A stretch of DNA of 64,000 bases, from positions 1 to 64,000 of IMG/VR virus record IMGVR_UViG_3300043418_000114. One strand, written 5' to 3'. Shown piece by piece: positions 1 through 64,000 of this stretch (positions are counted from its first letter, which is position 1; each line of letters starts with the position of its first letter). The position numbers were made by a program, and so were the translations under genes. The notes under the pieces were generated by a model. That model was given only the letters and a program-made list of their open reading frames with translations. It ran no database searches and was not told the DNA's origin.

Positions 1-11
1 AGACCATTCCA

Positions 12-503
12 ATGTGGGTCTTAAAATCACATGGAGAAACCTTTTATGTTAATCATGTGGAATGCAATGTTCCATGGAGTACGAAAGAGACACCAGATAA
101 CCCAAGTACAAAAGGTAGCATCAAAGTCAAAGATGTTCTATTGACCATTGATCCAGACAACAACGCAGTATTAACCAAGCTAACTATCTTTGATAAAGTA
201 CGATTACGCAATCAAAAGATGGGCATTACTCGTATCATGTTTTTGCCACACTCTGACATTCACAAAGACTTGTTAGAGAACAAGCTAAAGCATGGACCAA
301 TGAAACGAATCACTGCACCTTGCACTACAGCATACATTGTGTGTGACTTGCTTGATAAGGCAGAGGCTACATTCGCTACATTGAAATACGATAAGTTTAG
401 AGTTTTACAACCAAATGATAGTTACTACCAACGATACGATGAAGCTGGCGACCGCATCAGTGCCGACTACTCGGATAAAGACACTCCGTATGAGTACAGT
501 TAA
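12..503 (+). CDS. hypothetical phage protein
   Basis: 163-aa ORF in the dominant orientation; no recognised domain. Confidence 0.7.
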   Translation: MWVLKSHGETFYVNHVECNVPWSTKETPDNPSTKGSIKVKDVLLTIDPDNNAVLTKLTIFDKVRLRNQKMGITRIMFLPHSDIHKDLLENKLKHGPMKRITAPCTTAYIVCDLLDKAEATFATLKYDKFRVLQPNDSYYQRYDEAGDRISADYSDKDTPYEYS

Positions 504-705
504 ACTATTCGTGCCGACTATCGACTTCCAAGATGTGTGTAAGCATGTCAGTGAGAGTGGGGTAAAGTATTACCCCATTCGTAGACACGGTGAAATGGTT
601 GGTAGTAGCTATCGTGCTGGGTATCTATTTGAAATGGACAAAAATCATCCAATTGTATCATATTTGATACTCAAATTTGACCTAAAAACTATTAATTCTC
701 ACTAG
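490..705 (+). CDS. small hypothetical protein, possible distant member of the LRW family
   Basis: ATG at 490 overlaps upstream stop; ends ...HPIVSYLILKFDLKTINSH. Confidence 0.55.
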   Translation: MSTVKLFVPTIDFQDVCKHVSESGVKYYPIRRHGEMVGSSYRAGYLFEMDKNHPIVSYLILKFDLKTINSH

Positions 706-736
706 ATAGTATAGAATAAAAGATAAAGGAGACATT

Positions 737-1156
737 ATGTTATTAGATAACACACCGGATGATTTCAAATGGTATACAAGGGATAGGGCAGGCTATGAAG
801 CCGAAATGGATAGGAAAGAACAAGAGTATAAGCGCCAGCACGAAGAACATATGGGTCCTGATTATCAAACACCATATAAGCCAACTCAGAAAGAATTGGA
901 AACACAAATGGATTACCGCTTGAGTAGAATTAAACGAATGCGGGAACTTAAAGCACCTGATCCAATCATAGATAATGAGCAAGAACTTATTAACGAACTT
1001 GCGGAGAAATTAGTTAAGGTAGAATTTCTAGTAACTGATGCAGAAAAAGCATATCGTGAAGCATATCAACGTAAAGAAGAAACCTTTGAGTTTGTATTTG
1101 AGGTTCGTAAACCTGATCCAGCCCTTCTCAAAGACGATTACACCGAACAACTTTAA
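737..1156 (+). CDS. hypothetical protein, charged/coiled-coil
   Basis: AAGGAG RBS upstream of ATG; 139 aa. Confidence 0.75.
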   Translation: MLLDNTPDDFKWYTRDRAGYEAEMDRKEQEYKRQHEEHMGPDYQTPYKPTQKELETQMDYRLSRIKRMRELKAPDPIIDNEQELINELAEKLVKVEFLVTDAEKAYREAYQRKEETFEFVFEVRKPDPALLKDDYTEQL

Positions 1157-1179
1157 ATTAAAGTTAGTCTATGATAGAA

Positions 1180-1185
1180 TAAATA
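1180..1185 (+). promoter_or_regulatory. T4-like late promoter core TAAATA
   Basis: GAATAAATAC in intergenic region before 1261. Confidence 0.55.
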
Positions 1186-1260
1186 CACTTGCTACACAGG
1201 GTAGCAAATCTAACAGACTTTAACTTTATGCACTTAGTCTGTGTGCAGTAAAAGGAAAAT

Positions 1261-2202
1261 ATGATGTACGCAAACAAGCTCGTGGCGAGCCTAAAAGCCA
1301 ATGGTAAAATTCTCCGCGAATTTAAAGACACAGTTTATATTCCATTCGGTAGCGAATATAGCTTCTTACTTAAAAATCTTCATACCCAACGTGCGGTAGT
1401 CAATGTCTTCATTGATGGTGATAACGTTATCGAGGGTGGTCTAGTTCTTAACGCAGGTCAAGAAGTTGACTTAGAACGTTATGTCAAAAATGGCAATCTT
1501 ACTGCCGGCAACAAATTCAAATTCATTGAACGCACTAGTGCCATTGAAGATGGTCCTCGTGGTATTAAACTAGAAGATGGATTGATTCGCATCGAATTTC
1601 AATATGAACAGCCTCGCCCAGTTCTAGAAATTGGCAAAAAGTGGATTCCTGGTCACTATGAGTATGACTGGTATGCAACTAACAGTCTAAATCGTGGTCT
1701 ATGGAACAGCCCAGTGTATGGTGGCACAACTGGCATCAGTGGATCAACTGGTGATAGATTTAGCGTAACAGCTAGTGGCGCTACTTGTCAAGTAAACGTC
1801 AATGGCGCATTGCGTGGCGTAGATTACAGTCAAGGGGAAAGCGTCAAAGCAACTGCCGCTAGTGCAACTACTGCAACACTAGCATCGATGGGCATTAAAG
1901 ACATGCAAGCACATGATGGCATGGCTACTATGGACTGGATGGAAGCTCCAAAGAACGATGTTGGCATCACCGTGCCAGGTAGCAAGAGTGAACAAAAGTT
2001 CACATCGGTTATAATGGGCGCAATGGAAGCTGAGAAGCACACTATCGTATTGAAGTTACTAGGCGAGACTCCTGACAACAAGCCAGTACTACAACCAGTG
2101 ACTACTAAGCACAAGCCAAAATGTGTCACGTGTGGCAAGCAAAACAAAGCTACTGCAAAGTTCTGCACTGAGTGTGGCACTGCATTAGAAATCTTTGCTT
2201 AA
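1261..2202 (+). CDS. hypothetical protein with C-terminal zinc ribbon
   Basis: 313 aa; C-terminal CVTC...CTEC; AAAGGA RBS. Confidence 0.8.
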   Translation: MMYANKLVASLKANGKILREFKDTVYIPFGSEYSFLLKNLHTQRAVVNVFIDGDNVIEGGLVLNAGQEVDLERYVKNGNLTAGNKFKFIERTSAIEDGPRGIKLEDGLIRIEFQYEQPRPVLEIGKKWIPGHYEYDWYATNSLNRGLWNSPVYGGTTGISGSTGDRFSVTASGATCQVNVNGALRGVDYSQGESVKATAASATTATLASMGIKDMQAHDGMATMDWMEAPKNDVGITVPGSKSEQKFTSVIMGAMEAEKHTIVLKLLGETPDNKPVLQPVTTKHKPKCVTCGKQNKATAKFCTECGTALEIFA

Positions 2203-2204
2203 AC

Positions 2205-2210
2205 TAAATA
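2205..2210 (+). promoter_or_regulatory. late promoter core TAAATA
   Basis: TAAATA 4 nt before ATG 2215. Confidence 0.45.
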
Positions 2211-2214
2211 CCTG

Positions 2215-2799
2215 ATGGATTTAATCGTAGCATTTCCATCAGGTGCGTCTGGTAGGTTTATCACTAGTATTATTACATGGCTATTGTATGATATCCAAAC
2301 TAGTGTAACCTACCATACTCATAATTCAGTTCACAACTTAGGACACGAATCTGCAAACAGTTGGATCGCAGACAAAACAGTATCAGACTTACATGATAGT
2401 AAAGTATATGAGACTTTAGAATTCGTCGGTAGTTTGCCACATCGTATCTTTTGGACACATGCATTTCCAGATATCAATGTCATACACAGTCGATTGCCAA
2501 ATGCAAAGATAGTAATCATTACTTTCACGGAATCCGACATTGAAGAAATCTCAGTCAACAGTAAGTATAAGAATGACTTACCATTTCCACCTGAAATAGA
2601 TCACAAATTCAATCGTAACAACGTGCATACTGCACACAACACATTGATAATTCCCTATCGGGAAATCTTGAATATAAGAACTTTATCAGTACTTGCCAAC
2701 TTCATTGGCAAACAATCCAATCATATCGTAGCCCACAACTATCAAACATACATTGATGGTCAATCACAATTCTTATTTGCACTTAAATCCAAAATATGA
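2215..2799 (+). CDS. hypothetical protein, possibly sulfotransferase-like P-loop fold
   Basis: N-terminal IVAFPSGASGRF resembles VIYPGACGGNH of 18892; fold is inference. Confidence 0.55.
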   Translation: MDLIVAFPSGASGRFITSIITWLLYDIQTSVTYHTHNSVHNLGHESANSWIADKTVSDLHDSKVYETLEFVGSLPHRIFWTHAFPDINVIHSRLPNAKIVIITFTESDIEEISVNSKYKNDLPFPPEIDHKFNRNNVHTAHNTLIIPYREILNIRTLSVLANFIGKQSNHIVAHNYQTYIDGQSQFLFALKSKI

Positions 2800-2805
2800 T
2801 ATACT
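2777..2805 (+). promoter_or_regulatory. sigma70-type promoter
   Basis: TTGCAC-N17-TATACT. Confidence 0.65.
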
Positions 2806-2811
2806 TTGCTC

Positions 2812-3066
2812 ATGCAAATATCTTCATCACTTGACTGGAATTCAATCGGCGAAAAACTGCGTGTGCAGATGAACAAGATCGGTTATAACGCCGACCTGCA
2901 AAAGCTATTCTGGAATATCGATGCAATGGTTGTCGAGTTGAGCAAACTCGAAGTCGAAGCCAGACGTATTCGTAAAATGGAATATACTGCAAGCAAAGTT
3001 GAAGATATTAACCAAGCAATAAAACGACTCGAACAACTTATCATGGTTGGGATGTTAATGAAATGA
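2812..3066 (+). CDS. hypothetical helical protein
   Basis: ATG 6 nt after the -10 box; ATGA overlap with next gene. Confidence 0.7.
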   Translation: MQISSSLDWNSIGEKLRVQMNKIGYNADLQKLFWNIDAMVVELSKLEVEARRIRKMEYTASKVEDINQAIKRLEQLIMVGMLMK

Positions 3067-3584
3067 AAACAGTTCTCGAACACTTGAAAGACAGACACCT
3101 CAATCTTGAGTTGCATCGTCCTACGGTCGATGAGGTCGAGCGTGTCGCTACATTCTTCCTGTACAACTTAAGTGGTCAAGTTGTTGGTTATCAACAGTAT
3201 CGTCCTGAAGGCGAGAAAAAGCCTAACAACAATCCAAAAGAAGGCAAGTACTTTACTTACAGAAAACAACCTACTCTTGCAGTTTGGGGTGTTGAAAGTT
3301 TGCACCTGACTCCCCATGTTGTATTTGTATGTGAAGGTGTATTCGACGCCGCACGATTGACAAGTAAAGGAGTTAGTGCATTGGCTGTATTGAGCAACAA
3401 CACTGGTTGGGATTTGCGTAACTGGTTGTTTATGCTGAATCGTAAGGTTGTTGCAGTATGCGATAATGATGATGCAGGACGTAAACTTGCAAAGTTCGGT
3501 GATGTTGCAGTCTTTTGTGAAGATCACGACTTAGGTGATAGCACTGATGAATTCGTAAACAATTTGGTAGCGAGATTTGTATGA
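3063..3584 (+). CDS. standalone TOPRIM-domain protein (primase-like)
   Basis: VFVCEGVFDA and VAVCDNDDAG TOPRIM motifs; no zinc-binding domain. Confidence 0.8.
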   Translation: MKTVLEHLKDRHLNLELHRPTVDEVERVATFFLYNLSGQVVGYQQYRPEGEKKPNNNPKEGKYFTYRKQPTLAVWGVESLHLTPHVVFVCEGVFDAARLTSKGVSALAVLSNNTGWDLRNWLFMLNRKVVAVCDNDDAGRKLAKFGDVAVFCEDHDLGDSTDEFVNNLVARFV

Positions 3585-3976
3585 AACTGACTAAACATAG
3601 TAAGAACAAACTGCTCAGGTCTTTTGAACAATATAGTGTGCCTCAAGAATACGCAGATCCATTAATAAACTACCTAGTATATGGGTTCAATCCTGGTAGC
3701 TTCTGGACAGCGGTACTTGCTAATGACTTTTTGGATGCAATGGCTAAATCACATCCAGCAAACAATATTAATGCTCTCAAGAATGTAGGTTGCTGGATCA
3801 TTAACGAAATGCCATGCAAAGCATACGGTTCACGTGAAAAGGTTAAAGAGTGGACAGAACTCAGTGAAGATGTTCGTCGATCATATTTGGTAGAAAAGAA
3901 TCTGATTCATACTGAACAAGATGAAATCGTTTTGATTCTCAAAGATGTGCCAACACATGAACCTCACTTGTGGTAA
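3581..3976 (+). CDS. hypothetical phage protein
   Basis: 131 aa, ATGA coupled. Confidence 0.7.
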   Translation: MKLTKHSKNKLLRSFEQYSVPQEYADPLINYLVYGFNPGSFWTAVLANDFLDAMAKSHPANNINALKNVGCWIINEMPCKAYGSREKVKEWTELSEDVRRSYLVEKNLIHTEQDEIVLILKDVPTHEPHLW

Positions 3977-3980
3977 TTAT

Positions 3981-4220
3981 ATGATGTTAATGTGTGATTT
4001 GACCTATCAAGGATTGTATGGCAATCTAACATATGATCAGGACGCATACATCGTCAGGGTTTATAGAGTAAGTGACATTGTAGATTATGGTCATCTGGTT
4101 GGAAAGGTAAAGTTTCCTTCGCCAATATACTATATGTCTTTTGGTAACGGTGTACAAGCTGAGGATCGGTTGCTCGAATTGTTAGAAAAACCTGCATGGA
4201 CTTTGTTGAAATACGGTTGA
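3981..4220 (+). CDS. hypothetical protein
   Basis: fills gap up to next promoter. Confidence 0.5.
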   Translation: MMLMCDLTYQGLYGNLTYDQDAYIVRVYRVSDIVDYGHLVGKVKFPSPIYYMSFGNGVQAEDRLLELLEKPAWTLLKYG

Positions 4221-4245
4221 CAGTAAATCAGTTTGGTCATATAAT
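4217..4245 (+). promoter_or_regulatory. consensus sigma70 early promoter
   Basis: TTGACA-N17-TATAAT. Confidence 0.9.
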
Positions 4246-4279
4246 ACATACATCAACAACACACACAGAGGTAAACAAA

Positions 4280-4585
4280 ATGGCACTCACCGCACTCACA
4301 GAACGTCAAAAGCAACTGATCGTCACTAACGTTGTTAAAGCAGTCAATAACATTGACAGCCTGAACAATACTGGTTATAAGTTTCTGTGTCTCGCAAGTG
4401 GTTTCATCGCTCATTATGATCGACAAGGCTTTATCGCTGAGTACAGTGAGCGCAGTCTTCGCCAAGACCTCGTGTCTTATGCAGGTTCTAATCAATTTCG
4501 CAACTTCCGTCCAGGCGAAGCGAATTATGATTACTACATGAGCAAAGCAGATGTGTACAATCAAATTCTTTCCCAAATTCTGTAA
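4280..4585 (+). CDS. early hypothetical protein
   Basis: GAGGT RBS, ATG 4280, directly downstream of promoter. Confidence 0.75.
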   Translation: MALTALTERQKQLIVTNVVKAVNNIDSLNNTGYKFLCLASGFIAHYDRQGFIAEYSERSLRQDLVSYAGSNQFRNFRPGEANYDYYMSKADVYNQILSQIL

Positions 4586-4591
4586 AATAAT

Positions 4592-4620
4592 TTGACGACG
4601 AATCAAAATTGAGTTACACT
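4592..4620 (+). promoter_or_regulatory. sigma70-type promoter
   Basis: TTGACG-N17-TACACT. Confidence 0.7.
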
Positions 4621-4678
4621 ACAGTTTCTTTCACTTAAACAAGTTTTTTCTTTCAGCCATCATTCATAGGAGATTCAA

Positions 4679-5788
4679 ATGGCATCAGCAGTTAGCGACA
4701 ATCACACCATCACCTCGATTCAAGCCGCACGTAGCTTGAAACAAGCGATGAAAGCAAAACGCCCCGTGTTCTTGTGGGGTCCTCCTGGTATCGGTAAGTC
4801 TGACGTTGTTCAGCAACTTGCAGTCGAACTCGGCGGCTCTAAAGACGCAATGATTGACTTGCGTATGGCGCAGATGGAACCGACGGACATTCGCGGCATT
4901 CCATTCTTCAACAAAGACAACGGCAAGATGGACTGGGCTGAGCCTGTTGATCTGCCTAGCGAAGAATTCGCCGCACAGTTCCCGACTGTTGTGTTGTTCC
5001 TCGACGAAATGAACTCTGCACCTCCTGCAGTGCAAGCCGCTGGTTATCAGTTGATCTTGAACCGTCGTGTTGGTAAGTACAAGTTGCCTGATAACGTTGT
5101 TATCGTTGCCGCTGGTAACCGTGACTCGGACAAAGGCGTGACTTATCGTATGCCTATGCCTCTGGCTAACCGTTTCGTTCACCTCGAAATGCGTCCTGAC
5201 TTTGCTTCTTGGCAGTTGTGGGCTGTGAACAACAACATTCACAAAGACGTTGTTGGTTACTTGTCTTTCGCTAAACAAGACATGTACGACTTTGATGCTA
5301 AGTCTTCTTCTCGTGCATTCGCTACTCCTCGTAGCTGGTGCTTCGTGTCTGACTTGCTGAATGACGACACCATGGACAACGATACTCAATTCAACCTGGT
5401 TGCAGGTGCGATTGGCGACGGTCTGGCAGTCAAGTTCATGGCTCACCGCAAAGTTGCAGGTAAGATGCCTGAGCCTGCAGATATCTTGTCTGGCAAAGTC
5501 AAAGACTTGCAAGTTAAAGAAATCTCCGCAATGTACTCGCTGACCATTTCTATGTGCTACGAGTTGAAAGATGCGATTGACAACAAGAAAGTTGACAACA
5601 AGAAATTCCATGAAATGGCATACAACTTCATTGAATACATGATGAACAACTTTGAAACTGAGTTGGTCGTTATGGGTGCAAAGATTGCATTGAAGACATA
5701 CAAGTTGCCTATTGAGCCTAGCCAACTCAAGAACTTTGACGACTTCCACAAGAAGTACGGTAAGTACATCGTTGAAGCAGGCAACTAA
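4679..5788 (+). CDS. MoxR-like AAA+ ATPase
   Basis: Walker A GPPGIGKS, Walker B LFLDEMN, sensor AAGNR, LANRF. Confidence 0.9.
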   Translation: MASAVSDNHTITSIQAARSLKQAMKAKRPVFLWGPPGIGKSDVVQQLAVELGGSKDAMIDLRMAQMEPTDIRGIPFFNKDNGKMDWAEPVDLPSEEFAAQFPTVVLFLDEMNSAPPAVQAAGYQLILNRRVGKYKLPDNVVIVAAGNRDSDKGVTYRMPMPLANRFVHLEMRPDFASWQLWAVNNNIHKDVVGYLSFAKQDMYDFDAKSSSRAFATPRSWCFVSDLLNDDTMDNDTQFNLVAGAIGDGLAVKFMAHRKVAGKMPEPADILSGKVKDLQVKEISAMYSLTISMCYELKDAIDNKKVDNKKFHEMAYNFIEYMMNNFETELVVMGAKIALKTYKLPIEPSQLKNFDDFHKKYGKYIVEAGN

Positions 5789-5840
5789 TCTCTTACTAGC
5801 GAGTAAGCTAGAAGGTTCGGGGTTATAACACCCTGTTAAT

Positions 5841-5876
5841 GGGGGCGGATAGTGTGAATATTCGCCCTCTTTTTTT
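5841..5876 (+). terminator. rho-independent terminator
   Basis: GGGGGCGGATA/TATTCGCCCTC stem with G-U pairs followed by T7. Confidence 0.8.
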
Positions 5877-5890
5877 AGAAAGAAATTAGT

Positions 5891-6043
5891 ATGAAGGCAA
5901 AAGTTTATTTTTATGCTCTTGGTCAAAGTGCCAGGGCACGTGGCTTGTCTTTGCGTGAAGCCGAAGCACTACATCGCATCGACGCGGGTGGCTGGGTTGC
6001 TCGTAATTATTTTGACAAAGGTTACAGGGGGTTGGGACTATGA
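5891..6043 (+). CDS. small hypothetical protein (50 aa, below ORF-track cutoff)
   Basis: manual translation MKAKVYFYALG...GYRGLGL; stop overlaps ATG 6040. Confidence 0.5.
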   Translation: MKAKVYFYALGQSARARGLSLREAEALHRIDAGGWVARNYFDKGYRGLGL

Positions 6044-6291
6044 GTGATAATGAACGTAAATTGCCAAACGGTATGAAGCTGGTATTCGCACCAGGTTGCT
6101 TCGATCAGTTTGAGGGCACACAGGAAGAATTGGATGCATTGATGCAAGAAATCCAAGAAGCATTTGAGAGTGGCGAAGCACTTATGAATGCCATCCCAGT
6201 CAGTACAATTGATGACTTGATTGATGAAACTGACCCAGACGAAATCGAAGACATTCGGCAACAATTATTTGCACCTCGTAACTTGCAATGA
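6040..6291 (+). CDS. acidic hypothetical protein
   Basis: 83 aa. Confidence 0.65.
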   Translation: MSDNERKLPNGMKLVFAPGCFDQFEGTQEELDALMQEIQEAFESGEALMNAIPVSTIDDLIDETDPDEIEDIRQQLFAPRNLQ

Positions 6292-6292
6292 G

Positions 6293-6321
6293 TTGACAGC
6301 AATTCAGACAGGTGCTATAAT
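6293..6321 (+). promoter_or_regulatory. consensus sigma70 early promoter
   Basis: TTGACA-N17-TATAAT. Confidence 0.9.
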
Positions 6322-6350
6322 TACCACATTAACACATCAAAGGATTAGAA

Positions 6351-7640
6351 ATGAGCGAAGTTATTAGCAAAAATAAGAAAAAATCTCGCAATGAGAAATT
6401 TGATAAACTGATCGGCCCTACCGATCCTAAAGTTGACCACGAAGCACGTGAGCGACTTGTTACTGCACGTATTGGTCTTTTGCTTCGTCATTCGTTCTTC
6501 GGTAACTTGGCAACTCGTCTGAAACTCGTCAACGCAGACGAGTGGTGCTCAACTGCCGCCACTGACGGCCAGACTTTCTACTACAATGCTCGTTTCATCA
6601 TGATGCTGAAACCCAAAGAAGTTGAATTCTTGGTCGGCCATGAAGTCTTGCACGTTGTATATGACCACATGGGTCGTCGTAATCACCGTGATCCACAAAT
6701 CTGGAACATCGCCGATGACTACGCAGTTAACGCGGACTTGAAGCGTCACAAAGTTGGCCAATTCATCACTACTGTGCCTTGCTTGTACGAACAAAAGTAT
6801 GACGGCAAGCCAGCAGAAGAAATCTATGATGACTTGATGAAGAACGTCCAGAAAATCAACATGGATGACTTGATCAGCCAACTGTTGGACGATCACATGG
6901 ATGGCGACGAAGAAGACGGCGACGGTGATGGTGATCAAGACGGCAATGGCAATAAAAAAGGCAAAGGTCGTCCTAAACTTTCTCAAGAAGAAAAAGATCG
7001 TATTCGCCAAGAAGTTAAGCAAGCAATTATCAATGCCGCACAAAGTGCAGAAGCTGGTAGTTTGCCGCTTGGTGTTGAGCGTCTTGTTCGTCAAGCAACC
7101 GACCCAGTTATGCCTTGGCGTGAATTGATTCAAACAAACTTGACTAGTGCGATTCGTACTGACTATTCTTGGATGCGTCCTTCTCGTCGTGGTTGGCACA
7201 TGGATGCTGTTATGCCTGGCATGACACCCGGTGAAGAAATCGACGTTGTTGTGACTCTTGACATGTCTGGTTCTATCTCTAACAAACAAGCACAAGCATT
7301 CTTGGGCGAGATTGCTGGTATGATGGAAGCATTTGATGGCTACAAGGTGCATGTGTTCTGTTTCGATACTGACACATACAACCCACAAGACTTCACTAGT
7401 GAAAACATGGACTCTATTGAGAACTATGTTCCACAAGGTGGTGGCGGTACTGACTTTGATTGTATCTTTGACTACTTGAAGAAAGCTGGCAATGTGCCTA
7501 AGCGTCTGATTGTATTCACTGACGGCTATCCATGTGGCTCTTGGGGTGACCCTGACTACTGTGATACGACTTGGATCATTCACGGAGATCCTAATCCAAA
7601 TCCTCCGTTTGGTCAGTTTGCTATCTATGACGAGAAATAA
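6351..7640 (+). CDS. DUF2201-like metallopeptidase plus vWA domain protein
   Basis: TAATDG, HEVLH (HExxH), acidic Gly linker, MIDAS-like DMSGS, GGGGTDF, FTDG. Confidence 0.85.
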   Translation: MSEVISKNKKKSRNEKFDKLIGPTDPKVDHEARERLVTARIGLLLRHSFFGNLATRLKLVNADEWCSTAATDGQTFYYNARFIMMLKPKEVEFLVGHEVLHVVYDHMGRRNHRDPQIWNIADDYAVNADLKRHKVGQFITTVPCLYEQKYDGKPAEEIYDDLMKNVQKINMDDLISQLLDDHMDGDEEDGDGDGDQDGNGNKKGKGRPKLSQEEKDRIRQEVKQAIINAAQSAEAGSLPLGVERLVRQATDPVMPWRELIQTNLTSAIRTDYSWMRPSRRGWHMDAVMPGMTPGEEIDVVVTLDMSGSISNKQAQAFLGEIAGMMEAFDGYKVHVFCFDTDTYNPQDFTSENMDSIENYVPQGGGGTDFDCIFDYLKKAGNVPKRLIVFTDGYPCGSWGDPDYCDTTWIIHGDPNPNPPFGQFAIYDEK

Positions 7641-7642
7641 TT

Positions 7643-7774
7643 ATGGAACAACTAGCACAACTTGGTGAGACTGTAGGCACACTAATTTTAGTGGGTGCAG
7701 TCTTAGGTATAATTTATGCCTTCTATCGCATATTGAAATATATGCTTGACGGTGTAACACGACATGATGATTAA
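7643..7774 (+). CDS. small membrane protein (43 aa)
   Basis: manual translation with hydrophobic stretch GTLILVGAVLGIIYAFY. Confidence 0.5.
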   Translation: MEQLAQLGETVGTLILVGAVLGIIYAFYRILKYMLDGVTRHDD

Positions 7775-8003
7775 GTCAAGTGAAGAAATAATTATTTACG
7801 AATCACCGGACGGCGGGAAGACGATCTACTCACGCAAGAGTGGATCGTCCCAACGTACCTTGCATAGTATCGATCCTATGTACAAAAAGGAACAAGAGTT
7901 AACTGAAAAATGGGCTAGACTAAAAGAGGCAGTATTTTTAGAAGACCCGGCGATTGACGACTTGATTAGCAAAATCGAAATGTTAATGGAATTGAAGAAA
8001 TGA
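7764..8003 (+). CDS. hypothetical phage protein
   Basis: IYESPDGGKTIYSR; coupled to next gene. Confidence 0.7.
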   Translation: MMIKSSEEIIIYESPDGGKTIYSRKSGSSQRTLHSIDPMYKKEQELTEKWARLKEAVFLEDPAIDDLISKIEMLMELKK

Positions 8004-8419
8004 AATACATTGGACTAAGTCTCGGTGGTTGCTTGCAAAGTATTATGGCAGGCGAGGTGCCTGAGGACGATGTTATGTTTATCGTCACTCGCACCAATGC
8101 ACCTACGTTTGATCAATACATCAAAGTAGTAGAAGCCTATCATGGTCACGGAAACCCAACCGCTCGATACTTTCAAAATTATGAACTAAGTGATCATCCA
8201 CTTGATAACGTAACTGACCTTGCTATACGACTATGGAATAGTGGAAAGATTCATCAGCCTAGAGCTATCATAGGTGATGGATATGGATCATACCGTCATC
8301 CAGTTGAATATGGAGATGGAATATGGATGCAAGTTGTTCCAATCAAACAGAACACGAATCCAGCTGTGATCGAGGCGTGGGAAAAATATAAAGTTTTGGA
8401 TGCATTGACCCGTGACTGA
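8000..8419 (+). CDS. hypothetical protein
   Basis: 139 aa, ATGA overlap. Confidence 0.7.
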   Translation: MKYIGLSLGGCLQSIMAGEVPEDDVMFIVTRTNAPTFDQYIKVVEAYHGHGNPTARYFQNYELSDHPLDNVTDLAIRLWNSGKIHQPRAIIGDGYGSYRHPVEYGDGIWMQVVPIKQNTNPAVIEAWEKYKVLDALTRD

Positions 8420-8678
8420 TGTTATAATTTTGCCATCTAATTGGTATGGAAACAGGGAGTTGACATATACTCCACGGCACTTCACTATATCTAACACCGT
8501 ACTTACGCCAGAATCCAAAGTTTGGATTCTGAATAAGTTATCTGGAAGATTCAGCGTTGTTAGATGGACAGAGGCATCGGACGATGACATTTTCAGTCTT
8601 ATCACTGAGTCAGCAAATGGACGTCCTGCTTTCGAAGATCCAAAGGAATTAGTGTTTTACGAGCTAACCTGGTCATAA
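8412..8678 (+). CDS. small protein, dispersed LRW-family member
   Basis: ends PAFEDPKELVFYELTWS. Confidence 0.65.
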   Translation: MTDVIILPSNWYGNRELTYTPRHFTISNTVLTPESKVWILNKLSGRFSVVRWTEASDDDIFSLITESANGRPAFEDPKELVFYELTWS

Positions 8679-8707
8679 AAAAATATTTCTCGTTAAACTA
8701 CTCACGT

Positions 8708-8713
8708 TAAATA
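8708..8713 (+). promoter_or_regulatory. late promoter core TAAATA
   Basis: intergenic TAAATA upstream of AAGGAG RBS of 8739. Confidence 0.5.
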
Positions 8714-8738
8714 TCTCTAGTTACTCAAGGAGAATAAT

Positions 8739-9419
8739 ATGAGTTTTTTACGTCACGTAGGCAAACATGGTGATCGCAAGGTTGCTGTAGTTTTTAGAGA
8801 AGTTCCAGGCGAGCCACACATGTGCTTAGTCGTATATACTGAATTATTGAATCAACACATTCATGATCCATTAGTTCGTTGTATCGAATCTGACATTGGC
8901 CAAAATAGCGAGAATCTGGCAGATGCCCTGAATCGTAGTTATACTGTAGATGGCAAGCCAATTCTACAAACATTGCACGTTGAGGGTCAATTGAAGAAGG
9001 TCAATACTTCACAAGTTGTAATGACACCACAACCTAACACTCGCATCAAACTAGATGAATTGAATAAGATTCTAGATGAAATGCAACAAGGCGAAGCCGC
9101 AGTTAAGAAGCTAGCTGAAATGGACAAATCATTGGGATTGCAAGATCCAGCTGATGTAGTTCGTAGAATGCGCGGCGACAAACAAGCACAAACTGGAATC
9201 CAAAGTACCGGTGATGCATTAGGTGATGCGGCAATTGCACAACAACGTGTAGCACAGGCAAACAAGATGGCCGCAGAAGCTCGTGGTCTACTAGCTGAAT
9301 CAGAGCGTTTGATTGCAGAAGCACGACAAATGGATCCATCACTAGCACCACCAGTACCAGCGATTGAAACTCCAAAGGCAAAAGCACCACGCAAGGCAAA
9401 AGCAAAAGCTAGTGCATAA
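8739..9419 (+). CDS. hypothetical phage protein
   Basis: 226 aa, AAGGAG RBS, helical C-terminus. Confidence 0.8.
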   Translation: MSFLRHVGKHGDRKVAVVFREVPGEPHMCLVVYTELLNQHIHDPLVRCIESDIGQNSENLADALNRSYTVDGKPILQTLHVEGQLKKVNTSQVVMTPQPNTRIKLDELNKILDEMQQGEAAVKKLAEMDKSLGLQDPADVVRRMRGDKQAQTGIQSTGDALGDAAIAQQRVAQANKMAAEARGLLAESERLIAEARQMDPSLAPPVPAIETPKAKAPRKAKAKASA

Positions 9420-9715
9420 TGTCACCAGAGTTCATCGAGAAATGGGAACATATCCTTGAAGATGTTGAAAAAAATAAAGTTCCCGTACAATTTATTAAAA
9501 AGCTAGTTATCAAGTTGCAGGGCAAGAAGCAACAGACAATAAACATTGAAAAGTTTTTGTCACAAGGACTTGACCCTGAGCAGATAGAGGAAGCAGTGAG
9601 TAGGAAATTAAACGAACTAGATGATAATATCACTAGCGTAGAATTCATACTCAATGTGCAGTCAATTGCAGATACCGTTCAACCAGAAACAGATAGACTT
9701 TTAAATAAATTATGA
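9419..9715 (+). CDS. hypothetical protein
   Basis: 98 aa, TAATG overlap. Confidence 0.75.
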   Translation: MSPEFIEKWEHILEDVEKNKVPVQFIKKLVIKLQGKKQQTINIEKFLSQGLDPEQIEEAVSRKLNELDDNITSVEFILNVQSIADTVQPETDRLLNKL

Positions 9716-10167
9716 AACTAATCGTAGCATGTGACCCAAAAGGTGGAATAGGCTACAACAACAAATTGCCCTGGAGTAACATCCAGGGCGATTTGCCAAG
9801 ATTCAAAAATTTGACTCAAGGACAAGTTGTTGTAATGGGTCGAAACACATGGGATAGTCTCCCAAAAAAGCCATTAATCGGCAGACTAAATTTTGTAGTG
9901 TCTAGTCAGTCACTACACTTACCAATCGGTGCTATCCAAGTACCAAACTTAAATCACTTCGGCGAATTCAAAAACGCTTGGCTCATTGGCGGTGCAAAAC
10001 TGATTAACTCAGCATGGCACTTGATCGATGAAGTACATTTAACCAAGACATTCTCCGAATACACTTGTGATACTTTCATCGACTTGTTATACTTACAAGA
10101 CAATTATACATGCTGGTTCAAAGAAGAATTTGAAGACCATGTATACGAAATTTGGAAAAAGAAATGA
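9712..10167 (+). CDS. folA: dihydrofolate reductase
   Basis: LIVACDPKGGIGYNNKLPW, DLPRFK, VVMGRNTWDSL, RLNFVVS, IGGA, CDTF. Confidence 0.95.
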   Translation: MKLIVACDPKGGIGYNNKLPWSNIQGDLPRFKNLTQGQVVVMGRNTWDSLPKKPLIGRLNFVVSSQSLHLPIGAIQVPNLNHFGEFKNAWLIGGAKLINSAWHLIDEVHLTKTFSEYTCDTFIDLLYLQDNYTCWFKEEFEDHVYEIWKKK

Positions 10168-10213
10168 CAATATTATTACTGTCCGGGCTAATATTTTTCA
10201 ATTTATGCTGTGC

Positions 10214-10756
10214 TTATTTACTAAGTCGCCAGCCGTGAATTGATGACTGCTTTCCTTTAATAACTCTACTCAGATTCCCAGCGTCTAGCTTGTATAATGT
10301 TCTTAAATCGTTTTGAGTCATTGATACTTTTTCGCCAGTATTGATATTTTCAAAGTCATACACTGATGTATCGTATCGTGGATTATTGGCAGAAATATAA
10401 GTATCTCTTTTCATATAATGATTCTTGCCACTGAATTTTTCTTTGACAATATCAGTAGTAGCTGGGTTTTTACTGCCAAGTAGTCCACCGCCACCAGACT
10501 CTGGTATTAAGTTTGCCCATTCAGAACTTTCAACGATATTCCACAATTCACTATAATATCTTCCCCAATAATTACGTTCATCCTTGGAGATACATTCTTT
10601 TAATACATGAGTATCATGTTCGTGTCCATATCTCGTCAAATGTTGTTTCCACTCTTTACCAGAGCCTTTGTATTTGTATGGGTTACTTGCGGTTTGGCCT
10701 AAGTATTTTAGGCCAGTCTTTCTATGTGTCTTGACATAGAGATAATAAATAGTCAT
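10214..10756 (-). mobile_element. free-standing GIY-YIG-type (Seg-like) homing endonuclease
   Basis: YYLYVKTH...KYLGQT...YKGSG, WANL, C-terminal NUMOD1-like helix-turn-helix; inverted between DHFR and TS. Confidence 0.8.
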
Positions 10757-10816
10757 GCTGATTGCTCCTATAAGCGTTAGAGTAGTTGGGAATTCCCGTT
10801 CCGCGAACTACACTCT

Positions 10817-10822
10817 TATTTA
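10817..10822 (-). promoter_or_regulatory. late promoter core for endonuclease gene
   Basis: ATAAATA on minus strand 60 nt upstream of ATG. Confidence 0.6.
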
Positions 10823-10833
10823 TCCCAACAGCA

Positions 10834-10862
10834 TTGATTTACATAACAATATTTGATAAAAT
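10834..10862 (+). promoter_or_regulatory. sigma70-type promoter for thyA
   Basis: TTGATT-N17-TAAAAT. Confidence 0.6.
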
Positions 10863-10868
10863 ATCAGT

Positions 10869-11780
10869 ATGAAGATATATTTACAACTTTTACAAGACAT
10901 ATTAGACAATGGTGAAACTAAAGACGACCGCACGGGTGTAGGGACAATTTCAGTATTTGGCAGACAACTTAGATTCAATCTTAAAGAATCTTTTCCCGCT
11001 GTCACTACTAAGAAACTTGCATGGAAGGCTTGCAAAGCTGAACTTCTCTGGTTCTTGGAAGGCTCTAACGATGAACGTAGACTCGCAGAGATTACACATG
11101 GCACCACAGACGGTAAAGTTACAATCTGGACGCCCAATGCGCTTGCTCCGTACTGGAAGCCTAAAGCGAAATTCGAGGGCGACTTGGGTCGTGTCTACGG
11201 AGTTCAATGGCGCCACTGGCAAACGCCGGTCATTCATACGCAAGAAACGTTCAAGGACGACTTCGGCAACGTCTATGGTCGCGGCGGGTCGATACACATT
11301 AAAGAAACGGATCAAGTCAAGAACCTCATCGAGGGTTTGAAGCGGGATCCAAACGGTCGTAGACACATCATCAGTGCATGGAATGCAGGTGAATTAGACC
11401 AAATGGCATTGCCACCGTGTCATGTTATGTCACAATTCTATGTCAACAAGAATAACGAACTATCTTGTCATATGTACCAGCGTAGTGTGGATGTGTTTCT
11501 TGGTTTACCTTTTAACATTGCTAGCTATGCGTTACTCACTTATATGATTGCACACTGTTGTGGTTTCGGTGTAGGTGAATTAATTATTTCAACCGGCGAT
11601 ACTCATATCTACAGTGATCACTTGGAACAAGTTAAAGAACAACTAACACGTACACCATTAGAAGGTCCAGATTTGTGGTTAAACCCAGATGTGCGTGATA
11701 TTGACAAGTTCACTATGACTGATATTGAGTTGTTAGATTACAAGTCAATGGACTCTATCAAAGCAAGGATGGCTGTATGA
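10869..11780 (+). CDS. thyA: thymidylate synthase
   Basis: DDRTGVGT, ELLWFL, GRVYGVQWR, ALPPCH, YQRSVDVFLGLPFN, GDTHIY. Confidence 0.97.
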   Translation: MKIYLQLLQDILDNGETKDDRTGVGTISVFGRQLRFNLKESFPAVTTKKLAWKACKAELLWFLEGSNDERRLAEITHGTTDGKVTIWTPNALAPYWKPKAKFEGDLGRVYGVQWRHWQTPVIHTQETFKDDFGNVYGRGGSIHIKETDQVKNLIEGLKRDPNGRRHIISAWNAGELDQMALPPCHVMSQFYVNKNNELSCHMYQRSVDVFLGLPFNIASYALLTYMIAHCCGFGVGELIISTGDTHIYSDHLEQVKEQLTRTPLEGPDLWLNPDVRDIDKFTMTDIELLDYKSMDSIKARMAV

Positions 11781-12313
11781 CACGTGATGAAATTATTCAT
11801 GCCCCTCAATCAACTGGTCCAGTGAGAGTATTAGGTCCGGTTAATCTTCCAGAATTGAGTAATTCATTAACACCTTTTGTTATTAAGGCTCTCAATGGAA
11901 CAACACAACAAGGGTTAAGATGGGCAGGTGACTTTGAAGGAGTCAGTGATCTAAGATACAGTGAAGCTAATCCTCGCAAAATTGGAGAAGAAGATTTCAA
12001 AGACTGGATTCCTGGCACAGAGACATTGCAGGAAGTAGCTAAAACATACGGCATACGTGATGTTGGTAGAGTTCGAATGCTCACCATGAAGCCTAAGTCA
12101 ACATACTCTCTACATCATGACCCTGATTTATGGAGAGTACACATTCCATTAATCACGAATTCAGATTCATTCATGTTCGTTGATGGCAAGATGTGGCATC
12201 TGCCCGTTGGGTTTGCATACTTGGTTCAGGTAGAGTATCATCATTTAGCAGTGAATGCAGGTGATGAAAATCGCATTCATGTTGTATTTGATTGGTGTGA
12301 CAATTTAGCATGA
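11777..12313 (+). CDS. Asp/Asn beta-hydroxylase-like 2OG-Fe(II) oxygenase
   Basis: RVRMLTM..LHHD..RVHIPL..HLAVNAGDENRIHVV double-stranded beta-helix pattern. Confidence 0.75.
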   Translation: MTRDEIIHAPQSTGPVRVLGPVNLPELSNSLTPFVIKALNGTTQQGLRWAGDFEGVSDLRYSEANPRKIGEEDFKDWIPGTETLQEVAKTYGIRDVGRVRMLTMKPKSTYSLHHDPDLWRVHIPLITNSDSFMFVDGKMWHLPVGFAYLVQVEYHHLAVNAGDENRIHVVFDWCDNLA

Positions 12314-12546
12314 AAGAGATTACCGTACATACAATTTACATGAGTGATGTAGAAGATCCTGATCTGATGGTTGCTCAACCTATATGGGAGTGGCAACAAA
12401 CAGAGAAGGGCAAATGGGTTATGGAAAATACAGTTGACCCTAGCTGGCATCGTGTAATGAATGTGTATACGTTCGGGTACGATTATCATATACGAGCCAA
12501 ATTCACACCAGAACAAATAACATTTTATAGATTGAAGTTTCAATGA
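12310..12546 (+). CDS. small protein, dispersed LRW-family-like
   Basis: W-rich; ends KFTPEQITFYRLKFQ. Confidence 0.65.
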   Translation: MKEITVHTIYMSDVEDPDLMVAQPIWEWQQTEKGKWVMENTVDPSWHRVMNVYTFGYDYHIRAKFTPEQITFYRLKFQ

Positions 12547-13514
12547 ACATTTTAGTTACCGGTGGCCTCGGTTTAATTGGGCACAACGTAGTTAAACGAC
12601 TGCAAGATTTAGGTCACATTGTATCCATCATGGATATTCAAACAAACTATGGCATCATTCCACAAGATGAAATTGATTACTTGATGGACGAACGTTTGAA
12701 GAAGATTCAAGATGTTGGTGGCATGTACAATTACGATATTTGTGATGCAAAACGCATGAGTACGGTATTCAACATCGAACAGCCAGAGATTGTAATTCAT
12801 ATGGCTAGTTTCCCAAGACAAAAAGTAGTTAACGCAAATCCCGCATGGGGAAGTCGCGTTATGAGTGAAGGGTTGCTCAACTTGTTGGAAGCTAGTAAGA
12901 ATTTCGAGGTACGAAAGTTCGTGTATATTAGTTCAAGTATGGTCTATGGAGACTTTAAGGATGATGTTACAGAAGATGCCATCTGTAAACCTCAAGGACA
13001 ATATGGTATTTTAAAATTAGCTGGAGAAGACCTTGTTAAAGACTATACTCGCCGTGACAACATTAGTCACACTATTATTCGCCCCTCTGCTGTTTATGGT
13101 CCACTTGACGTGGAAGACAGAGTTATTGCAAAGTTCATGCTCACAGCGTTGCGAGGTGGTACCCTTAATGTCAACGGCGCAAATGAAACTCTCGACTTCA
13201 CCTATGTTGAAGACGCCGCAGATGGAATCGTCGGTGCCGCACTAAGCGACAACACAGACAACAAGACCTACAATATCACCAAGAGTCACAGCCGTACATT
13301 ACTTGATGCCGCCAATCTCGCAGTGAAGATTGCAGGTAAAGGCACAATCAATGTGCGAGACAAAGATGCTGACTTCCCTAGTCGTGGTGCCCTAAACATT
13401 GATGCCGCACGTAGAGACTTTGGCTACGATCCTAAAGTCGATGTTGAAGAAGGCTTTCAGAAGTACTATGATTGGTTAAGCACCTCAGAGTACTGGACAA
13501 AGAAGAATGTTTGA
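12543..13514 (+). CDS. NAD-dependent nucleotide-sugar epimerase/dehydratase
   Basis: ILVTGGLGLIG, YISSSMVYG, YGILK (YxxxK), IRPSAVYGP, DFTYVED. Confidence 0.92.
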   Translation: MNILVTGGLGLIGHNVVKRLQDLGHIVSIMDIQTNYGIIPQDEIDYLMDERLKKIQDVGGMYNYDICDAKRMSTVFNIEQPEIVIHMASFPRQKVVNANPAWGSRVMSEGLLNLLEASKNFEVRKFVYISSSMVYGDFKDDVTEDAICKPQGQYGILKLAGEDLVKDYTRRDNISHTIIRPSAVYGPLDVEDRVIAKFMLTALRGGTLNVNGANETLDFTYVEDAADGIVGAALSDNTDNKTYNITKSHSRTLLDAANLAVKIAGKGTINVRDKDADFPSRGALNIDAARRDFGYDPKVDVEEGFQKYYDWLSTSEYWTKKNV

Positions 13515-13854
13515 CAAACTTTCAATACCAATTCTTCGGAAGTTACTGCCAGCTACTATTGCAAAAGATATAGTTGGCGTACAGCCGATGACACAGACTA
13601 ATCCTATCTTTCAAATGAAGGATGGCAAAGTTGCATTCAAAAACTTTGTGCTAGCGTCAAAGCAAGATGAATGTAACAATTACTCTGGTACCCATTATGC
13701 GGTGGACGTTCGCACTTTTGTCGCAGAATGGATAGAGACACAGCCAATTCATATGTGGAAGCCTGCTGATGACACAGAAGGATGCCAGGTTGTTTGTTCT
13801 CGATATATCATATGTGAAGAACTATTAACTTGGATGACACTCAAATGGGGATGA
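13507..13854 (+). CDS. small protein with capsid-like N-terminal motif and LRW-like tail
   Basis: IPILRKLLPATIAKDIVGVQPMT; ends LTWMTLKWG. Confidence 0.65.
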   Translation: MFDKLSIPILRKLLPATIAKDIVGVQPMTQTNPIFQMKDGKVAFKNFVLASKQDECNNYSGTHYAVDVRTFVAEWIETQPIHMWKPADDTEGCQVVCSRYIICEELLTWMTLKWG

Positions 13855-14918
13855 AGATTTCACACTTTGGTCTCAACAGACAATTCAAAAACATTGGGGC
13901 CGAGTTACTGCAGGCAACTTCTGATGCAATGAAAGATGGCCAACTTGTAGGTGGCCATTTTACTCGTTCGTTTGAAGAATGGTTGAAGCACAAGACCAAG
14001 ACAAAGTACGCCATCACTGTTCATAGTGGCACACAAGCACTTGAAATTATTGCTCGTTGGAAAAAGATTAAGCATCAAGAAAGCATCGACTCTACTCCAT
14101 TGATTCGTCTTCCCAATCTAACATATCCTGCAACACTTAATGCATTCTTAACTGCTGGATGGGATGTTGAACTAGGTGACACTGATAAGAATGGTATCTT
14201 ACTGATGGATCATCCACCTGGTGGCAGAAATAGTTATGATTGTCTGATGGGGTATACAGGACGTAAACCATGGTCTGGTGCTAGCTATCCAAACGCATAC
14301 GCGGTCATAGTCGATGGAGCACAACATTGGTTAGTTGCTGACGGAGATGTAGGTGGTGGTATGGCAATCAGTTTTGATCCAACAAAGAACTTGAATGCAT
14401 CAGGCAACGGCGGTGCTATCGTAACTAACGATGAAAAGCTATATCTCTATGCATCAAGCTACCGTGACAACTGCAAGCCATACTTTCATGATGTTGGCAC
14501 TAACACAAAAATGAGCGAGTTAGATTGTGCCCACTTGATGGTCAGAGTAAAATACATTGACCAATGGCAAGAGCGTAGAAAAGAAATTGCTAAGTTCTGG
14601 TGCGATAGATTCAGTGAGTTGCCGGTTACTTGCCTATCAAACACACGTGACCCACATGCACATCAAAAGTTTGTGATGTACTTGCCTGATCGTAACTCAC
14701 TACATACGCATATGTTACTGAACGGGATTGATACCAAGAAACATTATGAGTATGTGCTTGGTGATTTGCCAACTGCCCAGAAGCTATCAAAGCCTGACAT
14801 GCTAAGTACTAGTGTCATGTTAAGTCGTGGTGTCATTAGCTTGCCTATGTACCCTGAACTAACGGACAATGAAGTGAACTACATAGCAGATAAGGTTGAT
14901 GAATACTTCGGAGAATAA
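13851..14918 (+). CDS. DegT/DnrJ/EryC1/StrS PLP-dependent sugar aminotransferase
   Basis: VHSGTQAL, IVDGAQ, SFDPTKNL (PLP lysine), SLPMYPEL. Confidence 0.9.
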   Translation: MKISHFGLNRQFKNIGAELLQATSDAMKDGQLVGGHFTRSFEEWLKHKTKTKYAITVHSGTQALEIIARWKKIKHQESIDSTPLIRLPNLTYPATLNAFLTAGWDVELGDTDKNGILLMDHPPGGRNSYDCLMGYTGRKPWSGASYPNAYAVIVDGAQHWLVADGDVGGGMAISFDPTKNLNASGNGGAIVTNDEKLYLYASSYRDNCKPYFHDVGTNTKMSELDCAHLMVRVKYIDQWQERRKEIAKFWCDRFSELPVTCLSNTRDPHAHQKFVMYLPDRNSLHTHMLLNGIDTKKHYEYVLGDLPTAQKLSKPDMLSTSVMLSRGVISLPMYPELTDNEVNYIADKVDEYFGE

Positions 14919-16110
14919 AAGTTACTGCATCCTGCCATGGATGAACATTAGCGTAGACCCTGACGGCTACGTTAAGCCATGTTGCGTGTCCACTGACAAG
15001 TTCAAATACAATCTTGGACACAATACTCTAGCGGAGATAATAAACTCACCTGAAATGATTCAGTTGCGTCAAGATATGATTGACGGCAAGCTAGTTCCTG
15101 GGTGCAGTGAATGCTATCGCCAAGAACAGTATGGTGGCAAGAGTCTCAGACAAGTACACACTGACGTTTGGCAGTTCATCCCATCAGTCAAAGCAAAGTT
15201 AGATAACCCTACTACTGAAATCGAGATTGGTGTAGAATACTTTGACTTGCGTTTTGGCAACATGTGCAATCTACAATGTCGAAGTTGCACTCCTAGTAAC
15301 TCAAGTCAACTAGCCAAAGAGTTTAGACAACTGAATATCCCAGTCACAGTACAAGATGATATCAATGACTGGTATCAAACTGACACATTCATTGATAATA
15401 TCAAAAGTCAGTTGGACAATATCAAGGTGTTGTATATCACTGGTGGCGAACCTACCATAATCGAAAAGAACTTTGAGATTTTGGAGTACTTGATATCAGA
15501 AGATAGGGCAAAAGATATCATTCTGCAACTAAACACCAACTTGACAAACATAAAGCCTAGATTCTTGAATCTACTAAGCAAGTTTAAGCATGTAGTCTTG
15601 TTCGTCAGTATCGATGGTATTGGTCCAGTTCAAGAATATCTCCGTTATCCGAGTAACTGGAATCAAATCGACAAGAATCTAAGATCATTGCTGGTGCTGA
15701 AAACAGACAATATGATCATCAAGCCAACTCCTGTGATTCAGAACGTCAACCTATCATCCATAGTGAATTTGTTCGAGTATTTTGAACAATTCAATCGTGA
15801 TGCTGGCAAGACAGTCATCCAAATCGCTCCAATCGTGCTTAATAACCCGAAACATTCAGACATTGTGTACTTACCATTGGAATACAAACAAACGTGCTGG
15901 AGCGCGATCCAACAATGGCTAGAGTCTGCCACCTATCAGACAGATGAACTACACACGATCATGAATCAAGTCAAGGAGAAATGTAGTACTCCACTTGAGT
16001 ATGATCAGGAAATTGCAGAATTTCTACGTCAAACCGCTATATTCGATGGACACCGAGGCACAGACCTACAGCAAGTCAACAAGAAACTATGGGAAATTCT
16101 GCATAAATAA
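14899..16110 (+). CDS. radical SAM protein with N-terminal SPASM/twitch-like region
   Basis: CILPW..VKPCC, CSEC, CNLQCRSC, ITGGEPT, LNTNL, SIDG. Confidence 0.85.
   Translation: MNTSENKSYCILPWMNISVDPDGYVKPCCVSTDKFKYNLGHNTLAEIINSPEMIQLRQDMIDGKLVPGCSECYRQEQYGGKSLRQVHTDVWQFIPSVKAKLDNPTTEIEIGVEYFDLRFGNMCNLQCRSCTPSNSSQLAKEFRQLNIPVTVQDDINDWYQTDTFIDNIKSQLDNIKVLYITGGEPTIIEKNFEILEYLISEDRAKDIILQLNTNLTNIKPRFLNLLSKFKHVVLFVSIDGIGPVQEYLRYPSNWNQIDKNLRSLLVLKTDNMIIKPTPVIQNVNLSSIVNLFEYFEQFNRDAGKTVIQIAPIVLNNPKHSDIVYLPLEYKQTCWSAIQQWLESATYQTDELHTIMNQVKEKCSTPLEYDQEIAEFLRQTAIFDGHRGTDLQQVNKKLWEILHK
16104..16109 (+). promoter_or_regulatory. late promoter core TAAATA
   Basis: CATAAATA 5 nt before ATG 16115. Confidence 0.55.
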
Positions 16111-16114
16111 GTGA

Positions 16115-16543
16115 ATGTGGATACTATCAATTCTGCCCGATTGGGCATTTCATGCGTTGTTGATCGCCGGTGTATTGGGAACAATCGCCGGATTCGTATT
16201 AGGTATGATACCGGCTGTACGAAGCTACTTGATTCCAATACGAGTAATTAGTCTCATTGTGCTTTCACTTGCACTTTTCCTAGAAGGTGGATTAGCAGAC
16301 AATCAGGTATGGCAACTAAAGGTCAAGGAAGTTGAGGCCAAAATAGCCAAAGCAGAAGCTGAATCAGCACAAGCAAACACCAAAATTGTCGAAAAGGCAA
16401 CAACTAGGATTGCCAAACAAAAAGAAAAAACAGTCATTGTTAGACAATACATTGACCGAGAAGTCACTAAGTATGACAGCCAGTGTGTTATTCCTAAAGA
16501 GTTTATCAAAGCACACAATGATGCCGCGGAGCAAGCAAAATGA
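16115..16543 (+). CDS. probable inner-membrane spanin (Rz-like)
   Basis: N-terminal TM segments followed by coiled coil; overlaps lipoprotein gene. Confidence 0.6.
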   Translation: MWILSILPDWAFHALLIAGVLGTIAGFVLGMIPAVRSYLIPIRVISLIVLSLALFLEGGLADNQVWQLKVKEVEAKIAKAEAESAQANTKIVEKATTRIAKQKEKTVIVRQYIDREVTKYDSQCVIPKEFIKAHNDAAEQAK

Positions 16544-16854
16544 GCAAACATGACAATAGAGACATACTAAAGACAACAATAGGGTTCGTGTTGATTCTAA
16601 TGTTGGTAGTTTTTGTGTTGGTAGGATGTGCTAGTCCAGTACCAGTCAGTGCTAAGTTCCCAGATGCTCCTGGCAAAAGTGCAACAACCGCATGCCCTCA
16701 GTTGGAAAAGCTCAAAGATGATGCAAAGTTAAGTGATGTTGCTAAAACTGTGACTCTTAACTATGAAACTTACTATGGCTGTGCAGTAAAAGCAGACACG
16801 TGGATCGAGTGGTATGAGATTCAGAAGCGAATCTTCGAGAATGCTGGCAAGTGA
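16540..16854 (+). CDS. probable outer-membrane lipoprotein spanin (Rz1-like)
   Basis: lipobox LVGC, Pro-rich linker, paired Cys. Confidence 0.65.
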   Translation: MSKHDNRDILKTTIGFVLILMLVVFVLVGCASPVPVSAKFPDAPGKSATTACPQLEKLKDDAKLSDVAKTVTLNYETYYGCAVKADTWIEWYEIQKRIFENAGK

Positions 16855-16860
16855 TAAATA
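16855..16860 (+). promoter_or_regulatory. late promoter core TAAATA
   Basis: GATAAATA upstream of 16883. Confidence 0.55.
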
Positions 16861-16882
16861 TACAATAGGCTAGGATTTAGAC

Positions 16883-17419
16883 ATGTCACAAGAATTAATT
16901 AATATTGGCGCATTACCAAACGACGGTGAAGGTGATCCGTTACGAACCGCTTTTCAGAAGATCAATAACAACTTTACCCAGTTATTTGGCACAGCGTTCA
17001 ATACTTCACTAGGATATAGCACAGGAAACACGGCTAATCAAGTTATATTTGAAACTCCTGTTGATACGTTCACACAGGCAACTTTCCAAATCAATACCAC
17101 GAATCCAAGCAATCAAGATAGCCAGGATATCACATTAAACGCATCTATTCAAAACAACGGTAGCAACGTTAAATTTGTTGGCCACAGTACGCTATTCTAC
17201 GGAAATGCACTAACTAACTTTGACATGGTAATTGCAGATAGCAACGTACAGATTCTAGTAAATCCAGTAGTTAATGCCAACTTAGTTCACTTTATCGCAT
17301 CACAGATTACATATAGTGGCGGTGGTGCAAACTCATACTCTATCCAATACAACAATCAAAATCCTGGTAACTCAATGGGCACACAGGGTGGTCAACTCAT
17401 TGGTACGCAGGGCATATGA
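16883..17419 (+). CDS. virion structural protein (baseplate/tail-associated N-terminal motif)
   Basis: INIGALPNDGEGDPLRTAFQKINNNF resembles T4-like baseplate wedge N-termini. Confidence 0.65.
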   Translation: MSQELINIGALPNDGEGDPLRTAFQKINNNFTQLFGTAFNTSLGYSTGNTANQVIFETPVDTFTQATFQINTTNPSNQDSQDITLNASIQNNGSNVKFVGHSTLFYGNALTNFDMVIADSNVQILVNPVVNANLVHFIASQITYSGGGANSYSIQYNNQNPGNSMGTQGGQLIGTQGI

Positions 17420-17799
17420 GAGCAAAAGAATTTATCAGCGAAGGTAAGAGTCCAGAAAAGCTATTGCCAGATCAGGCAGATGCTTTACCGGCTACTTATA
17501 TCATCCCTGAATTGCCTAACCAAGATCCATACTTGCAGTACCGTTTTGGTGTAGCAATTGCTGGAGCCAAAGGCAAGAAACAACGCGAGAAAGACGGCGT
17601 TAGTTCAATGTCTAGGGCCAGTGCATTTGGTGAGAATGAAATCGTTGTAAGCTACGGACATGATGCGGGTGAATACATCGATGATGCATTGAAGACAATG
17701 GGAATGAGTGGCAAGAAAATGGTTTCTACTCCTACCAGTATCGAAACGTCTGATGTTGGTAAGAAAAGTCCAGTTACTGGGTTCAAAGGATACGAATAA
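17416..17799 (+). CDS. putative internal head protein
   Basis: N-terminus MRAKEFISE. Confidence 0.55.
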   Translation: MRAKEFISEGKSPEKLLPDQADALPATYIIPELPNQDPYLQYRFGVAIAGAKGKKQREKDGVSSMSRASAFGENEIVVSYGHDAGEYIDDALKTMGMSGKKMVSTPTSIETSDVGKKSPVTGFKGYE

Positions 17800-18173
17800 T
17801 GAGAGCGCATGAATTTTTAACAGAAGGTGATGGCAAGATACACAAGCACCACGAAGAAGCTAGTCAAGGCGTGTTTAAAACTCGTGACGTTGGTGGTTAT
17901 GATCGTGTGTATCACATGAATCGTTTGTGGATGGCTATGGCAATGGCTGATGGTAAGAGCCAGGACGCGGTTGAAATGGATTCTGCTTCTTTTGCCGAGA
18001 AATACAATACGGTACACCCATATACCGAAGAAGAATACAACATGTTTGTATCTGCTACAAAAACAGTCCCAACAGACAAAAAAGATGTTGTTCCTTATTC
18101 TAAGTCCAAGGAACCAGACGATACCAATGTCAAGAGTATCGCTATTGCCAACAAAGGCATTCTAGGAAAATAA
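17799..18173 (+). CDS. putative internal head protein, paralogue of 17416
   Basis: N-terminus MRAHEFLTE. Confidence 0.55.
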   Translation: MRAHEFLTEGDGKIHKHHEEASQGVFKTRDVGGYDRVYHMNRLWMAMAMADGKSQDAVEMDSASFAEKYNTVHPYTEEEYNMFVSATKTVPTDKKDVVPYSKSKEPDDTNVKSIAIANKGILGK

Positions 18174-18205
18174 TTTCAATCGTGATTCACTGAATAAGTA
18201 GATTC

Positions 18206-18895
18206 ATGATTGATATTAACAACACCCTAGACCTAATTAAATTAAAATTTTACAATGAATGGCTTTACACGGCCCACATCTACGATGAGGGTACAAGCCC
18301 AATGCACGAACGTCTTACAGAAGACTTAGTTCAAAAGTACATTGATCCGTTGAATCTCCCAAAAGACGCTAAAATTCTTGATTTAGGATGTGGCCCAGGC
18401 TACTTCTTAGATAGTATGATGAAGCGTGGTTATAAAGACGTTACTGGTATTACCCTAAGTCCTGGTGATATCAAGATTTGTGAGGACAAAGGTCACAATG
18501 TCAAAGCATATGACTTGAGTTTCTTGCCACAAAAAGACGGTTACTACGATGAATCAGTAGACTTTGTTTACTTGCGTCATGCACTAGAACATAGTCCATA
18601 TCCAATCTTTAGTTTGATGGAATACAACCGTATTCTAAAACAGTTTGGCAAGATTTATATCGAAGTTCCAGCTCCTGATTGTGAGCGTAAGCACGAATGG
18701 AACTTGAATCACTATAGTATTCTAGGTGAACAACAATTGGCAGCCTTGTTAGTTCGTACAGGTTTCAACATTGATAGTTTTGAAAAGCTAGAATTCGATG
18801 TTGGTGGCACAAACACCGACGGCACCGAGTTTACCGCAAAAGAAGTATTCTACTGCATCGTTGCAACAAAGCAAAGACCACTAGATATCAAGTGA
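18206..18895 (+). CDS. class I SAM-dependent methyltransferase
   Basis: ILDLGCGPG, VTGITLS, DFVYLRHALEH, LKQFGKIYIEVP. Confidence 0.88.
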   Translation: MIDINNTLDLIKLKFYNEWLYTAHIYDEGTSPMHERLTEDLVQKYIDPLNLPKDAKILDLGCGPGYFLDSMMKRGYKDVTGITLSPGDIKICEDKGHNVKAYDLSFLPQKDGYYDESVDFVYLRHALEHSPYPIFSLMEYNRILKQFGKIYIEVPAPDCERKHEWNLNHYSILGEQQLAALLVRTGFNIDSFEKLEFDVGGTNTDGTEFTAKEVFYCIVATKQRPLDIK

Positions 18896-19599
18896 CAGCA
18901 AAGTATCTTTACGTAATATACCCTGGAGCATGTGGAGGCAATCATGTTTGTAACATGATTAGTCTCTGTGATGGATTTGGTCCAAGAGTACATAGACCTG
19001 ACTACAAAGAATGGCTGATAGAAACGTACAAGAATACCAACTATGCCTCTAAGCCTCATAAGTTCGTAAACGCACACGTAAGCAATGACATTCACCATGT
19101 GGATAGACTCTATGAATACGTTGATAAAGATTACGCACTAAATCCTGGACATACACTGATCATTCAGGGTCATCTTTTCAACTTCTTATCAGCCAGAGAT
19201 TATGGCATTCTTGAAGAATTAGGTGATGATTATATTGGAATCGTCATGGATTATCCTCCAGAGGGAACAATGCCATGGAATCGCATAGAAGCATATGGAT
19301 ATCATGCCGAAATGAGAGATTATTCGTTGCCACTGATCATTTGGAATATTGCCAAACAGGGCGAATCGAAGCGTCCTCTTGTAGAATTATACGACGATAA
19401 CGCATTTCACCTAGACACCGTTAAATTTTTTACCCCAGAAGGAAGTCAGTATTTGCGTGAATTACTCAAAAAACACTTTGATGTTGACTTGCCAGTAGAA
19501 GCCGATAAACTACATTCTATGTGGTTTAAGTGGATGGAACATATTTTAAAGCCAGAAAATATTGAGTACTGGGATAATTTTTTAAAGAATAATAGATAA
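18892..19599 (+). CDS. hypothetical protein, possibly sulfotransferase-like
   Basis: 235 aa; LYVIYPGACGGNH. Confidence 0.55.
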   Translation: MTAKYLYVIYPGACGGNHVCNMISLCDGFGPRVHRPDYKEWLIETYKNTNYASKPHKFVNAHVSNDIHHVDRLYEYVDKDYALNPGHTLIIQGHLFNFLSARDYGILEELGDDYIGIVMDYPPEGTMPWNRIEAYGYHAEMRDYSLPLIIWNIAKQGESKRPLVELYDDNAFHLDTVKFFTPEGSQYLRELLKKHFDVDLPVEADKLHSMWFKWMEHILKPENIEYWDNFLKNNR

Positions 19600-19602
19600 A
19601 TA
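19597..19602 (+). promoter_or_regulatory. late promoter core TAAATA
   Basis: GATAAATA upstream of 19624. Confidence 0.55.
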
Positions 19603-19623
19603 CTGTTTTAGAAAGTATTTTGT

Positions 19624-21483
19624 ATGGCTACCCCAGATCCAAGCAACGTTGCGCCGTGGTATTTACGCAACATCAACCAAGCATTAGCACTAGATGATGC
19701 GACTGGCAACGTTTACGTTCGCACTGGATTCGAAGGTAATATTGTTATTAGTGGCAACGTTAATGTTCCTGGCAACGTTGACGCACACATCTCAGAAATC
19801 GGCACATCAGGTAACTTACAAGTTCCATGGATGCCAGTCAGTTTAGATGGTAACAGTGCTGTAACGGTAACTAGTGGAAACATAACAGTTGCTCAAGGTA
19901 CTAGTCCTTGGGTAGTATCTGGCAACGTCAATGCTAACGTGTCAGGTAATGTAGGAATTACTGGTACCGTTAATGCTAATATCACTGGCGGCAACGTAAC
20001 AGTAACTCAAGGAACTAATCCTTGGACTGTTGCAGGAAATGTTGGTATCACTGGTACAGTAACAACAGTTCCAGCATTATCAGTTGGTGATTACTTTGGT
20101 GAGCCGTATGCAGTCCCAATCACCCCTGTTGTTCAATTAGATGGTCGTTATGGTATCTACACGAAAGATATTCAAACATATACAGCAGGTGGCGGATCTG
20201 CTAATACTGCTGGTAGTTGCTATCAAGTAGCATCTACATCTACTGCGGGAAGTTATGGTTTAATACGTAGTAGACGTTTCAATACATATAAACCTGGTCA
20301 AAGTTTAGTAGCTCGTTGGTATGGTAAGTTTGACACCCCTAGAGCAGGTACAAGTCAACGCATGGGGTTGAACAACCAAGAGAATGCTTATTGGTTTGGT
20401 TACGATAATACTACATTTGGATTCCTACACACATACGGTGGCAGAGCACCAATATACAGAATAACAGTTAACTCATATTCAGGAGCACAGAATGTAACAG
20501 TAACACTTAACGGTGTTGCTTATGTGATAGCAATCAGTGCAGGCTTGACCACTGGACAGGTAGCACAACAAATTTCACAATCAGCTTTTGGTGGATTGTG
20601 GTTAGCTAATCAACGTGATAATACAGTTGAGTTATTATACAATGGGGTTGGTCCATTGAATGGAACGTTCAGTGTTAGTGGCAGTGGAACATTTAGTGGA
20701 TCAATTGCACAAGTGCAAGCAGGTGTTGCCGCTACTAACGAATGGTTTTATGATGGCACGGACTTTAACTTACCTGTATGGTTCGATGCAACAAAATTCA
20801 ATCAATTTGAAATGAAGTATAGTTGGGCAGGGATTAATTTCTTCATTTTAAACCCAAGTACTGGTCAGTTTGAATTGATATATCAACACTTACAAACAGA
20901 TGAAGATATTTTAGAGTTGACTAATCCTGCTTTCAAAGTAGGTGTATTAGCATTGAATCAGGGCGGATCAAGTGTAGTGACTGTTAAAGTGGCAAGTATG
21001 ATGTCAGGTCTAGAAGGTATCACTAATCGTAATAGTTATACAGCAGGTGTTGCCGCAACTGCAACTTCATTGACACAAAATACATTGTATCAAATACTTT
21101 CAATTCAAAATCCATACACATTCAACGGAACGATAAACACAAAAGAAATATTACTGCAAGACTTAACAGTGGCAACACAATGTAATGATCCTAGTCAAAT
21201 ATATGTTTTTGTTGAACCTATAGTTGAACTGGCAACAGGCGTCGATAATTATATTTCTCAAGATGGACAACCAGCGACAGTTAGTTATCAAAATGGAACA
21301 ATCACCCAAGGTCAATATTACCCTGTAGCAACTTTCGTTGTAGGTAACACTGGATCAGTTACACAGTTTGATTTAAACGCATATCGTGTGGTAATACCTC
21401 CTGGATACCAAGCAACCATTGGTATCATGTCTACTGCTGTTATACAAAAAGCTAGTTCAAGCATTGTTTGGTACAACGACTAA
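19624..21483 (+). CDS. probable virion surface/spike protein with internal repeats
   Basis: 619 aa, G/N/T/V-rich; repeated V(A/T)QGT(S/N)PW.V.GNV..GITGTV; late promoter. Confidence 0.65.
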   Translation: MATPDPSNVAPWYLRNINQALALDDATGNVYVRTGFEGNIVISGNVNVPGNVDAHISEIGTSGNLQVPWMPVSLDGNSAVTVTSGNITVAQGTSPWVVSGNVNANVSGNVGITGTVNANITGGNVTVTQGTNPWTVAGNVGITGTVTTVPALSVGDYFGEPYAVPITPVVQLDGRYGIYTKDIQTYTAGGGSANTAGSCYQVASTSTAGSYGLIRSRRFNTYKPGQSLVARWYGKFDTPRAGTSQRMGLNNQENAYWFGYDNTTFGFLHTYGGRAPIYRITVNSYSGAQNVTVTLNGVAYVIAISAGLTTGQVAQQISQSAFGGLWLANQRDNTVELLYNGVGPLNGTFSVSGSGTFSGSIAQVQAGVAATNEWFYDGTDFNLPVWFDATKFNQFEMKYSWAGINFFILNPSTGQFELIYQHLQTDEDILELTNPAFKVGVLALNQGGSSVVTVKVASMMSGLEGITNRNSYTAGVAATATSLTQNTLYQILSIQNPYTFNGTINTKEILLQDLTVATQCNDPSQIYVFVEPIVELATGVDNYISQDGQPATVSYQNGTITQGQYYPVATFVVGNTGSVTQFDLNAYRVVIPPGYQATIGIMSTAVIQKASSSIVWYND

Positions 21484-21485
21484 TT

Positions 21486-21767
21486 ATGTTTGACGCATTT
21501 AAACAAGCTAAGTTGCAAAACGCATACAAGTCTATGAAGGAGTATAAACCTGCTCCTGAAAAAGACATGACTTTGGATGAGTTGAAGCGACTTAGCGGAA
21601 ACGGCAAGATTACAGGAGAAACGACAGTGACTCCTAACTCTGCTTTAGCCACTCAAAAAGCAGAATACATGCGTGAGCATAACATTCGTCCTGGCGACAA
21701 GGAATGGTTCAAACTGTGGTTCGCTCAACCACATATTACAGGCGAAGATCCATTTTCTAAAAAGTAG
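21486..21767 (+). CDS. hypothetical late protein
   Basis: 93 aa from ATG 21486. Confidence 0.65.
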   Translation: MFDAFKQAKLQNAYKSMKEYKPAPEKDMTLDELKRLSGNGKITGETTVTPNSALATQKAEYMREHNIRPGDKEWFKLWFAQPHITGEDPFSKK

Positions 21768-21779
21768 CATATTATTTGC

Positions 21780-21785
21780 TAAATA
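21780..21785 (+). promoter_or_regulatory. late promoter core TAAATA
   Basis: 6 nt before terminase ATG. Confidence 0.55.
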
Positions 21786-21791
21786 ATAGTT

Positions 21792-23345
21792 ATGGCAAAT
21801 AATAACAATGCACCGTCGTTGGTTAAGACACCTTACCAAAAGACTGCTTTTACCACTGAACAATTACAAGAGTTCGTGAAGTGTTGTGACCCAAATACGG
21901 GTTACTTGTACTTCATGGACAACTTCTTTTACATTCAGCATCCTACAAAAGGCTCGATGCTATATCATCCATGGCCTTATCAAAAGAAACTGATTGACAC
22001 ATATCACAGATATCGTTACTCAATCTCTCTTATGCCTCGCCAGTCTGGTAAGTCAACGTCAGCCGCAGGTTATCTATTATGGTACGCAATGTTTGTGCCT
22101 GACAGCACGATTCTTATTGCCGCACACAAATACACGGGTGCCCAGGAAATTATGCAACGTATTCGTTATGCATATGAAAACTGCCCCGACCATATTAAAG
22201 CTGGTGTTACAACATACAATAAAGGCTCCCTAGACTTTGAAAACGGATCACGTATTGTAAGTGCTACTACGACAGAAAACACCGGTCGTGGTATGTCTAT
22301 TTCACTATTGTATCTTGACGAATTTGCGTTTGTGCGACCATCGATTGCTACAGAGTTCTGGACTGCTATTACACCTACACTATCTACTGGTGGTAAAGCG
22401 ATTATCACAAGCACTCCTAACTCCGACGAAGATCAATTTGCGTTAATCTGGAAACTAGCGAACAAAACAGAAGATGACTTTGGTAACCCAACTGAAGTAG
22501 GCAAGAATGGCTTCCGTGCGTATCGTGCTTATTGGCATGAACAGCCTGGCCGTGATGAACAATGGGCCAAGGAGATGAAATCTCAGCTGGGCGAAGATCG
22601 TTTCAATCGAGAAATTGGATGTGAGTTCATTATTGCCGATGAAACACTTATCAACCCAAATACATTGTTAACCCTTGAAGGCATAGAGCCGAATTTCAGA
22701 CAGGGACAAGTTCGCTGGTACAAGAAACCAGAGAAAGGTCATGTTTACACAGTTGCACTAGATCCAAGTATCGGTACCGGTGGTGACCCAGCGGCAATTC
22801 AGATTTTCGAAGCTGATTCTACTACACAAGTTGGCGAATGGAAGCACAATAAAACAGACATTCCTAGTCAGATTAAGTTATTAGCACAGATTTGTAAGTA
22901 CATCAACGAATGTACTGGTGAATCGAATAACATTTACTACTCGATTGAAAATAACTCAGTTGGTGAAGCGGCCTTAGTGTCATTGAACGAATATGGCGAG
23001 TCAAATATTCCAGGTTCTATGCTCAGTGAACCAGGCAAGAATCGCAAAGGCTTTAACACAGGCAATAAGACAAAACTGGCGGCATGTGCCAAGTTCAAGA
23101 CTTTACTAGAGTCAAAGAAAATGACCATTTTTAGTCGTAGTCTTATCTCTGAGTTGAAAGCATTCGTAGCACATGGCGGCAGTTATGCGGCCAAGATCGG
23201 CGATACTGACGACTTGATCATGGCAACGTTGCTAACTGTTAGAATGGTGCAGTTATTGAGCGAATACCACGTTGATCTGGACAATTATGTCAGAGACCAC
23301 GATGAAATCATCACTCCTTTGCCATTCTTTGCCGTGCTAAGTTGA
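21792..23345 (+). CDS. terL: terminase large subunit (gp17-like)
   Basis: PRQSGKST Walker A, GRG, LYLDEFAF Walker B, STPN, ALDPSIG nuclease, DDLIMA. Confidence 0.95.
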   Translation: MANNNNAPSLVKTPYQKTAFTTEQLQEFVKCCDPNTGYLYFMDNFFYIQHPTKGSMLYHPWPYQKKLIDTYHRYRYSISLMPRQSGKSTSAAGYLLWYAMFVPDSTILIAAHKYTGAQEIMQRIRYAYENCPDHIKAGVTTYNKGSLDFENGSRIVSATTTENTGRGMSISLLYLDEFAFVRPSIATEFWTAITPTLSTGGKAIITSTPNSDEDQFALIWKLANKTEDDFGNPTEVGKNGFRAYRAYWHEQPGRDEQWAKEMKSQLGEDRFNREIGCEFIIADETLINPNTLLTLEGIEPNFRQGQVRWYKKPEKGHVYTVALDPSIGTGGDPAAIQIFEADSTTQVGEWKHNKTDIPSQIKLLAQICKYINECTGESNNIYYSIENNSVGEAALVSLNEYGESNIPGSMLSEPGKNRKGFNTGNKTKLAACAKFKTLLESKKMTIFSRSLISELKAFVAHGGSYAAKIGDTDDLIMATLLTVRMVQLLSEYHVDLDNYVRDHDEIITPLPFFAVLS

Positions 23346-23351
23346 TAAATA
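23346..23351 (+). promoter_or_regulatory. late promoter core TAAATA
   Basis: GATAAATA 6 nt before ATG 23358. Confidence 0.55.
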
Positions 23352-23357
23352 CATATT

Positions 23358-25154
23358 ATGCCTATTAATCAAGAAACACTCAACCGCAGACTTTATAAAG
23401 TACTGCATAATCGTTTTAAAGATACCAAAGCATTGGATTCAGAGGGAGACGTTTCTCCTATTGAAGACGAGGCAGACGTATTTCGCTTTACTTTCACCAA
23501 AGATGGTGAAGAATATGGTAAAGTATACGTCACGGTTGACAATTCTAAGACATTAAAAATCTACTACGACGATGATGTTACCGACAGTCCAAGTTCTATT
23601 ACTCCAGGTTCACAGTACAATGACACGTGGGATGGATTTACCGAATTCATGAAGCGTTGGGCAATGAAGAATCAACTTGGTTGGGAACCAACAGACAAAG
23701 ATCACTTAGAAGGCGACATGGCTAGGAGAAATCACGTGAAGAAACAAGAAAATATGATGGAAGGTTATTACCCAATGGGTAAGAAAGCTAGCTATAGCGA
23801 CAACGTACCTAATGTGAAAATGGTTATTCAACATACCAGAGAAATTCAAGAAGGCGAACAGCGTTATCGCAATGTTGCTAAAATCTTCTTGGAGAATAGT
23901 GAGGGTGAGCGTATCTTAGCTCCTACTACCAAGCCTGGTATCGCACGTGTATATGCTCGTCATATCGCAGAAGGTGGAGTTCCAAATGATGAACGTTGGA
24001 ATCACATCAAAGGTCTATGTGAAGAATATTCAAAGATGGCTGGTTTTGTTCGTGCCACTCGTGGCAAGCAATTCAATGAATCAGCACAAGGTCTAATTGA
24101 AAGTGGCATCAATCACTACAATTCTCTACGTGAATCACTAAGCAAGTTGGCTGGTCATCGCGGTTATAACATGTACTTTGAATCATGGACTCCACCGCTA
24201 ATGGAAGATGAAGATGATTCAAGTTCAATCACTGAATTGTTCGTTCAAGAAACGATGGATCCACGTATCGAAAGCGTAATGCCAATCCTATCTAAGCTAC
24301 ACAAGACAGTAGCAGAAATGAAGGAAGTTGGCGCACTAGCTGAGTGGGCAGATAGCTTGTTAGAAGCTCCTGGTGCCGAGACTCTAAAGCACAATCAAAG
24401 CACAGAAGAAAAAAATCTAAAAGCATTTGGTCTAGCAGAAGAAGAACTAGATGAAGGTGCCGGTGGTCCTGAAGCAAGCGAAGAACCAGTTCAACCTATC
24501 GTTAGTGAAGACGACCTAGATGAAGCAAGCGATGCATATTCTATTCCAGAATCTGATAATAAGAAAATTGAAGCACATGGCGTACATGGCATGAAGTCTA
24601 AGCCATGGCGCAAAGTGTTCAAGAATCAGACGGCGTTTGAAGCATGGTTAGAGAAGAACGAAGGCAATGTTGAAGTTCACGGCACTCGTGAGGTTGAAGA
24701 ACAAGTTGAAGAAGACTTGGATGCTAATCAAAAGCGAGTTGGTCAATTAGGTCCAACTGAAAAGGTTGGACCAAAAGGCGCAGTTGGCAAATTAGTTGGT
24801 GCAAGCGAAAGTTTCATTAACACTGACGCACAAGCCGTGGTAACAGAAGAAGGTTCCGTTGATTATGGTGACCTAGAAAACGAATACTACTATGTAATCG
24901 ACACTCAAAGTGGTGAAGTGATTGACGGTCCATTCGATAGCGTAGGTGAAGTTCCATTACGATTAATGGGATTCGACGGCGGTCACAAAGTCAAGAAGGG
25001 TGCTGAATTGAAGGGGTTAGAAGAAGCAAAATCCGATGATCCAGATTATGACAAAGCACTCAAGCGATTCAAAAAAGGATTGCCTCCAAAAGAGAAACAA
25101 GTCGCTGAAGGTCAAGAAGACTTAGATGCTATTCTACGAATTATTCGCAAATAA
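23358..25154 (+). CDS. late protein with acidic low-complexity C-terminal half (head core/internal protein candidate)
   Basis: 598 aa, Glu-rich tail, late promoter, terminator downstream. Confidence 0.6.
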   Translation: MPINQETLNRRLYKVLHNRFKDTKALDSEGDVSPIEDEADVFRFTFTKDGEEYGKVYVTVDNSKTLKIYYDDDVTDSPSSITPGSQYNDTWDGFTEFMKRWAMKNQLGWEPTDKDHLEGDMARRNHVKKQENMMEGYYPMGKKASYSDNVPNVKMVIQHTREIQEGEQRYRNVAKIFLENSEGERILAPTTKPGIARVYARHIAEGGVPNDERWNHIKGLCEEYSKMAGFVRATRGKQFNESAQGLIESGINHYNSLRESLSKLAGHRGYNMYFESWTPPLMEDEDDSSSITELFVQETMDPRIESVMPILSKLHKTVAEMKEVGALAEWADSLLEAPGAETLKHNQSTEEKNLKAFGLAEEELDEGAGGPEASEEPVQPIVSEDDLDEASDAYSIPESDNKKIEAHGVHGMKSKPWRKVFKNQTAFEAWLEKNEGNVEVHGTREVEEQVEEDLDANQKRVGQLGPTEKVGPKGAVGKLVGASESFINTDAQAVVTEEGSVDYGDLENEYYYVIDTQSGEVIDGPFDSVGEVPLRLMGFDGGHKVKKGAELKGLEEAKSDDPDYDKALKRFKKGLPPKEKQVAEGQEDLDAILRIIRK

Positions 25155-25172
25155 TTGGCGAAAATAGTTCTC

Positions 25173-25205
25173 AAAAACCGCGCTTTTTAGTGCGGTTTCT
25201 TTTTT
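25173..25205 (+). terminator. rho-independent terminator
   Basis: AAACCGC/GCGGTTT stem then T-run. Confidence 0.7.
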
Positions 25206-25220
25206 CTGGGATAAATAATA

Positions 25221-25249
25221 TTGACACATGCAAATAGTAATGCTAAACT
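25221..25249 (+). promoter_or_regulatory. sigma70-type promoter for SSB
   Basis: TTGACA-N17-TAAACT. Confidence 0.75.
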
Positions 25250-25325
25250 ATTACTTGTGTTAGACACTAATAGGTAGTGTCGAATATTAAACAGAGACCA
25301 TCTCAATTTTATAAGGAAAAATATC

Positions 25326-26327
25326 ATGGCATCATTAGCAGAAATCCGTGCCCGTATCGCGGCACAAGAAAACAAGTCACAGGGTAAATCTAACACCCAA
25401 TCTGATAACGCAGTCTACGCACACTGGAACATGGATGAAGGCACTACAGCTACTGTACGTTACTTACCAGACGCCGATCCAAAGAACGAATTCTTCTGGG
25501 TTGAAAAACAAATCATCAAACTTCCATTCAACGGCGTTAAAGGCCAAAGCGACTCTAAGCAAGTAATCGTACAAGTTCCATGTATGGAAATGTATGGCGA
25601 ATCATGCCCAATCTTGGCAGAAGTTCGTCCTTGGTACAAAGACGAGTCATTGAAAGAAATGGCTAACAAATACTGGAAGAAGCGTTCATACTTGTTCCAA
25701 GGTTTTGTTCGTCAAAACCCACTAGGTGACGACAAGACACCAGCAAACCCAATCCGTCGTTTCATCATCTCTCCACAAATCATCCCAATCGTCAAGAGCG
25801 GTTTGATGGATCCAGAGATCCTAGAAATGCCAACTGACTACACTCGTGGTCTTGATTTTAACATCAAGAAAACCACAAAAGGTGGCTATGCTGATTACTC
25901 AACCAGCAACTGGGCTCGTCGTGAGACTCCTCTAACAGAAGCTGAACAAGCCGCTATCGATGCACATGGTTTGTTTGACTTGAAAGAGTTCTTGCCTAAG
26001 AAGCCAACCGCCGCTGAATTGAACATCATCAAAGAAATGTTCGAAGCATCAGTTGACGGTCAACCATACGACTTAGAGCGTTGGGGTCAATACTACCGTC
26101 CATACGGCTTAGAAGCACCTGCAGGTTCGACCGCGGCTAAACCAGAAGCGTCTGCTGAAACCAGCGCCCCCGCAACTGCACCAGTAGCAGAATCTACTAC
26201 AGCACCGTGGGAAGACGAGCCACAGACCGCATCCGCACCAGTGAGTGTCCCTACTCAAACCGCTACTTCTAGCGACAAAGCACAAGACATCCTAGCGATG
26301 ATCCGTGCAAGACAAAACAAGTCTTAA
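25326..26327 (+). CDS. single-stranded DNA-binding protein (T4 gp32-like)
   Basis: basic N-terminus, VRYLPD, CPIL, DFNIKK, ADYSTSNW; gene order SSB-UvsX-UvsY. Confidence 0.85.
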   Translation: MASLAEIRARIAAQENKSQGKSNTQSDNAVYAHWNMDEGTTATVRYLPDADPKNEFFWVEKQIIKLPFNGVKGQSDSKQVIVQVPCMEMYGESCPILAEVRPWYKDESLKEMANKYWKKRSYLFQGFVRQNPLGDDKTPANPIRRFIISPQIIPIVKSGLMDPEILEMPTDYTRGLDFNIKKTTKGGYADYSTSNWARRETPLTEAEQAAIDAHGLFDLKEFLPKKPTAAELNIIKEMFEASVDGQPYDLERWGQYYRPYGLEAPAGSTAAKPEASAETSAPATAPVAESTTAPWEDEPQTASAPVSVPTQTATSSDKAQDILAMIRARQNKS

Positions 26328-26334
26328 TATGGGA

Positions 26335-26356
26335 ACAAGGGACTTCGGTCCCTTGT
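26335..26356 (+). terminator. UUCG tetraloop hairpin (terminator or stabiliser)
   Basis: ACAAGGGAC-TTCG-GTCCCTTGT; weak U tract. Confidence 0.6.
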
Positions 26357-26372
26357 CTTAAGGAGAATCCCC

Positions 26373-26597
26373 ATGACAATGCCAGACGAAAGATACCGTG
26401 CTTTAAAGCAGGGTAAAAAGCTATTAGAGGAGTTGTGTGACCCAGGTCGTACACCTCGTGTGCCTAGTTTGGTTCGTGATAGAGCAAGAGGAGCGTTGCG
26501 TCATTACCCATCTGATTATGAATTAGAACGTATGGCGGAGAAGTGTCCCGATTTGCTTGATACACAACCTTTCAGCGTGTACACTGTAAACAAATAA
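26373..26597 (+). CDS. hypothetical protein
   Basis: AAGGAG RBS; MPDERYRAL...RHYPS. Confidence 0.75.
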   Translation: MTMPDERYRALKQGKKLLEELCDPGRTPRVPSLVRDRARGALRHYPSDYELERMAEKCPDLLDTQPFSVYTVNK

Positions 26598-26607
26598 GGA
26601 GAACGAA

Positions 26608-27681
26608 TTGGCAAAACCATTCGACATTAGTAAATTTAGAAAAGACATTACAAAGTCCATCGACGGACTTTCAGTTGGCTTTCATGATCCAACTGACTGG
26701 ATCTCAACAGGCAATTACGCACTCAACTACTTAATCAGTAGTGACTTTAAGAAGGGCGTACCACTAGGCAAAGTTACTGTATTCGCAGGCGAATCAGGAT
26801 CAGGCAAATCATTCATTTGCTCTGGTAACTTAGTTCGCAACGCACAACAACAAGGCATCTATGTTGTGTTGATCGACAGCGAAAACGCACTTGATGAAGC
26901 ATGGCTACATGCACTTGGTGTAGAAACTACCGATGACAAACTATTGAAGCTAAACATGGCGATGATTGATGACGTTGCTAAAACAATTTCAACATTCATG
27001 AAAGACTACAAAGCGATGGCCGAAGAAGACCGTCCTAAAGTTCTATTCGTAGTTGACTCACTTGGTATGTTAATGTCACCAACAGAAGTCAATCAGTTTG
27101 ATGCTGGTGAAATTAAAGGTGATATGGGTCGTAAGCCTAAAGCACTTAAAGCACTAGTCACTAACTGCGTGAACATGTTTGGTAGCTGTAACGTTGGCTT
27201 GGTTGCTACTAACCACAGCTACGCATCACAAGATCCATACTCACCAGACCCAATCGTTTCAGGTGGTTCAGGCTTTGTATATGCATCCTCAATCTTGGTT
27301 GCGATGAAGAAGTTGAAGCTGAAAGAAGACGAAGAAGGCAACAAGACGACTGATGTATTGGGTATTCGTGCTGGATGCAAAATCATGAAGACTCGTTACG
27401 CTAAACCGTTCGAAGATATTCAGATTCAAATTCCATATGAAACTGGCATGAATCCATACAGTGGCTTCTTTGACTTGATCGAAAAGAAAGAGTTGATTAA
27501 GAAAGAAGGCAATCGTTATGCATACACTGACTTGAATGGCGAAGTTCATAAGTATTTCCGCAAAGAGTGGAATAGAAATGAAAACGGTATCATGGATCTG
27601 GTAATGGATGAGTTTGCTGAAAAAACCAAACCTGTGATAAGTAATTCTGTAGAAACTGATGAAGGAGAACCTACAGAATGA
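26608..27681 (+). CDS. uvsX: RecA-like recombinase UvsX
   Basis: TTG start with AAGGAG; STGNYALN, GESGSGKS, IDSE, VVDSLG, GDMGRK, NHSY, SGGSG. Confidence 0.93.
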   Translation: MAKPFDISKFRKDITKSIDGLSVGFHDPTDWISTGNYALNYLISSDFKKGVPLGKVTVFAGESGSGKSFICSGNLVRNAQQQGIYVVLIDSENALDEAWLHALGVETTDDKLLKLNMAMIDDVAKTISTFMKDYKAMAEEDRPKVLFVVDSLGMLMSPTEVNQFDAGEIKGDMGRKPKALKALVTNCVNMFGSCNVGLVATNHSYASQDPYSPDPIVSGGSGFVYASSILVAMKKLKLKEDEEGNKTTDVLGIRAGCKIMKTRYAKPFEDIQIQIPYETGMNPYSGFFDLIEKKELIKKEGNRYAYTDLNGEVHKYFRKEWNRNENGIMDLVMDEFAEKTKPVISNSVETDEGEPTE

Positions 27682-27926
27682 GTTTAAGTTTAGTAGCAGA
27701 AGTCTGGGAAGCGTTACAAACGCATATTGATTTTAATGAACGAGGTGATGCCGCAGATACATTGGTAACATACTTGATTGAAAACAACTACGAAGTTGAC
27801 GATATCAAAGATGCTTTCAGTGATAAAACCATCAACAAAGCATTGAAGGGTTATGCAGAAGAACACTTCCAAGAAGACGACTACGAAGATTACGAAGAAG
27901 ATACAGACGAAGACGATTGGAATTAA
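27678..27926 (+). CDS. acidic hypothetical protein
   Basis: 82 aa between UvsX and UvsY. Confidence 0.75.
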   Translation: MSLSLVAEVWEALQTHIDFNERGDAADTLVTYLIENNYEVDDIKDAFSDKTINKALKGYAEEHFQEDDYEDYEEDTDEDDWN

Positions 27927-28388
27927 ATGGCAATATGGTACTCACAAATTACTTCTAACCTAGGAGTAATCCCAGACTTTATTAGTTACTATGAAACTGA
28001 ATTGATTCAGGCAAAGAGTGAGGTTAAAGTTATTGGAAACGTTGAGAAAAACATTGCCGCTATTCCTGGCGTGACAGAGCACCGCTTTAATCAACTACAA
28101 GAGATTGAAGCGGTTCTCCAATATCTTAACTTGCAACTACGCAAGATTCGCCGAAAACATTTTCAAAAATATCTAGAAGCGTACAATAGAGCATTAACAG
28201 ATCGTACCGCTGAAAAGTACGTAGATGGTGAAGACGAAGTTATTGATATGGAAACTATCATTAACGAAGTAGCACTACTACGCAATAGATGGTTAGGTGT
28301 AATGAAGGGACTTGAAGCCAAACAATGGCAGATGGGACACATTGTTCGCCTACGCACTGCCGGTATGGAAGATATCACAATAGGATAA
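27927..28388 (+). CDS. uvsY: recombination mediator UvsY-like
   Basis: helical, KYLEAYNRALT, YVDGEDEV, VMKGLEAKQWQM; position after UvsX. Confidence 0.75.
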   Translation: MAIWYSQITSNLGVIPDFISYYETELIQAKSEVKVIGNVEKNIAAIPGVTEHRFNQLQEIEAVLQYLNLQLRKIRRKHFQKYLEAYNRALTDRTAEKYVDGEDEVIDMETIINEVALLRNRWLGVMKGLEAKQWQMGHIVRLRTAGMEDITIG

Positions 28389-28389
28389 T

Positions 28390-29217
28390 ATGGCAATCAT
28401 TCGACAAAGTCCAAGCACATCAAGTAACATCACTATCAATGGCGCTCAATTAACACAAAGCATGGGAGCTACAGCCAGTTCAAGTATTTCAATGGGTGCC
28501 TTTGGTAACTTGACACCTGGGTTATCGATAACGTCACTTGACTCATTGGTGTTCTGGGATAATCCTAACGTCAAAAAATATGAAATCGTAGAGACAACCG
28601 AAGACTTGATGGCACTTAGTGCTACCTGGTATCGTATTAGAATGTCTCGCACTCCTGAGAATCAAGGTACGATTTTCCCTACAACCTTAATAGACAAGAT
28701 TCTGTTTCCTGAAGTCAATCAGGATGATAGAAAACTTGCCGCTGACATTCGTGATTATTATAGCAAGAAAATCATGATGTGGAAGCTCAAGGGTAAAGAA
28801 CTAAACAACTTTGAGAAGGACATGAATGAATTCATTCATACCGATGGATTGAAGTTCCAAGAGAAAATGATTCCTCTTGTGTATAGCTTGCCAGGCTTCT
28901 ATGCGTATGCATTAGACTTTGACAAGATGATGGCACTGCATGATATTAGTATCAAAGATGCAATCAATCAAGTTGGCACAAAACGATTGGATCTAGTCAA
29001 AGTATTAGACAGCGGTAGACGTAGCCGTAAAACTAAAGAATACTGGTTCAGAGATGAATCTAATCATTTAGTTAAAATGGTAATACAAGCTGATAATCCA
29101 CTAATGTCATTACTTGATCTTTACACACAGGATCAGATCATAGTCAATGGGTTGTTCACAAAGATAACACGTGACGACAAAGACTATTTTATGGTGTCTA
29201 AGTTTAAATTCATTTGA
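28390..29217 (+). CDS. hypothetical protein
   Basis: 275 aa. Confidence 0.75.
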   Translation: MAIIRQSPSTSSNITINGAQLTQSMGATASSSISMGAFGNLTPGLSITSLDSLVFWDNPNVKKYEIVETTEDLMALSATWYRIRMSRTPENQGTIFPTTLIDKILFPEVNQDDRKLAADIRDYYSKKIMMWKLKGKELNNFEKDMNEFIHTDGLKFQEKMIPLVYSLPGFYAYALDFDKMMALHDISIKDAINQVGTKRLDLVKVLDSGRRSRKTKEYWFRDESNHLVKMVIQADNPLMSLLDLYTQDQIIVNGLFTKITRDDKDYFMVSKFKFI

Positions 29218-29242
29218 CACTGAATTAAATTGGACATATAAT
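29214..29242 (+). promoter_or_regulatory. consensus sigma70 early promoter
   Basis: TTGACA-N17-TATAAT. Confidence 0.9.
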
Positions 29243-29273
29243 ACACTCAATGTTTAACACAACGGAGAGTGAA

Positions 29274-29534
29274 ATGTCTGATACGATCATCACCACAGCA
29301 GAATGCCAGTACAAGAAAGATACTGGCACTTTGGTTAAACCTCATAACGAGCGTTTTCCTACTGAAGTTTTTGTTGTAAGCAACGTTACCGGACGCACTG
29401 TTCGTTTCATTCCTATCCCTATGAGTCATCCTATGTATGACGAAGATGGCTGGGATGGTGAACAAGCTGTTTATCAACCATGTGCAAACGAAGCGTACAC
29501 TAACGCTAAAGTTCTCGTTCTGCATCACTTCTAA
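29274..29534 (+). CDS. early hypothetical protein
   Basis: GGAG RBS, ATG 29274. Confidence 0.7.
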   Translation: MSDTIITTAECQYKKDTGTLVKPHNERFPTEVFVVSNVTGRTVRFIPIPMSHPMYDEDGWDGEQAVYQPCANEAYTNAKVLVLHHF

Positions 29535-29543
29535 GGAGTTATC

Positions 29544-29687
29544 ATGGAAATCACCGTGATTCTGCACACGCCAGCTGGCGATGTTCGCACCGCATTTCAT
29601 CCTAATGCCAGAGAGCATGCCATGAAGTGTATTGAAAGCTACACACTCGATGGCAAATCGTTTTCTGTTGAACAGCGAAAGTTCTAA
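29544..29687 (+). CDS. small early protein (47 aa)
   Basis: AAGGAG RBS; manual translation MEITVILHTPAG...EQRKF. Confidence 0.6.
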   Translation: MEITVILHTPAGDVRTAFHPNAREHAMKCIESYTLDGKSFSVEQRKF

Positions 29688-29689
29688 AC

Positions 29690-29866
29690 ATGTCTGAAAT
29701 TATTGGATATATCATAGCTACGATTATTCTGTTAGCTATTGCTGGTGGTCTGAATCGTTGTACTAACACCACTGCTCAAGAAAAATGTGAAGCAAAAGGC
29801 GGCGAGTTTTACAAAGCAGTAGATGCTAGTCATAGTCTTTGCAAACTTTCTCAAAAAGAAAATTGA
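29690..29866 (+). CDS. small membrane-anchored protein (58 aa)
   Basis: manual translation IIGYIIATIILLAIAGG then CEAKGG...LC. Confidence 0.55.
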   Translation: MSEIIGYIIATIILLAIAGGLNRCTNTTAQEKCEAKGGEFYKAVDASHSLCKLSQKEN

Positions 29867-29873
29867 TTTTCGG

Positions 29874-29902
29874 TTGACACTGGATCATTTTGGACATATA
29901 AT
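29874..29902 (+). promoter_or_regulatory. consensus sigma70 early promoter
   Basis: TTGACA-N17-TATAAT. Confidence 0.9.
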
Positions 29903-29935
29903 TCATCCATCGATTCAACAAAACCGGAGCTAAAA

Positions 29936-30157
29936 ATGGAACTCGCAATTGGTACTCACATTCGTTACACTTCTGCCGCAGGCACTCGTAACGCAGTGAT
30001 TGAAAACGTCAAAGTTGGTCCCACTGCAAAACCAGGCTTCATGAACACTTGGCTCACCCTGCGAATCCCTGTCCAGCGCGGTGTAAAGTTCGAGACTCAT
30101 GTTCAAATTCCCGCTGATAACAATTCTGTTAAAGCATTCCGCATCGAAGCAATCTAA
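29936..30157 (+). CDS. early hypothetical protein
   Basis: GGAG RBS; 73 aa. Confidence 0.75.
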   Translation: MELAIGTHIRYTSAAGTRNAVIENVKVGPTAKPGFMNTWLTLRIPVQRGVKFETHVQIPADNNSVKAFRIEAI

Positions 30158-30171
30158 CCGAGGTAATCAAA

Positions 30172-30516
30172 ATGACTACAGTAACTTTTGACCTGGCAAA
30201 AACTCAAGACGCAATCAACGAAGCTGGCATTCAGGCACGTACTGCCGCAAAGCAAATGCTTGCTCAACGAGGCGATGGCCCTATGTGTGGCTTTGCATGG
30301 GTTGACGTTCGTGGTGTTCGCAGTAACTCTAAAATGGGCAAAGCACTGGCCGCCGCTGGCTTTAGTAAAGCATGGAACGGTGCTCTGCAACTTTGGAACC
30401 CCTCTCAAGCACATGTACAATGTGTTGATATTCTCGAAGCAGGTGCTCATGCATATGCTACTGTTCTCCGTGATAAACTTGGCCTGAATGCCTACGCAGG
30501 TTCTCGCCTCGATTAA
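30172..30516 (+). CDS. early hypothetical protein
   Basis: GAGGT RBS; CGFAWV motif; 114 aa. Confidence 0.75.
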   Translation: MTTVTFDLAKTQDAINEAGIQARTAAKQMLAQRGDGPMCGFAWVDVRGVRSNSKMGKALAAAGFSKAWNGALQLWNPSQAHVQCVDILEAGAHAYATVLRDKLGLNAYAGSRLD

Positions 30517-30542
30517 TTTTAAAATCACATCGTCTAAAACGG

Positions 30543-30571
30543 TTGACAACAAATAAGTTTAGTCATATAAT
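30543..30571 (+). promoter_or_regulatory. consensus sigma70 early promoter
   Basis: TTGACA-N17-TATAAT. Confidence 0.9.
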
Positions 30572-30603
30572 ACATTCATTCTTTAACACACACAGGAAAT
30601 CAA

Positions 30604-32772
30604 ATGATTCTGTCAAACACTCCTCAGAACGAAGCAATCATGTCCAACGTCGGCGAGATTGGCGAGTTCCGCATTCGCAACAGTGCAAAAGCATTCTCGA
30701 TCTTGTCTAGCGGTCTGTACGCTAACAAGGTTCGTGCAATCATCCGCGAATTGTCTTGCAACGCAATTGACTCGCATGTTGCCGCTAAGAACATGGACAC
30801 TCCGTTTGATGTTCATCTGCCTAATGCTCTCGAACCCTGGTTCTCTATCCGCGACTATGGCACAGGTCTTTCACATGAACAAGTCACCCAAATCTACACC
30901 ACTTACTTTGAAAGTACTAAAACAGCGTCCAACGAATTCATCGGTGCGCTTGGTCTGGGATCCAAGTCGCCCTTTTCTTACACCGACAACTTCACCGTTA
31001 CAGCGATTAAAGACGGCGTTAAGGGTGTTTACACAGCCTTCATTAACGAAGCAGGTGTCCCGTCTATCGCAAAAATGATGGAAGAACAGACAAGTGATCC
31101 AGCTGGTGTTGAAGTTCGTTTTGCAGTTGAAGAACGTTACGACTTTGAAAAGTTCCGTCAAGAAGCACGTAGTGTTTACAAGTTTTTCAAGCAACGTCCT
31201 GTGATTTCAGGCGATGCAAACTTTGAATTCACTGATCCAACGTATATCGAGCGGGATATCATTCCTGGTGTGCATACCACTGATCGTGGCTATCACAGCT
31301 ACGCTATCATGGGCAACATTTCGTACCCTATCGAAATTCCTCACACTGACAAGACTCTTGGTGACTTGTCTGCCATGTTGAACTGTGGTCTGGTTATGGA
31401 ATTCGGCATCGGTGAACTTGACTTCCAAGCATCACGTGAAGGCCTGAGCTACATTCCTCAAACCATCAACGCAATCAAGGCTAAATTGCAAGCATTGAAT
31501 GCTCAACTGTCTGTGCATATTGCAGAAGAAGCCAACAAGATTGAAAACTTGTGGGAACGTGCGATCTACCTGTACAAGCGTAAAGATGAACCACTGTGGC
31601 AAGCCGCAGTTAACAAGTACGTGACTGACACCAAGTTTCCTCTGTTGGACGTTTCTACACATCGTTATGATGCGTTGAAGCAATTCAAGTTTAATGTCAA
31701 GACCTTGGCATCTAAGTACAACATTGTGTTGCGTGGTTTTTCTAAGTCTCGCGGTGTTGCAACCTGTTCGAATCTCAAAGTGAACGGTAGCTACGTTGCT
31801 TCTGGTCCTTCTACCAACATCACAAATACATATGTTGAAGAATGGCAGATTCGTGTTAGCGAAGACACTTACTTTGTGTTTAACGACACTAAGATTGGTG
31901 CATCTGAACGTGCTAAAGCACACTGGAAGAACAACTCGTTCTCTAACTATACTTCTGCCGTTTACATCATTGAAGCCGCTGACAAGACTAAGGATGTCAA
32001 GCTGGATAAATTCTACAAAGAATTGATGAATCCTCCAGCTAATCGTCTAATGAAGGCCAGCGAGTTGGACGAAGTTGAACGTGCAAGTGGCATGGGCAAG
32101 AACGTGACTATCATGTGCTTGGAAGAAACCACTCGTGGTGGCTACTGGTCTCGTCGCACTGAAACAGTGTGGCGCGATGCTGGCAAAGCTGATACGTTCG
32201 ACAATAAGAAAAAGTATTACTACTTGCCTCTGAGTGGCTATCAGTGTACTGGTGTCGTTGAAGATGCTAAGTCTTTGGCTCGTCACGTTAAGCAAGCTGG
32301 CATCTTTAATGAAACCATTTACGGTGTGCGTAAGGCAGATCAAGAATGGGTTAAGTTGCAAAAGAACTGGATCAACTTGGATGTGTTCATCAAAGATGAA
32401 TTGTCTAAGTTGGGTAACAGCGATGTGATGGGTTTGGTTAAGAAAGCTATTGACTTTAGCGAAATCTATCAGTATAATGCTGTTAAACACGTGACTGATA
32501 GCAACAGTCCGTACATTAAGTTGTACAACGTTTTCAAAGACGTTAAAGTTGCTGATGAATCTGTCCGTTCTGCTTTGGAGTACCTGTGCCGATGCTATAC
32601 TGTCAACACAAAAACTAACGTTGACCCTAAAGCACTGATCGAACAGTACACTAAAGAAGTTGAGGAACTTAAAAAGCGTTACCCGCTGATTAAGAGTCTC
32701 AGTAAGTACAGTACCGAAGGTGCTGATGTAGCCGAGTATATTAATTTGATTGACACACAGAAAGGTGTTTAA
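30604..32772 (+). CDS. rIIA: RIIA-like protein
   Basis: GHKL motifs RELSCNAIDSH, IRDYGTGLS, STK, GLGLGSKSPFSY; paired with rIIB. Confidence 0.9.
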   Translation: MILSNTPQNEAIMSNVGEIGEFRIRNSAKAFSILSSGLYANKVRAIIRELSCNAIDSHVAAKNMDTPFDVHLPNALEPWFSIRDYGTGLSHEQVTQIYTTYFESTKTASNEFIGALGLGSKSPFSYTDNFTVTAIKDGVKGVYTAFINEAGVPSIAKMMEEQTSDPAGVEVRFAVEERYDFEKFRQEARSVYKFFKQRPVISGDANFEFTDPTYIERDIIPGVHTTDRGYHSYAIMGNISYPIEIPHTDKTLGDLSAMLNCGLVMEFGIGELDFQASREGLSYIPQTINAIKAKLQALNAQLSVHIAEEANKIENLWERAIYLYKRKDEPLWQAAVNKYVTDTKFPLLDVSTHRYDALKQFKFNVKTLASKYNIVLRGFSKSRGVATCSNLKVNGSYVASGPSTNITNTYVEEWQIRVSEDTYFVFNDTKIGASERAKAHWKNNSFSNYTSAVYIIEAADKTKDVKLDKFYKELMNPPANRLMKASELDEVERASGMGKNVTIMCLEETTRGGYWSRRTETVWRDAGKADTFDNKKKYYYLPLSGYQCTGVVEDAKSLARHVKQAGIFNETIYGVRKADQEWVKLQKNWINLDVFIKDELSKLGNSDVMGLVKKAIDFSEIYQYNAVKHVTDSNSPYIKLYNVFKDVKVADESVRSALEYLCRCYTVNTKTNVDPKALIEQYTKEVEELKKRYPLIKSLSKYSTEGADVAEYINLIDTQKGV

Positions 32773-32773
32773 A

Positions 32774-33895
32774 ATGAGCTATCCGTTTATCGTCCAAGGT
32801 AATAACATTACCGTCGTGATTGGCAACAAGCCACACACAATCTCTAAGTCTCACATCACTTATAACAAAGTGCTGGAAGCTATCAAAGCCCAAGATTGGG
32901 ATTTGGTAAAGAACATCATTGAGCCTGTCAAGGTCGTATTGAATTACGGTCAAGGTCATGTTTCAGTCAAGGGTGAAACCTTGTTCTGGAAGGGCAAAGA
33001 AATGCACAACGCATTGTCTACCCGCATGATTGCAATGTTGCAAGATGGTTTCCCTATCGAGCCACTGGTTAGCTTCATGGAAAACTTGATGACTAACCCA
33101 AGCAAACGTGCAGTTGATGAACTGTATGGCTTCTTGGAAAAGAATAGCTTGCCTATCACTCCTGATGGTCACTTCTTGGCATACAAGAAAATCCGTCGTG
33201 ATTACAAGGACATTCACTCTGGCACAATGGATAACTCTGTTGGCAAGATTGTCGAAATGGCACGTAACGAAGTTGACGACAACAAGGATCAAACTTGCTC
33301 CACTGGTCTGCACTTCTGTAGCGAAAGCTATTTGCAACACTTCGGTGGTAGTGATAGCCGTGTTGTGATCTTGAAGATCAACCCTGCTGATGTGGTTTCT
33401 ATTCCTAGTGACTACAACAACTCTAAGGGTCGTGCATGTCGTTACGAAGTTATCGGTGAAATCGGTAACAACCCTGATGACGCGGTTGAGTTTGACAAGC
33501 CAGTGCAAACTACTGCAAACTCTATCTATGTTCCAGAGCCTAAGATTGGCGCTACTGACTTCTATCAAGGCTATAGTGATGGTTACCATGGTAACCCATA
33601 CAATGGCTCTGGCAAGAAGTATTCAGAAGGCTACGATAAGGGTAATACCCATAAAATCGATGGTACTCCTGAAATGTATCGCTATGAATTCTTTGATGAA
33701 GTCGAAGTTGATTTTGATTTCTCGGAAGAATTCGTTGATGATGTGTTCGAAGATGTTGCCGGTCAAGAATACGATGCAAATGGGCGTCCTCTGAGCATGA
33801 CTCCAAATGCGATTCGTAAACGTGCCGCACGTGCCGCAAAGCGGGCACAGGCACAAAAGATTGTCGGTGGTTCTTGGCCACAACCTAAGAACTAA
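32774..33895 (+). CDS. rIIB: RIIB-like protein
   Basis: NPSKRAVDELYGFL, ITPDGHFLAYK, CSTGLHFC, KINPADVVSIPSDYN, KGRACRYEV. Confidence 0.9.
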   Translation: MSYPFIVQGNNITVVIGNKPHTISKSHITYNKVLEAIKAQDWDLVKNIIEPVKVVLNYGQGHVSVKGETLFWKGKEMHNALSTRMIAMLQDGFPIEPLVSFMENLMTNPSKRAVDELYGFLEKNSLPITPDGHFLAYKKIRRDYKDIHSGTMDNSVGKIVEMARNEVDDNKDQTCSTGLHFCSESYLQHFGGSDSRVVILKINPADVVSIPSDYNNSKGRACRYEVIGEIGNNPDDAVEFDKPVQTTANSIYVPEPKIGATDFYQGYSDGYHGNPYNGSGKKYSEGYDKGNTHKIDGTPEMYRYEFFDEVEVDFDFSEEFVDDVFEDVAGQEYDANGRPLSMTPNAIRKRAARAAKRAQAQKIVGGSWPQPKN

Positions 33896-33908
33896 TTGAC
33901 AGGTAGAT

Positions 33909-33937
33909 AAAAAAAGGGACTTCGGTCCCTTTTTTTT
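33909..33937 (+). terminator. bidirectional rho-independent terminator
   Basis: A7-GGGAC-TTCG-GTCCC-T8. Confidence 0.9.
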
Positions 33938-33939
33938 GT

Positions 33940-33968
33940 TTGACAGAAAATAAATAATCGAGTATAAT
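33940..33968 (+). promoter_or_regulatory. consensus sigma70 early promoter
   Basis: TTGACA-N17-TATAAT. Confidence 0.9.
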
Positions 33969-33992
33969 GGACATATGACAAAGGAACACAAA

Positions 33993-34439
33993 ATGAAAAA
34001 AGGTGAAATGCTAGACAAGATGTTGGTCATCGTGACCAATGCACATCATGGTCAATTCGATAAGGGTGGAAATCCCTACATTCTCCATCCACTTAAAGTC
34101 ATGCACTACTTGAAGTCAGACGATGAAGAACTCATGTGCATGGCTCTTGGTCATGACGTAATTGAAGACACTGATGTAACCTACAAAGACTTGCGTGATG
34201 CTGGCATGACTGAGCGCATTATCAATGGCATCTGGAGACTTACTAAGCAACCTGGTCAAACATACGACGAATACAAAGAAGGCGTGTTCTCTAATGAGGA
34301 TGCTATGCGAGTAAAGCTGGCAGACTTGCGACACAACACAGATATTCGCCGTTTGAAGGGTGTCACTGAAAAAGATATCGCACGTATGGCAAAATATCAC
34401 ACTTTTTACATGGAAATTCAATCCAAACTTGACAAATAA
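33993..34439 (+). CDS. HD-domain small alarmone hydrolase-like protein (SpoT/Mesh1 type)
   Basis: AHHGQFDKGGNPYILHP, GHDVIEDT, LTK, VKLADLRHN. Confidence 0.8.
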   Translation: MKKGEMLDKMLVIVTNAHHGQFDKGGNPYILHPLKVMHYLKSDDEELMCMALGHDVIEDTDVTYKDLRDAGMTERIINGIWRLTKQPGQTYDEYKEGVFSNEDAMRVKLADLRHNTDIRRLKGVTEKDIARMAKYHTFYMEIQSKLDK

Positions 34440-34457
34440 TGGGTTTGGGTATATAAT
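34429..34457 (+). promoter_or_regulatory. consensus sigma70 early promoter
   Basis: TTGACA-N17-TATAAT. Confidence 0.9.
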
Positions 34458-34489
34458 TCATCCATCAACAACACATTTGGAGATAGAAA

Positions 34490-35008
34490 ATGAACATCGA
34501 CATGACCAAATCACTGACTGCACTCTCACTGCAAATCTCTGATTTCATTGACGTTGAATACGATACGGTTAAGTCAGTTGCCGCTAGCTCCGATGGCAAG
34601 TTTCTCGCAGATCGCACCACTATGCCAGTGGGTGAATTCCTCGCAAAGTATTTTACAGGCTACGAAGTGGCAAACACCATTGAAAAGATGCAAGCACATC
34701 GCCAAGCATTGAAGCCTGTTGTAAAGAAAGCCAAAGCAAAGGGCACTATCCTGGATCAATACGGCAACTACATTGTCGCAATCTGGGAAAATGGTGATGA
34801 ATTCTCTGCATCATATCGCAAGACCACTCATATCGATGCACATTGGGATGTGTTGACTAAGCATGAAATTGAATACAAGAAAGACGGTCGTCGTTTTTCA
34901 GTGGTACACCATACCAGTTCACGTAAAGATGCAATTGAGAAGAAGAATGCATTGATCGAAGATATGGTTTCTCGTGGTCGTATCTACAAGGGCGAACTGT
35001 CGGTCTAA
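34490..35008 (+). CDS. early hypothetical protein
   Basis: GGAG RBS; 172 aa. Confidence 0.75.
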   Translation: MNIDMTKSLTALSLQISDFIDVEYDTVKSVAASSDGKFLADRTTMPVGEFLAKYFTGYEVANTIEKMQAHRQALKPVVKKAKAKGTILDQYGNYIVAIWENGDEFSASYRKTTHIDAHWDVLTKHEIEYKKDGRRFSVVHHTSSRKDAIEKKNALIEDMVSRGRIYKGELSV

Positions 35009-35017
35009 GGAAATAAA

Positions 35018-35218
35018 ATGGAACTACATGGTCGTGTCGTCGATAGCGTTGAGGTAGATGGTGTGGATAGCCGAGACTATCCAGACTTCTGTGATGCATA
35101 CTTTAGCTATGCTGAATTTGCAGATACTGGTGAACCACTAGATGAAGAAGATATGGAGATTCTCAATGAGAAATATCAAGATGTTGTCAATGAAATGGCT
35201 TACGATAGTTTTCACTAA
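35018..35218 (+). CDS. small acidic hypothetical protein
   Basis: DYPDFCDAY motif. Confidence 0.7.
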   Translation: MELHGRVVDSVEVDGVDSRDYPDFCDAYFSYAEFADTGEPLDEEDMEILNEKYQDVVNEMAYDSFH

Positions 35219-35226
35219 GGATCAAT

Positions 35227-35493
35227 ATGTCTAAATCTCGCACATACTACACAGTGGAAACTCTTTCATTGCGAAAGTTCTCTTACTCCGATGATCATTG
35301 GATAATGAGTGGTGTAGGTCCTGGTGGCAAGACTATTGAGGAAGCACGTGACCGTGTCAAGAAAGACATGGAAAGAATTGGCATGAACCGACTGCATGAT
35401 GTGAAATTCAGAATCACAAAAACAGTTGAGATTGAGGAAACTGCCGAAGAAATTCTGGGTAACGAAGCCTCATTTTTCATGTTAAAGGCTTGA
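35227..35493 (+). CDS. hypothetical protein
   Basis: AAGGA RBS; 88 aa. Confidence 0.7.
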   Translation: MSKSRTYYTVETLSLRKFSYSDDHWIMSGVGPGGKTIEEARDRVKKDMERIGMNRLHDVKFRITKTVEIEETAEEILGNEASFFMLKA

Positions 35494-35518
35494 CAATAAA
35501 TCTCTAGTTTGATACACT
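35490..35518 (+). promoter_or_regulatory. sigma70-type promoter
   Basis: TTGACA-N17-TACACT. Confidence 0.8.
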
Positions 35519-35539
35519 ACAGATAAATAAAGAAGCAGA

Positions 35540-35582
35540 GCGATAGACGCCGAGCAGACAATTCTTCTAAAGGAGCTTTAGA
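35540..35582 (+). promoter_or_regulatory. candidate cis-regulatory leader RNA, copy 1
   Basis: GCG-ATAGA-CGC then TTCTAAAG-GAG-CTTTAGAA hairpin covering RBS up to the start codon. Confidence 0.6.
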
Positions 35583-35912
35583 ATGTCAAAAGTAATCACA
35601 GTCTTTGAAATCGAAGACGAAATCAAACAACGTAAACAAGAGATAGCCGACCTCGAGGCAAAACTTGAACTGGCTAAACTTGATTCGCCAGAAGAACAAC
35701 TCGCCAAATCCCTACATGGAATGCTTTGCACATGGAATCACACCGATGGCTGTGGCTGGTTCTATGAATTCAAAAACAAAAAAGACGACTGGTCTGGTCA
35801 TGCACACGGCGAGTATATGAAGAAAGCCCGCAACCTGATGCATATCTGCAACAAAGAAGGCATTGCAGTTGACAAAGCACTTGAAATGTACAAACTGGTG
35901 CGAGGTTATTAA
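35583..35912 (+). CDS. hypothetical protein with His/Cys motif
   Basis: LHGMLCTWNHTDGCGWFYE. Confidence 0.75.
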   Translation: MSKVITVFEIEDEIKQRKQEIADLEAKLELAKLDSPEEQLAKSLHGMLCTWNHTDGCGWFYEFKNKKDDWSGHAHGEYMKKARNLMHICNKEGIAVDKALEMYKLVRGY

Positions 35913-36277
35913 TGCACAATCGTGAACAACTATGGTATTCCGCTGACGGTCGAAGCGTGAAGATTAAGGACATGACAATTGGCCATCTGGTCAATGTCAT
36001 CAATTGGGTCAGTGATAACAAAGACTCATATCCACTGTCCACTCTTGATGTGATGATTGCCGAAGCAGAATATCGCCAACTCACCCTGTTTGCAGAAGCC
36101 AAGGCATACCCACAAGTTATCAACAATCGTTGGGTACTGATTGACCCTAAAACAGGCAAGAAGGGAATTATTCCCCCACCAAAAGAATACCTTGATAGTG
36201 TCAAGGACAATGTGGCTTATCAGAAAATGAGTCAGAATACTCAAATCAAAAGAGCCAAACGAAGGAATATTGCTTGA
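35912..36277 (+). CDS. hypothetical protein
   Basis: WYSADGRSVKIKDMTIGHLVNVI. Confidence 0.7.
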   Translation: MHNREQLWYSADGRSVKIKDMTIGHLVNVINWVSDNKDSYPLSTLDVMIAEAEYRQLTLFAEAKAYPQVINNRWVLIDPKTGKKGIIPPPKEYLDSVKDNVAYQKMSQNTQIKRAKRRNIA

Positions 36278-36302
36278 CCTTTAATAGGAATGGCACTATA
36301 AT
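36274..36302 (+). promoter_or_regulatory. sigma70-type promoter
   Basis: TTGACC-N17-TATAAT. Confidence 0.85.
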
Positions 36303-36315
36303 AGAACCATAGCAA

Positions 36316-36357
36316 GCGATAGACGCAAGCGACATATAACTAGAAAGGATTTTTCTA
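36316..36357 (+). promoter_or_regulatory. candidate cis-regulatory leader RNA, copy 2
   Basis: GCG-ATAGA-CGC then TAGAAA-GGATT-TTTCTA hairpin covering RBS and the A of ATG. Confidence 0.6.
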
Positions 36358-37376
36358 TGTCAAAAGAATACGGAACCCTAGTCCTCATCGGACGTTTTCA
36401 ACCCCTGCACAATGCTCACCTTGAGATTATCAAACGTGCAACTGCCTTAACTGACCAACTGATCATAATCACTGGTTCAGCCGCACAACCTCGCACTTAC
36501 AAAAACCCGTTCACAAGCGATGAACGTGCAAGAATGATCAAGTCTGCAACCAGTGGCTTGGCTATGAGAGTGCATGTTGAAGAAAACATTGACACTATCT
36601 ACAATGATCAAGCATGGGCAGTGCGTGTGCAAGGCATTGTTAGTAAGTATCGCATCCTCGGCACAAAGACTGCCGTCATCGGCCACAAGAAAGACGAAAG
36701 TAGTTTCTACTTGGATATGTTTCCTCAATGGGAATACGTTGATGTGGAAGAAATCGAACCACTCAGTGCTGTGAACATTCGTGACTTGTATTTCAAGCGT
36801 GATTGCAACATGAAATTCATTCGTGGTGTTGTGCCTGAAACTACATTTGATTTCTTGACCACATTCAAAGACACACCTGAGTACGAGCAAATCATTCGTG
36901 AACGTGAGTTTGTTGAAACATACAAAAAGCAATACTCTAGTTTGCCTTACCCTCCAATCTTCTCTACTGCCGATGCTGTAGTGATTCAGAGTGGTCACGT
37001 ACTGATGATTAAGCGCCGTAGTGAACCAGGCAAAGGTCTGTGGGCACTGCCAGGTGGCTATGTCAATGCATACACTGACAAGTCAGTAGAAGATGCCGCC
37101 ATTCGTGAACTGCGTGAAGAAACCATGATCAAAGTTCCTGCACCAGTGTTGCGTGGTAACATTGTTGACAATCGTGTGTTTGATGCAGTTGATCGTTCAC
37201 CCCGTGGTCGTATCATCACACACTGTTTCAAGATTGTGTTGCCTGATGGTGAACTGCCTAAAGTAAAAGGCAGTGATGACGCTGAAAAAGCACGTTGGGT
37301 TCCTATCGCAGAGGTCAAGTCGGAAGAATGTTTCGAAGATCACTACGATATGGTCATGTGGGCAGTTGGAGCATAA
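36357..37376 (+). CDS. nadM: bifunctional NMN adenylyltransferase / Nudix ADP-ribose pyrophosphatase
   Basis: IGRFQPLHNAH, IITGSA, KNPFTSDER; Nudix box PGG...EDAAIRELREET; GSDDAEKARW. Confidence 0.93.
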   Translation: MSKEYGTLVLIGRFQPLHNAHLEIIKRATALTDQLIIITGSAAQPRTYKNPFTSDERARMIKSATSGLAMRVHVEENIDTIYNDQAWAVRVQGIVSKYRILGTKTAVIGHKKDESSFYLDMFPQWEYVDVEEIEPLSAVNIRDLYFKRDCNMKFIRGVVPETTFDFLTTFKDTPEYEQIIREREFVETYKKQYSSLPYPPIFSTADAVVIQSGHVLMIKRRSEPGKGLWALPGGYVNAYTDKSVEDAAIRELREETMIKVPAPVLRGNIVDNRVFDAVDRSPRGRIITHCFKIVLPDGELPKVKGSDDAEKARWVPIAEVKSEECFEDHYDMVMWAVGA

Positions 37377-37377
37377 T

Positions 37378-37587
37378 ATGCACAAGAGCAACTACCAACC
37401 CAAGCGTAGTCAACAACTCTTTCTAGCTGAACAAGTTAGAATCAGGGTGTTTAACGCTACAATGGATCAGATTATTGTGCATCATGTGTTGGAAGATACT
37501 CCAACCAGACTGTATCTGCAAATTGAACGCCGTGAAACAAGCCCATTCGGCTATGAAAAGATTTACTTTGAGCGAGTGGAGTTGTAA
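37378..37587 (+). CDS. hypothetical protein
   Basis: GGAG RBS; 69 aa. Confidence 0.55.
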   Translation: MHKSNYQPKRSQQLFLAEQVRIRVFNATMDQIIVHHVLEDTPTRLYLQIERRETSPFGYEKIYFERVEL

Positions 37588-37588
37588 T

Positions 37589-37786
37589 ATGGTACGAGTT
37601 GTTAAAACAGAACCACATCCAAGTGTTGTCAAGGAAGTGATTTGCAGAAACTGTGGAGCTACATTGGAATATGTACCCGCAGATATTAAAAAAGAAGTTC
37701 ACAGGGATTACGGTGGCGGTAGTGACACATACTATCACATCGTTTGTCCACCATGTGGTGATAAAGTTTCAGTAAAGGGGTATTGA
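37589..37786 (+). CDS. small zinc-ribbon protein
   Basis: CRNCG...CPPCG. Confidence 0.7.
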   Translation: MVRVVKTEPHPSVVKEVICRNCGATLEYVPADIKKEVHRDYGGGSDTYYHIVCPPCGDKVSVKGY

Positions 37787-37787
37787 T

Positions 37788-37976
37788 ATGACTACACAAC
37801 AATACAAACGATTAGAAGATGGCCCAATGGATGATATTGACGCTACTATCTTTAGTGGTGATACTTTTCATAATCGTGAAAATATCAAAGCCTTTCGTGA
37901 CATGATGGCACGTTGGGAACGTGGCTTACAAGAAGCCGAAGCTATTGTAACAGAAATGGAAAAAGAAAATGCTTAA
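37788..37976 (+). CDS. hypothetical protein
   Basis: 62 aa in operon. Confidence 0.6.
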   Translation: MTTQQYKRLEDGPMDDIDATIFSGDTFHNRENIKAFRDMMARWERGLQEAEAIVTEMEKENA

Positions 37977-38490
37977 ACATACAAAAGGTAATCTACTCGA
38001 CCTAGCAGAAGCAGGCGAGTTCGATATTGTCGTTCAGGGCTGTAATTGCTTTAACGCAATGGGTGGTGGCATTGCCCGAGAGATTGCAGAACGTTATCCT
38101 TATGCGGCTCAAATTGACAATGAGACTAAACGAGGTGACTACATGAAGCTTGGCACATGGACAGAAAGCGAAGCCGGAGATTACTTTGATACTGTCACCT
38201 ATTCAAGAAACAATAAGTTTCAATTTGGTGATCCGAAGAGATTCACCATTATCAACGCCTATACACAATACAGTGTGTCTCGTGGTTTTGATGTGTTTGA
38301 GTATGTTGCATTTGAATTGATTTTGCAGAAACTCATTCATGAATATGGTGACAAGCGTATCGGATTGCCTTACATTGGCATGGGTCTTGCAGGCGGTGAC
38401 AAGGAAACTATCATTGGAATGATTGAAGCCTTTGCTCATGGTGTCGCAAGTAAAGGTGGCACTGTAACTTTGGTAGAGTTTGGAGGTTAA
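37969..38490 (+). CDS. macrodomain (Appr-1-p processing / ADP-ribosylhydrolase)
   Basis: KGNLLD, VQGCNCFNAMGGGIA, INAYTQ, LPYIGMGLAGG. Confidence 0.88.
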   Translation: MLKHTKGNLLDLAEAGEFDIVVQGCNCFNAMGGGIAREIAERYPYAAQIDNETKRGDYMKLGTWTESEAGDYFDTVTYSRNNKFQFGDPKRFTIINAYTQYSVSRGFDVFEYVAFELILQKLIHEYGDKRIGLPYIGMGLAGGDKETIIGMIEAFAHGVASKGGTVTLVEFGG

Positions 38491-38491
38491 T

Positions 38492-39442
38492 ATGTGGGAT
38501 AAAATTGGAATTTTTGAAGATGAAAAAGAACATGTTAAGAAGTATGTTTTCGAGAAAGATGATATCGCGGTCGAATCTGTACTATATCGGTACCCAACTT
38601 ATAGTGAACGCACTGTTCTTTGCATTAGTACCATGTGTGGTTGTCCTATGGGCTGTCGTTTCTGTGGTACAGGTGATTACTACGTTCGTAATCTCACCGC
38701 TGATGAAATTGTGGGACAAGCTGAGTACATTCTTGACACGCAAATAGACGGACTGGATCCAGCTAAGATTGGCAAGTTGCAAATCATGGTAATGAGCATG
38801 GGTGAGCCTGCACTGAATAAGAATTTGGAGCAAGCATTTGAAACTCTTTATGCGAAGTACCCTAACGCCGCACTGCTGATTAGCTCCAGTGGTCCTAAGG
38901 TTAGTTATGTTTGGATTCGTAACATGAGTGTTCGTATCCCTACTGTTGGGTTGCAGTTTAGTATTCACGAATCTACCGACGAGGCTCGTGATAAACTTAT
39001 TCCATTCGATAAGAAACTCAATCTAAAAGAGATTGCCGACATTGGCACACAATGGTTCTTAGACACTGGTCGTAAGCCATACTTTAACTATTGCGCTCAT
39101 GAAGGCAATAACACTGATGCAGACGTACAACGTATCAATGCATTGTTTAAACCAGAAATCTGGGAAGCAACGGTGTCCGTGATTTGTGAACGTGATAGCC
39201 ATGCAGTTGCAACTAACAATAAGCAACGTGACTTGGCAATTGACTTTGGCAACAAACTCGTTGAACAAGGTTATAATGTCAGAGTATTCGACCCTGCAGG
39301 ACAAGATACAATTGGTGGCGGTTGCGGTCAATTGTGGTATGTGCAAGATTGGATGAAAGATCATCCTGAGCATGTAAAGCCATCTGTAGGCTGTGGCTTG
39401 CAGAAAGTACACACACCTAAGGAGTGGAATCTATGCGTATGA
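38492..39442 (+). CDS. rlmN: RlmN/Cfr-family radical SAM RNA methyltransferase-like protein
   Basis: LCISTMCGCPMGCRFC, MSMGEP, FSIH, GGGCGQL. Confidence 0.8.
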   Translation: MWDKIGIFEDEKEHVKKYVFEKDDIAVESVLYRYPTYSERTVLCISTMCGCPMGCRFCGTGDYYVRNLTADEIVGQAEYILDTQIDGLDPAKIGKLQIMVMSMGEPALNKNLEQAFETLYAKYPNAALLISSSGPKVSYVWIRNMSVRIPTVGLQFSIHESTDEARDKLIPFDKKLNLKEIADIGTQWFLDTGRKPYFNYCAHEGNNTDADVQRINALFKPEIWEATVSVICERDSHAVATNNKQRDLAIDFGNKLVEQGYNVRVFDPAGQDTIGGGCGQLWYVQDWMKDHPEHVKPSVGCGLQKVHTPKEWNLCV

Positions 39443-39897
39443 TTAAAGCACCAGAGCAAGTGCCAGAGGATGGCATTCGTGTGTTTCTTGCTGGCTCAAT
39501 TGAAATGGGAGTTGCTGAACAATGGCAAGAGCGTTTGGCAAAACTTTTAGAAGACACTGATTGTATTCTAGTGAATCCTCGGCGTGATGATTGGGATTCA
39601 TCATGGGTACAATCTATTGACAATCCACAATTCAATGAACAAGTAAATTGGGAATTACACGGATTAGAAGATGCACACATTGTTGTGTTTTATTTTGATC
39701 CAAATACAAAAAGTCCAATTACACTAATGGAATTGGGATACGTAGCGGCAATGCCATGTGTTGATGTTGTAGTTTGTTGTCCAGAAGGATTCTGGCGCAA
39801 AGGCAATATTGATATCATGAGCAAGCGTTGTGGACTCGAAACGGCAAAAACTTTAGAAGAAGTTGCCGAATTCGTGAGGAATCAGTTGACTCAATAA
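39433..39897 (+). CDS. nucleoside 2-deoxyribosyltransferase-like protein
   Basis: VFLAGSI, NPRRDDW, QVNWEL, SPITLMELG. Confidence 0.8.
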   Translation: MRMIKAPEQVPEDGIRVFLAGSIEMGVAEQWQERLAKLLEDTDCILVNPRRDDWDSSWVQSIDNPQFNEQVNWELHGLEDAHIVVFYFDPNTKSPITLMELGYVAAMPCVDVVVCCPEGFWRKGNIDIMSKRCGLETAKTLEEVAEFVRNQLTQ

Positions 39898-39914
39898 TTC
39901 TGTTGTGTTATACT
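39886..39914 (+). promoter_or_regulatory. sigma70-type promoter
   Basis: TTGACT-N17-TATACT. Confidence 0.8.
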
Positions 39915-39924
39915 TGTGACAAGT

Positions 39925-39968
39925 CCTAGAGATAGACTTTAGGCAATTTAACTTTAAAGGAACTTTAA
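39925..39968 (+). promoter_or_regulatory. candidate cis-regulatory leader RNA, copy 3
   Basis: CCTAGAG-ATAGA-CTTTAGG then TTTAAAG-GAA-CTTTAAA hairpin covering RBS. Confidence 0.6.
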
Positions 39969-39969
39969 A

Positions 39970-41373
39970 ATGAAACTCGCAAAAAACATTCTGTTGAACA
40001 CAGACAGCTACAAAGTTAGCATGTTCAAACAATATCCAGCTGGCACTACAGGTGTATTCAGCTACATTGAAGCCCGCGGTGGCAAATACAATGAAACAGT
40101 CTTCTTCGGACTGCAAGCCTTTATTAAGGAATACTTACTTGACCCTATCACTCAAGCCGACATTGATATTGCAGATGAGATCCTTACTGCTCACGGAGAG
40201 CCCTTCAACCGAGAAGGATGGGAATACATTCTATCAGCACACGGTGGTTACCTTCCCGTCGTTATTCGTGCTGTTCCTGAAGGCACAGTTGTGCCTGTTA
40301 AAAATGTTCTGGCAACAATTGAAAATACTGATCCGAATGCGTATTGGTTGACAACTTGGCTCGAAACTGCCTTGCTTCGCGCAATCTGGTATCCTACCAC
40401 AGTTGCTACACAAAGCAAGACCATCAAGACAATCATTCAATCTTACTTGGAGAAATCAGGTGACCCTACTACAATTAGCTTTAAGTTGCACGATTTCGGT
40501 GCTCGTGGTGTGTCTAGCCTTGAATCAGCGGCTATCGGAGGTGCGGCACACTTGGTTAACTTCATGGGTAGCGATACTATTTCTGGTGTTCTGTATGCTC
40601 GGGAATTTTATAACGCTGGGGTTGCGGGCTTCTCTATCCCTGCCGCGGAGCACAGTACAGTTACTAGTTGGGGACGAGACAACGAAGTAAAAGCATATAG
40701 CAACATGGTTCGTCAATTTGGTATCCCTGGTGCAATTCTCGCTGTGGTATCTGACAGTTACGATATCTACAAAGCATGTGAAATGTGGGGTAGTGGCGAA
40801 TTGAAACAACAAGTTGTTGATTCGGGTGCTACTGTCGTGATTCGTCCTGATAGTGGTGATCCAGCAGAAGTGTTGCCAAAAATGTTGCGTATCTTGAGCG
40901 AAAAGTTCGGGTATACAACTAATGACAAAGGCTACAAAGTCTTGAACAACGTTCGTGTGATCTGGGGTGATGGTATCAATCAGTTGAGCATCCAAACAAT
41001 CTTCCGTACTGTTGTTGATCTTGGTGGCTATAGTGCTGACAACCTTGCATTCGGCATGGGTGGTGCCTTATTGCAACAACTTGACCGCGACACTCAGAAA
41101 TGGGCTATGAAGTGTTCAAGTGCTTGCATTGATGGTGAGTGGGTCGATGTATTCAAAGATCCAATCACTGATAGTGGCAAAACTAGTAAGAAAGGTCGTG
41201 TGACTCTGTGGACTAATAGTGGTGGTGAATACGCTACAAGCGTGAATGCTCCAACTGGCTGGACTGACAAAGGCATCGGCGGCTGGACTGAGGTACTCGA
41301 AGAAGTATACCGCGACGGCAAATTGGTCAAAGAAATTGACTTCGAAACTGTTCGCGCCAACAGCAACAAATAA
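39970..41373 (+). CDS. nadV: nicotinamide phosphoribosyltransferase
   Basis: TDSYKVS, LHDFGARG, SIPAAEHS, VSDSYD, IRPDSGDP, IWGDG, FGMGGALLQ, SKKG. Confidence 0.95.
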   Translation: MKLAKNILLNTDSYKVSMFKQYPAGTTGVFSYIEARGGKYNETVFFGLQAFIKEYLLDPITQADIDIADEILTAHGEPFNREGWEYILSAHGGYLPVVIRAVPEGTVVPVKNVLATIENTDPNAYWLTTWLETALLRAIWYPTTVATQSKTIKTIIQSYLEKSGDPTTISFKLHDFGARGVSSLESAAIGGAAHLVNFMGSDTISGVLYAREFYNAGVAGFSIPAAEHSTVTSWGRDNEVKAYSNMVRQFGIPGAILAVVSDSYDIYKACEMWGSGELKQQVVDSGATVVIRPDSGDPAEVLPKMLRILSEKFGYTTNDKGYKVLNNVRVIWGDGINQLSIQTIFRTVVDLGGYSADNLAFGMGGALLQQLDRDTQKWAMKCSSACIDGEWVDVFKDPITDSGKTSKKGRVTLWTNSGGEYATSVNAPTGWTDKGIGGWTEVLEEVYRDGKLVKEIDFETVRANSNK

Positions 41374-41400
41374 GAAATTGGGCATTTTGCCCATTTCTTT
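41372..41400 (+). terminator. probable terminator hairpin
   Basis: AAGAAATTGGGCA/TGCCCATTTCTT. Confidence 0.6.
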
Positions 41401-41403
41401 GAG

Positions 41404-41432
41404 TTGACATTTAAATCATTCACACATACAAT
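41404..41432 (+). promoter_or_regulatory. sigma70-type promoter
   Basis: TTGACA-N17-TACAAT. Confidence 0.85.
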
Positions 41433-41463
41433 CAATTTTCATTAAACTTATTGAAAGACAAAC

Positions 41464-42525
41464 ATGGCACGTTTTTTTAAAAATGGCAATACATACCGAG
41501 TAGCTTCTAACGAAGCGATGGACATTCGTGATCTGTTGCCTGCTGGTAACTACACAATCAAAGTTCCCCCAATGGGCGATATGTACCTTGAACATATCGA
41601 AGACTTCTCCATTCCTTCTAAGGTCTATGGTGATTGTCTCAAGAACACTGATCGCATCATGCAAACATTCATGAAACGTCCTGCGGCGACTGGTGTTATG
41701 TTGACTGGCGAAAAAGGTTCTGGCAAAACTCTGTTGACTAAGAACATTGCTACTCAGTTGGCAAAACAACATAACGTTCCCACAATCGTTATCAATCAGC
41801 CTCTGTGCGGTGAAAACTTCAACACATTCATCCAGTCTATTGATCAACCATGTGTGATCTTGTTTGATGAATTCGAGAAGGTCTATGATCGTGATGACCA
41901 AGAAAAGATTCTGACTCTGTTGGATGGCGTGTTCCCTTCTAAGAAACTGTTCTTGATTACTACCAACGACAAGTACCGTGTTGACTATCACATGCGTAAT
42001 CGTCCTGGTCGTATCTTCTACATGTTGGACTTCAAAGGTTTGGATTCTACGTTCATTCGTGAATACTGCGAAGATGCCTTGAACGATACTACTCATATTG
42101 ACCGTATCGTCAATATCTCTAGCTTGTTCGCTGAATTCAACTTTGACATGCTGAAAGCATTGGTCGAAGAAATGAATCGTTACAACGAATCTCCACAGGA
42201 AGCACTGCGTATGCTGAATGCTAAACCTGAGTTTGACGGTGGTTCTAAGTATGACGTTCAGGTTATTCACAATGGCCAGGAAGTCAAGGGCGATATTCAC
42301 CCATCTATCTTTGACGGTAACCCATTGCAACCTAAGGGTCTGGAAGTATCTTTTGATATGGATCCAGATGACGATTCTTGCGACTGGGAAAACTGCCACT
42401 TCAATGCTAACGCATTGGTCTCTGTTGATGCACAGATTGGCAAGTTTGTGTTCGAAGACAAGGGTACTCGCTTGATTCTGACTAAGGTCAAGAGCAAGCA
42501 ATACGATTACTTGTCTGCATTCTAA
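41464..42525 (+). CDS. AAA+ ATPase
   Basis: GEKGSGKT, ILFDEFEK, LLDG, LITTN, RPGR. Confidence 0.88.
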   Translation: MARFFKNGNTYRVASNEAMDIRDLLPAGNYTIKVPPMGDMYLEHIEDFSIPSKVYGDCLKNTDRIMQTFMKRPAATGVMLTGEKGSGKTLLTKNIATQLAKQHNVPTIVINQPLCGENFNTFIQSIDQPCVILFDEFEKVYDRDDQEKILTLLDGVFPSKKLFLITTNDKYRVDYHMRNRPGRIFYMLDFKGLDSTFIREYCEDALNDTTHIDRIVNISSLFAEFNFDMLKALVEEMNRYNESPQEALRMLNAKPEFDGGSKYDVQVIHNGQEVKGDIHPSIFDGNPLQPKGLEVSFDMDPDDDSCDWENCHFNANALVSVDAQIGKFVFEDKGTRLILTKVKSKQYDYLSAF

Positions 42526-42549
42526 AAAAGCCCCTTCGGGGGCTTTTTT
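42524..42549 (+). terminator. bidirectional rho-independent terminator
   Basis: A6-GCCCC-TTCG-GGGGC-T6. Confidence 0.9.
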
Positions 42550-42551
42550 GT

Positions 42552-42581
42552 TTGACAGTAAATCAGTTTCTGGTTTATAAT
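42552..42581 (+). promoter_or_regulatory. sigma70-type promoter
   Basis: TTGACA-N18-TATAAT. Confidence 0.75.
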
Positions 42582-42611
42582 ATGTCATATTCAAACACAA
42601 CGGAGTATGAC

Positions 42612-42851
42612 ATGTCTAAAGTTCAAATTGGTTCTATCATCAAATCTTTTGACTTCCCTGGCAATCTTAATTGCTACATGGTAGGTAAAGTCACTAACGT
42701 TGATGGCGACTTCATTTCCTGTGATACAATCAAACAAGTGTTCTCTGGTATTGCCGAAGAAATCACTGAATTCAACAAAACATTTCGTACAGTAGCACAA
42801 GGTCAAGGCATGTTTGATGACAAGTTTGAACGTGTTGTTGTAATCGCATAA
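42612..42851 (+). CDS. early hypothetical protein
   Basis: GGAG RBS; IKSFDFPG. Confidence 0.7.
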   Translation: MSKVQIGSIIKSFDFPGNLNCYMVGKVTNVDGDFISCDTIKQVFSGIAEEITEFNKTFRTVAQGQGMFDDKFERVVVIA

Positions 42852-42860
42852 GGAGTAACT

Positions 42861-43187
42861 ATGCAAATCTGTATCCCTAACGTTGGTCAACATCTTGAAT
42901 TGACTAGTGATTGGCCAATTGATATTCTTCATGACTATGATAATATTCAAATGCTCAAGCATATGAATGTCAATCTACAGTATTACGTCAATAAGCAAAA
43001 GGTTGTTGACAGATTTGTTATGCCAGCTGGCGCTTGGATGAAGATTGAACAGGTCTACATCCGCAAAGGATCAGCAGATGCGAGTTCGTTGAAACTACTG
43101 TGGCGTAATCCTCCTGGTGGCAAGAGTATTCGTTTTCGTGCATCACTTGCTGATGTTAACAAACTTGATTGTGCAATTTACGATTGA
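42861..43187 (+). CDS. hypothetical protein
   Basis: AAGGAG RBS; 108 aa. Confidence 0.75.
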   Translation: MQICIPNVGQHLELTSDWPIDILHDYDNIQMLKHMNVNLQYYVNKQKVVDRFVMPAGAWMKIEQVYIRKGSADASSLKLLWRNPPGGKSIRFRASLADVNKLDCAIYD

Positions 43188-43212
43188 CACTGGCCGATAG
43201 CTGTCGTATAAT
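43184..43212 (+). promoter_or_regulatory. consensus sigma70 promoter
   Basis: TTGACA-N17-TATAAT. Confidence 0.9.
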
Positions 43213-43239
43213 CGCTTTTTTATTTTATTTGGAATCTGA

Positions 43240-44247
43240 ATGTCTAGTGTAGTTCGAATTAAATCTGGTTTCTATCGTCATTATCCCGTCAAAGGAATTG
43301 TATTCAATCTGATTAAAGGCTATCGCTATGGCACTCGTTGTGGGTTTGTGACTGTTGAGAACACTGGTCAGTTTCCAGGCTTTCCCGACACCCTGCGTAT
43401 CAAAGTGGTCGATCAACATCAAATCGAATATCTCTCTGGTCATGAATCAGTTGAAGAAGATATCATTGAAGAAGAATCTGATGATGATGCAATGGATCGT
43501 ATTGCTAGTCGTTTTGGTGTACTCGATGAAATGTCCAAAGCATGTATTGCTGGTGACATTCGTGCCATGATCGTTACTGGTCCTGCAGGTATTGGCAAGT
43601 CGCATGGTGTCACCACGCAAATGGAAAAAGCATCCTTATTCAATGCAGTGACAGGTGATAAGCCTCGCTTTGAAATTGTCAAAGGTGCAATGTCCGGTAT
43701 TGGTCTGTTTGTGAAGCTACACCAATACAATGATAAGAAAAACGTTTTGATATTTGACGATTGTGATATCTGGGAAGACCAAGACGCTATCAATATTCTG
43801 AAGGGTGCGCTGGATAGTGGCAAAACTCGTCGTATCTCGTGGAACAAAGATTCTCGCATTCTTAAAGACGAAGGCATTCCTAACACGTTTGACTTTAACG
43901 GATCGATTATCTTTATCACTAATAAGACGTTCGACAATCGCCGAGCAAGCAAGATTCAGCCTCACTTGGATGCTCTACAGTCTCGTTGTCACTTTCTTGA
44001 TCTGACTGTCAATACTGAACGTGATAAGATGCTTCGCATCAAGCAAGTGCATCGTGACGCTCCTGGTGGTCTGTTTGCTGACTATGAGTTTGATGAATTA
44101 CAGACGGATGAAATCATGAATTTCATATGGGACAATCATGAAAAACTGCGTGAAATTTCTCTGCGTATGTGTTTGAAGATTGCTGATCTAGTAAAGATTA
44201 GTAGCAACTGGCGTATGCTTGCACGTGCAACTTGTATGCGTGAGTAA
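43240..44247 (+). CDS. P-loop/AAA-like ATPase with extra N-terminal domain
   Basis: GPAGIGKS, LIFDDCD, ALQSR. Confidence 0.8.
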   Translation: MSSVVRIKSGFYRHYPVKGIVFNLIKGYRYGTRCGFVTVENTGQFPGFPDTLRIKVVDQHQIEYLSGHESVEEDIIEEESDDDAMDRIASRFGVLDEMSKACIAGDIRAMIVTGPAGIGKSHGVTTQMEKASLFNAVTGDKPRFEIVKGAMSGIGLFVKLHQYNDKKNVLIFDDCDIWEDQDAINILKGALDSGKTRRISWNKDSRILKDEGIPNTFDFNGSIIFITNKTFDNRRASKIQPHLDALQSRCHFLDLTVNTERDKMLRIKQVHRDAPGGLFADYEFDELQTDEIMNFIWDNHEKLREISLRMCLKIADLVKISSNWRMLARATCMRE

Positions 44248-44276
44248 TTGACACTAAATGGGTTTGGATGTATAAT
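44248..44276 (+). promoter_or_regulatory. consensus sigma70 promoter
   Basis: TTGACA-N17-TATAAT. Confidence 0.9.
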
Positions 44277-44307
44277 TCGTTCATCGACAACATAATTGGA
44301 GCTACTG

Positions 44308-44547
44308 ATGAACGAACGAATTAAACAACTTGCGATACAAGCTGACAACTATGCTTACAAGATGAATCCTGAAGAAGATTCGTATGGTCGTCCTGCAAAT
44401 CCTCGCAAGTTTCAACAAGACCGTGATACAAAGTTCGCCGAGTTGCTTGTTAAAGAATGTGCCATAATTGCTAATCGTGCTGAGAATACTGAAACTGAGA
44501 TACGGTGTATGTATGATGTGATTACTGAACATTTCGGAGTTGAATGA
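44308..44547 (+). CDS. small early protein, MNERIKQL family copy 1
   Basis: MNERIKQL...KFAELLVKECA...EHFGVE. Confidence 0.75.
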   Translation: MNERIKQLAIQADNYAYKMNPEEDSYGRPANPRKFQQDRDTKFAELLVKECAIIANRAENTETEIRCMYDVITEHFGVE

Positions 44548-44756
44548 TGAACGAACGAATTAAACAACTTGGCAGTCAGGCTCGTGAATACGCCCACGAG
44601 CAAGCGGCTATGATGGACAATACTTATCTACGAGCATTCGAAGATAAGTTTGCCGAATTGATTGTCCGGGAATGTGCCGAGTTTGTTGAAAATGAAATAG
44701 AAGTAGCTGGTTATAAGGTAAAGCGAATCTTAAAACATTTCGGAGTTGAAGAATGA
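44544..44756 (+). CDS. small early protein, MNERIKQL family copy 2
   Basis: MNERIKQL...KFAELIVRECA...KHFGVEE. Confidence 0.75.
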   Translation: MMNERIKQLGSQAREYAHEQAAMMDNTYLRAFEDKFAELIVRECAEFVENEIEVAGYKVKRILKHFGVEE

Positions 44757-45553
44757 GTATCATCCAAGCCTATAAGTCAGACGCTGACGGCAAAATCTTT
44801 GAAGACAAAAAGAAGTATCAAGCACACTTGCGTAAACTCGCCGCTGGTCGTCGTGCTGAAAAGAAAGTAGCAAAGATGGAAGCCGAGCGAGAAGTATTTC
44901 TCGCTAAGATGGGCCAAGTCAAAAGTCTTGCTGAATTGAATCAGTTTATCAAGGACAACTGGAAGTGGTTCTGGGCCAACGGAGCACAACATGACTTCTA
45001 TCGATGGACTCGCACCAACAAGACAGACTCTGCTCCGTTTCACGAATATCATGATATTGAGATTAGTAACCTGTTCTTTAAAGAAGACTTGAGTAACAGT
45101 CACAGTAGCCCTCGTAAAGGTGTACAAAACTTTGACACTCGTGCTGACTACAACAAAGGTAAGCCAACTGGATACCCTGGCTGGACTGGTCGCATCAACA
45201 TCAAAGTTAAGCCTCCAATGAGCAAGCACAAGAAAGACCCATACATGTACGATGGTTGGGGCAGTGCTTACTTTGAGAACACTACTATCAACACCGGTAG
45301 TGGCGGTGGTGGAGGTGGCACTGATTTTAAGAGTTATAGCTACGATGTTAAGATTTGGGCCGCTGACTTCCCCGTGATGTACGAAGCACTACGTAAGGAT
45401 CAATGGATTCAGGAAGAGAATGCTGAACGTCTATATATTTGGCGTCAACTTGGTGGCAAGGGATTGCCACAAGGTGTAACCGAAGCAGACATTCCAAGTG
45501 ATTGGGTTCCATCTGATCCACTTAAGGGCGACTATAACAGATCGTCATGGTAA
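44753..45553 (+). CDS. hypothetical protein
   Basis: 266 aa; GSGGGGG stretch. Confidence 0.75.
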   Translation: MSIIQAYKSDADGKIFEDKKKYQAHLRKLAAGRRAEKKVAKMEAEREVFLAKMGQVKSLAELNQFIKDNWKWFWANGAQHDFYRWTRTNKTDSAPFHEYHDIEISNLFFKEDLSNSHSSPRKGVQNFDTRADYNKGKPTGYPGWTGRINIKVKPPMSKHKKDPYMYDGWGSAYFENTTINTGSGGGGGGTDFKSYSYDVKIWAADFPVMYEALRKDQWIQEENAERLYIWRQLGGKGLPQGVTEADIPSDWVPSDPLKGDYNRSSW

Positions 45554-45559
45554 ACTAAT

Positions 45560-45585
45560 AAAGGAAGACTTCGGTCTTCCTTTTT
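45560..45585 (+). terminator. rho-independent terminator
   Basis: AAAGGAAGAC-TTCG-GTCTTCCTTT-TT. Confidence 0.85.
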
Positions 45586-45595
45586 ACCTATTTTG

Positions 45596-45624
45596 TTGCA
45601 TAAAGTATCTGTATCTGTCATAAT
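45596..45624 (+). promoter_or_regulatory. sigma70-type promoter
   Basis: TTGCAT-N17-CATAAT. Confidence 0.55.
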
Positions 45625-45630
45625 GACAGA

Positions 45631-46641
45631 ATGATAGAATTAAAAACAGCAGAACAAGTTATTCAATTTATGAATAACGGCGAGATTAGCTTAAGTAGAT
45701 ATGATGAAAAATTCATATCTAGCCTATCTACGATCAAAAGAGTAACAACTAATCAAGTTGAATTATTCTATAAGCTGATTTACAAATACGCTAGACAGCT
45801 AAGTAAGCATGAACTAAATGCAGAGACTTTGATTAATCTGCCATGGACAATGCCGGTTGTTGAGTCATTGCCAGAGTATACCAATGGGCACATTGAAATC
45901 ATCGATAACTTGCTTACGTTTAAATGTCCATTTAATCGAACATTTGTCACTGAATTCAGAAAGCAAGAAAACAATACGTTCACTTGGCATGCCGAAAACA
46001 GACGGTATGAATCTCTATTCAGTCCTTATGCATTGCAATTATTGCTTAATACTGCATCAAAGATTTACAAAGATGTTCGTCTTTGTCCAGTCACTCATAA
46101 GCTGATAGATGACTTGCATCCATATGCAACGTGTACTAATTGGGACCCTACCTTAAAGCTGATTAACGGCAATCTAATGATTGCGTCAACTAATCCAATT
46201 ATCGACGAACTTACTAAAGATATTCCACTTGAACTAACAATGGAATCCTTGAACAAGTTTGCAGAATTTGGTATCGAGTCTTCTAAGGAAGTATACGGCG
46301 ATGACAAGAGACTTGAATTCGCAGGCTCTATTGTATTCACACAAGAGGCAAATGCCATCATAAATATCATACCATGGTTACAAGAATTAGAGTGTGACAT
46401 GGTTTATATCTCTGGCGGTGCTGGCTTGACGCCATATCGATCTGCCCTAATGCGAGGACTTAAAGAAGCCAATATGCCACATTATGAATTAAGTGGCTTT
46501 AATAAAAAAATGACGCCGGCAACATCATACAAATTCCCTGTACTGATTAAATTGCGACCTAGCTTTGATAACGGACATGAACCACACAAGGTGTCCAAGA
46601 TTATCAACGTTAGAAATTCCGAACCTATCCATATTAAATGA
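45631..46641 (+). CDS. hypothetical protein upstream of helicase
   Basis: 336 aa. Confidence 0.75.
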   Translation: MIELKTAEQVIQFMNNGEISLSRYDEKFISSLSTIKRVTTNQVELFYKLIYKYARQLSKHELNAETLINLPWTMPVVESLPEYTNGHIEIIDNLLTFKCPFNRTFVTEFRKQENNTFTWHAENRRYESLFSPYALQLLLNTASKIYKDVRLCPVTHKLIDDLHPYATCTNWDPTLKLINGNLMIASTNPIIDELTKDIPLELTMESLNKFAEFGIESSKEVYGDDKRLEFAGSIVFTQEANAIINIIPWLQELECDMVYISGGAGLTPYRSALMRGLKEANMPHYELSGFNKKMTPATSYKFPVLIKLRPSFDNGHEPHKVSKIINVRNSEPIHIK

Positions 46642-48125
46642 AACAGTGTAAACTAATAATCAAAGATGAAGTAAACGTAAAGATTGAAGGCCTAGACCTA
46701 ACAGAGCGAAAAACTCTGATGAAGCTATTTGAATATAGTGTTCCAGGTGCTCGTTATCTACCAAGTGTCAGGTTAGGCAGATGGAACGGTAAAGTAAGTT
46801 ATTTCAGTTTAGGCGGTAGCAGTTATATCAACTTACTACCAGAGATTCTTCCAGTATTAGACAATGCAAACTATGACATTGAATTAGTAGACTTACGAGA
46901 CTACAAAACAACGTTCGAGTTTGAAAAAGTTACCGAAGAAACATTCAAGCACAAACTTTGGCCAGCAAAACACGTGATGGCGGGAAAGCCAGTTGTCTTA
47001 CGTGATTATCAAATTGAAATTATCAACAATTTCTTAGCTAATCCACAGTCTATTCAGGAAGTAGCTACAGGAGCAGGCAAAACGCTCACCACTGCGGCCC
47101 TTTCCTTGAGTGTAGAGAACTATGGTCGAAGCATTGTTATCGTCCCTAACAAAGACCTAGTGCGTCAAACAGAAGCTGACTATATCAACCTAGGGCTAGA
47201 CGTTGGTGTTTACTTTGGTGATCGCAAAGAGCATGGCAAAACTCATACCATCTGCACATGGCAATCATTAAACAACATGATGAAGAACACCAAAGCAGGT
47301 GAAGCAGAAGTGCCAATCGGTGAATTCATTGAAGGTGTCGTTTGTGTCATGGTTGACGAAGTTCACATGGCAAAAGCTGATGCATTGAAAGCATTGATGA
47401 CTGGTCCATTTGCTCATGTGCCAATTCGCTGGGGCCTGACTGGTACTATTCCAAAAGAAAAGTTCGAATCACAATCCTTATTCGTATCAATTGGTCCAGT
47501 TATCGGCAAGCTAAGTGCAAGTGAATTACAAGACAAGGGTGTTCTAGCACAGTGCCACGTAAACATTGTACAGCTACAAGACGGTGTTGAATTTAGCAAC
47601 TACCAGAGTGAGTTGAAGTATCTCACAGAAAATGGACAGCGATTGGATGCTATCTCTGAATTGGTCTCAAAGATTAAAGAGACTGGTAACACCCTAATTC
47701 TAGTTGATCGTATCAGTGCTGGCAATGAATTGCAACGTAGACTAAGTGATATATTTAGTTTACTCAAGGATGCACCTGATGTTGTGTTCGTTTCAGGTAA
47801 TACAAAGATTGATGATAGACGGGAAGAGTATGAAGATTTTGCAACAGCTACTAACAAAGTTTTTATCGCTACGTATGGCGTGGCCGCTGTTGGTATTAAT
47901 ATACCTCGCATCTTTAACCTGGTTCTGTTGGAGCCTGGCAAGTCGTTTGTCCGAGTTATTCAGTCAATAGGTCGTGGCATTCGTAAAGCTGACGACAAAG
48001 ACTTTGTTCAAATTTGGGATATCACTAGCTCATGTAAGTTTGCCAAGCGCCACTTGACCCAACGCAAAGCATACTACAAAGAAGCCAATTATCCGTTTGA
48101 CGTTGAGAAAATGAAATACAAGTGA
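46638..48125 (+). CDS. uvsW: SF2 DNA helicase, UvsW-like
   Basis: LRDYQ, ATGAGKT, DEVH, GLTGT, QSIGRGIR. Confidence 0.88.
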   Translation: MKQCKLIIKDEVNVKIEGLDLTERKTLMKLFEYSVPGARYLPSVRLGRWNGKVSYFSLGGSSYINLLPEILPVLDNANYDIELVDLRDYKTTFEFEKVTEETFKHKLWPAKHVMAGKPVVLRDYQIEIINNFLANPQSIQEVATGAGKTLTTAALSLSVENYGRSIVIVPNKDLVRQTEADYINLGLDVGVYFGDRKEHGKTHTICTWQSLNNMMKNTKAGEAEVPIGEFIEGVVCVMVDEVHMAKADALKALMTGPFAHVPIRWGLTGTIPKEKFESQSLFVSIGPVIGKLSASELQDKGVLAQCHVNIVQLQDGVEFSNYQSELKYLTENGQRLDAISELVSKIKETGNTLILVDRISAGNELQRRLSDIFSLLKDAPDVVFVSGNTKIDDRREEYEDFATATNKVFIATYGVAAVGINIPRIFNLVLLEPGKSFVRVIQSIGRGIRKADDKDFVQIWDITSSCKFAKRHLTQRKAYYKEANYPFDVEKMKYK

Positions 48126-48137
48126 TAGCCGAAAACA

Positions 48138-48166
48138 TTGATAATTTAGTATTAATGTAATAGAAT
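48138..48166 (+). promoter_or_regulatory. sigma70-type promoter
   Basis: TTGATA-N17-TAGAAT. Confidence 0.65.
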
Positions 48167-48186
48167 GTAACTAATAGGAGAAATAT

Positions 48187-48489
48187 ATGGCAAAGAAAAA
48201 AGTAATGTCTGATATCTTTGAATTCGACGATGCCGATGAATATGAAACAGAATGGCGCGGCATGCCAGGGTTCAATCAACCAGATAATGGTGCATTCAGA
48301 CAGATTATCATTTCATTCGATGATCAAGCTGGCGTAGATGCGTTTGCTAGAGCAATCGGACAGACACTGACACCGAAAACAAAATCAGTTTGGTACCCAC
48401 CACGTCCAACTAATAAAGTGTTTGACTTGTTCTACTTTGACGAAAACACAGCACCACAAGAAGGCAAGGAAGAAGATGGCACAGCCTAA
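48187..48489 (+). CDS. small protein coupled to glycosyltransferase
   Basis: AGGAG RBS; EWRGMPGFNQ...KSVWYP. Confidence 0.75.
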   Translation: MAKKKVMSDIFEFDDADEYETEWRGMPGFNQPDNGAFRQIIISFDDQAGVDAFARAIGQTLTPKTKSVWYPPRPTNKVFDLFYFDENTAPQEGKEEDGTA

Positions 48490-49423
48490 GTATCCTCTGT
48501 ACATTCCAACAAAGGGTCGTGCTGATAGTCGATTGACAAGTAAAGCACTTGAGTTTATGAAAGTGCCACATTATCTTGTCGTAGAGCCACAAGAGTGTGA
48601 CATGTACCGAGAACATATTGCATTGTGGGAAAAAGAAACAGGTCTAACATCATGTGCTACCGTACTTGAGATGGATCTAAACTACAAACTCACGTATGAA
48701 CTACTTGACGATCTAGGACAAACTCGATCAACAGGTCCTGGCCCTGCACGTAATTTTGCATGGGATCATTCCATCAAAAATGGTCATGAGTGGCATTGGG
48801 TGATGGATGATAATATTAGAAACTTCCTGCGATTGCACAACAACCTAAAAATCAAAGTAGGTGATGGCACTTGTTTCCGTGTCATGGAAGATTTCTGTGA
48901 TCGTTATGAAAACGTCATGATGGCAGGGCCCAACTATCGTTCGTTTGCCTCACAGAATGCTAGCATGCCTCCGTTTGTTAAGAACACTCGTATCTACTCA
49001 TGTAACTTGATTCGCAATGATAGTAAGTGGGTCACTGGTGATCGTGCAGGTCAACCATTCCGCTGGCGTGGTCGCTATAACGAAGATACGATTATCTCGT
49101 TAGATATGTTGACTCAAGGATTCTGCACAGTGCAGTTTAATGCATTCTTGCAAGATAAACTCCGTACTCAAGTTCTTGGTGGTGGCAACACAGCAGAATT
49201 CTATGCTAAAGAAGGCACTGCACCAAAGAGTCGTATGCTCCAAGAAGCATATCCTGAATACACAGAACTTGTCTGGAAGTTCCAACGTGAGCATCATCAC
49301 GTGAACTATTTGCCATTCAAAGACATGAAGCTAAAGCGTAAGCCAGGTGTAAATCCAACTGGCGTCAATGACTATGGCATGAAAGTATACAGACTGCCAG
49401 ATGACTTCCCAGGCAGAGTTTAA
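48476..49423 (+). CDS. GREB1/TAGT-like GT-A glycosyltransferase
   Basis: YPLYIPTKGR, HWVMDDNI, YSCNLI, RGRYNEDT, TQVLGGGNT. Confidence 0.7.
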   Translation: MAQPKYPLYIPTKGRADSRLTSKALEFMKVPHYLVVEPQECDMYREHIALWEKETGLTSCATVLEMDLNYKLTYELLDDLGQTRSTGPGPARNFAWDHSIKNGHEWHWVMDDNIRNFLRLHNNLKIKVGDGTCFRVMEDFCDRYENVMMAGPNYRSFASQNASMPPFVKNTRIYSCNLIRNDSKWVTGDRAGQPFRWRGRYNEDTIISLDMLTQGFCTVQFNAFLQDKLRTQVLGGGNTAEFYAKEGTAPKSRMLQEAYPEYTELVWKFQREHHHVNYLPFKDMKLKRKPGVNPTGVNDYGMKVYRLPDDFPGRV

Positions 49424-49438
49424 ACCAGAGACAATCAA

Positions 49439-49939
49439 ATGCGAATTTTAACCCTAGATAACACTTACTATAACTTAGAGACACTACCAGACGAAATCGA
49501 TGATTTGCGTTTTGCTATTCTCGACAACTCAAACCCTACCAACGTAGACTATCATTATATTCCTCTAATCTTTTTGGAATCATTCAGTGCGCCAGCATTA
49601 GTTCTTAAGATTGGTGATGCTACAATTAAGATGCCAGTTGATTGGCAGATTCTGATCGGCGAGAAAGAACATGGCGACTTAGAAACATTGCCACTAACAA
49701 GTATCAATGATCGTGGCTTTAATGCGTTTGAATTTAATCCACTTAGTTCATTCAGTCCAAGTTTCTTGCCAATTGAGATTGTAGACATATATCATGACGT
49801 AACTTGGTATGCACCTCGATTGAAGAATGGACAATTCTTATGTGTGCCACTAGATGATAGTCCTAAACCACGATGTGTATACTTTGTTAAAGAGATTGGC
49901 AGAAACTGCGAAATCGTTGATTATTCCCAAGCATTTTAA
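49439..49939 (+). CDS. hypothetical phage protein
   Basis: 166 aa. Confidence 0.75.
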   Translation: MRILTLDNTYYNLETLPDEIDDLRFAILDNSNPTNVDYHYIPLIFLESFSAPALVLKIGDATIKMPVDWQILIGEKEHGDLETLPLTSINDRGFNAFEFNPLSSFSPSFLPIEIVDIYHDVTWYAPRLKNGQFLCVPLDDSPKPRCVYFVKEIGRNCEIVDYSQAF

Positions 49940-49941
49940 TT

Positions 49942-50535
49942 ATGGCAACTAAGAAACCTACTGTACCAACCGATGAAAAACTAGAGAACCAAGACCTCAA
50001 TATCTTTGATGTGTTGGCGGCGTTGGATCGCAAAGATTATGACTACTATGATAGACTGAGTGAAGCACAACAAAAGAAGTTTGTGCCTTACTTGATCATT
50101 CAATGGATGAGTGCAGTCAAGGCTTCTAGTGAAGTTCAAGGCTATTATGTTATGAGTACAGAGTATAATGCCAACAAATATTTGTTCAACGAGAACGTAC
50201 AGAAGCATTCTAAGCTACAATGGCTAATGTTGTGTGCGGCAAGTCCTGGTATTGGTAAGCAATTCCATCAGTGGATTCCCAACATTAGCCCTAAAGTTGC
50301 GAAGCTAGAAACACCTGCAAAGATCAAAGACATAAAAGATTACTACAAAAAAATCTATCCAAAAGCAGACAGTGCCGATATCGATGCAGTGAGTGAAGCA
50401 TTTGTCCATGATCACAAACGAAAATCAAAATTGGCCAGTCTATTTCCTAACCTAAAGTTAGCTGATATTGAAACCCTAAATCAAGTTATCACAGACGAAG
50501 AAATTGAGAAATATGAGAAAGACCTCGGTAATTGA
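49942..50535 (+). CDS. possible clamp-loader small subunit (gp62-like)
   Basis: FVPYLIIQWMS and LQWLMLCAASPGIGKQFHQWI resemble gp62 patterns from memory. Confidence 0.45.
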   Translation: MATKKPTVPTDEKLENQDLNIFDVLAALDRKDYDYYDRLSEAQQKKFVPYLIIQWMSAVKASSEVQGYYVMSTEYNANKYLFNENVQKHSKLQWLMLCAASPGIGKQFHQWIPNISPKVAKLETPAKIKDIKDYYKKIYPKADSADIDAVSEAFVHDHKRKSKLASLFPNLKLADIETLNQVITDEEIEKYEKDLGN

Positions 50536-51217
50536 CAAGCCATTGAAATATGGATGTGAATTCTGTAAGCGTGAATTTGTAAAAGAAACAACGATGCTCA
50601 ATCACATCTGTGAATACAAACACAGATGGTTAGAAAAAGACAAACACAGCAACCGTGTTGGCTTTCAGGCATGGCTACAGTTCTATCAAAAGAACACAGC
50701 AAGCAAGAAAACCAAGACGTATGAAGAATTCATTAAATCAGCGTATTACACCGCGTTCATTAAGTTCGGTGCGTATTGCGTCGGAGTCAATGCTATCAAT
50801 ATCAGTCGATTTGTTGATTGGCTACTCAAGAATCAAATCAAGATTGACAACTGGTGTACTGATACTACATACAACAAGTATCTTGTTGAATACTTACGCA
50901 GTGAAGATCCATTTGATGCTATTCACCGTAGCATAGAAACAACAATCGAATGGGCAGAGAAAGATAATATTCAGCCGCGTGATTATCTACGCTATGGCAA
51001 CGCCAACCGTATCTGTCAGTTGATTAGCAACGGCAAGATATCTCCATGGTTGTTGTTTCAGAGCAACAGTGGTGTTAACTTTTTAGACACATTGACTCAG
51101 GATCATGTTAAACTGATATTTGATTATATTAACCCCGAACAATGGGCATTGAAATTTCACAGAGATCCAGAAAATGTCAGAGCAATCAAAGAAATCCTCA
51201 CTGCTGGGGGGTATTGA
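50513..51217 (+). CDS. hypothetical protein with N-terminal zinc finger
   Basis: CEFC...HIC. Confidence 0.7.
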   Translation: MRKTSVIDKPLKYGCEFCKREFVKETTMLNHICEYKHRWLEKDKHSNRVGFQAWLQFYQKNTASKKTKTYEEFIKSAYYTAFIKFGAYCVGVNAINISRFVDWLLKNQIKIDNWCTDTTYNKYLVEYLRSEDPFDAIHRSIETTIEWAEKDNIQPRDYLRYGNANRICQLISNGKISPWLLFQSNSGVNFLDTLTQDHVKLIFDYINPEQWALKFHRDPENVRAIKEILTAGGY

Positions 51218-51419
51218 CGTTGACCACGATTTTCGTGTAAAGATACCCTTTAACAATGTCTATGGGATGGTAAGTGACTGGCACGAACATTGTGCTACAG
51301 CAATTGAAATGTTTGGATTGCCCGGTGACAAGTTCACGTGTAGAATTACACATTCAGACATGGAGTTTTGGTTTCGTGATGAAAAAGATGCTATAATGTT
51401 TGAACTATGTTGCGGTTAA
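51174..51419 (+). CDS. LRW-array protein
   Basis: ends FWFRDEKDAIMFELCCG. Confidence 0.7.
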   Translation: MSEQSKKSSLLGGIDVDHDFRVKIPFNNVYGMVSDWHEHCATAIEMFGLPGDKFTCRITHSDMEFWFRDEKDAIMFELCCG

Positions 51420-51823
51420 AAGCAAGAATTCGCAAATGGAAAGCCGAGCGTAAACTCAAAAAGAGTGGATACGAGTCTTGGTCACAGTATAAACGCAATC
51501 GTGATGATGCAGTTAATGCGTATGCAAATGATGTTGACGAGTTCTACACTGGTTATCCATATGTGTATGCTTGTCTAGACTATAATCATTATGCATATAG
51601 CACACTATGGGACTATGGACCAGGTGGTCGCAGGCATGGCTGGCATGACATGATAGACTGGTGCGAAGAAAAGATAAGATGGAACTATCGATGTGATGTT
51701 CATTGTGTCTGGAAGAATGTTTGGGGCAAAATGGAGTTGAATGATATCGGAGGTCATGATATAATCTATTTCGCGTTCAAGCATGAACGAGATTATGTAC
51801 TGTTTATGTTGAGGTGGTCATGA
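51407..51823 (+). CDS. LRW-array protein (long)
   Basis: ends FAFKHERDYVLFMLRWS. Confidence 0.75.
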   Translation: MLRLKARIRKWKAERKLKKSGYESWSQYKRNRDDAVNAYANDVDEFYTGYPYVYACLDYNHYAYSTLWDYGPGGRRHGWHDMIDWCEEKIRWNYRCDVHCVWKNVWGKMELNDIGGHDIIYFAFKHERDYVLFMLRWS

Positions 51824-52038
51824 AATACTACAAGGCAAAGTTGCCAGAAGCCTATGCACGAGTAAAGTGGTGCAAAGAGGTGTTCGGCCGACCGTTTCAA
51901 GACGTACCTCAAGGCCAACGTAAGTGGCAAGACATGCGATGGTATAGAAATAAGGGCTATCTCTATTTCAAGGATGAAAAAGATTACATGTGGTATCAAT
52001 TAGTTTGGAGTGAACACCATGAGCAAAATAACACATAA
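51820..52038 (+). CDS. LRW-array protein
   Basis: LYFKDEKDYMWYQLVWS. Confidence 0.75.
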   Translation: MKYYKAKLPEAYARVKWCKEVFGRPFQDVPQGQRKWQDMRWYRNKGYLYFKDEKDYMWYQLVWSEHHEQNNT

Positions 52039-52261
52039 CACAGCGCACTATCATGGTAGCCAAAAAAACATCCATGAAGTAAAATGGGACCCAAGTGAAA
52101 TTGATGGTCGTGAAATCAAACGCTGGTGCATTCAGAACTTTGGCAAGTCTGGATATCAAGATGAAATCGAATGTGCTAGGTGGCTAGAAGAATTCGACAA
52201 GCATTCAATTACACTACTAAAGGATGAAGACTTAACTCTTTTCTTGTTGAGGTGGGAATGA
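52019..52261 (+). CDS. LRW-array protein
   Basis: ends KDEDLTLFLLRWE. Confidence 0.75.
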   Translation: MSKITHNTAHYHGSQKNIHEVKWDPSEIDGREIKRWCIQNFGKSGYQDEIECARWLEEFDKHSITLLKDEDLTLFLLRWE

Positions 52262-52494
52262 AAGTTGAAATTAAGTTTGTTCCAGAGAAACGACCCTATC
52301 ATGTTGATGTTAGGTGGAAGTCTAGAAATGATTGGAATGCATTAGAAGCATACTCATGGTGCGAGAAAAACTTTGGTCACAGAAATGACAAGTATGACAA
52401 CCCTCGCTGGTATGCTAACCCACGATACTTCACTGGAGACTTTAAGTTTCGTGACAAAAAAGATGCTGAATGGTTCTTGTTGAGGTGGGCATGA
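52258..52494 (+). CDS. LRW-array protein
   Basis: ends FKFRDKKDAEWFLLRWA. Confidence 0.8.
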   Translation: MKVEIKFVPEKRPYHVDVRWKSRNDWNALEAYSWCEKNFGHRNDKYDNPRWYANPRYFTGDFKFRDKKDAEWFLLRWA

Positions 52495-52706
52495 AATTAT
52501 ACATTAATAAACACTCAGATGATGTGGGTGAGCGTCGATTGCCACAATGGTGGTCTAACTTTGTAGAGTCAGTTGGACTAACCAAATGGCCAGATGAAGT
52601 ATTACCTAACTACAATGCATCGTTTGGAATTGATGACAATGAAGATATGTATTTACTATTCAATCACGACAGCGATGCCACCTATTTCTTGTTATTATGG
52701 TCATGA
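52491..52706 (+). CDS. LRW-array protein
   Basis: ends LFNHDSDATYFLLLWS. Confidence 0.75.
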   Translation: MKLYINKHSDDVGERRLPQWWSNFVESVGLTKWPDEVLPNYNASFGIDDNEDMYLLFNHDSDATYFLLLWS

Positions 52707-52915
52707 AGTATTACGCACCAATCAGTCCATCTCACAAAAATCTATCAGAAGAATGGAATCGATTTAGTTATTTCAAGCGATTGGAATACGATGACAACTT
52801 TTGGGACTGGGTGAAAAGAGAGCAGAAAGCAACTATGGATATTCATAGTCGTCCAGAAAGATGGATTTTTAATAAGCACGAAGATTGTATGGTGTTTATA
52901 TTGAGGTGGGCATGA
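52703..52915 (+). CDS. LRW-array protein
   Basis: ends IFNKHEDCMVFILRWA. Confidence 0.75.
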   Translation: MKYYAPISPSHKNLSEEWNRFSYFKRLEYDDNFWDWVKREQKATMDIHSRPERWIFNKHEDCMVFILRWA

Positions 52916-53202
52916 CATATAGACCAGATACTAATTCACCAGATTGGGTACGCAGTAAACTACCACCTGAGCGTGACAAGCTCTATGGAGATAGACTGTA
53001 TTATGTTGAGCCTGGTTGTGAATATGGCTTCCGAGAAGATGATGGCTATGTTTGGAATCGAATAAGCTGTAGCTATTGGTTTGGTGACTGGATCGAAGCG
53101 AACGGTAGAGCAGATCAATGGCGTATCTATGGTGGTCGTCACCGTGCTATCTATATTGTACGTGAAGACTTGATGGTGTTTATACGATTGAAATTTCTTT
53201 GA
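52912..53202 (+). CDS. LRW-array protein (divergent)
   Basis: ends VREDLMVFIRLKFL. Confidence 0.7.
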   Translation: MTYRPDTNSPDWVRSKLPPERDKLYGDRLYYVEPGCEYGFREDDGYVWNRISCSYWFGDWIEANGRADQWRIYGGRHRAIYIVREDLMVFIRLKFL

Positions 53203-53203
53203 T

Positions 53204-53464
53204 ATGACAGGATTCAAAAGCAAAAAAGCCATGAGTGCAAGATTCACTTTGGTAACAGATTCAAAGTACAAATTCAGTCGCAATTGGTACAGTGCATCAT
53301 TCAATCTTAAAGATTATGATGCAGTTGATGAATGGTGTGAACAACAGTTTGGCCCTCAAGATAGGCGACCAGACTCTTGGTCACGTTGGTGGCATAAGTT
53401 TGAGACTAGTATTCTTTTTCGTGATGAAAAAGATTATATGTTATTTGTGTTAAGATGGTCGTAA
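53204..53464 (+). CDS. LRW-array protein
   Basis: ends LFRDEKDYMLFVLRWS. Confidence 0.8.
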   Translation: MTGFKSKKAMSARFTLVTDSKYKFSRNWYSASFNLKDYDAVDEWCEQQFGPQDRRPDSWSRWWHKFETSILFRDEKDYMLFVLRWS

Positions 53465-53465
53465 T

Positions 53466-53720
53466 ATGAAACCTCGCATAGAACCAGAAACAGTATCTGC
53501 TATTTACAAATCATGGCTACGAGCGTGTGGCCTTGATGGCGAGTCGCTGAGTTATTGGAGCAATGACATTCATCGAGTTAATCTAAGTTTTGGAAATCCT
53601 AAACACTTTGACGAATATGTTTGGGGTTGCGGTGGTAGAATCTACCAAGAAAATGGCAAGCGATACATTGAATTCTTTGAAGATTCGAACTTGACTATGT
53701 TTTTATTGAAGTGGCTATAA
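53466..53720 (+). CDS. LRW-array protein
   Basis: ends EFFEDSNLTMFLLKWL. Confidence 0.75.
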   Translation: MKPRIEPETVSAIYKSWLRACGLDGESLSYWSNDIHRVNLSFGNPKHFDEYVWGCGGRIYQENGKRYIEFFEDSNLTMFLLKWL

Positions 53721-53923
53721 TGGAGTATCAACGTTATCCTCAATATACTAGCAATTACACGAATGTAATTGTGAGTCAGGACTGGCGGAGCGCGATGAAA
53801 GCAGATCAAGTTGCTTGGTTGAAGAATCATCAAGGTGGAATGTATCATATTCATCGTAGTGGCACTGCTATCAAGTTTGAGCGCAAAGAAGATGCTGAAT
53901 GGTTTATCTTGAGGTTTCTATGA
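53720..53923 (+). CDS. LRW-array protein
   Basis: ends KFERKEDAEWFILRFL. Confidence 0.75.
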   Translation: MEYQRYPQYTSNYTNVIVSQDWRSAMKADQVAWLKNHQGGMYHIHRSGTAIKFERKEDAEWFILRFL

Positions 53924-54177
53924 AAGTATTGAGATACAACGCGAAATATGACAAGTCTAATGAGTCTTTTGAGACCTGGAAAAAAGTCAATAATGTCATT
54001 CAACAAAACATGACTCCTGAAATCAAAAAGCGATGGCTTATAGATGGTTATATAGGACTCAATGAATGTGCATTAGATTACTTTGGAATCAATCGTATCT
54101 ATCGTGACAACAACCAATCTACTGTATTCGAATTCACTGAGCACCAGTGGACTATGTTTGTGTTGAGGTGGCTATGA
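53920..54177 (+). CDS. LRW-array protein
   Basis: ends EFTEHQWTMFVLRWL. Confidence 0.75.
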   Translation: MKVLRYNAKYDKSNESFETWKKVNNVIQQNMTPEIKKRWLIDGYIGLNECALDYFGINRIYRDNNQSTVFEFTEHQWTMFVLRWL

Positions 54178-54446
54178 TTAGAGTAATGATATCCGACCAT
54201 GGCAATGAATCACCATACATGTGGTGGTACAAGTTTCTCGGCAGTGTTAAGCCATCCAAGTATGGCATGACGGTTGAAGCCCGTATAGATGTTATCAACA
54301 CTGAATTAATGAATTGGTCCGCACAATTATGGCAAAATGAACCAATCCCGCATGAACTGGGTACTACTGTTTCCAAATATCGTAACGTTTATCTTGACTT
54401 TTATGACGAGCAGGCGCATACTTGGTTTGTGTTGAGGTGGGCATGA
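54174..54446 (+). CDS. LRW-array protein
   Basis: ends DFYDEQAHTWFVLRWA. Confidence 0.75.
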   Translation: MIRVMISDHGNESPYMWWYKFLGSVKPSKYGMTVEARIDVINTELMNWSAQLWQNEPIPHELGTTVSKYRNVYLDFYDEQAHTWFVLRWA

Positions 54447-54652
54447 ACATAGAATTCAAATACAATCCATTTAAACAATACCCATGGAGATGGTACTATA
54501 GTCCACAGGGTGAAGAATTTGCCGAAGTTATGCTATGGTTGTATGACACATATGGTTCACCGATTCGCAATAGTAGATGGGACATCAATCGTGGCTGGAT
54601 TAGTTTTGCAGACAAAAAAGATGCTGAATGGTTTAAATTAAGATGGAGCTAG
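54443..54652 (+). CDS. LRW-array protein
   Basis: ends SFADKKDAEWFKLRWS. Confidence 0.8.
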   Translation: MNIEFKYNPFKQYPWRWYYSPQGEEFAEVMLWLYDTYGSPIRNSRWDINRGWISFADKKDAEWFKLRWS

Positions 54653-54897
54653 AACTATCTGAAGGTCGTGTAGCAGGAGCACGATATCACACAGCAAAGC
54701 CAATATTTAATATGGATGCTTTGTATGGGTTCGATGACACCACATGGAGATCAATGATTGAATGGTGCGTCAATACATATGGTTCTACTCCGTCTGACGG
54801 AGTGTGGACTCCTGGCTCACGATGGTATAGTAACAATGCTAAGTTCTGGTTCAGAGAGCGAAAAGACTTAGAGTGGTTTATCATTAGATGGCAATAA
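54643..54897 (+). CDS. LRW-array protein
   Basis: ends FWFRERKDLEWFIIRWQ. Confidence 0.8.
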   Translation: MELELSEGRVAGARYHTAKPIFNMDALYGFDDTTWRSMIEWCVNTYGSTPSDGVWTPGSRWYSNNAKFWFRERKDLEWFIIRWQ

Positions 54898-55133
54898 TAT
54901 TGCAAAATTACGATCAATCAAAAGGCTGGGAACTAACTCAGCCTGGTTGGTACGAGCATAAAATCACTATTGGTGAATCTAGTATGTCCGAAACATACGA
55001 AGAAGTATTGTATTGGTTGTATAATCGTATTGACAATTGTGAGCGCCATGCTAGATGGATAATCTCTAGGAATCTGATCAAAATCAGATTCAGGCATGAG
55101 CGTGACATAATACTATGTAGATTGAGTTTCTAA
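54888..55133 (+). CDS. LRW-array protein
   Basis: ends RFRHERDIILCRLSF. Confidence 0.7.
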   Translation: MAIILQNYDQSKGWELTQPGWYEHKITIGESSMSETYEEVLYWLYNRIDNCERHARWIISRNLIKIRFRHERDIILCRLSF

Positions 55134-55336
55134 TGACATTAGATTTGAATCCATTGCCTTATTATACAGCGATAGACATTATCAAGTGGTGCTTTGAAAA
55201 TAATGTAGACCGTGAAAAGGCAATCTTTTTGACTGAAATGATGGGCATAGTCCCTGATGATTGGCCAGCTGATTTAGAATGGACATTAGAGATTCCAGAA
55301 GCATATGCAACTTGGATAACATTGAGATTTACATGA
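55133..55336 (+). CDS. LRW-array protein (divergent)
   Basis: ends IPEAYATWITLRFT. Confidence 0.7.
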   Translation: MTLDLNPLPYYTAIDIIKWCFENNVDREKAIFLTEMMGIVPDDWPADLEWTLEIPEAYATWITLRFT

Positions 55337-55533
55337 TAAAGAGACAATATAACAGAGGACAACCTGGTTATTTTAATAACTTCATTTTATCGCATGACCC
55401 AGAAGGCACGATAGAAGAAGAATTAAAATTATACAAGGCTACTATAGCAAAAAGTAAAAACAAACATTACAGAATGAATGTAAAGTGGTATGACCACGAA
55501 CTATATGTAATTTTTGTATTGAGGTATTCATGA
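55333..55533 (+). CDS. LRW-array protein
   Basis: ends WYDHELYVIFVLRYS. Confidence 0.7.
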   Translation: MIKRQYNRGQPGYFNNFILSHDPEGTIEEELKLYKATIAKSKNKHYRMNVKWYDHELYVIFVLRYS

Positions 55534-55709
55534 CAACGATTACTATTCTTTGTCGTGTTACCTGGTGGGAACAATGTCAATGGATATATAAAAATTGCAC
55601 CGACGCTGTAGATAGAACAGACTGGGGATTGTGGCAATTAGGACAAAGTGATATTCACTTTGATTTAGATGAAAAAGACGCCGTATGGTTTAACTTAATG
55701 TGGGTATGA
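55530..55709 (+). CDS. LRW-array protein (59 aa, missed by ORF track)
   Basis: manual translation ends FDLDEKDAVWFNLMWV. Confidence 0.7.
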   Translation: MTTITILCRVTWWEQCQWIYKNCTDAVDRTDWGLWQLGQSDIHFDLDEKDAVWFNLMWV

Positions 55710-56134
55710 ATATGACTGACAATGAATTGATTGATTACACTATTAAATTTGACAACGACCCTGTTCGTGTCAGACTTGCCACGTACATGGAGCGTCATCC
55801 AGGTGCCATTCTAGATGACCTTGAACGAGCAGGCATGGACGAAACGTGGTGCACCTTTCGTAGTGTCGTAACATGCACTGAATATCTTCCCGGTCAATAC
55901 ATCAGTCACCTTGAAAATGAAATTGAGTACTTACAAGAACAACTAAAGCAAGCACATGATGAAATTGAAGAAATGAAACCAATGAAGGTCAGTGATTTGA
56001 TTTCTCAATTGCGTGAAGCAATCACTACAGAGAAACATAGCAGAGAACGAGCAGAAAACAAGCGTTGGCAAGCAGAAAAAGAGCGTGAAGATATGAAAAA
56101 CAAGCTCGACATGTGGGCGATATTGAATCGATGA
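55706..56134 (+). CDS. coiled-coil hypothetical protein interrupting the array
   Basis: no LRW tail; long helical C-terminus. Confidence 0.7.
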   Translation: MNMTDNELIDYTIKFDNDPVRVRLATYMERHPGAILDDLERAGMDETWCTFRSVVTCTEYLPGQYISHLENEIEYLQEQLKQAHDEIEEMKPMKVSDLISQLREAITTEKHSRERAENKRWQAEKEREDMKNKLDMWAILNR

Positions 56135-56355
56135 ACATCAAGGTAAAAGAGCTAATGCGTGAATGGTTCGAAGAAGAAGAACTCAATAATAAGTACTGGC
56201 CCTATCAGTATGCAGTCAAAGACTGGCAACATATCCATATGGTTGAACGATTCTGTTATGGCAATTTCAAAAGCAAGAACTGGCGCAATCGTGGCAGATA
56301 CTTTGGATTCAAACGCAAACAAGACTATGAGTGGTTCTTACTGAGATGGCTATGA
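56131..56355 (+). CDS. LRW-array protein
   Basis: ends FGFKRKQDYEWFLLRWL. Confidence 0.8.
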   Translation: MNIKVKELMREWFEEEELNNKYWPYQYAVKDWQHIHMVERFCYGNFKSKNWRNRGRYFGFKRKQDYEWFLLRWL

Positions 56356-56537
56356 AGCAGTATGGTCTTGCTATCGAACGTTGGACTTGGCAACACAAGC
56401 GCGAAGTTAAAATGTGGCTTGTTGAAAACTTTGGAGTCAATGGAGGTCGCTGGGGCGAACAGCCAGACTATGGTTTAGAAAATCTTTGGATGGACGAAGA
56501 TGTTTATATGATGTACTTACTGCGATGGCAAAGTTAA
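56352..56537 (+). CDS. LRW-array protein
   Basis: ends MDEDVYMMYLLRWQS. Confidence 0.75.
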   Translation: MKQYGLAIERWTWQHKREVKMWLVENFGVNGGRWGEQPDYGLENLWMDEDVYMMYLLRWQS

Positions 56538-56773
56538 AATCATTCAAGGGCAATCTGATGACTCACAAACATCGAGGTCATCGTTGGACTGTGAGAGTCG
56601 CTGGCAAAATCGATGATGAAGTTTTCAACTGGTTAAGTGATAACTGGGGTGAAGAAGATTTTGAAAATGGTCCCTGGGCTAAAATGTATTCAGCCTGGGA
56701 TTATCATGGTCACGCCACTTATGATGTGACTGATCCTAAGATTATTACTATGATGAAATTGAGGTTTGAATAA
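56525..56773 (+). CDS. LRW-array protein
   Basis: ends VTDPKIITMMKLRFE. Confidence 0.7.
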   Translation: MAKLKSFKGNLMTHKHRGHRWTVRVAGKIDDEVFNWLSDNWGEEDFENGPWAKMYSAWDYHGHATYDVTDPKIITMMKLRFE

Positions 56774-57057
56774 TGGAATACTTTTATGGTGGGGGCGGGA
56801 ACAATCGCCCCGTTTTTACATACAGATTCAAAGTAAAAAAGTGTACTAATGAAATGTACAAGTGGGCAGAAGCATATCCTGAGAAGGGTCCTTTCAGTCG
56901 TTGGCACGTTGAGTGGGCAGGTGCTTATAGCAAAATGGACAGTCCTAGAGAATATGATGTGGTACAGTTTGAACACAGCGAAGCCGCTAAGATATTCAGA
57001 ATCGCATTCGCAGGTGAGTATGAAGATATCACCATGAAAGAATATAAACTTGATTAG
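56773..57057 (+). CDS. LRW-array protein (divergent)
   Basis: QFEHSEAAKIFRIAF plus short extension. Confidence 0.7.
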   Translation: MEYFYGGGGNNRPVFTYRFKVKKCTNEMYKWAEAYPEKGPFSRWHVEWAGAYSKMDSPREYDVVQFEHSEAAKIFRIAFAGEYEDITMKEYKLD

Positions 57058-57268
57058 TGTTAGGATTGAGCGAGATAAACCCGACGAGATAATGGAACTC
57101 GTTAGAGACCTACGTAAGAGAGGGTACGCACAGGGAATAGACTTTGACTTTAAGTTTATACCGGCTGAGATTGACCATAAAAGCTATCAAGTTATTAACA
57201 AAAAGCATACAATGTTTATATTCTATAAAGAGGAAATTGCCACATGGTTCACGCTACTATATCAATAG
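57050..57268 (+). CDS. LRW-array protein
   Basis: TTG start; ends FYKEEIATWFTLLYQ. Confidence 0.65.
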   Translation: MISVRIERDKPDEIMELVRDLRKRGYAQGIDFDFKFIPAEIDHKSYQVINKKHTMFIFYKEEIATWFTLLYQ

Positions 57269-57528
57269 AACAAACACAACATCCAGATTTAGAAGATGAA
57301 CTGGCTAAGATTTTACAGGAAGAAATCGACTGGGAAATCTTAGCTGGTATGTTCGTAAAGATGGGTTGGATCATGATTGACTTGCCACGATTCCATGATA
57401 GATACGAAGCGGTTGATGTTGAATTGTGGATCGATGAAAATTGTAGTGGCAAACACATGAAGCGAGGCAAGACGTTTGTGTTTGAAAATAAACAAGACGC
57501 TGAATGGTTTAGTCTACGATGGCTATAA
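57244..57528 (+). CDS. LRW-array protein
   Basis: ends FENKQDAEWFSLRWL. Confidence 0.75.
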   Translation: MVHATISIEQTQHPDLEDELAKILQEEIDWEILAGMFVKMGWIMIDLPRFHDRYEAVDVELWIDENCSGKHMKRGKTFVFENKQDAEWFSLRWL

Positions 57529-57860
57529 AGATTGCGTGGGGCAGAAGCATAAACTTCAACATAGAGCTACACAAGGCACGTATGAGTTACAACGGCGCAA
57601 ACAAATTTAATCCTAGTCCAGGAAAGCAGTACATGGAATACACAATCATAACCGATGGTGCAGACTGCTACCCTTGGCACGAATACTTTGCTATCTTGCC
57701 ACGCAAGACAATTAGTGGCACTCGCATCTTCTGGGAGAAAGCATACAAGCGTAAAGTTTGGGTAGTATGGGGCACAGGCTTTCATATGGAACCAGAAACT
57801 CAATACGCAACTGCATTTGATTTATTAACACATGGCGATCAAAATACCTTTAAGACATGA
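57519..57860 (+). CDS. hypothetical protein interrupting the array
   Basis: WHEYFAILPRKTISGTRIFW; no LRW tail. Confidence 0.65.
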   Translation: MAIKIAWGRSINFNIELHKARMSYNGANKFNPSPGKQYMEYTIITDGADCYPWHEYFAILPRKTISGTRIFWEKAYKRKVWVVWGTGFHMEPETQYATAFDLLTHGDQNTFKT

Positions 57861-58056
57861 TACACTCACGGGTGAGCAACAGCAATGGCTTGCTCATAAC
57901 GTAGGACCACGTATGCACCATCTGCACAATAGCATTGGCGGTGAAGGCTGGCTAGCCAAGCAAGAGTGGGATCCAGAAATGGTGACTAGGCGATGGTATC
58001 TTACACTAGAAGACGATAAACTCGCCACATTTTTTACATTAAAGTTTTCATCATAA
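57832..58056 (+). CDS. LRW-array protein
   Basis: ends LEDDKLATFFTLKFSS. Confidence 0.7.
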   Translation: MAIKIPLRHDTLTGEQQQWLAHNVGPRMHHLHNSIGGEGWLAKQEWDPEMVTRRWYLTLEDDKLATFFTLKFSS

Positions 58057-58334
58057 TGGCTACAGTACCTCCCTTTCAAGATTATGACGATGACGATCCA
58101 GAGATAGAGTTTCGCAAGAAACGCTGGGACTACTGGTCGGCATTAAAGCTAGTTCGCAAAGAATACATAGAAACATTAGATCAACTAGCTGGTCAATTCG
58201 ATGCATATGATTTTGAAGATTACATAGAAGCAAACTACGGCATCAAGATGAACATTGTAGACGGTAACATCACTGATGGATATAAGATCATGGATGAAGC
58301 CAAGTACACGTTCTTTCTTTTAAAGTTTCAATAA
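58056..58334 (+). CDS. LRW-array protein
   Basis: ends IMDEAKYTFFLLKFQ. Confidence 0.75.
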   Translation: MATVPPFQDYDDDDPEIEFRKKRWDYWSALKLVRKEYIETLDQLAGQFDAYDFEDYIEANYGIKMNIVDGNITDGYKIMDEAKYTFFLLKFQ

Positions 58335-58591
58335 TGACATTCAGACAAATAGTTGATTATAACGATGTAGATGAACCCATCACATTTAGAAAGTTCAAGA
58401 AGACGGTGCATAACGGCACTGATTGGGAAGATATGATTTTCTATGAGATAAAAGAGAAGGTCTGGGATGCTCAGTCTTGGCTAAAAGAAAAATACGGTAA
58501 CCAAGTATACTGTAAAACTTGGTGGCAAACTCATACAAGTATTTGTATGTCCGAAAAGATTTACACACATTATGCTTTAAGTGTATTATAG
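58334..58591 (+). CDS. LRW-array protein (divergent)
   Basis: ends MSEKIYTHYALSVL. Confidence 0.65.
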   Translation: MTFRQIVDYNDVDEPITFRKFKKTVHNGTDWEDMIFYEIKEKVWDAQSWLKEKYGNQVYCKTWWQTHTSICMSEKIYTHYALSVL

Positions 58592-58607
58592 CATAAAGGA
58601 ATATATT

Positions 58608-59162
58608 ATGAGTACTCATGTAATGATAGACATTGAATCACTGCACACCTCACCAGACTGTGTGATTCTTACAATTGGTGCGGTATTGTTTGATCCATGT
58701 GGACAAGGCATGATCGACAAGATTGAAATCAGACCAACAATCGACGATCAAACAGAAGTTTATGATCGTAAAATTAATGATGACACGATTGCATGGTGGG
58801 GCAGACAGTCACCAGAAGCCATCGAGGAAGCACTAGGAGACCGAGACCGCGTTTCTTTTCCAGAAGCAATGGCGCAGTTACACAAGTTCTGCTGGAATCG
58901 TGCTAAGAGTCCCTGGAGCAACGGAGCAACATTCGACATTATCGTAATGGAGAATGCATTTCGTCAACTAGGCATGGTACCACCATGGAACTTCTGGGAT
59001 ATTCGTGACACGCGCACATTGTATGATGTTACTGGCGTTAAATTAAAAGACGGCGGACACGTTACTAGTCACAAAGCGGTAGAAGATGCAGAGCGCCAAG
59101 CAATTGTTGTACAACAAGGCTACATGAAATTAATGAAAGCAGGATTGGTCGCGCCGCGATGA
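58608..59162 (+). CDS. DEDDh 3'-5' exonuclease (DexA/Rv2179c-like)
   Basis: VMIDIESL, WSNGATFD, RDTRT, HKAVEDA. Confidence 0.88.
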   Translation: MSTHVMIDIESLHTSPDCVILTIGAVLFDPCGQGMIDKIEIRPTIDDQTEVYDRKINDDTIAWWGRQSPEAIEEALGDRDRVSFPEAMAQLHKFCWNRAKSPWSNGATFDIIVMENAFRQLGMVPPWNFWDIRDTRTLYDVTGVKLKDGGHVTSHKAVEDAERQAIVVQQGYMKLMKAGLVAPR

Positions 59163-59365
59163 TTAAAATCACAAAGCACCCACTTGAACGCAGAAGCTAT
59201 ATGCTCACTGCTGACGAAGATAAGACAACCAACCGCGAAGACTGGAAAGAACTTCAATCTTGGCTTAATGCGAACGCTAGTGGCTGGGTGCTTAACAGTG
59301 GCATACTAACTTTACCTAAAGAGTTGCCATCTATTGAAACATATTTTACACTGAGATTCGGATGA
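59159..59365 (+). CDS. LRW-array-like protein
   Basis: ends PSIETYFTLRFG. Confidence 0.65.
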   Translation: MIKITKHPLERRSYMLTADEDKTTNREDWKELQSWLNANASGWVLNSGILTLPKELPSIETYFTLRFG

Positions 59366-59568
59366 ACACCGCAGAGAACACTTGGAGACAAGTCGCAGGA
59401 CTTAAACCTATTCAATCCTGGAAGTGTCGTTTCGGCTGGCATCGATGGACCAGTTATGAAATAATTGAACGCAATGAATGGGGCGGTGTATACGCAAAAT
59501 GTAGTTGTGCCGATTGTGGATTACCTAGAGTAGAACAGCCATATACTTCACGTAAAGAGAAAAAATGA
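59362..59568 (+). CDS. small Cys/His protein
   Basis: CRFGWHRW...CSCADCG. Confidence 0.65.
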   Translation: MNTAENTWRQVAGLKPIQSWKCRFGWHRWTSYEIIERNEWGGVYAKCSCADCGLPRVEQPYTSRKEKK

Positions 59569-60137
59569 GAATTGATTCAGACATTGATATTGACTTTGGC
59601 AATAGAGAAGGCATTTTGCAACACATTACCCACGTTCGTGCGGCAATGCACAGTGTTAAGCCCTATAGACCACATAACACAGGCGTATATGTAACAGATG
59701 TGCCATATGACCCTATCAACAATATCTGTGCAATTGATTATAACGAGGCAGAAAAGCGAGGCTACTTTAAACTCGACTTTCTGAACGTACACGTTTATGA
59801 GAATGTCAGGGATGAAAAACATTTGATTGAGTTAATGAAAGATCCAGATTGGTCTAAGTTAAATGATCAATCATTCGTGGAGAAACTCATTCACTTGAAC
59901 AATCATTTCGCAACTATGAAAAAGATGCCAGAGCCAATTGATAGCATTCCACGACTGGCAATGTTTTTGGCCTTGATTCGTCCTGGCAAAAAGCATCTAG
60001 TCGGTAAGAAGTGGTACGAAGTTGGCCGAGAAGTATGGGACAAAGGCACTGACGGATATACATTCAAACAGGCACACGCAATTGCCTACGCACATTTAGT
60101 GGTAGTGCATATGAACTTATTAGGAGAAACAAAATGA
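59565..60137 (+). CDS. miniature DnaE-like (C-family polymerase catalytic core) protein
   Basis: SDIDIDF, HNTGVYV, GYFKLDFLNV, LALIRPG, YTFKQAHAIAYA. Confidence 0.75.
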   Translation: MRIDSDIDIDFGNREGILQHITHVRAAMHSVKPYRPHNTGVYVTDVPYDPINNICAIDYNEAEKRGYFKLDFLNVHVYENVRDEKHLIELMKDPDWSKLNDQSFVEKLIHLNNHFATMKKMPEPIDSIPRLAMFLALIRPGKKHLVGKKWYEVGREVWDKGTDGYTFKQAHAIAYAHLVVVHMNLLGETK

Positions 60138-60355
60138 ACTCAGCGGATATGGCAATGAATTTAATTCATCGTGCTAAGAACTTACAGGAATTTACAATCG
60201 AAGTTGATGTGCCAGATAACTTTAGATTTAACGGATTGATTCCGTTTGATATGACTATTGAGAATAACGTCATGTCGGCCAAAGTATATGGCTTGACGTT
60301 TGAAGAAGCTCTTGCTACTTTTGACAAGTACTTGTCAGAAAATACAGATTTCTAA
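60134..60355 (+). CDS. hypothetical protein
   Basis: AGGAG RBS; 73 aa. Confidence 0.7.
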   Translation: MNSADMAMNLIHRAKNLQEFTIEVDVPDNFRFNGLIPFDMTIENNVMSAKVYGLTFEEALATFDKYLSENTDF

Positions 60356-60732
60356 GGCATTTTGCGTACAAGCGTAATACTCTTACGCTTGCTTCTACGC
60401 TTATTAAGCTCGGCCATGCTACAAATTGGACCATGAACAACAACAAGACTTTTATTGTTGAACGTTCGCAGATAGGGCTTGAAAATAGCCCATTCTTCTT
60501 TCAGAAACAGATTGATAGGTATCAGTCTATTGCTTTCCCACCACCAAACATCGCCTAATTCAAGGAACTTTTCCTTAACAACAGGATCAATGATAGATCC
60601 ATAGTCATATATAGTCGTGACCATGTCATCACGATTCTGCACGATGCCGACGTAATCTTGGTTGGCATATGAGCAAACAGTGATGAAAGGGTGATTTTCT
60701 GTTAATTTCTGAAAAAATTCGTTATGAATCAT
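60352..60732 (-). CDS. hypothetical late protein
   Basis: 126 aa on minus strand with TAAATA upstream. Confidence 0.75.
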   Translation of the reverse strand: MIHNEFFQKLTENHPFITVCSYANQDYVGIVQNRDDMVTTIYDYGSIIDPVVKEKFLELGDVWWWESNRLIPINLFLKEEWAIFKPYLRTFNNKSLVVVHGPICSMAELNKRRSKRKSITLVRKMP

Positions 60733-60754
60733 TATGATTATAGTTATCTTGGAG

Positions 60755-60760
60755 TATTTA
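60755..60760 (-). promoter_or_regulatory. late promoter core TAAATA (divergent pair, left)
   Basis: CTAAATA on minus strand. Confidence 0.5.
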
Positions 60761-60783
60761 GCAAGCCTCTAAACCATAAAGAA

Positions 60784-60789
60784 TAAATA
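60784..60789 (+). promoter_or_regulatory. late promoter core TAAATA (divergent pair, right)
   Basis: GAATAAATA upstream of 60814. Confidence 0.5.
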
Positions 60790-60813
60790 GATATATCATA
60801 TCGGAAATAATCA

Positions 60814-61596
60814 ATGGCCTACAACACTTCAGTTTTTGTTTATACACAACGTCAAATAGTGGTCCTGTTGTCAGGCTTTTCACCTAGGAGCTATATGCCA
60901 GTTTATGCTAAACCATTGACCTTACACAAAGGCGTCGATAATCAACTTCAATTCCAGTTTCTTAATCAGGAACAGAAGCCAGTCGATATTACTGGTGTCA
61001 CTATTACATGTCGAATCTTGAATTATCAAGGTAACCAAGTTTTATTGGAAAAAGCATTAACCCCAGGCTTGACAGTAAATGGTCTTTGTTCATTGTTTAC
61101 CAGTCCCGCAGACTTGATGGATATTGACGCTCAAAAGTGCTACTATACACTAGAAATCCCAGTTGGATCATTTGATTTCCCTGTTTTTGTTGATCAAAAC
61201 GCGGGCGGGCGTGGCGACTTGAATATTGTCAATAGTATTCTACCTAGTTTCGTGCCATCAGATAAGATTACTATCCCAACATCACAAGTATTTCCAAATA
61301 CAAACCCAGATGCCAATGGACCGTCATCTAATGCTCAGACAGTTACCTATTTTTCTAGTGTAATTACCACTGATGATAATCCAATTACCACTATACAAAC
61401 TGAGTTTATTCAGTATTCTGGTAATGTGTTGATTGCTGGTTCTACTGTAGTTGACAATGATTGGTATCCAATCGAGTTGCATCAGTATTCTAACATCACT
61501 GAAACACATGGCTATGTAATTCACGGATATCACCCTTATATTCGCATGACATTCGAATCAAACGCAGGTGCGGTCACCAACATCTTGGCAAGATAA
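60814..61596 (+). CDS. probable virion structural protein
   Basis: 260 aa beta-rich, late promoter; LHKGVDNQLQFQFLNQEQKPVDI. Confidence 0.55.
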   Translation: MAYNTSVFVYTQRQIVVLLSGFSPRSYMPVYAKPLTLHKGVDNQLQFQFLNQEQKPVDITGVTITCRILNYQGNQVLLEKALTPGLTVNGLCSLFTSPADLMDIDAQKCYYTLEIPVGSFDFPVFVDQNAGGRGDLNIVNSILPSFVPSDKITIPTSQVFPNTNPDANGPSSNAQTVTYFSSVITTDDNPITTIQTEFIQYSGNVLIAGSTVVDNDWYPIELHQYSNITETHGYVIHGYHPYIRMTFESNAGAVTNILAR

Positions 61597-61610
61597 TTCA
61601 ACCACAACCG

Positions 61611-61639
61611 TTGAATTATTAATAGCTAAGTGTTATACT
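61611..61639 (+). promoter_or_regulatory. sigma70-type promoter for primase
   Basis: TTGAAT-N17-TATACT. Confidence 0.65.
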
Positions 61640-61645
61640 GTATAG

Positions 61646-62623
61646 ATGTTTGATATACTATCAATAATACCCGGCAAGAAAAAGCACACTTCTAGCGGAT
61701 GGACGAGTTTTAATGCCATCTGCTGTAGTCACTTTGGCCATAAATCCGATCGTAGAATGCGGGGCGGTATTAAGTTCGATGGTCAACACAATTGGTCGTT
61801 TCATTGCTTTAACTGCGGGTTCAAGTGCAACTTTACACTGGGTCGTACTATTAGTACGAAGACCAGACAATTATTGTCATGGTGTGGCATTGACGAACTA
61901 GAAATCCAACGCTGGAATCTAGAGAGTCTACAACACAAAGACCTATTAGATTTCATTCAACCAAAGAAGCGCAAAAAGATCAAGTTCACTGAGCATCAAT
62001 TGCCAATGGGTGAACTAGTTGACAAAAACAACTCACAGCACAAAGTATACGTAGACTATCTCGCCTCTAGGAAGATAGATAGTAGTGATTATCCCTTCTT
62101 AATCACCCCGAATGAGCGGGGCAGAATGAATTCACGTGTCGTCATCCCTTATACATACAAGGGAAAGATTGTAGGACACACATCTAGATTCTTAGACAAC
62201 AAAGTACCAAAGTATATCAACGAACAACAGCCTGGCTATGTCTTTAACATTGACATGCAAAAGGATGAATGGCAAGTTTGCATACTCACCGAGGGTATTT
62301 TTGATGCATTGGCAATCGACGGTGTTGCAGTCATGCACGACGACATAAGCAATGAACAAGCCGAATTACTATCAACCTTAAATCGTCAAATCATCGTAGT
62401 ACCAGATCGAGACAAAACTGGCATGAAGATGATAGACAGAGCGTTGGCGCTGGGATATCAAGTTAGTCTGCCTGATTGGGATGCAGGAGTCAAAGACGTT
62501 AATGATGCAGTGGTCAAGTACGGCAAGATCCAGACCATTTTGAGTATCTTGCAGACAGCTACAAATAGTAAAATAAAGATAGAATTACAGAGGAAGAAAA
62601 TTGGCAAACAAAACGGCTTCTAA
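61646..62623 (+). CDS. DNA primase (gp61-like)
   Basis: zinc-binding NAICC..HCFNCG; TOPRIM LTEGIFDA, VPDRDKTG, KDVND. Confidence 0.9.
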   Translation: MFDILSIIPGKKKHTSSGWTSFNAICCSHFGHKSDRRMRGGIKFDGQHNWSFHCFNCGFKCNFTLGRTISTKTRQLLSWCGIDELEIQRWNLESLQHKDLLDFIQPKKRKKIKFTEHQLPMGELVDKNNSQHKVYVDYLASRKIDSSDYPFLITPNERGRMNSRVVIPYTYKGKIVGHTSRFLDNKVPKYINEQQPGYVFNIDMQKDEWQVCILTEGIFDALAIDGVAVMHDDISNEQAELLSTLNRQIIVVPDRDKTGMKMIDRALALGYQVSLPDWDAGVKDVNDAVVKYGKIQTILSILQTATNSKIKIELQRKKIGKQNGF

Positions 62624-64000
62624 GCAACAAATTGATTATAACAAACCAGAGATTCAAAAATTATTTTTAGAAATGATGCTATCTAACGCGGAATTATATA
62701 CCCGTGTTATGAACATCATGAACAGTGAAAACTTCGACAAGACCTTACGTCCTGTCGCAGAAATGTTCAAGTCTCATACTGACAAATATAACGTATTGCC
62801 TGATCCAGTGCAGATCAAAGCAATGACTGGCGTTGAAGTTAATCCAGTGCCTGGCATGAATGAAGGACACGACGAGTGGTTTCTTGATGCGTTTGAAGCA
62901 TTCACCAAGCGACAAGAATTAGAACGTGCGATCCTTAAAGCCGCTGATATGCTTGAGAAAGGTGACTATGATCCAGTTGAGAAACTAATCAAAGACGCAG
63001 TTCAAATCAGTCTACAGAAAGACATGGGTACCGATTATTTCGCTGACCCACAGGCTCGTATCAACAAATACTTTAACGCTGGTGGCCAAGTCTCTACCGG
63101 CTGGCCACAGATGGATAAGATTCTCTATGGTGGCATGTCACGTGGTGAATTGAATATCTTTGCAGGTGGCTCGGGTTCAGGTAAGTCACTGGTTATGATG
63201 AACTTAGCCCTAAACTGGTTAGGCGTAGGCATGAGCGGTGTGTATATCTCACTTGAATTGAGTGAAGAATTAACATCCCTGCGTACCGATGCGATGGCGA
63301 CAAGCATGGGCACTAAAGAGATTCGCAAGAATATCGACGATGCTCACTTGAAAGTCAAGATGCTTGCTAAGAAGTCTGGCCAGTATCGTGTTAAGGCGTT
63401 GCCTGCTCAATCGACAGTTAACGACATTCGTTCATACTTGAAAGAAGTTCAAATTCAAACTGGTATTCGTGTTGACTTTGTGATGGTCGACTACCTTGAC
63501 TTGGTGATGCCAGTATCTGTTAAAGTTAACCCTAACGATCAGTTTATCAAAGACAAGTATGTTGCGGAAGAATTGCGTAACTTGGCCAAAGAGATGGGAA
63601 TCTTGTTAGTCACTGCATCACAGTTGAACCGTAGTGCTGTTGATGAACTTGAGTTTGATCACAGTCACATTGCTGGTGGTATCTCAAAGATTAACACAGC
63701 GGATAACGTGTTTGGTATCTTTACTAACCGAAGTATGCGTGAACGTGGCAAATACCAGATACAATGTATGAAGTCTCGTAGTTCGACTGGTGTAGGTCAG
63801 AAGATTGACCTAGATTATAATATCGAAACTATGCGTATTACAGATGAAGATCCTGATGGATATGCTGACCAACAAGCAAAGTATAGACCAGCGTCAAGTC
63901 CTAATGATATAATGAGCAAATTCAAGACTCAATCTACTGTGACTGCCACTGAACCTATCATTGATCAGTCTACGGGTGAAATTTTAGAACCAGTTCAAAA
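62601..64000 (+). CDS. replicative DnaB-like helicase (gp41-like), runs off window end
   Basis: manual translation from TTG 62601: STGWPQMD, AGGSGSGKS, ISLELSE, VDYLDL, TASQLNR, DHSHIAGG. Confidence 0.92.
   Translation, partial: MANKTASKQQIDYNKPEIQKLFLEMMLSNAELYTRVMNIMNSENFDKTLRPVAEMFKSHTDKYNVLPDPVQIKAMTGVEVNPVPGMNEGHDEWFLDAFEAFTKRQELERAILKAADMLEKGDYDPVEKLIKDAVQISLQKDMGTDYFADPQARINKYFNAGGQVSTGWPQMDKILYGGMSRGELNIFAGGSGSGKSLVMMNLALNWLGVGMSGVYISLELSEELTSLRTDAMATSMGTKEIRKNIDDAHLKVKMLAKKSGQYRVKALPAQSTVNDIRSYLKEVQIQTGIRVDFVMVDYLDLVMPVSVKVNPNDQFIKDKYVAEELRNLAKEMGILLVTASQLNRSAVDELEFDHSHIAGGISKINTADNVFGIFTNRSMRERGKYQIQCMKSRSSTGVGQKIDLDYNIETMRITDEDPDGYADQQAKYRPASSPNDIMSKFKTQSTVTATEPIIDQSTGEILEPVQ

What the first reader, a model, noticed from the sequence alone, without database searches (positions are those of the whole stretch)
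51811..57528. The conserved terminal L-R-W codons double as the translation signal for the next array gene
Seen: at eight junctions the end of one gene reads GAGGT-N4-ATGA (GAGGT at 51811, 52249, 52482, 52903, 53911, 54165, 54434, 55521). The Leu-Arg codons (TTG AGG) plus the first base of the next codon form a Shine-Dalgarno at fixed spacing from an ATGA stop/start overlap. At four other junctions the Arg codon ends in A, so that xGA-TGG itself supplies the next ATG (54643, 54888, 56525, 57519). Inference: each cassette carries the initiation signal of whichever gene follows it, so cassettes can be duplicated or reordered and stay translationally coupled. Part of the protein motif conservation may be an RNA-level constraint.
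Basis: partly seen in the sequence, partly recalled or inferred. Interest (0 to 1): 0.7.

Follow-up and report, generated by a model that had tools for sequence, protein, structure and literature searches.

The report
Protein tail codons double as ribosome-binding site
In a giant uncultivated freshwater phage, about 30 small related genes sit head to tail, and the codons of their shared Leu-Arg-Trp ending are chosen to spell the ribosome-binding site and start/stop overlap of the next gene; this is a very clear case of a known principle, not a new mechanism.

Summary

The window is the first 64 kb of a 364-kb phage genome. Positions 51.2-59.4 kb hold an array of about 30 paralogous small genes. 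Each ends ...F-x-L-R-W-x-stop.

- AGG is 4% of Arg codons genome-wide, but 16 of 25 at this Arg in this genome.
- Across 602 unique junctions from 98 phage sequences, AGG is 324 of 450. CGT and CGC almost vanish.
- AGG is 79% where a start lies 6-14 nt after the Arg codon, and 38% where none does.
- The Leu codon ends in G in 75% of cases (35% background).
- The variable last codon ends in A in 77%.
- The resulting GAGGTG is in register with the genome's other Shine-Dalgarno sites.

Related phages have reordered, gained and lost cassettes with breakpoints inside this junction.

The principle is established: an intragenic Shine-Dalgarno site at a -4 overlap, and codon bias at gene 3' ends. This is a large, clean new instance of it. 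Actual translational coupling is untested. The protein motif is mainly structural (the end of the last helix), with a secondary RNA-level bias.

The parts
51174..59365 (+). Head-to-tail array of about 30 small genes (59-138 aa). Most belong to one paralogous family ending F-x-L-[RK]-[WFY]-x-stop. A few unrelated genes are interspersed (55706-56134, 57519-57860, 58608-59162).
   Evidence: ORF lists and curated starts; alignment A1; 24 members found by the profile HMM in this stretch.
51811..51823 (+). Junction TTG AGG TGG TCA TGA: GAGGTG Shine-Dalgarno, 3-nt gap, ATGA start/stop overlap. The next gene starts at 51820.
52249..52261 (+). Junction GAGGTGGGAATGA. The next gene starts at 52258.
   Evidence: The orthologous cassette in four phages begins and ends exactly at such junctions.
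52482..52494 (+). Junction GAGGTGGGCATGA. The next gene starts at 52491.
52903..52915 (+). Junction GAGGTGGGCATGA. The next gene starts at 52912.
53911..53923 (+). Junction GAGGTTTCTATGA (L-R-F-L variant). The next gene starts at 53920.
54165..54177 (+). Junction GAGGTGGCTATGA. The next gene starts at 54174.
54434..54446 (+). Junction GAGGTGGGCATGA. The next gene starts at 54443.
55521..55533 (+). Junction GAGGTATTCATGA (L-R-Y-S variant). The next gene starts at 55530.
54638..54652 (+). Junction TTA AGA TGG AGC TAG. The A of AGA plus the TG of TGG gives the ATG at 54643, a 10-nt overlap. There is no SD-like word upstream.
54883..54897 (+). Junction ATT AGA TGG CAA TAA, with the start ATG at 54888.
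56520..56537 (+). Junction CTG CGA TGG CAA AGT TAA, with the start ATG at 56525.
57514..57528 (+). Junction CTA CGA TGG CTA TAA, with the start ATG at 57519 for a non-family gene. The orthologue in L016 starts at an ATGA two codons later (MKIV... against MAIKIA...), so here an ATGA has become ATAA and the xGA-TGG ATG has taken over.
56761..56775 (+). Junction TTG AGG TTT GAA TAA TGG: GAGGT, 7 nt, then ATG in a TAATG (-1) overlap. This is also the right-hand end of a two-cassette indel relative to L020.
56341..56355 (+). Junction CTG AGA TGG CTA TGA. It carries both the xGA-TGG ATG (56346) and the ATGA ATG (56352) in one frame (M-A-M). This is the left-hand end of the two-cassette indel relative to L020.
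52692..52706 (+). Junction TTA TTA TGG TCA TGA (L-L-W-S). There is no SD word, but TTATGG again gives an in-frame ATG (52697) ahead of the ATGA ATG (52703).
53706..53722 (+). Lys variant TTG AAG TGG CTA TAA TGG: a weaker SD-like GAAGTGG and a TAATG overlap. The next gene starts at 53720.
12310..12546 (+). Gene outside the array with the family's ending (R-L-K-F-Q) and an ATGA overlap onto an unrelated downstream gene. The profile HMM did not detect it as a family member.
13507..13854 (+). Gene outside the array with the family's ending (T-L-K-W-G): AAA TGG GGA TGA overlapping the start of a 357-aa gene. The profile HMM did not detect it as a family member.

Best explanation
The region is a promoter-poor, back-to-back array of small paralogous phage genes. 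Their common domain (beta-alpha-beta-beta-alpha) ends with a helix ...D-[AY]-x-[WLM]-F-x-L-R-W, followed in about 85% of members by exactly one more, variable residue and the stop. The next gene starts on top of that stop, as ATGA or TAATG/TGATG. The Leu-Arg-Trp codons therefore always lie where the next gene's Shine-Dalgarno site has to be. Synonymous choice has been fixed accordingly. TTG (or CTG) plus AGG plus T gives GAGGT(G), a 5-6 base match to the SD consensus, placed 4 nt (ATGA) or 7 nt (TAATG) before the ATG. The last sense codon is NNA, which supplies the A of the ATG. Where the Arg codon is AGA or CGA (or Lys AAA), its last A plus TGG makes an ATG two codons upstream in the same frame. 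That ATG serves as the start when the ATGA start is missing.

A ribosome finishing one cassette is thus held at, or can bind de novo to, the start of the next. Every cassette brings the start signal for whatever follows it. Related phages gain, lose and reorder cassettes with joints inside this roughly 15-25-nt junction, so new neighbours are expressed at once.

Shown here: the pattern, the codon statistics, their dependence on a nearby start, the register with other SD sites, the generality across phages, and the cassette boundaries. Inferred: that the word works as an SD, that translation is coupled, and that recombination uses the junction.
For: Pattern:
- 8 sites found against 0.67 expected.
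- 13 copies of TTGAGGTGGNNATGA in the genome, 0 for the reversed control.

Codon choice:
- Genome Arg usage is AGG 4.1%, CGT 43%, CGC 15%.
- At the motif Arg in this genome: AGG 16, AGA 7, CGA 2, CGT/CGC 0, out of 25 (binomial p = 9e-17).
- Over 602 unique junctions from 98 sequences: AGG 324, AGA 61, CGA 33, CGG 17, CGC 8, CGT 7.
- Background is AGG 6.3% in long ORFs and 8.9% elsewhere in the same family genes.
- 46 of 52 loci each have more than 50% AGG.
- AGG is 315/401 where an ATG or GTG lies 6-14 nt after the Arg codon and 9/24 where none does. CGT+CGC are 2% and 25% respectively (Fisher p = 3e-5).
- For AGG, the first downstream ATG begins at +8 in 218 cases and +11 in 73. With GTG starts added, 231 and 74.
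- The Leu codon is G-ending in 365/488 against 35% inside the genes.

Controls and register:
- The neighbouring conserved Phe shows ordinary usage, TTT 79% against 69%. So the signal is not recent duplication or gene conversion.
- The last codon ends in A in 393/511 while its residue varies over S, L, A, Q, E, T and G.
- The genome uses SD sites. GGAG and AGGA peak at -12 to -10, and 37% of starts have a core against 4% of internal ATGs. The family GAGG at -9 or -12 is in the same register.
- The junction is the strongest SD among 178 ATGA overlaps.
- The same effect appears in unrelated genes: AGG 17% and GGA 56% in codons -5 to -2.
- It also appears in a second family...EHFGVE(E)-stop, where Gly is GGA in 14/14 and gives GGAG-N7-ATG.

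Cassettes:
- Order is scrambled and flanks are syntenic.
- Homology blocks end at the stop.
- A 418-nt two-cassette indel has its crossover inside the junction.

Start-site switch.

Expression and structure:
- RNA-library contigs identical to the window span 4-5 junctions each.
- Start regions are slightly less folded than gene interiors, -8.3 against -9.6 kcal/mol.

Known mechanism: PMC6728339, PMC12548453, PMC8410138.
Against: - There is no direct evidence of translation, of SD use, or of dependence on the upstream ORF.
- The host is unknown, so its anti-SD is assumed to be canonical.
- 9 of 24 junctions without a suitably placed start still carry AGG. Several of these have a start at +14 to +17 or a short ORF.
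- About a fifth of coupled junctions manage without AGG (AGA, Lys, Met variants), so the SD is not obligatory.
- Junctions from related phages are not phylogenetically independent, so the p-values overstate the evidence.
- The RNA-library contigs could be DNA carry-over.
Confidence: 0.8

Rival explanations
1. The GAGGT word is a real ribosome-binding site, but each gene is initiated independently by free ribosomes. The ATGA overlap only reflects genome compaction, and there is no translational coupling.
For: The SD is strong (6 nt) and the start regions are slightly less structured than gene interiors, so de novo binding is plausible. In E. coli, some overlapping pairs initiate largely de novo (PMC6728339).
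Against: Junctions with no SD word at all still have to be expressed, which points to reinitiation. Examples are TTA AGA TGG at 54643 and 54888, CGA TGG at 56525 and 57519, and TTA TTA TGG at 52697. The -4 and -1 overlaps are the spacings for which coupling is documented.
Confidence: 0.3
2. The nucleotide conservation at the junction is maintained by recombination: the junction is the crossover site, or it is homogenised by gene conversion. It is not maintained by selection for translation, and the SD resemblance is incidental.
For: Homology blocks between phages end at the junction. An indel crossover lies within it. The longest exact words shared by paralogous cassettes (12-24 nt) lie in the last 35 nt or so. 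Junction words from the second array cross-match in read mapping.
Against: Conversion would also fix the neighbouring Phe codon, which shows background usage. AGG frequency depends on a start at SD distance. The word is in register with unrelated SD sites. A different family reaches an SD with different codons (GGA-G), and unrelated genes show the same terminal bias. The two explanations are compatible: recombination may well use the junction in addition.
Confidence: 0.12
3. Only the protein matters. L-R-W is conserved for folding or function, and the AGG codon is inherited by descent from a founder cassette.
For: L-R-W ends a confidently modelled helix (pLDDT about 90). W and L are nearly invariant in 92 diverse members. 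The motif persists in 1,766 clusters at 50% identity.
Against: Paralogues are 15-40% identical, so synonymous sites are saturated. Yet AGG is 72% against 6-9% background, CGT/CGC are nearly absent, the Leu third base is biased to G and the last codon's third base to A. The Phe control is at background.
Confidence: 0.03
4. The SD-like word just before a stop is a programmed pause or frameshift signal, as in prfB or dnaX, that fuses consecutive cassettes into polyproteins.
For: An SD 1-3 nt from the P-site codon next to a UGA resembles the prfB arrangement. The downstream frame is -1 relative to the upstream frame.
Against: There is no slippery sequence: the codon before the stop varies freely (TCA, CTA, GCA, CAA, GGA and others). 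Almost every downstream ORF has its own ATG or GTG exactly at the overlap. TAATG, TGATG and xGA-TGG variants give the same gene starts with different geometry. A prfB-type shift is +1, which is not the frame of the next gene.
Confidence: 0.03

Closest known systems
Translational coupling at -4 (ATGA) and -1 (TAATG/TGATG) overlaps with a Shine-Dalgarno motif inside the upstream gene (termination-reinitiation; Huber et al. 2019, PMC6728339; review PMC12548453)
   Same: Co-directional genes with overlapping stop and start. [quoted passage not shown]
   Different: Here one and the same junction is repeated at dozens of consecutive genes per genome and hundreds across related phages. It is encoded by a family-defining C-terminal tripeptide. 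Coupling has not been measured.
Altered codon and stop-codon usage at gene 3' ends caused by the downstream gene's ribosome-binding site (Eyre-Walker 1996, as summarised in PMC8410138; Palleja et al. 2009, PMC2784483)
   Same: Dual use of terminal codons. Excess of SD-forming codons and of TGA stops. Seen genome-wide here as well (AGG 17% and GGA 56% in codons -5 to -2; TGA 206 of 503 stops).
   Different: The effect is usually a weak statistical trend over many unrelated genes. Here it is near-fixation (about 75%) at one homologous codon, with signs that residue choice also shifts (Arg over Lys, Trp over Phe) and that tail length is held at one residue.
PeSL cassettes (promoter-early stem-loops) that mediate modular shuffling of small ORFs in hyperplastic regions of T4-type phages (Arbiol et al. 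2010, PMC2839356; Comeau et al. 2014, PMC4122927)
   Same: A variable region of small, mostly unknown genes between conserved genes in an rIIA-encoding large myovirus-like genome. A short conserved sequence at every gene boundary. Insertions, deletions and reorderings whose ends fall in that sequence. The boundary element also carries the expression signal for the next gene.
   Different: PeSLs are intergenic transcription elements (sigma-70 promoter plus terminator hairpin). Here there is no intergenic space, the element is coding sequence, and the signal is translational. Recombination at the junction is inferred from breakpoints and has not been shown.
prfB-type SD-stimulated frameshifting at a stop codon
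   Same: An SD-like word a few nucleotides before a UGA.
   Different: There is no slippery codon, the downstream ORF has its own start codon, and the frame relation is wrong for a +1 shift.

Membership tests
Translationally coupled overlapping gene pairs with intragenic SD | Co-directional genes whose stop and start codons overlap (-4 ATGA, -1 TAATG/TGATG) or lie within a few nucleotides | tested here: met
   Of 602 unique family junctions, 337 have a TGA stop with a start at +8 (ATGA or GTGA overlap) and 115 a start at +11 (TAATG/TGATG). Window junctions are listed.
Translationally coupled overlapping gene pairs with intragenic SD | [quoted passage not shown] | tested here: met
   GAGGT(G) lies 4 or 7 nt before the ATG. 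It is in register with the genome's own SD peak.
Translationally coupled overlapping gene pairs with intragenic SD | Both genes on one mRNA | tested here: inconclusive
   Contigs from a metatranscriptome run, identical to the window, span 51781-52755 and 54820-55627, covering 4-5 junctions each. DNA carry-over is not excluded and a contig is not a single transcript. The promoter and terminator scan was not above shuffles.
Translationally coupled overlapping gene pairs with intragenic SD | Downstream translation depends on translation of the upstream ORF | not testable with these tools
   This needs a reporter with a premature stop in the upstream ORF.
PeSL-type mobile regulatory cassettes of T4-type hyperplastic regions | Intergenic sigma-70-like promoter followed by a terminator stem-loop at ORF boundaries | tested here: not met
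   Genes overlap, so there is no intergenic space. Promoter-like sites: 58 found against 44 +/- 6.7 in shuffles. Terminator-like sites: 13 found against 9.1 +/- 3.5. None is positioned at the junctions.
PeSL-type mobile regulatory cassettes of T4-type hyperplastic regions | Indels, replacements and reorderings between related phages end in the repeated boundary element | tested here: met
Programmed frameshift site (prfB/dnaX type) | Slippery codon(s) at the shift site, and a downstream frame lacking its own initiation codon | tested here: not met
   The penultimate codon is variable. An ATG or GTG sits at the overlap in nearly all junctions.
Any named protein family (Pfam, PHROGs, PDB fold) | Significant profile or fold match | tested here: not met
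   No Pfam or PHROG hit below E = 0.03. Best PDB Foldseek hit E = 0.86. Only 'uncharacterized protein, uncultured Caudovirales phage' in BFVD. Atlas neighbours are unnamed viral clusters.

The most novel reading that the evidence does not exclude
The roughly 15-25-nt junction (...TGG TTy nnn TTG AGG TGG nnA TGA) may be more than a passive overlap of signals. It may be a portable linker that works at two levels. It would be the microhomology at which cassettes are exchanged, duplicated and deleted in frame, and the translation start for whatever lands downstream. That would make it a translational, coding-sequence counterpart of PeSLs or integron attC sites. On this reading it has also shaped the protein family itself: exactly one spacer residue after Trp, Arg preferred to Lys, Trp preferred to Phe. 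That would help explain how one small-protein family expanded to dozens of copies per genome and more than 1,700 sequence clusters.
Probability: 0.25. Interest if true: 0.6.

Novelty: new member of a known kind. Interest (0 to 1): 0.4.

Why it matters
- **Dual coding.** This is one of the cleanest natural examples of dual coding at a gene end. A single homologous Arg codon is driven from about 5% to about 75% AGG by the needs of the neighbouring gene, with a built-in control: the bias drops where no start follows.
- **Annotation.** ORF callers that take the first ATG, GTG or TTG mis-start many of these genes. The true starts are the ATG of ATGA/TAATG or the xGA-TGG ATG.
- **Phage genome evolution.** It suggests how variable regions full of small orphan genes can stay expressed without a promoter or free-standing ribosome-binding site per gene, and how cassettes can be shuffled without losing expression.
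- **Operon design.** The 15-nt ending (Leu-Arg-Trp-Ser-stop overlapping Met) is a ready-made coupling linker that could be tested in synthetic operons.
- **Limit.** It does not reveal what the proteins do.

Tried and rejected
- Megablast and tblastn against 50,697 GenBank phage records found nothing for the array or a member protein.
- A scan of 185,579 bacterial and archaeal species genomes found no relative. There is therefore no host or cultured relative to lean on.
- Pfam, PHROGs, PDB fold search and the ESM Atlas gave no name for the family.
- The search for related loci with the 38-paralogue alignment failed for lack of a conserved stretch. It worked with one protein and with alignment A3.
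- The promoter and terminator scan is uninformative.
- I computed that 'exactly one residue after Trp' is commoner in coupled than in uncoupled junctions (88% against 51%). I do not use this as evidence. My definition of 'coupled' (a start 6-14 nt after the Arg codon) partly forces that result.
- A read-mapping 'joint' 52494->54425 in run X4 has only 22 letters on one side, within the repeated junction word. I treat it as a repeat artefact.
- GTG within AGG-TGG as the real start was considered and rejected. It would lie inside the SD word with nothing SD-like upstream, while the ATG six bases on has a perfect SD.
- tRNA supply was checked. The phage carries about 45 tRNAs, including Arg-UCU, Leu-CAA and Trp-CCA, but no Arg-CCU. 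This neither explains nor contradicts the AGG excess.

Full report
**What the window is.** The window is the first 64 kb of a 364,247-bp virus record with direct terminal repeats and 41% G+C. It encodes an rIIA homologue, a helicase, a TET-associated glycosyltransferase and an exoribonuclease-like protein. The genome carries about 45 tRNAs. Nothing in GenBank phages or in 185,579 species genomes resembles the array. The runs that hold it are freshwater metagenomes. It is therefore an uncultivated freshwater jumbo phage of unknown host.

**The observation.** GAGGTNNNNATGA occurs eight times in the window, at exactly the coordinates given. Shuffles give 0.67, and none of 100 reached eight. Each occurrence is the end of a small gene reading TTG AGG TGG/TTT/TAT NNA TGA, and the ATG of ATGA opens the next ORF. 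The four xGA-TGG sites (ATG at 54643, 54888, 56525, 57519) are also as described. The 15-mer TTGAGGTGGNNATGA occurs 13 times in the genome and never for the reversed control. Seven copies lie on the minus strand at 200-214 kb, six of them in a second array at 200.3-204.3 kb.

**What the genes are.** From 51.2 to 59.4 kb about 30 genes of 59-138 aa follow each other with overlaps or gaps of 0-2 nt.
- Most align as one family with 15-40% pairwise identity. Its conserved part is W..WC...FG....W......F.F(R/K)DEKD(A/Y)..F.LRW-x-stop (alignment A1).
- An AlphaFold model built on 92 sequences gives a beta-alpha-beta-beta-alpha domain with pLDDT about 90. L-R-W closes the last helix.
- There is no Pfam, PHROG, PDB or Atlas name. 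BFVD returns only uncharacterised proteins of uncultured phages.
- A profile search of 1.84 billion representatives finds 1,766 clusters with E at or below 0.001. In the best 150 the domain nearly always ends at the C-terminus with LRW plus one or two residues.
- The function of the proteins remains unknown.

**The codon test.**
- Genome-wide, Arg codons are CGT 43%, AGA 23%, CGC 15%, CGA 13%, AGG 4.1%, CGG 1.8%.
- At the motif Arg in this genome they are AGG 16, AGA 7, CGA 2 and CGT/CGC 0 out of 25 (binomial p = 9e-17).
- I fetched relatives from IMG/VR and other assemblies and detected family members with profile HMMs rather than by the motif.
- Over 602 unique junctions from 98 sequences the Arg codon is AGG 324, AGA 61, CGA 33, CGG 17, CGC 8, CGT 7.
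- AGG is 6.3% in long ORFs of the same sequences and 8.9% elsewhere in the same family genes.
- 46 of 52 loci with at least three such codons have more than half AGG.
- The preceding Leu codon ends in G (TTG or CTG) in 75% of cases, against 35% inside the genes.
- The conserved Phe three codons upstream shows ordinary usage, TTT 79% against 69%. The signal is therefore specific to the SD-forming bases and is not a trace of recent duplication or conversion.
- The single residue after Trp is variable (S, L, A, Q, E, T, G), but its codon ends in A in 393 of 511 cases.

**Dependence on a neighbouring start.**
- Where an ATG or GTG opening an ORF lies 6-14 nt after the first base of the Arg codon, AGG is 315 of 401.
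- Where there is none, and no xGA-TGG start either, AGG is 9 of 24 and CGT+CGC rise from 2% to 25% (Fisher p = 3e-5).
- For AGG, the first downstream ATG begins at +8 (ATGA) in 218 junctions and at +11 (TAATG/TGATG) in 73. With GTG starts counted these are 231 and 74.
- Several of the residual AGG cases have a start at +14 to +17 or an ATGA followed by a short ORF.
- Arg rather than another residue is found in 78% of junctions with a start at SD distance and 49% of those without. Trp rather than Phe is found in 88% and 61% respectively. This hints that residue choice is also tilted, although subfamily structure could contribute.

**Is GAGGT a plausible SD here?** Unrelated genes of this genome show a sharp excess of AAGG, AGGA and GGAG at -13 to -9. 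37% of starts have a core in -16 to -4, against 4% of internal in-frame ATGs. So the host reads SD sites. Aligned on the consensus TAAGGAGGTGATC, the usual GGAG at -11/-10 corresponds to GAGG at -10/-9. The family junction puts GAGG at -9 (ATGA) or -12 (TAATG). Among 178 ATGA overlaps in the genome, the family junctions carry the longest SD matches. Start regions fold slightly less than gene interiors.

**It is a general rule made visible.**
- In 229 non-family genes closely followed by an ATG, codons -5 to -2 have AGG 17% (3.4% in the gene body) and GGA 56% (17% in the gene body).
- A second paralogous family ends ...(E/K)HFGVE(E)-stop. Its Gly is GGA in all 14 distinct junctions with Gly, giving GGAG exactly 7 nt before the next ATG.
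- This is the effect described by Eyre-Walker (1996), as summarised in PMC8410138. It is also the intragenic SD at overlapping pairs studied by Huber et al. (PMC6728339; review PMC12548453).
- The LRW family shows it in extreme form because a conserved Arg sits at exactly the right distance from an obligatory start.

**The second junction type.**
- With AGA, CGA or Lys AAA before TGG, an ATG arises two codons ahead of, and in frame with, the ATGA position. In 48 junctions with Arg both ATGs exist (M-x-M...). In 41 only the upstream one does (25 Arg, 14 Lys, 2 other).
- At 57519 the history can be read. The orthologue in L016 is 98% identical in protein. It starts MKIVWGRS at an ATGA behind an unrelated gene. 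In the window the homologous triplet is ATA (ATGA has become ATAA), and the protein starts MAIKIAWGRS from the CGA-TGG ATG.
- These starts have no SD word upstream. If they are used, they would depend on reinitiation after termination 10 nt downstream.

**Cassettes.**
- Relatives share the flanking genes in order, but the order inside the array differs. Reliable orthologues that run 52258, 53720, 56131, 56773, 57519 in the window run 56131, 56773, 57519, 52258, 53720 in L016.
- Nucleotide homology to cassette 52258-52494 begins in the last 2-38 nt of whatever gene lies upstream. It stops at or within 6 nt of the TGA in the 14 related loci compared (not all distinct contigs), and within 1 nt in 12 of them.
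- Relative to L020, the window has 418 extra nucleotides (56356-56773, two cassettes). The crossover lies within TTGAGGTGGAGTTGATGG, so the joint is again L-R-W-S-stop overlapping a start.
- The longest exact words shared by paralogous cassettes (12-24 nt) lie in the last 35 nt. Loose ends of contigs from other lake samples begin at 51824, 52495 and 52917, directly after junctions.
- This resembles PeSL-mediated shuffling in T4-type phages (PMC2839356). Here, however, the boundary element is coding and translational, with no promoter or hairpin.

**Expression.** A freshwater metatranscriptome run holds 54% of the sampled words of the array. It yields contigs identical to the window that span 51781-52755 and 54820-55627, four to five junctions each, with uneven depth. 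This suggests multi-gene RNA, but DNA carry-over cannot be excluded.

**Verdict.**
- The terminal Leu-Arg-(Trp) codons, the one-residue tail and the stop are jointly shaped to start the next gene. Cassettes move with that signal attached.
- The protein motif is primarily a structural feature, with a secondary RNA-level tilt.
- The mechanism is a known one, so novelty is modest: a large, unusually clean new instance.
- The more novel possibility is that the junction is also the recombination substrate that drives expansion and shuffling of the family. This is consistent with the breakpoints but unproven.
- Rivals are weighed in the Rival explanations section: independent initiation without coupling, conservation by recombination alone, protein-only constraint, and frameshifting. 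Only the first remains a serious alternative for part of the claim.

Noticed in passing
window 44308-44756 (stops at 44547 and 44756); also genome 156.1-156.8 kb (+) and 206-216 kb (-): A second paralogous small-gene family ends ...(E/K)HFGVE(E)-stop. Its Gly is always GGA (14 of 14 distinct junctions with Gly; GGA is 17% genome-wide). TTC GGA GTT GAA therefore spells GGAG exactly 7 nt before the next ATG (ATGA, TAATG or TGATG). This is the same trick with different residues.
   Followed up: partly
window 51820-52038 and 52019: One array member has the motif as L-V-W-S followed by an 8-residue extension (EHHEQNNT). The next gene's ATG (52019) lies 20 nt inside it. It looks like a junction that lost its stop.
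   Followed up: no
window 56792-56811: The strongest terminator-like hairpin of the region (GGGGCGGGAACAATCGCCCC followed by a T-run) lies inside gene 56773-57057. It encodes the GGGGNNRP stretch and is conserved in L016 and L020.
   Followed up: no
genome 225.7-240.9 kb and 363408-363482 (outside the window): ARAGORN finds a cluster of about 45 tRNA genes and a tRNA with anticodon CTA (amber-reading, called 'Pyl'). TAG is the rarest stop (24 of 503 crude genes). Four array genes end in TAG (54652, 57057, 57268, 58591).
   Followed up: no
window 48476-49423: The gene just upstream of the array region matches the TET-associated glycosyltransferase family (PF20691, E = 2e-39). This hints at hypermodified phage DNA.
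   Followed up: no
window 51781-52755 and 54820-55627: Contigs from a freshwater metatranscriptome library are 100% identical to the array across several genes. Depth is uneven (0-14) compared with flat DNA depth in the source sample.
   Followed up: partly
genome 200333-204324, minus strand (locus L009): A second array of 12 members of the same family, with the same junction (six TTGAGGTGGNNATGA, plus one more at 213977), lies 150 kb away on the other strand. Junction words of the two arrays cross-match over 20 nt or more.
   Followed up: partly
window 12310-12546, 13507-13854, 35227-35493: Genes outside the arrays end in the same kind of motif (RLKFQ, TLKWG, FMLKA). The profile HMM did not detect them as family members. 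The first two use the ATGA overlap onto unrelated downstream genes.
   Followed up: partly

What the first reader, a model, noticed from the sequence alone, without database searches (positions are those of the whole stretch)
59565..60137. A 190-aa minimal DnaE-like polymerase core near a standalone proofreading exonuclease
Seen: DIDIDF, HNTGV, KLDFL and YTFKQAHAIAY occur in the order of the palm and fingers motifs of bacterial DnaE (DFDVDF, HAGG, KFDFLGL, YGFNKSHSAAY). All three catalytic Asp positions are apparently kept, in an intact ORF with a proper start overlap and stop. Established: DnaE is normally over 1000 aa with PHP, clamp-binding, HhH and OB domains, all missing here. A DEDDh exonuclease lies 400 bp upstream, and primase and helicase lie downstream. 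Inference: a stripped nucleotidyltransferase, one piece of a split polymerase, or a repurposed enzyme.
Basis: partly seen in the sequence, partly recalled or inferred. Interest (0 to 1): 0.7.

Follow-up and report, generated by a model that had tools for sequence, protein, structure and literature searches.

The report
Half of a split mini-polymerase
This 190-residue gene of a freshwater jumbo phage is the metal-binding, DNA-contacting half of a stripped-down, two-piece relative of the bacterial replicative polymerase DnaE, a family described by sequence analysis in 2021 but, in the literature I could search, not yet tested at the bench.

Summary
Window 59565-60137 (+) is an intact 190-aa ORF carrying the DnaE palm and fingers motifs in the right order.

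- **Fold.** Its AlphaFold model (pLDDT 94.7) matches only C-family polymerases among solved structures (E. coli alpha 397-780, Z 8.4; the first unrelated chain has Z 2.5).
- **Conservation.** D6, D8 and D71 (E. coli D401, D403, D555) are invariant in 51 diverse homologues. dN/dS is about 0.05.
- **It is only half an enzyme.** The other half of the palm, with the GRGS nucleotide-binding loop, is a separate 169-aa ORF 41 kb away (genome 100539-101048).
- **The halves belong together.** A complex model scores 0.89 against a best control of 0.27. Three rare metagenomic proteins carry both halves fused in one chain, joined exactly at the split point; that fused form matches DnaE1 at Z 21.4.
- **Rest of the genome.** No PHP, thumb, clamp-binding or OB parts were found. 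A T4-like family B polymerase is present.
- **Already published.** This is the "minimal, split DNA polymerase III alpha" of group 2.2 jumbo phages (Iyer et al. 2021, PMC7824862). It is a new member of a known kind.
- **Exonuclease.** The neighbouring exonuclease is not a conserved partner.

Activity and role remain untested.

The parts
59565..60137 (+). C-terminal subunit (190 aa) of the split minimal Pol III alpha: the second half of the palm plus truncated fingers
   Evidence: phrog_11778 E = 4e-56. AlphaFold pLDDT 94.7. Only C-family polymerases match. dN/dS about 0.05.
59580..59597 (+). DIDIDF strand. D6 and D8 equal the E. coli catalytic D401 and D403; D10 equals D405.
   Evidence: Invariant in 51 homologues of 31-92% identity. 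Motif positions. Touches the GRGS loop of the N subunit in the complex model.
59673..59684 (+). HNTG motif, equal to E. coli H511-A-G-G (palm)
   Evidence: H37 is invariant and G40 at least 90% conserved. Positions.
59769..59783 (+). KLDFL. D71 equals the third catalytic carboxylate, E. coli D555.
   Evidence: K69 and D71 are invariant. hhalign places residues 58-142 on E. coli 542-642.
59979..59990 (+). RPGK fingers motif, equal to E. coli R639-P-G-P
   Evidence: R139 and P140 are invariant. hhalign.
60057..60077 (+). YTFKQAH fingers motif, equal to E. coli Y754-GFNKSH
   Evidence: H171 is invariant and K168 at least 90% conserved. hhalign places residues 163-179 on E. coli 752-768.
61646..62623 (+). 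DnaG/Toprim-type primase, part of the conserved gene block around the C subunit
   Evidence: phrog_47 E = 2e-34; Toprim_2. The same order is seen in Phosso, the PA5oct-like phage, Erwinia and Vibrio phages.
62601..64000 (+). DnaB-like replicative helicase. It runs off the window and ends at genome position 64064.
   Evidence: phrog_19 E = 4e-69.
60352..60732 (-). Convergent 126-aa ORF of unknown function that follows the C subunit in most relatives
   Evidence: phrog_11637 E = 3e-30. A convergent ORF of similar size at the same position.
58581..59162 (+). Rv2179c-like DEDDh exonuclease. It is a neighbour, not a conserved partner.
   Evidence: PF16473 E = 5e-34. Adjacent only in close relatives. 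Not detected or distant in 5 cultured relatives.

Best explanation
The ORF encodes the C-terminal subunit of a two-subunit, minimal C-family (DnaE-like) DNA polymerase.

**What each subunit provides.** The C subunit (190 aa) supplies the beta-strands carrying the three metal-binding carboxylates (D6, D8, D71). It also supplies a truncated fingers domain with the RPG and Y-x-F-K-x-x-H motifs. A second gene 41 kb away (genome 100539-101048, 169 aa) supplies the first half of the palm, including the G-R-G-S loop. In DnaE that loop holds the triphosphate of the incoming nucleotide.

**Assembly.** The two proteins associate non-covalently, and the active site forms at their interface. Together they total 359 aa. 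They correspond to E. coli alpha residues about 275-780, minus the thumb (about 79 aa) and a fingers insert (about 89 aa). There is no PHP, clamp-binding, HhH or OB domain.

**Likely role.** The phage also has a complete T4-like family B polymerase, a clamp loader, a primase and a DnaB helicase. The mini-enzyme is therefore most likely an auxiliary polymerase doing short-range DNA synthesis (gap filling, repair or recombination-linked synthesis), not the main replicase.

**Shown here:** homology, fold, conservation of the catalytic residues, purifying selection, co-occurrence of the two halves, the existence of fused forms, and a predicted interface. **Inferred:** actual assembly, polymerase activity and biological role.
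For: - **Fold.** The C-subunit model (pLDDT 94.7) matches only Pol III alpha and PolC. The naturally fused homologue P0287 (model pLDDT 80.6) matches Mtb DnaE1 at Z 21.4 (model 77-375 on chain 303-800), Taq alpha at Z about 21, PolC at Z 20 and E. coli alpha at Z up to 15.8 (77-375 on 275-773). The best non-C-family chains are generic Pol-beta-fold transferases at Z 3.6 or less.
- **Catalytic residues.** D6, D8, D10, H37, K69, D71, R139, P140 and H171 are invariant in 51 sequences.
- **Partner.** PF07733 hits a 169-aa ORF at genome 100539-101048; it also matches phrog_11127. Its GVGRGSS loop is invariant.
- **Assembly.** The complex score is 0.89 in the median of three runs, against a best control of 0.27. 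That mark was reached by 58 of 80 solved complexes and 2 of 110 mismatched pairs. The runs share at least 94% of their contacts and the partner's pLDDT is at least 88. N-subunit residues 130-143 touch C-subunit residues 3-12.
- **Fusion.** P0287, P0391 and P0392 (375-376 aa, on separate contigs) join the two halves through a 10-residue linker exactly at the split point.
- **Co-occurrence.** All 5 cultured phage genomes searched with the N-piece profile have one N piece in its own ORF, 4-224 kb from the C piece.
- **Selection.** pN is 0.05-0.17 against a saturated pS of 0.70-0.85; dN/dS is 0.04-0.06.
- **Genome context.** A family B polymerase of 902 aa is present. No family A polymerase and no PHP, DnaE-finger or HHH_6 Pfam hits were found.
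- **Literature.** The same architecture and the same proposed role are in Iyer et al. 2021, PMC7824862, section 3.4.1.
Against: - No biochemical evidence exists, here or in the literature I could search.
- Plain profile searches against PDB sequences do not reach DnaE. Sequence-level support for the C subunit rests on weak PHROG hits (E about 3e-4) and a low-probability hhalign match. The case therefore depends on predicted structures.
- A high complex score can come from the model recognising the DnaE fold rather than from real binding (caveat).
- Without a thumb or clamp-binding region, it is unclear how the enzyme would hold DNA.
- Coverage in an RNA library is partial and could be DNA carry-over.
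Confidence: 0.85

Rival explanations
1. The 190-aa protein works alone as a stripped-down nucleotidyltransferase or polymerase.
For: It is an intact, well-folded (pLDDT 94.7), strongly conserved ORF that holds all three carboxylates.
Against: - It lacks the first half of the Pol-beta-like palm, including the GRGS nucleotide-binding loop. That half is encoded separately and co-occurs in every genome tested.
- Fused forms exist.
- A large, confident interface with the N piece covers the catalytic strand.
Confidence: 0.04
2. The two pieces are decaying remnants of a once complete DnaE gene and have no function.
For: Most DnaE domains are missing, and Pfam does not recognise the C piece.
Against: - dN/dS is about 0.05 with saturated synonymous sites.
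- There are 371 clusters at 50% identity, and at least 7,998 clusters at 90% identity, almost all about 190 aa and full length.
- The catalytic residues are invariant.
- Gene order on both sides is conserved.
Confidence: 0.01
3. The halves are joined covalently: by a split intein, as in cyanobacterial DnaE, or by a DNA or RNA rearrangement.
For: Cyanobacterial dnaE is split into distant genes and rejoined by protein trans-splicing (my own knowledge, not tested here).
Against: - The N piece ends, and the C piece begins, within a few residues of the junction seen in the fused proteins and in E. coli (about residues 393-397). That leaves no room for intein halves.
- No joints appear in the DNA or RNA contigs laid on either locus.
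Confidence: 0.02
4. The N+C pair assembles but is not a templated DNA polymerase. It would be a repurposed Pol-beta-fold transferase, for example doing untemplated tailing, primer-like synthesis, or making a nucleotide signal or counter-defence product.
For: - The thumb, clamp-binding, HhH and OB parts that hold DNA in DnaE are all missing.
- The phage already has a full family B replicase.
- The palm belongs to a superfamily rich in non-polymerase transferases (low-Z rows).
Against: - The fingers motifs shared with DnaE (RPG, Y-x-F-K-x-x-H) are invariant or nearly so.
- The structural match to C-family polymerases (Z 21) is far above the match to other transferases (Z 3.6 or less).
- Both genes sit in replication gene blocks: primase and helicase for one, clamp loader for the other.
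Confidence: 0.08

Closest known systems
Split minimal DNA polymerase III alpha of group 2.2 jumbo phages (Iyer, Anantharaman, Krishnan, Burroughs, Aravind 2021, Viruses 13:63, PMC7824862)
   Same: - Two standalone proteins encoded by distant genes: an N-terminal NTP-binding unit and a C-terminal Mg- and template-binding unit.
- No other Pol III domains.
- Accompanied by a family B polymerase, a clamp loader and a gp23-type capsid.
- The cultured relatives found here (Atu_ph07, RaK2/GAP32/CBB/121Q-like, PA5oct-like) belong to that group.
   Different: Nothing in kind. This copy comes from an uncultivated freshwater phage and is 38-49% identical to the copies in cultured phages.

Added here: rare natural fused forms, predicted structures and a predicted interface with controls, a selection test, and the finding that the exonuclease neighbour is not conserved.
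Bacterial C-family replicases DnaE and PolC (E. coli 2HNH, Taq 2HPI/3E0D, Mtb DnaE1 5LEW, Geobacillus PolC 3F2B)
   Same: The Pol-beta-like palm with the same three carboxylates, the GRGS loop, the HxxG motif, and the RPG and YGFNKSH-type fingers motifs. The structural match is Z 14-21 for N+C.
   Different: 359 aa in two chains instead of 1,100-1,450 aa in one. There is no PHP domain, no thumb, shortened fingers, and no clamp-binding, HhH, OB or tau-binding parts.
Cyanobacterial split-intein DnaE
   Same: The catalytic subunit is encoded by two genes far apart in the genome.
   Different: There the halves carry intein parts and are spliced into one full-length protein. Here there are no intein sequences, the split lies at a different place (inside the palm), and assembly must be non-covalent.
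Bacillus phage G / Clostridium phage c-st type phage DnaE (group 3.2 jumbo phages)
   Same: A phage-encoded C-family polymerase.
   Different: Those are full-length, host-like enzymes with a PHP domain, and they serve as the phage's main polymerase (Iyer et al. 2021).

Membership tests
Split minimal Pol III alpha of group 2.2 jumbo phages | A C-terminal unit with the Mg-binding aspartates and the template-binding (fingers) subdomain, as a standalone protein of about 190 aa | tested here: met
   ORF 59565-60137. Invariant D6, D8, D71, RPG and the fingers H171. The model maps to E. coli alpha 397-780.
Split minimal Pol III alpha of group 2.2 jumbo phages | A separate N-terminal NTP-binding unit encoded by a distant gene | tested here: met
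   A 169-aa ORF at genome 100539-101048, 41 kb away. PF07733 E = 1.2e-8 and phrog_11127 E = 2e-39.
Split minimal Pol III alpha of group 2.2 jumbo phages | No other Pol III alpha domains in the genome | tested here: met
   No PHP, DNA_pol3_finger or HHH_6 hits at E up to 1 in the 364-kb genome.
Split minimal Pol III alpha of group 2.2 jumbo phages | Accompanied by a family B polymerase and other group 2 hallmarks (clamp loader, gp23-type capsid) | tested here: met
   PolB of 902 aa. Clamp loader phrog_168. Gp23, E = 2.8e-99.
Split minimal Pol III alpha of group 2.2 jumbo phages | The two units reconstitute one enzyme | tested here: inconclusive
   The predicted complex scores 0.89 against a best control of 0.27, and natural fusions exist. 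This supports assembly but is not a measurement.
Canonical C-family replicase (DnaE/PolC) | A Pol-beta-like palm with three catalytic carboxylates and the GRGS loop | tested here: met
   The palm is split over two chains.
Canonical C-family replicase (DnaE/PolC) | An N-terminal PHP domain | tested here: not met
   No PF02811 hit in the genome.
Canonical C-family replicase (DnaE/PolC) | A thumb domain between the two palm segments | tested here: not met
   31 residues lie between DIDIDF and HNTG, against 110 in E. coli (401 to 511).
Canonical C-family replicase (DnaE/PolC) | Clamp-binding, HhH and OB C-terminal domains | tested here: not met
   The protein ends at the equivalent of E. coli residue about 780. 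No HHH_6 hit.
Canonical C-family replicase (DnaE/PolC) | Template-directed DNA polymerase activity | not testable with these tools
   Needs a primer-extension assay.
Split-intein DnaE | Intein halves at the split ends | tested here: not met
   The ends of the two ORFs abut the junction seen in the fused proteins, and there are no extra residues.

The most novel reading that the evidence does not exclude
The 169-aa and 190-aa pair is an active, template-directed DNA polymerase. That would make it the smallest C-family polymerase known, thumb-less and built from two chains. It would act as a dedicated second polymerase inside an otherwise T4-like family B replisome, for example in lagging-strand, gap-filling or recombination-dependent synthesis. 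As Iyer et al. proposed, it would also offer a working model of what the Pol III catalytic core looked like before it acquired its accessory domains.
Probability: 0.4. Interest if true: 0.65.

Novelty: new member of a known kind. Interest (0 to 1): 0.4.

Why it matters
The family is abundant. It has at least 7,998 clusters at 90% identity and 371 clusters at 50% identity in metagenomes, and it occurs in 96 cultured jumbo-phage records, including candidates for phage therapy such as PA5oct. I found no published experiment on it.

If active, it would define the minimal parts needed for C-family catalysis. It would show that a polymerase active site can be built across a protein-protein interface. 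It would also give a second example, besides Bacillus PolC/DnaE and eukaryotic polymerases, of a replisome that divides labour between two polymerases, here from different families.

For annotation, the C piece escapes Pfam entirely and is often labelled 'hypothetical' or even 'membrane protein'. It should be named as the C-terminal subunit of the split DnaE-like polymerase.

Tried and rejected
- **Megablast** of the 4.2-kb region against the phage records gave no match. The relatives are only reachable at the protein level.
- **Pfam** on the C piece gave nothing.
- **Profile searches against PDB sequences** with the C-piece and N-piece alignments gave no DnaE hit.
- **hhalign against a single E. 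coli DnaE sequence** gave only short, low-probability matches. I used them only to confirm motif register.
- **A combined alignment** of the fused protein with both N and C pieces failed three times. MAFFT placed the N pieces on the C half (A3, A5, A6). These alignments were discarded. The fused protein was folded with fused proteins plus C pieces only, so its first 79 residues are of low confidence.
- **A possible 'adjacent genes' intermediate.** The 200-aa ORF just upstream of the C piece in the closest standalone relative of the fused forms is unrelated to the N piece.
- **Atlas search** for the convergent 126-aa ORF, and **PHROG scans** of ten small upstream ORFs, were uninformative.
- **The exonuclease as proofreading partner** was considered and rejected for lack of conserved linkage.
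- **A split intein and a DNA rearrangement** were considered and rejected.

Full report
**What is there.** Window 59565-60137 (+) is an intact 190-aa ORF. Its ATG overlaps the stop of the upstream ORF, and its stop overlaps the ATG of the next ORF. A fifth DnaE-like motif, RPGK at 139-142, is also present. The window is the first 64 kb of a 364,247-bp jumbo-phage record. Its 'terminal repeat' is only a 127-bp identical prefix and suffix, which looks like an assembly overlap. Sequencing runs place the phage in freshwater.

**Is it more than chance?** Pfam finds nothing in the ORF. PHROGs places it in phrog_11778 'DNA polymerase' at E = 4e-56, with weak matches (E about 3e-4) to two families of long DnaE-type polymerases.

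An exhaustive search of 1.84 billion cluster representatives finds 371 clusters at E up to 0.001, and almost all are about 190 aa. The word-indexed search hit its ceiling, with 7,998 of the 8,000 scored candidates matching. Ninety-six cultured phage records, all jumbo phages, carry a full-length copy at 38-49% identity. They include Phosso, Atu_ph07, PA5oct-like phages, GAP32, CBB, 121Q-like phages and RsoM2USA.

Across 51 sequences of 31-92% identity, D6, D8, D10, H37, K69, D71, R139, P140 and H171 are invariant. Against three close relatives, synonymous sites are saturated (pS 0.70-0.85) while pN is 0.05-0.17. dN/dS is 0.04-0.06 where it can be computed. The gene is under strong purifying selection and is not a pseudogene.

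**Fold.** An AlphaFold2 model built on the 51-sequence alignment has mean pLDDT 94.7 and pTM 0.87. Foldseek against the PDB returns Pol III alpha chains as the top 11 hits (Taq, M. tuberculosis DnaE1, E. coli). Probability is 0.97-1.00 for the first six, and everything below is noise.

The second-look aligner puts the whole model (1-190) on these chains:

| Chain | Range | Z |
|---|---|---|
| Taq alpha | 459-837 | 9.4 |
| Mtb DnaE1 | 417-807 | 8.9 |
| E. coli alpha | 397-780 | 8.4 |
| PolC | 967-1299 | 7.7 |
| First unrelated chain | | 2.5 |

By motif position in the E. coli sequence:

| Phage C piece | E. coli alpha |
|---|---|
| D6 / D8 / D10 | D401 / D403 / D405 |
| H37 | H511 |
| D71 | D555 |
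| RPG 139-141 | RPG 639-641 |
| Y165-H171 | Y754-H760 |

hhalign independently aligns residues 58-142 to E. coli 542-642 and residues 163-179 to 752-768. The spacing shows what is missing. There are 31 residues in place of 110 between the first two motifs, which is the thumb. There are 26 in place of 115 between RPG and YxF, which is a fingers insert.

**It is only half of the catalytic core.** A genome-wide search with the DnaE palm model PF07733 hits one other place. It is a 169-aa ORF at genome 100539-101048, 41 kb downstream of the C piece and outside the window. It ends in VGRGSS...IDEFLK, the segment that in E. coli (GRGS 361-364 ... ERFLNPER) immediately precedes the catalytic DFDVDF. 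It belongs to phrog_11127 'DNA polymerase' (E = 2e-39). It has thousands of metagenomic relatives, many already labelled 'DNA polymerase III alpha subunit'. Its GVGRGSS loop is invariant. No PHP, DnaE-finger or HHH_6 domain is found anywhere in the genome.

**Do the halves belong together?** Four lines of evidence say yes.

1. *Co-occurrence.* tblastn finds the N piece in 72 phage records. A profile search finds exactly one N piece, in its own 169-181-aa frame, in all five cultured genomes tested, including three that tblastn missed. The distance to the C piece ranges from about 4 kb (RsoM2USA) through 29-43 kb (Erwinia, Vibrio, PA5oct-like) to 224 kb (Phosso).
2. *Natural fusion.* Three metagenomic proteins (P0287, P0391, P0392; 375-376 aa; 78-81% identical to each other; on separate contigs) carry both halves in one chain. 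A 10-residue linker joins them exactly where this phage's two ORFs end and begin.
3. *Predicted interface.* The complex model scores 0.89 (runs 0.89, 0.90, 0.89) against a best control of 0.27. That mark was reached by 58 of 80 solved complexes and 2 of 110 mismatched pairs. The runs share at least 94% of their contacts and the partner's pLDDT is at least 88. N-piece residues 130-143 (the GRGS loop) pack on C-piece residues 3-12 (the aspartate strand). This supports binding but does not show it, and the model may be recalling the DnaE fold.
4. *Whole-enzyme fold.* The model of the fused protein (pLDDT 80.6; residues 80-375 confident) gives far stronger matches than the C piece alone:

| Chain | Z |
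|---|---|
| Mtb DnaE1 (model 77-375 on chain 303-800) | 21.4 |
| Taq alpha | 20.6-21.0 |
| Geobacillus PolC | 20.0 |
| E. coli alpha (77-375 on 275-773) | up to 15.8 |
| Best other chains (generic Pol-beta-fold transferases) | 3.6 or less |

In a tree of C pieces, the three fused proteins form one tight clade (100/99). It is nested inside standalone forms: P0397, then P0393, with support 100/98 and 97/86. The standalone P0397 has an unrelated gene upstream. The simplest reading is a single secondary fusion, but the tree is rooted only at its midpoint, so the direction is not proven.

**Rejected ways of joining the halves.** There is no room for split-intein parts at the ORF ends. DNA and RNA contigs laid on both loci show no joints.

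**Genomic setting.** The C piece sits in a conserved block: small ORFs, C piece, a convergent ORF of about 120 aa (phrog_11637), a structural-type protein of 230-260 aa, primase and DnaB helicase. This order is seen here and in Phosso, the PA5oct-like phage, Erwinia and Vibrio phages and the close metagenomic relatives.

The N piece sits in another conserved block: N piece, small ORF, GroES-like protein and clamp-loader ATPase, both here and in the PA5oct-like phage. The genome also encodes a 902-aa family B polymerase (phrog_262, E = 3e-192) and a gp23-type capsid protein, but no family A polymerase.

**The exonuclease.** The ORF 403 bp upstream is a DEDDh exonuclease of the Rv2179c-like family (PF16473, E = 5e-34). 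It lies next to the C piece in this phage's close relatives. Among five cultured relatives it is found in only two, and there it lies 37 and 107 kb from the C piece. Nothing supports it as a dedicated proofreader for the mini-polymerase.

**Expression.** A freshwater metatranscriptome library contains contigs identical to the window over the exonuclease, the last 320 nt of the C-piece gene, the downstream genes and the whole N-piece gene, at roughly a fifth of the depth of the DNA run. DNA carry-over cannot be excluded, so this is only suggestive.

**What is known.** Iyer et al. 2021 (PMC7824862, sections 3.4.1 and 3.5) describe exactly this. [quoted passage not shown] They suggest it may cooperate with the family B enzyme in synthesis of one strand or in repair.

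Some GenBank records already label the two genes 'DnaE-like DNA polymerase III alpha'. I found no later paper in the held library that tests the enzyme.

**How it most likely works.**
- *Shown:* two conserved, selected proteins that together reproduce the C-family palm and a shortened fingers domain, with every catalytic and nucleotide-contacting motif kept.
- *Inferred:* they form a non-covalent heterodimer whose active site lies at the interface. The GRGS loop from one chain holds the triphosphate (the role of that loop in DnaE is from my own knowledge). The three carboxylates from the other chain bind two metal ions.
- *Inferred:* because the thumb, clamp-binding, OB and PHP parts are missing and a full family B replicase is present, it probably does short-range or auxiliary DNA synthesis, not bulk replication.

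**Verdict.** It is a new member of a family described computationally in 2021. What this analysis adds is the natural fused forms, quantitative structural and interface support with controls, the selection test, the scale of the family in metagenomes, and the negative result on the exonuclease.

Noticed in passing
window 51407-59365 (+ strand); also genome 200599-204324 (- strand): A multigene family of small ORFs (61-138 aa) all end in a conserved tail of the type D/E-x-x-D...W/F-x-x-L-R/K-W/F. There are 30 in the genome against 0.9 expected from residue shuffles (maximum 4 in 200). They lie in two tandem clusters, one running right up to the gene two places upstream of the C piece. Ten that were tested have no PHROG family. 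Two members (13507-13854 and genome 200850-201257) also hit the first 55-60 positions of the Gp23 capsid model (E = 2.6e-7 and 2e-12). Function unknown.
   Followed up: partly
window 60352-60732 (-): A convergent 126-aa ORF (phrog_11637, unknown function) follows the C piece. A convergent ORF of similar size holds the same position in Phosso, the PA5oct-like phage, Erwinia and Vibrio phages and the close metagenomic relatives. Such fixed linkage suggests a functional tie to the polymerase half. The atlas search was uninformative.
   Followed up: partly
window 59362-59568 (+): A 68-aa ORF with a Cys/His pattern (C22, H27, C48, C50, C53) has a stop that overlaps the C-piece start codon, which suggests translational coupling. 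ORFs of the same size hold this position in two close relatives (L013, L015) but not in a third (L016). No family hit.
   Followed up: no
L011:1066-2193 (P0287); L027:519-1649 (P0392): Rare natural single-chain versions of the split polymerase (375-376 aa) form one tight clade nested among standalone C pieces. They would be convenient for biochemical work.
   Followed up: yes
genome 100539-103106 (outside the window; L008:4640-7207): The N-terminal polymerase half is followed by a small ORF, a 125-aa GroES-like protein (the matching ORF is annotated 'chaperonin' in the PA5oct-like phage), a 117-aa ORF and the clamp-loader ATPase. The order N piece, small ORF, GroES-like protein, clamp loader recurs in the PA5oct-like phage.
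   Followed up: partly
alignment A1, C-terminal ends (the window protein ends at 60134): The C-terminal tails of C pieces vary. This phage's copy stops right after the last helix. Others carry 5-15 extra residues, some ending in hydrophobic or aromatic residues (for example ...PFKLFS in the PA5oct-like phage) that resemble clamp-binding peptides. Not tested.
   Followed up: no
window 59276-59816: In the metatranscriptome library X3 the contigs leave a gap over the two small ORFs and the first 250 nt of the C-piece gene, while the flanking genes are covered. Contig data cannot show absence.
   Followed up: no
genome ends (window 1-127 and genome 364121-364247): The record's 'direct terminal repeat' is only a 127-bp identical prefix and suffix. 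That is typical of a circular assembly overlap and does not look like a physical terminal repeat.
   Followed up: yes
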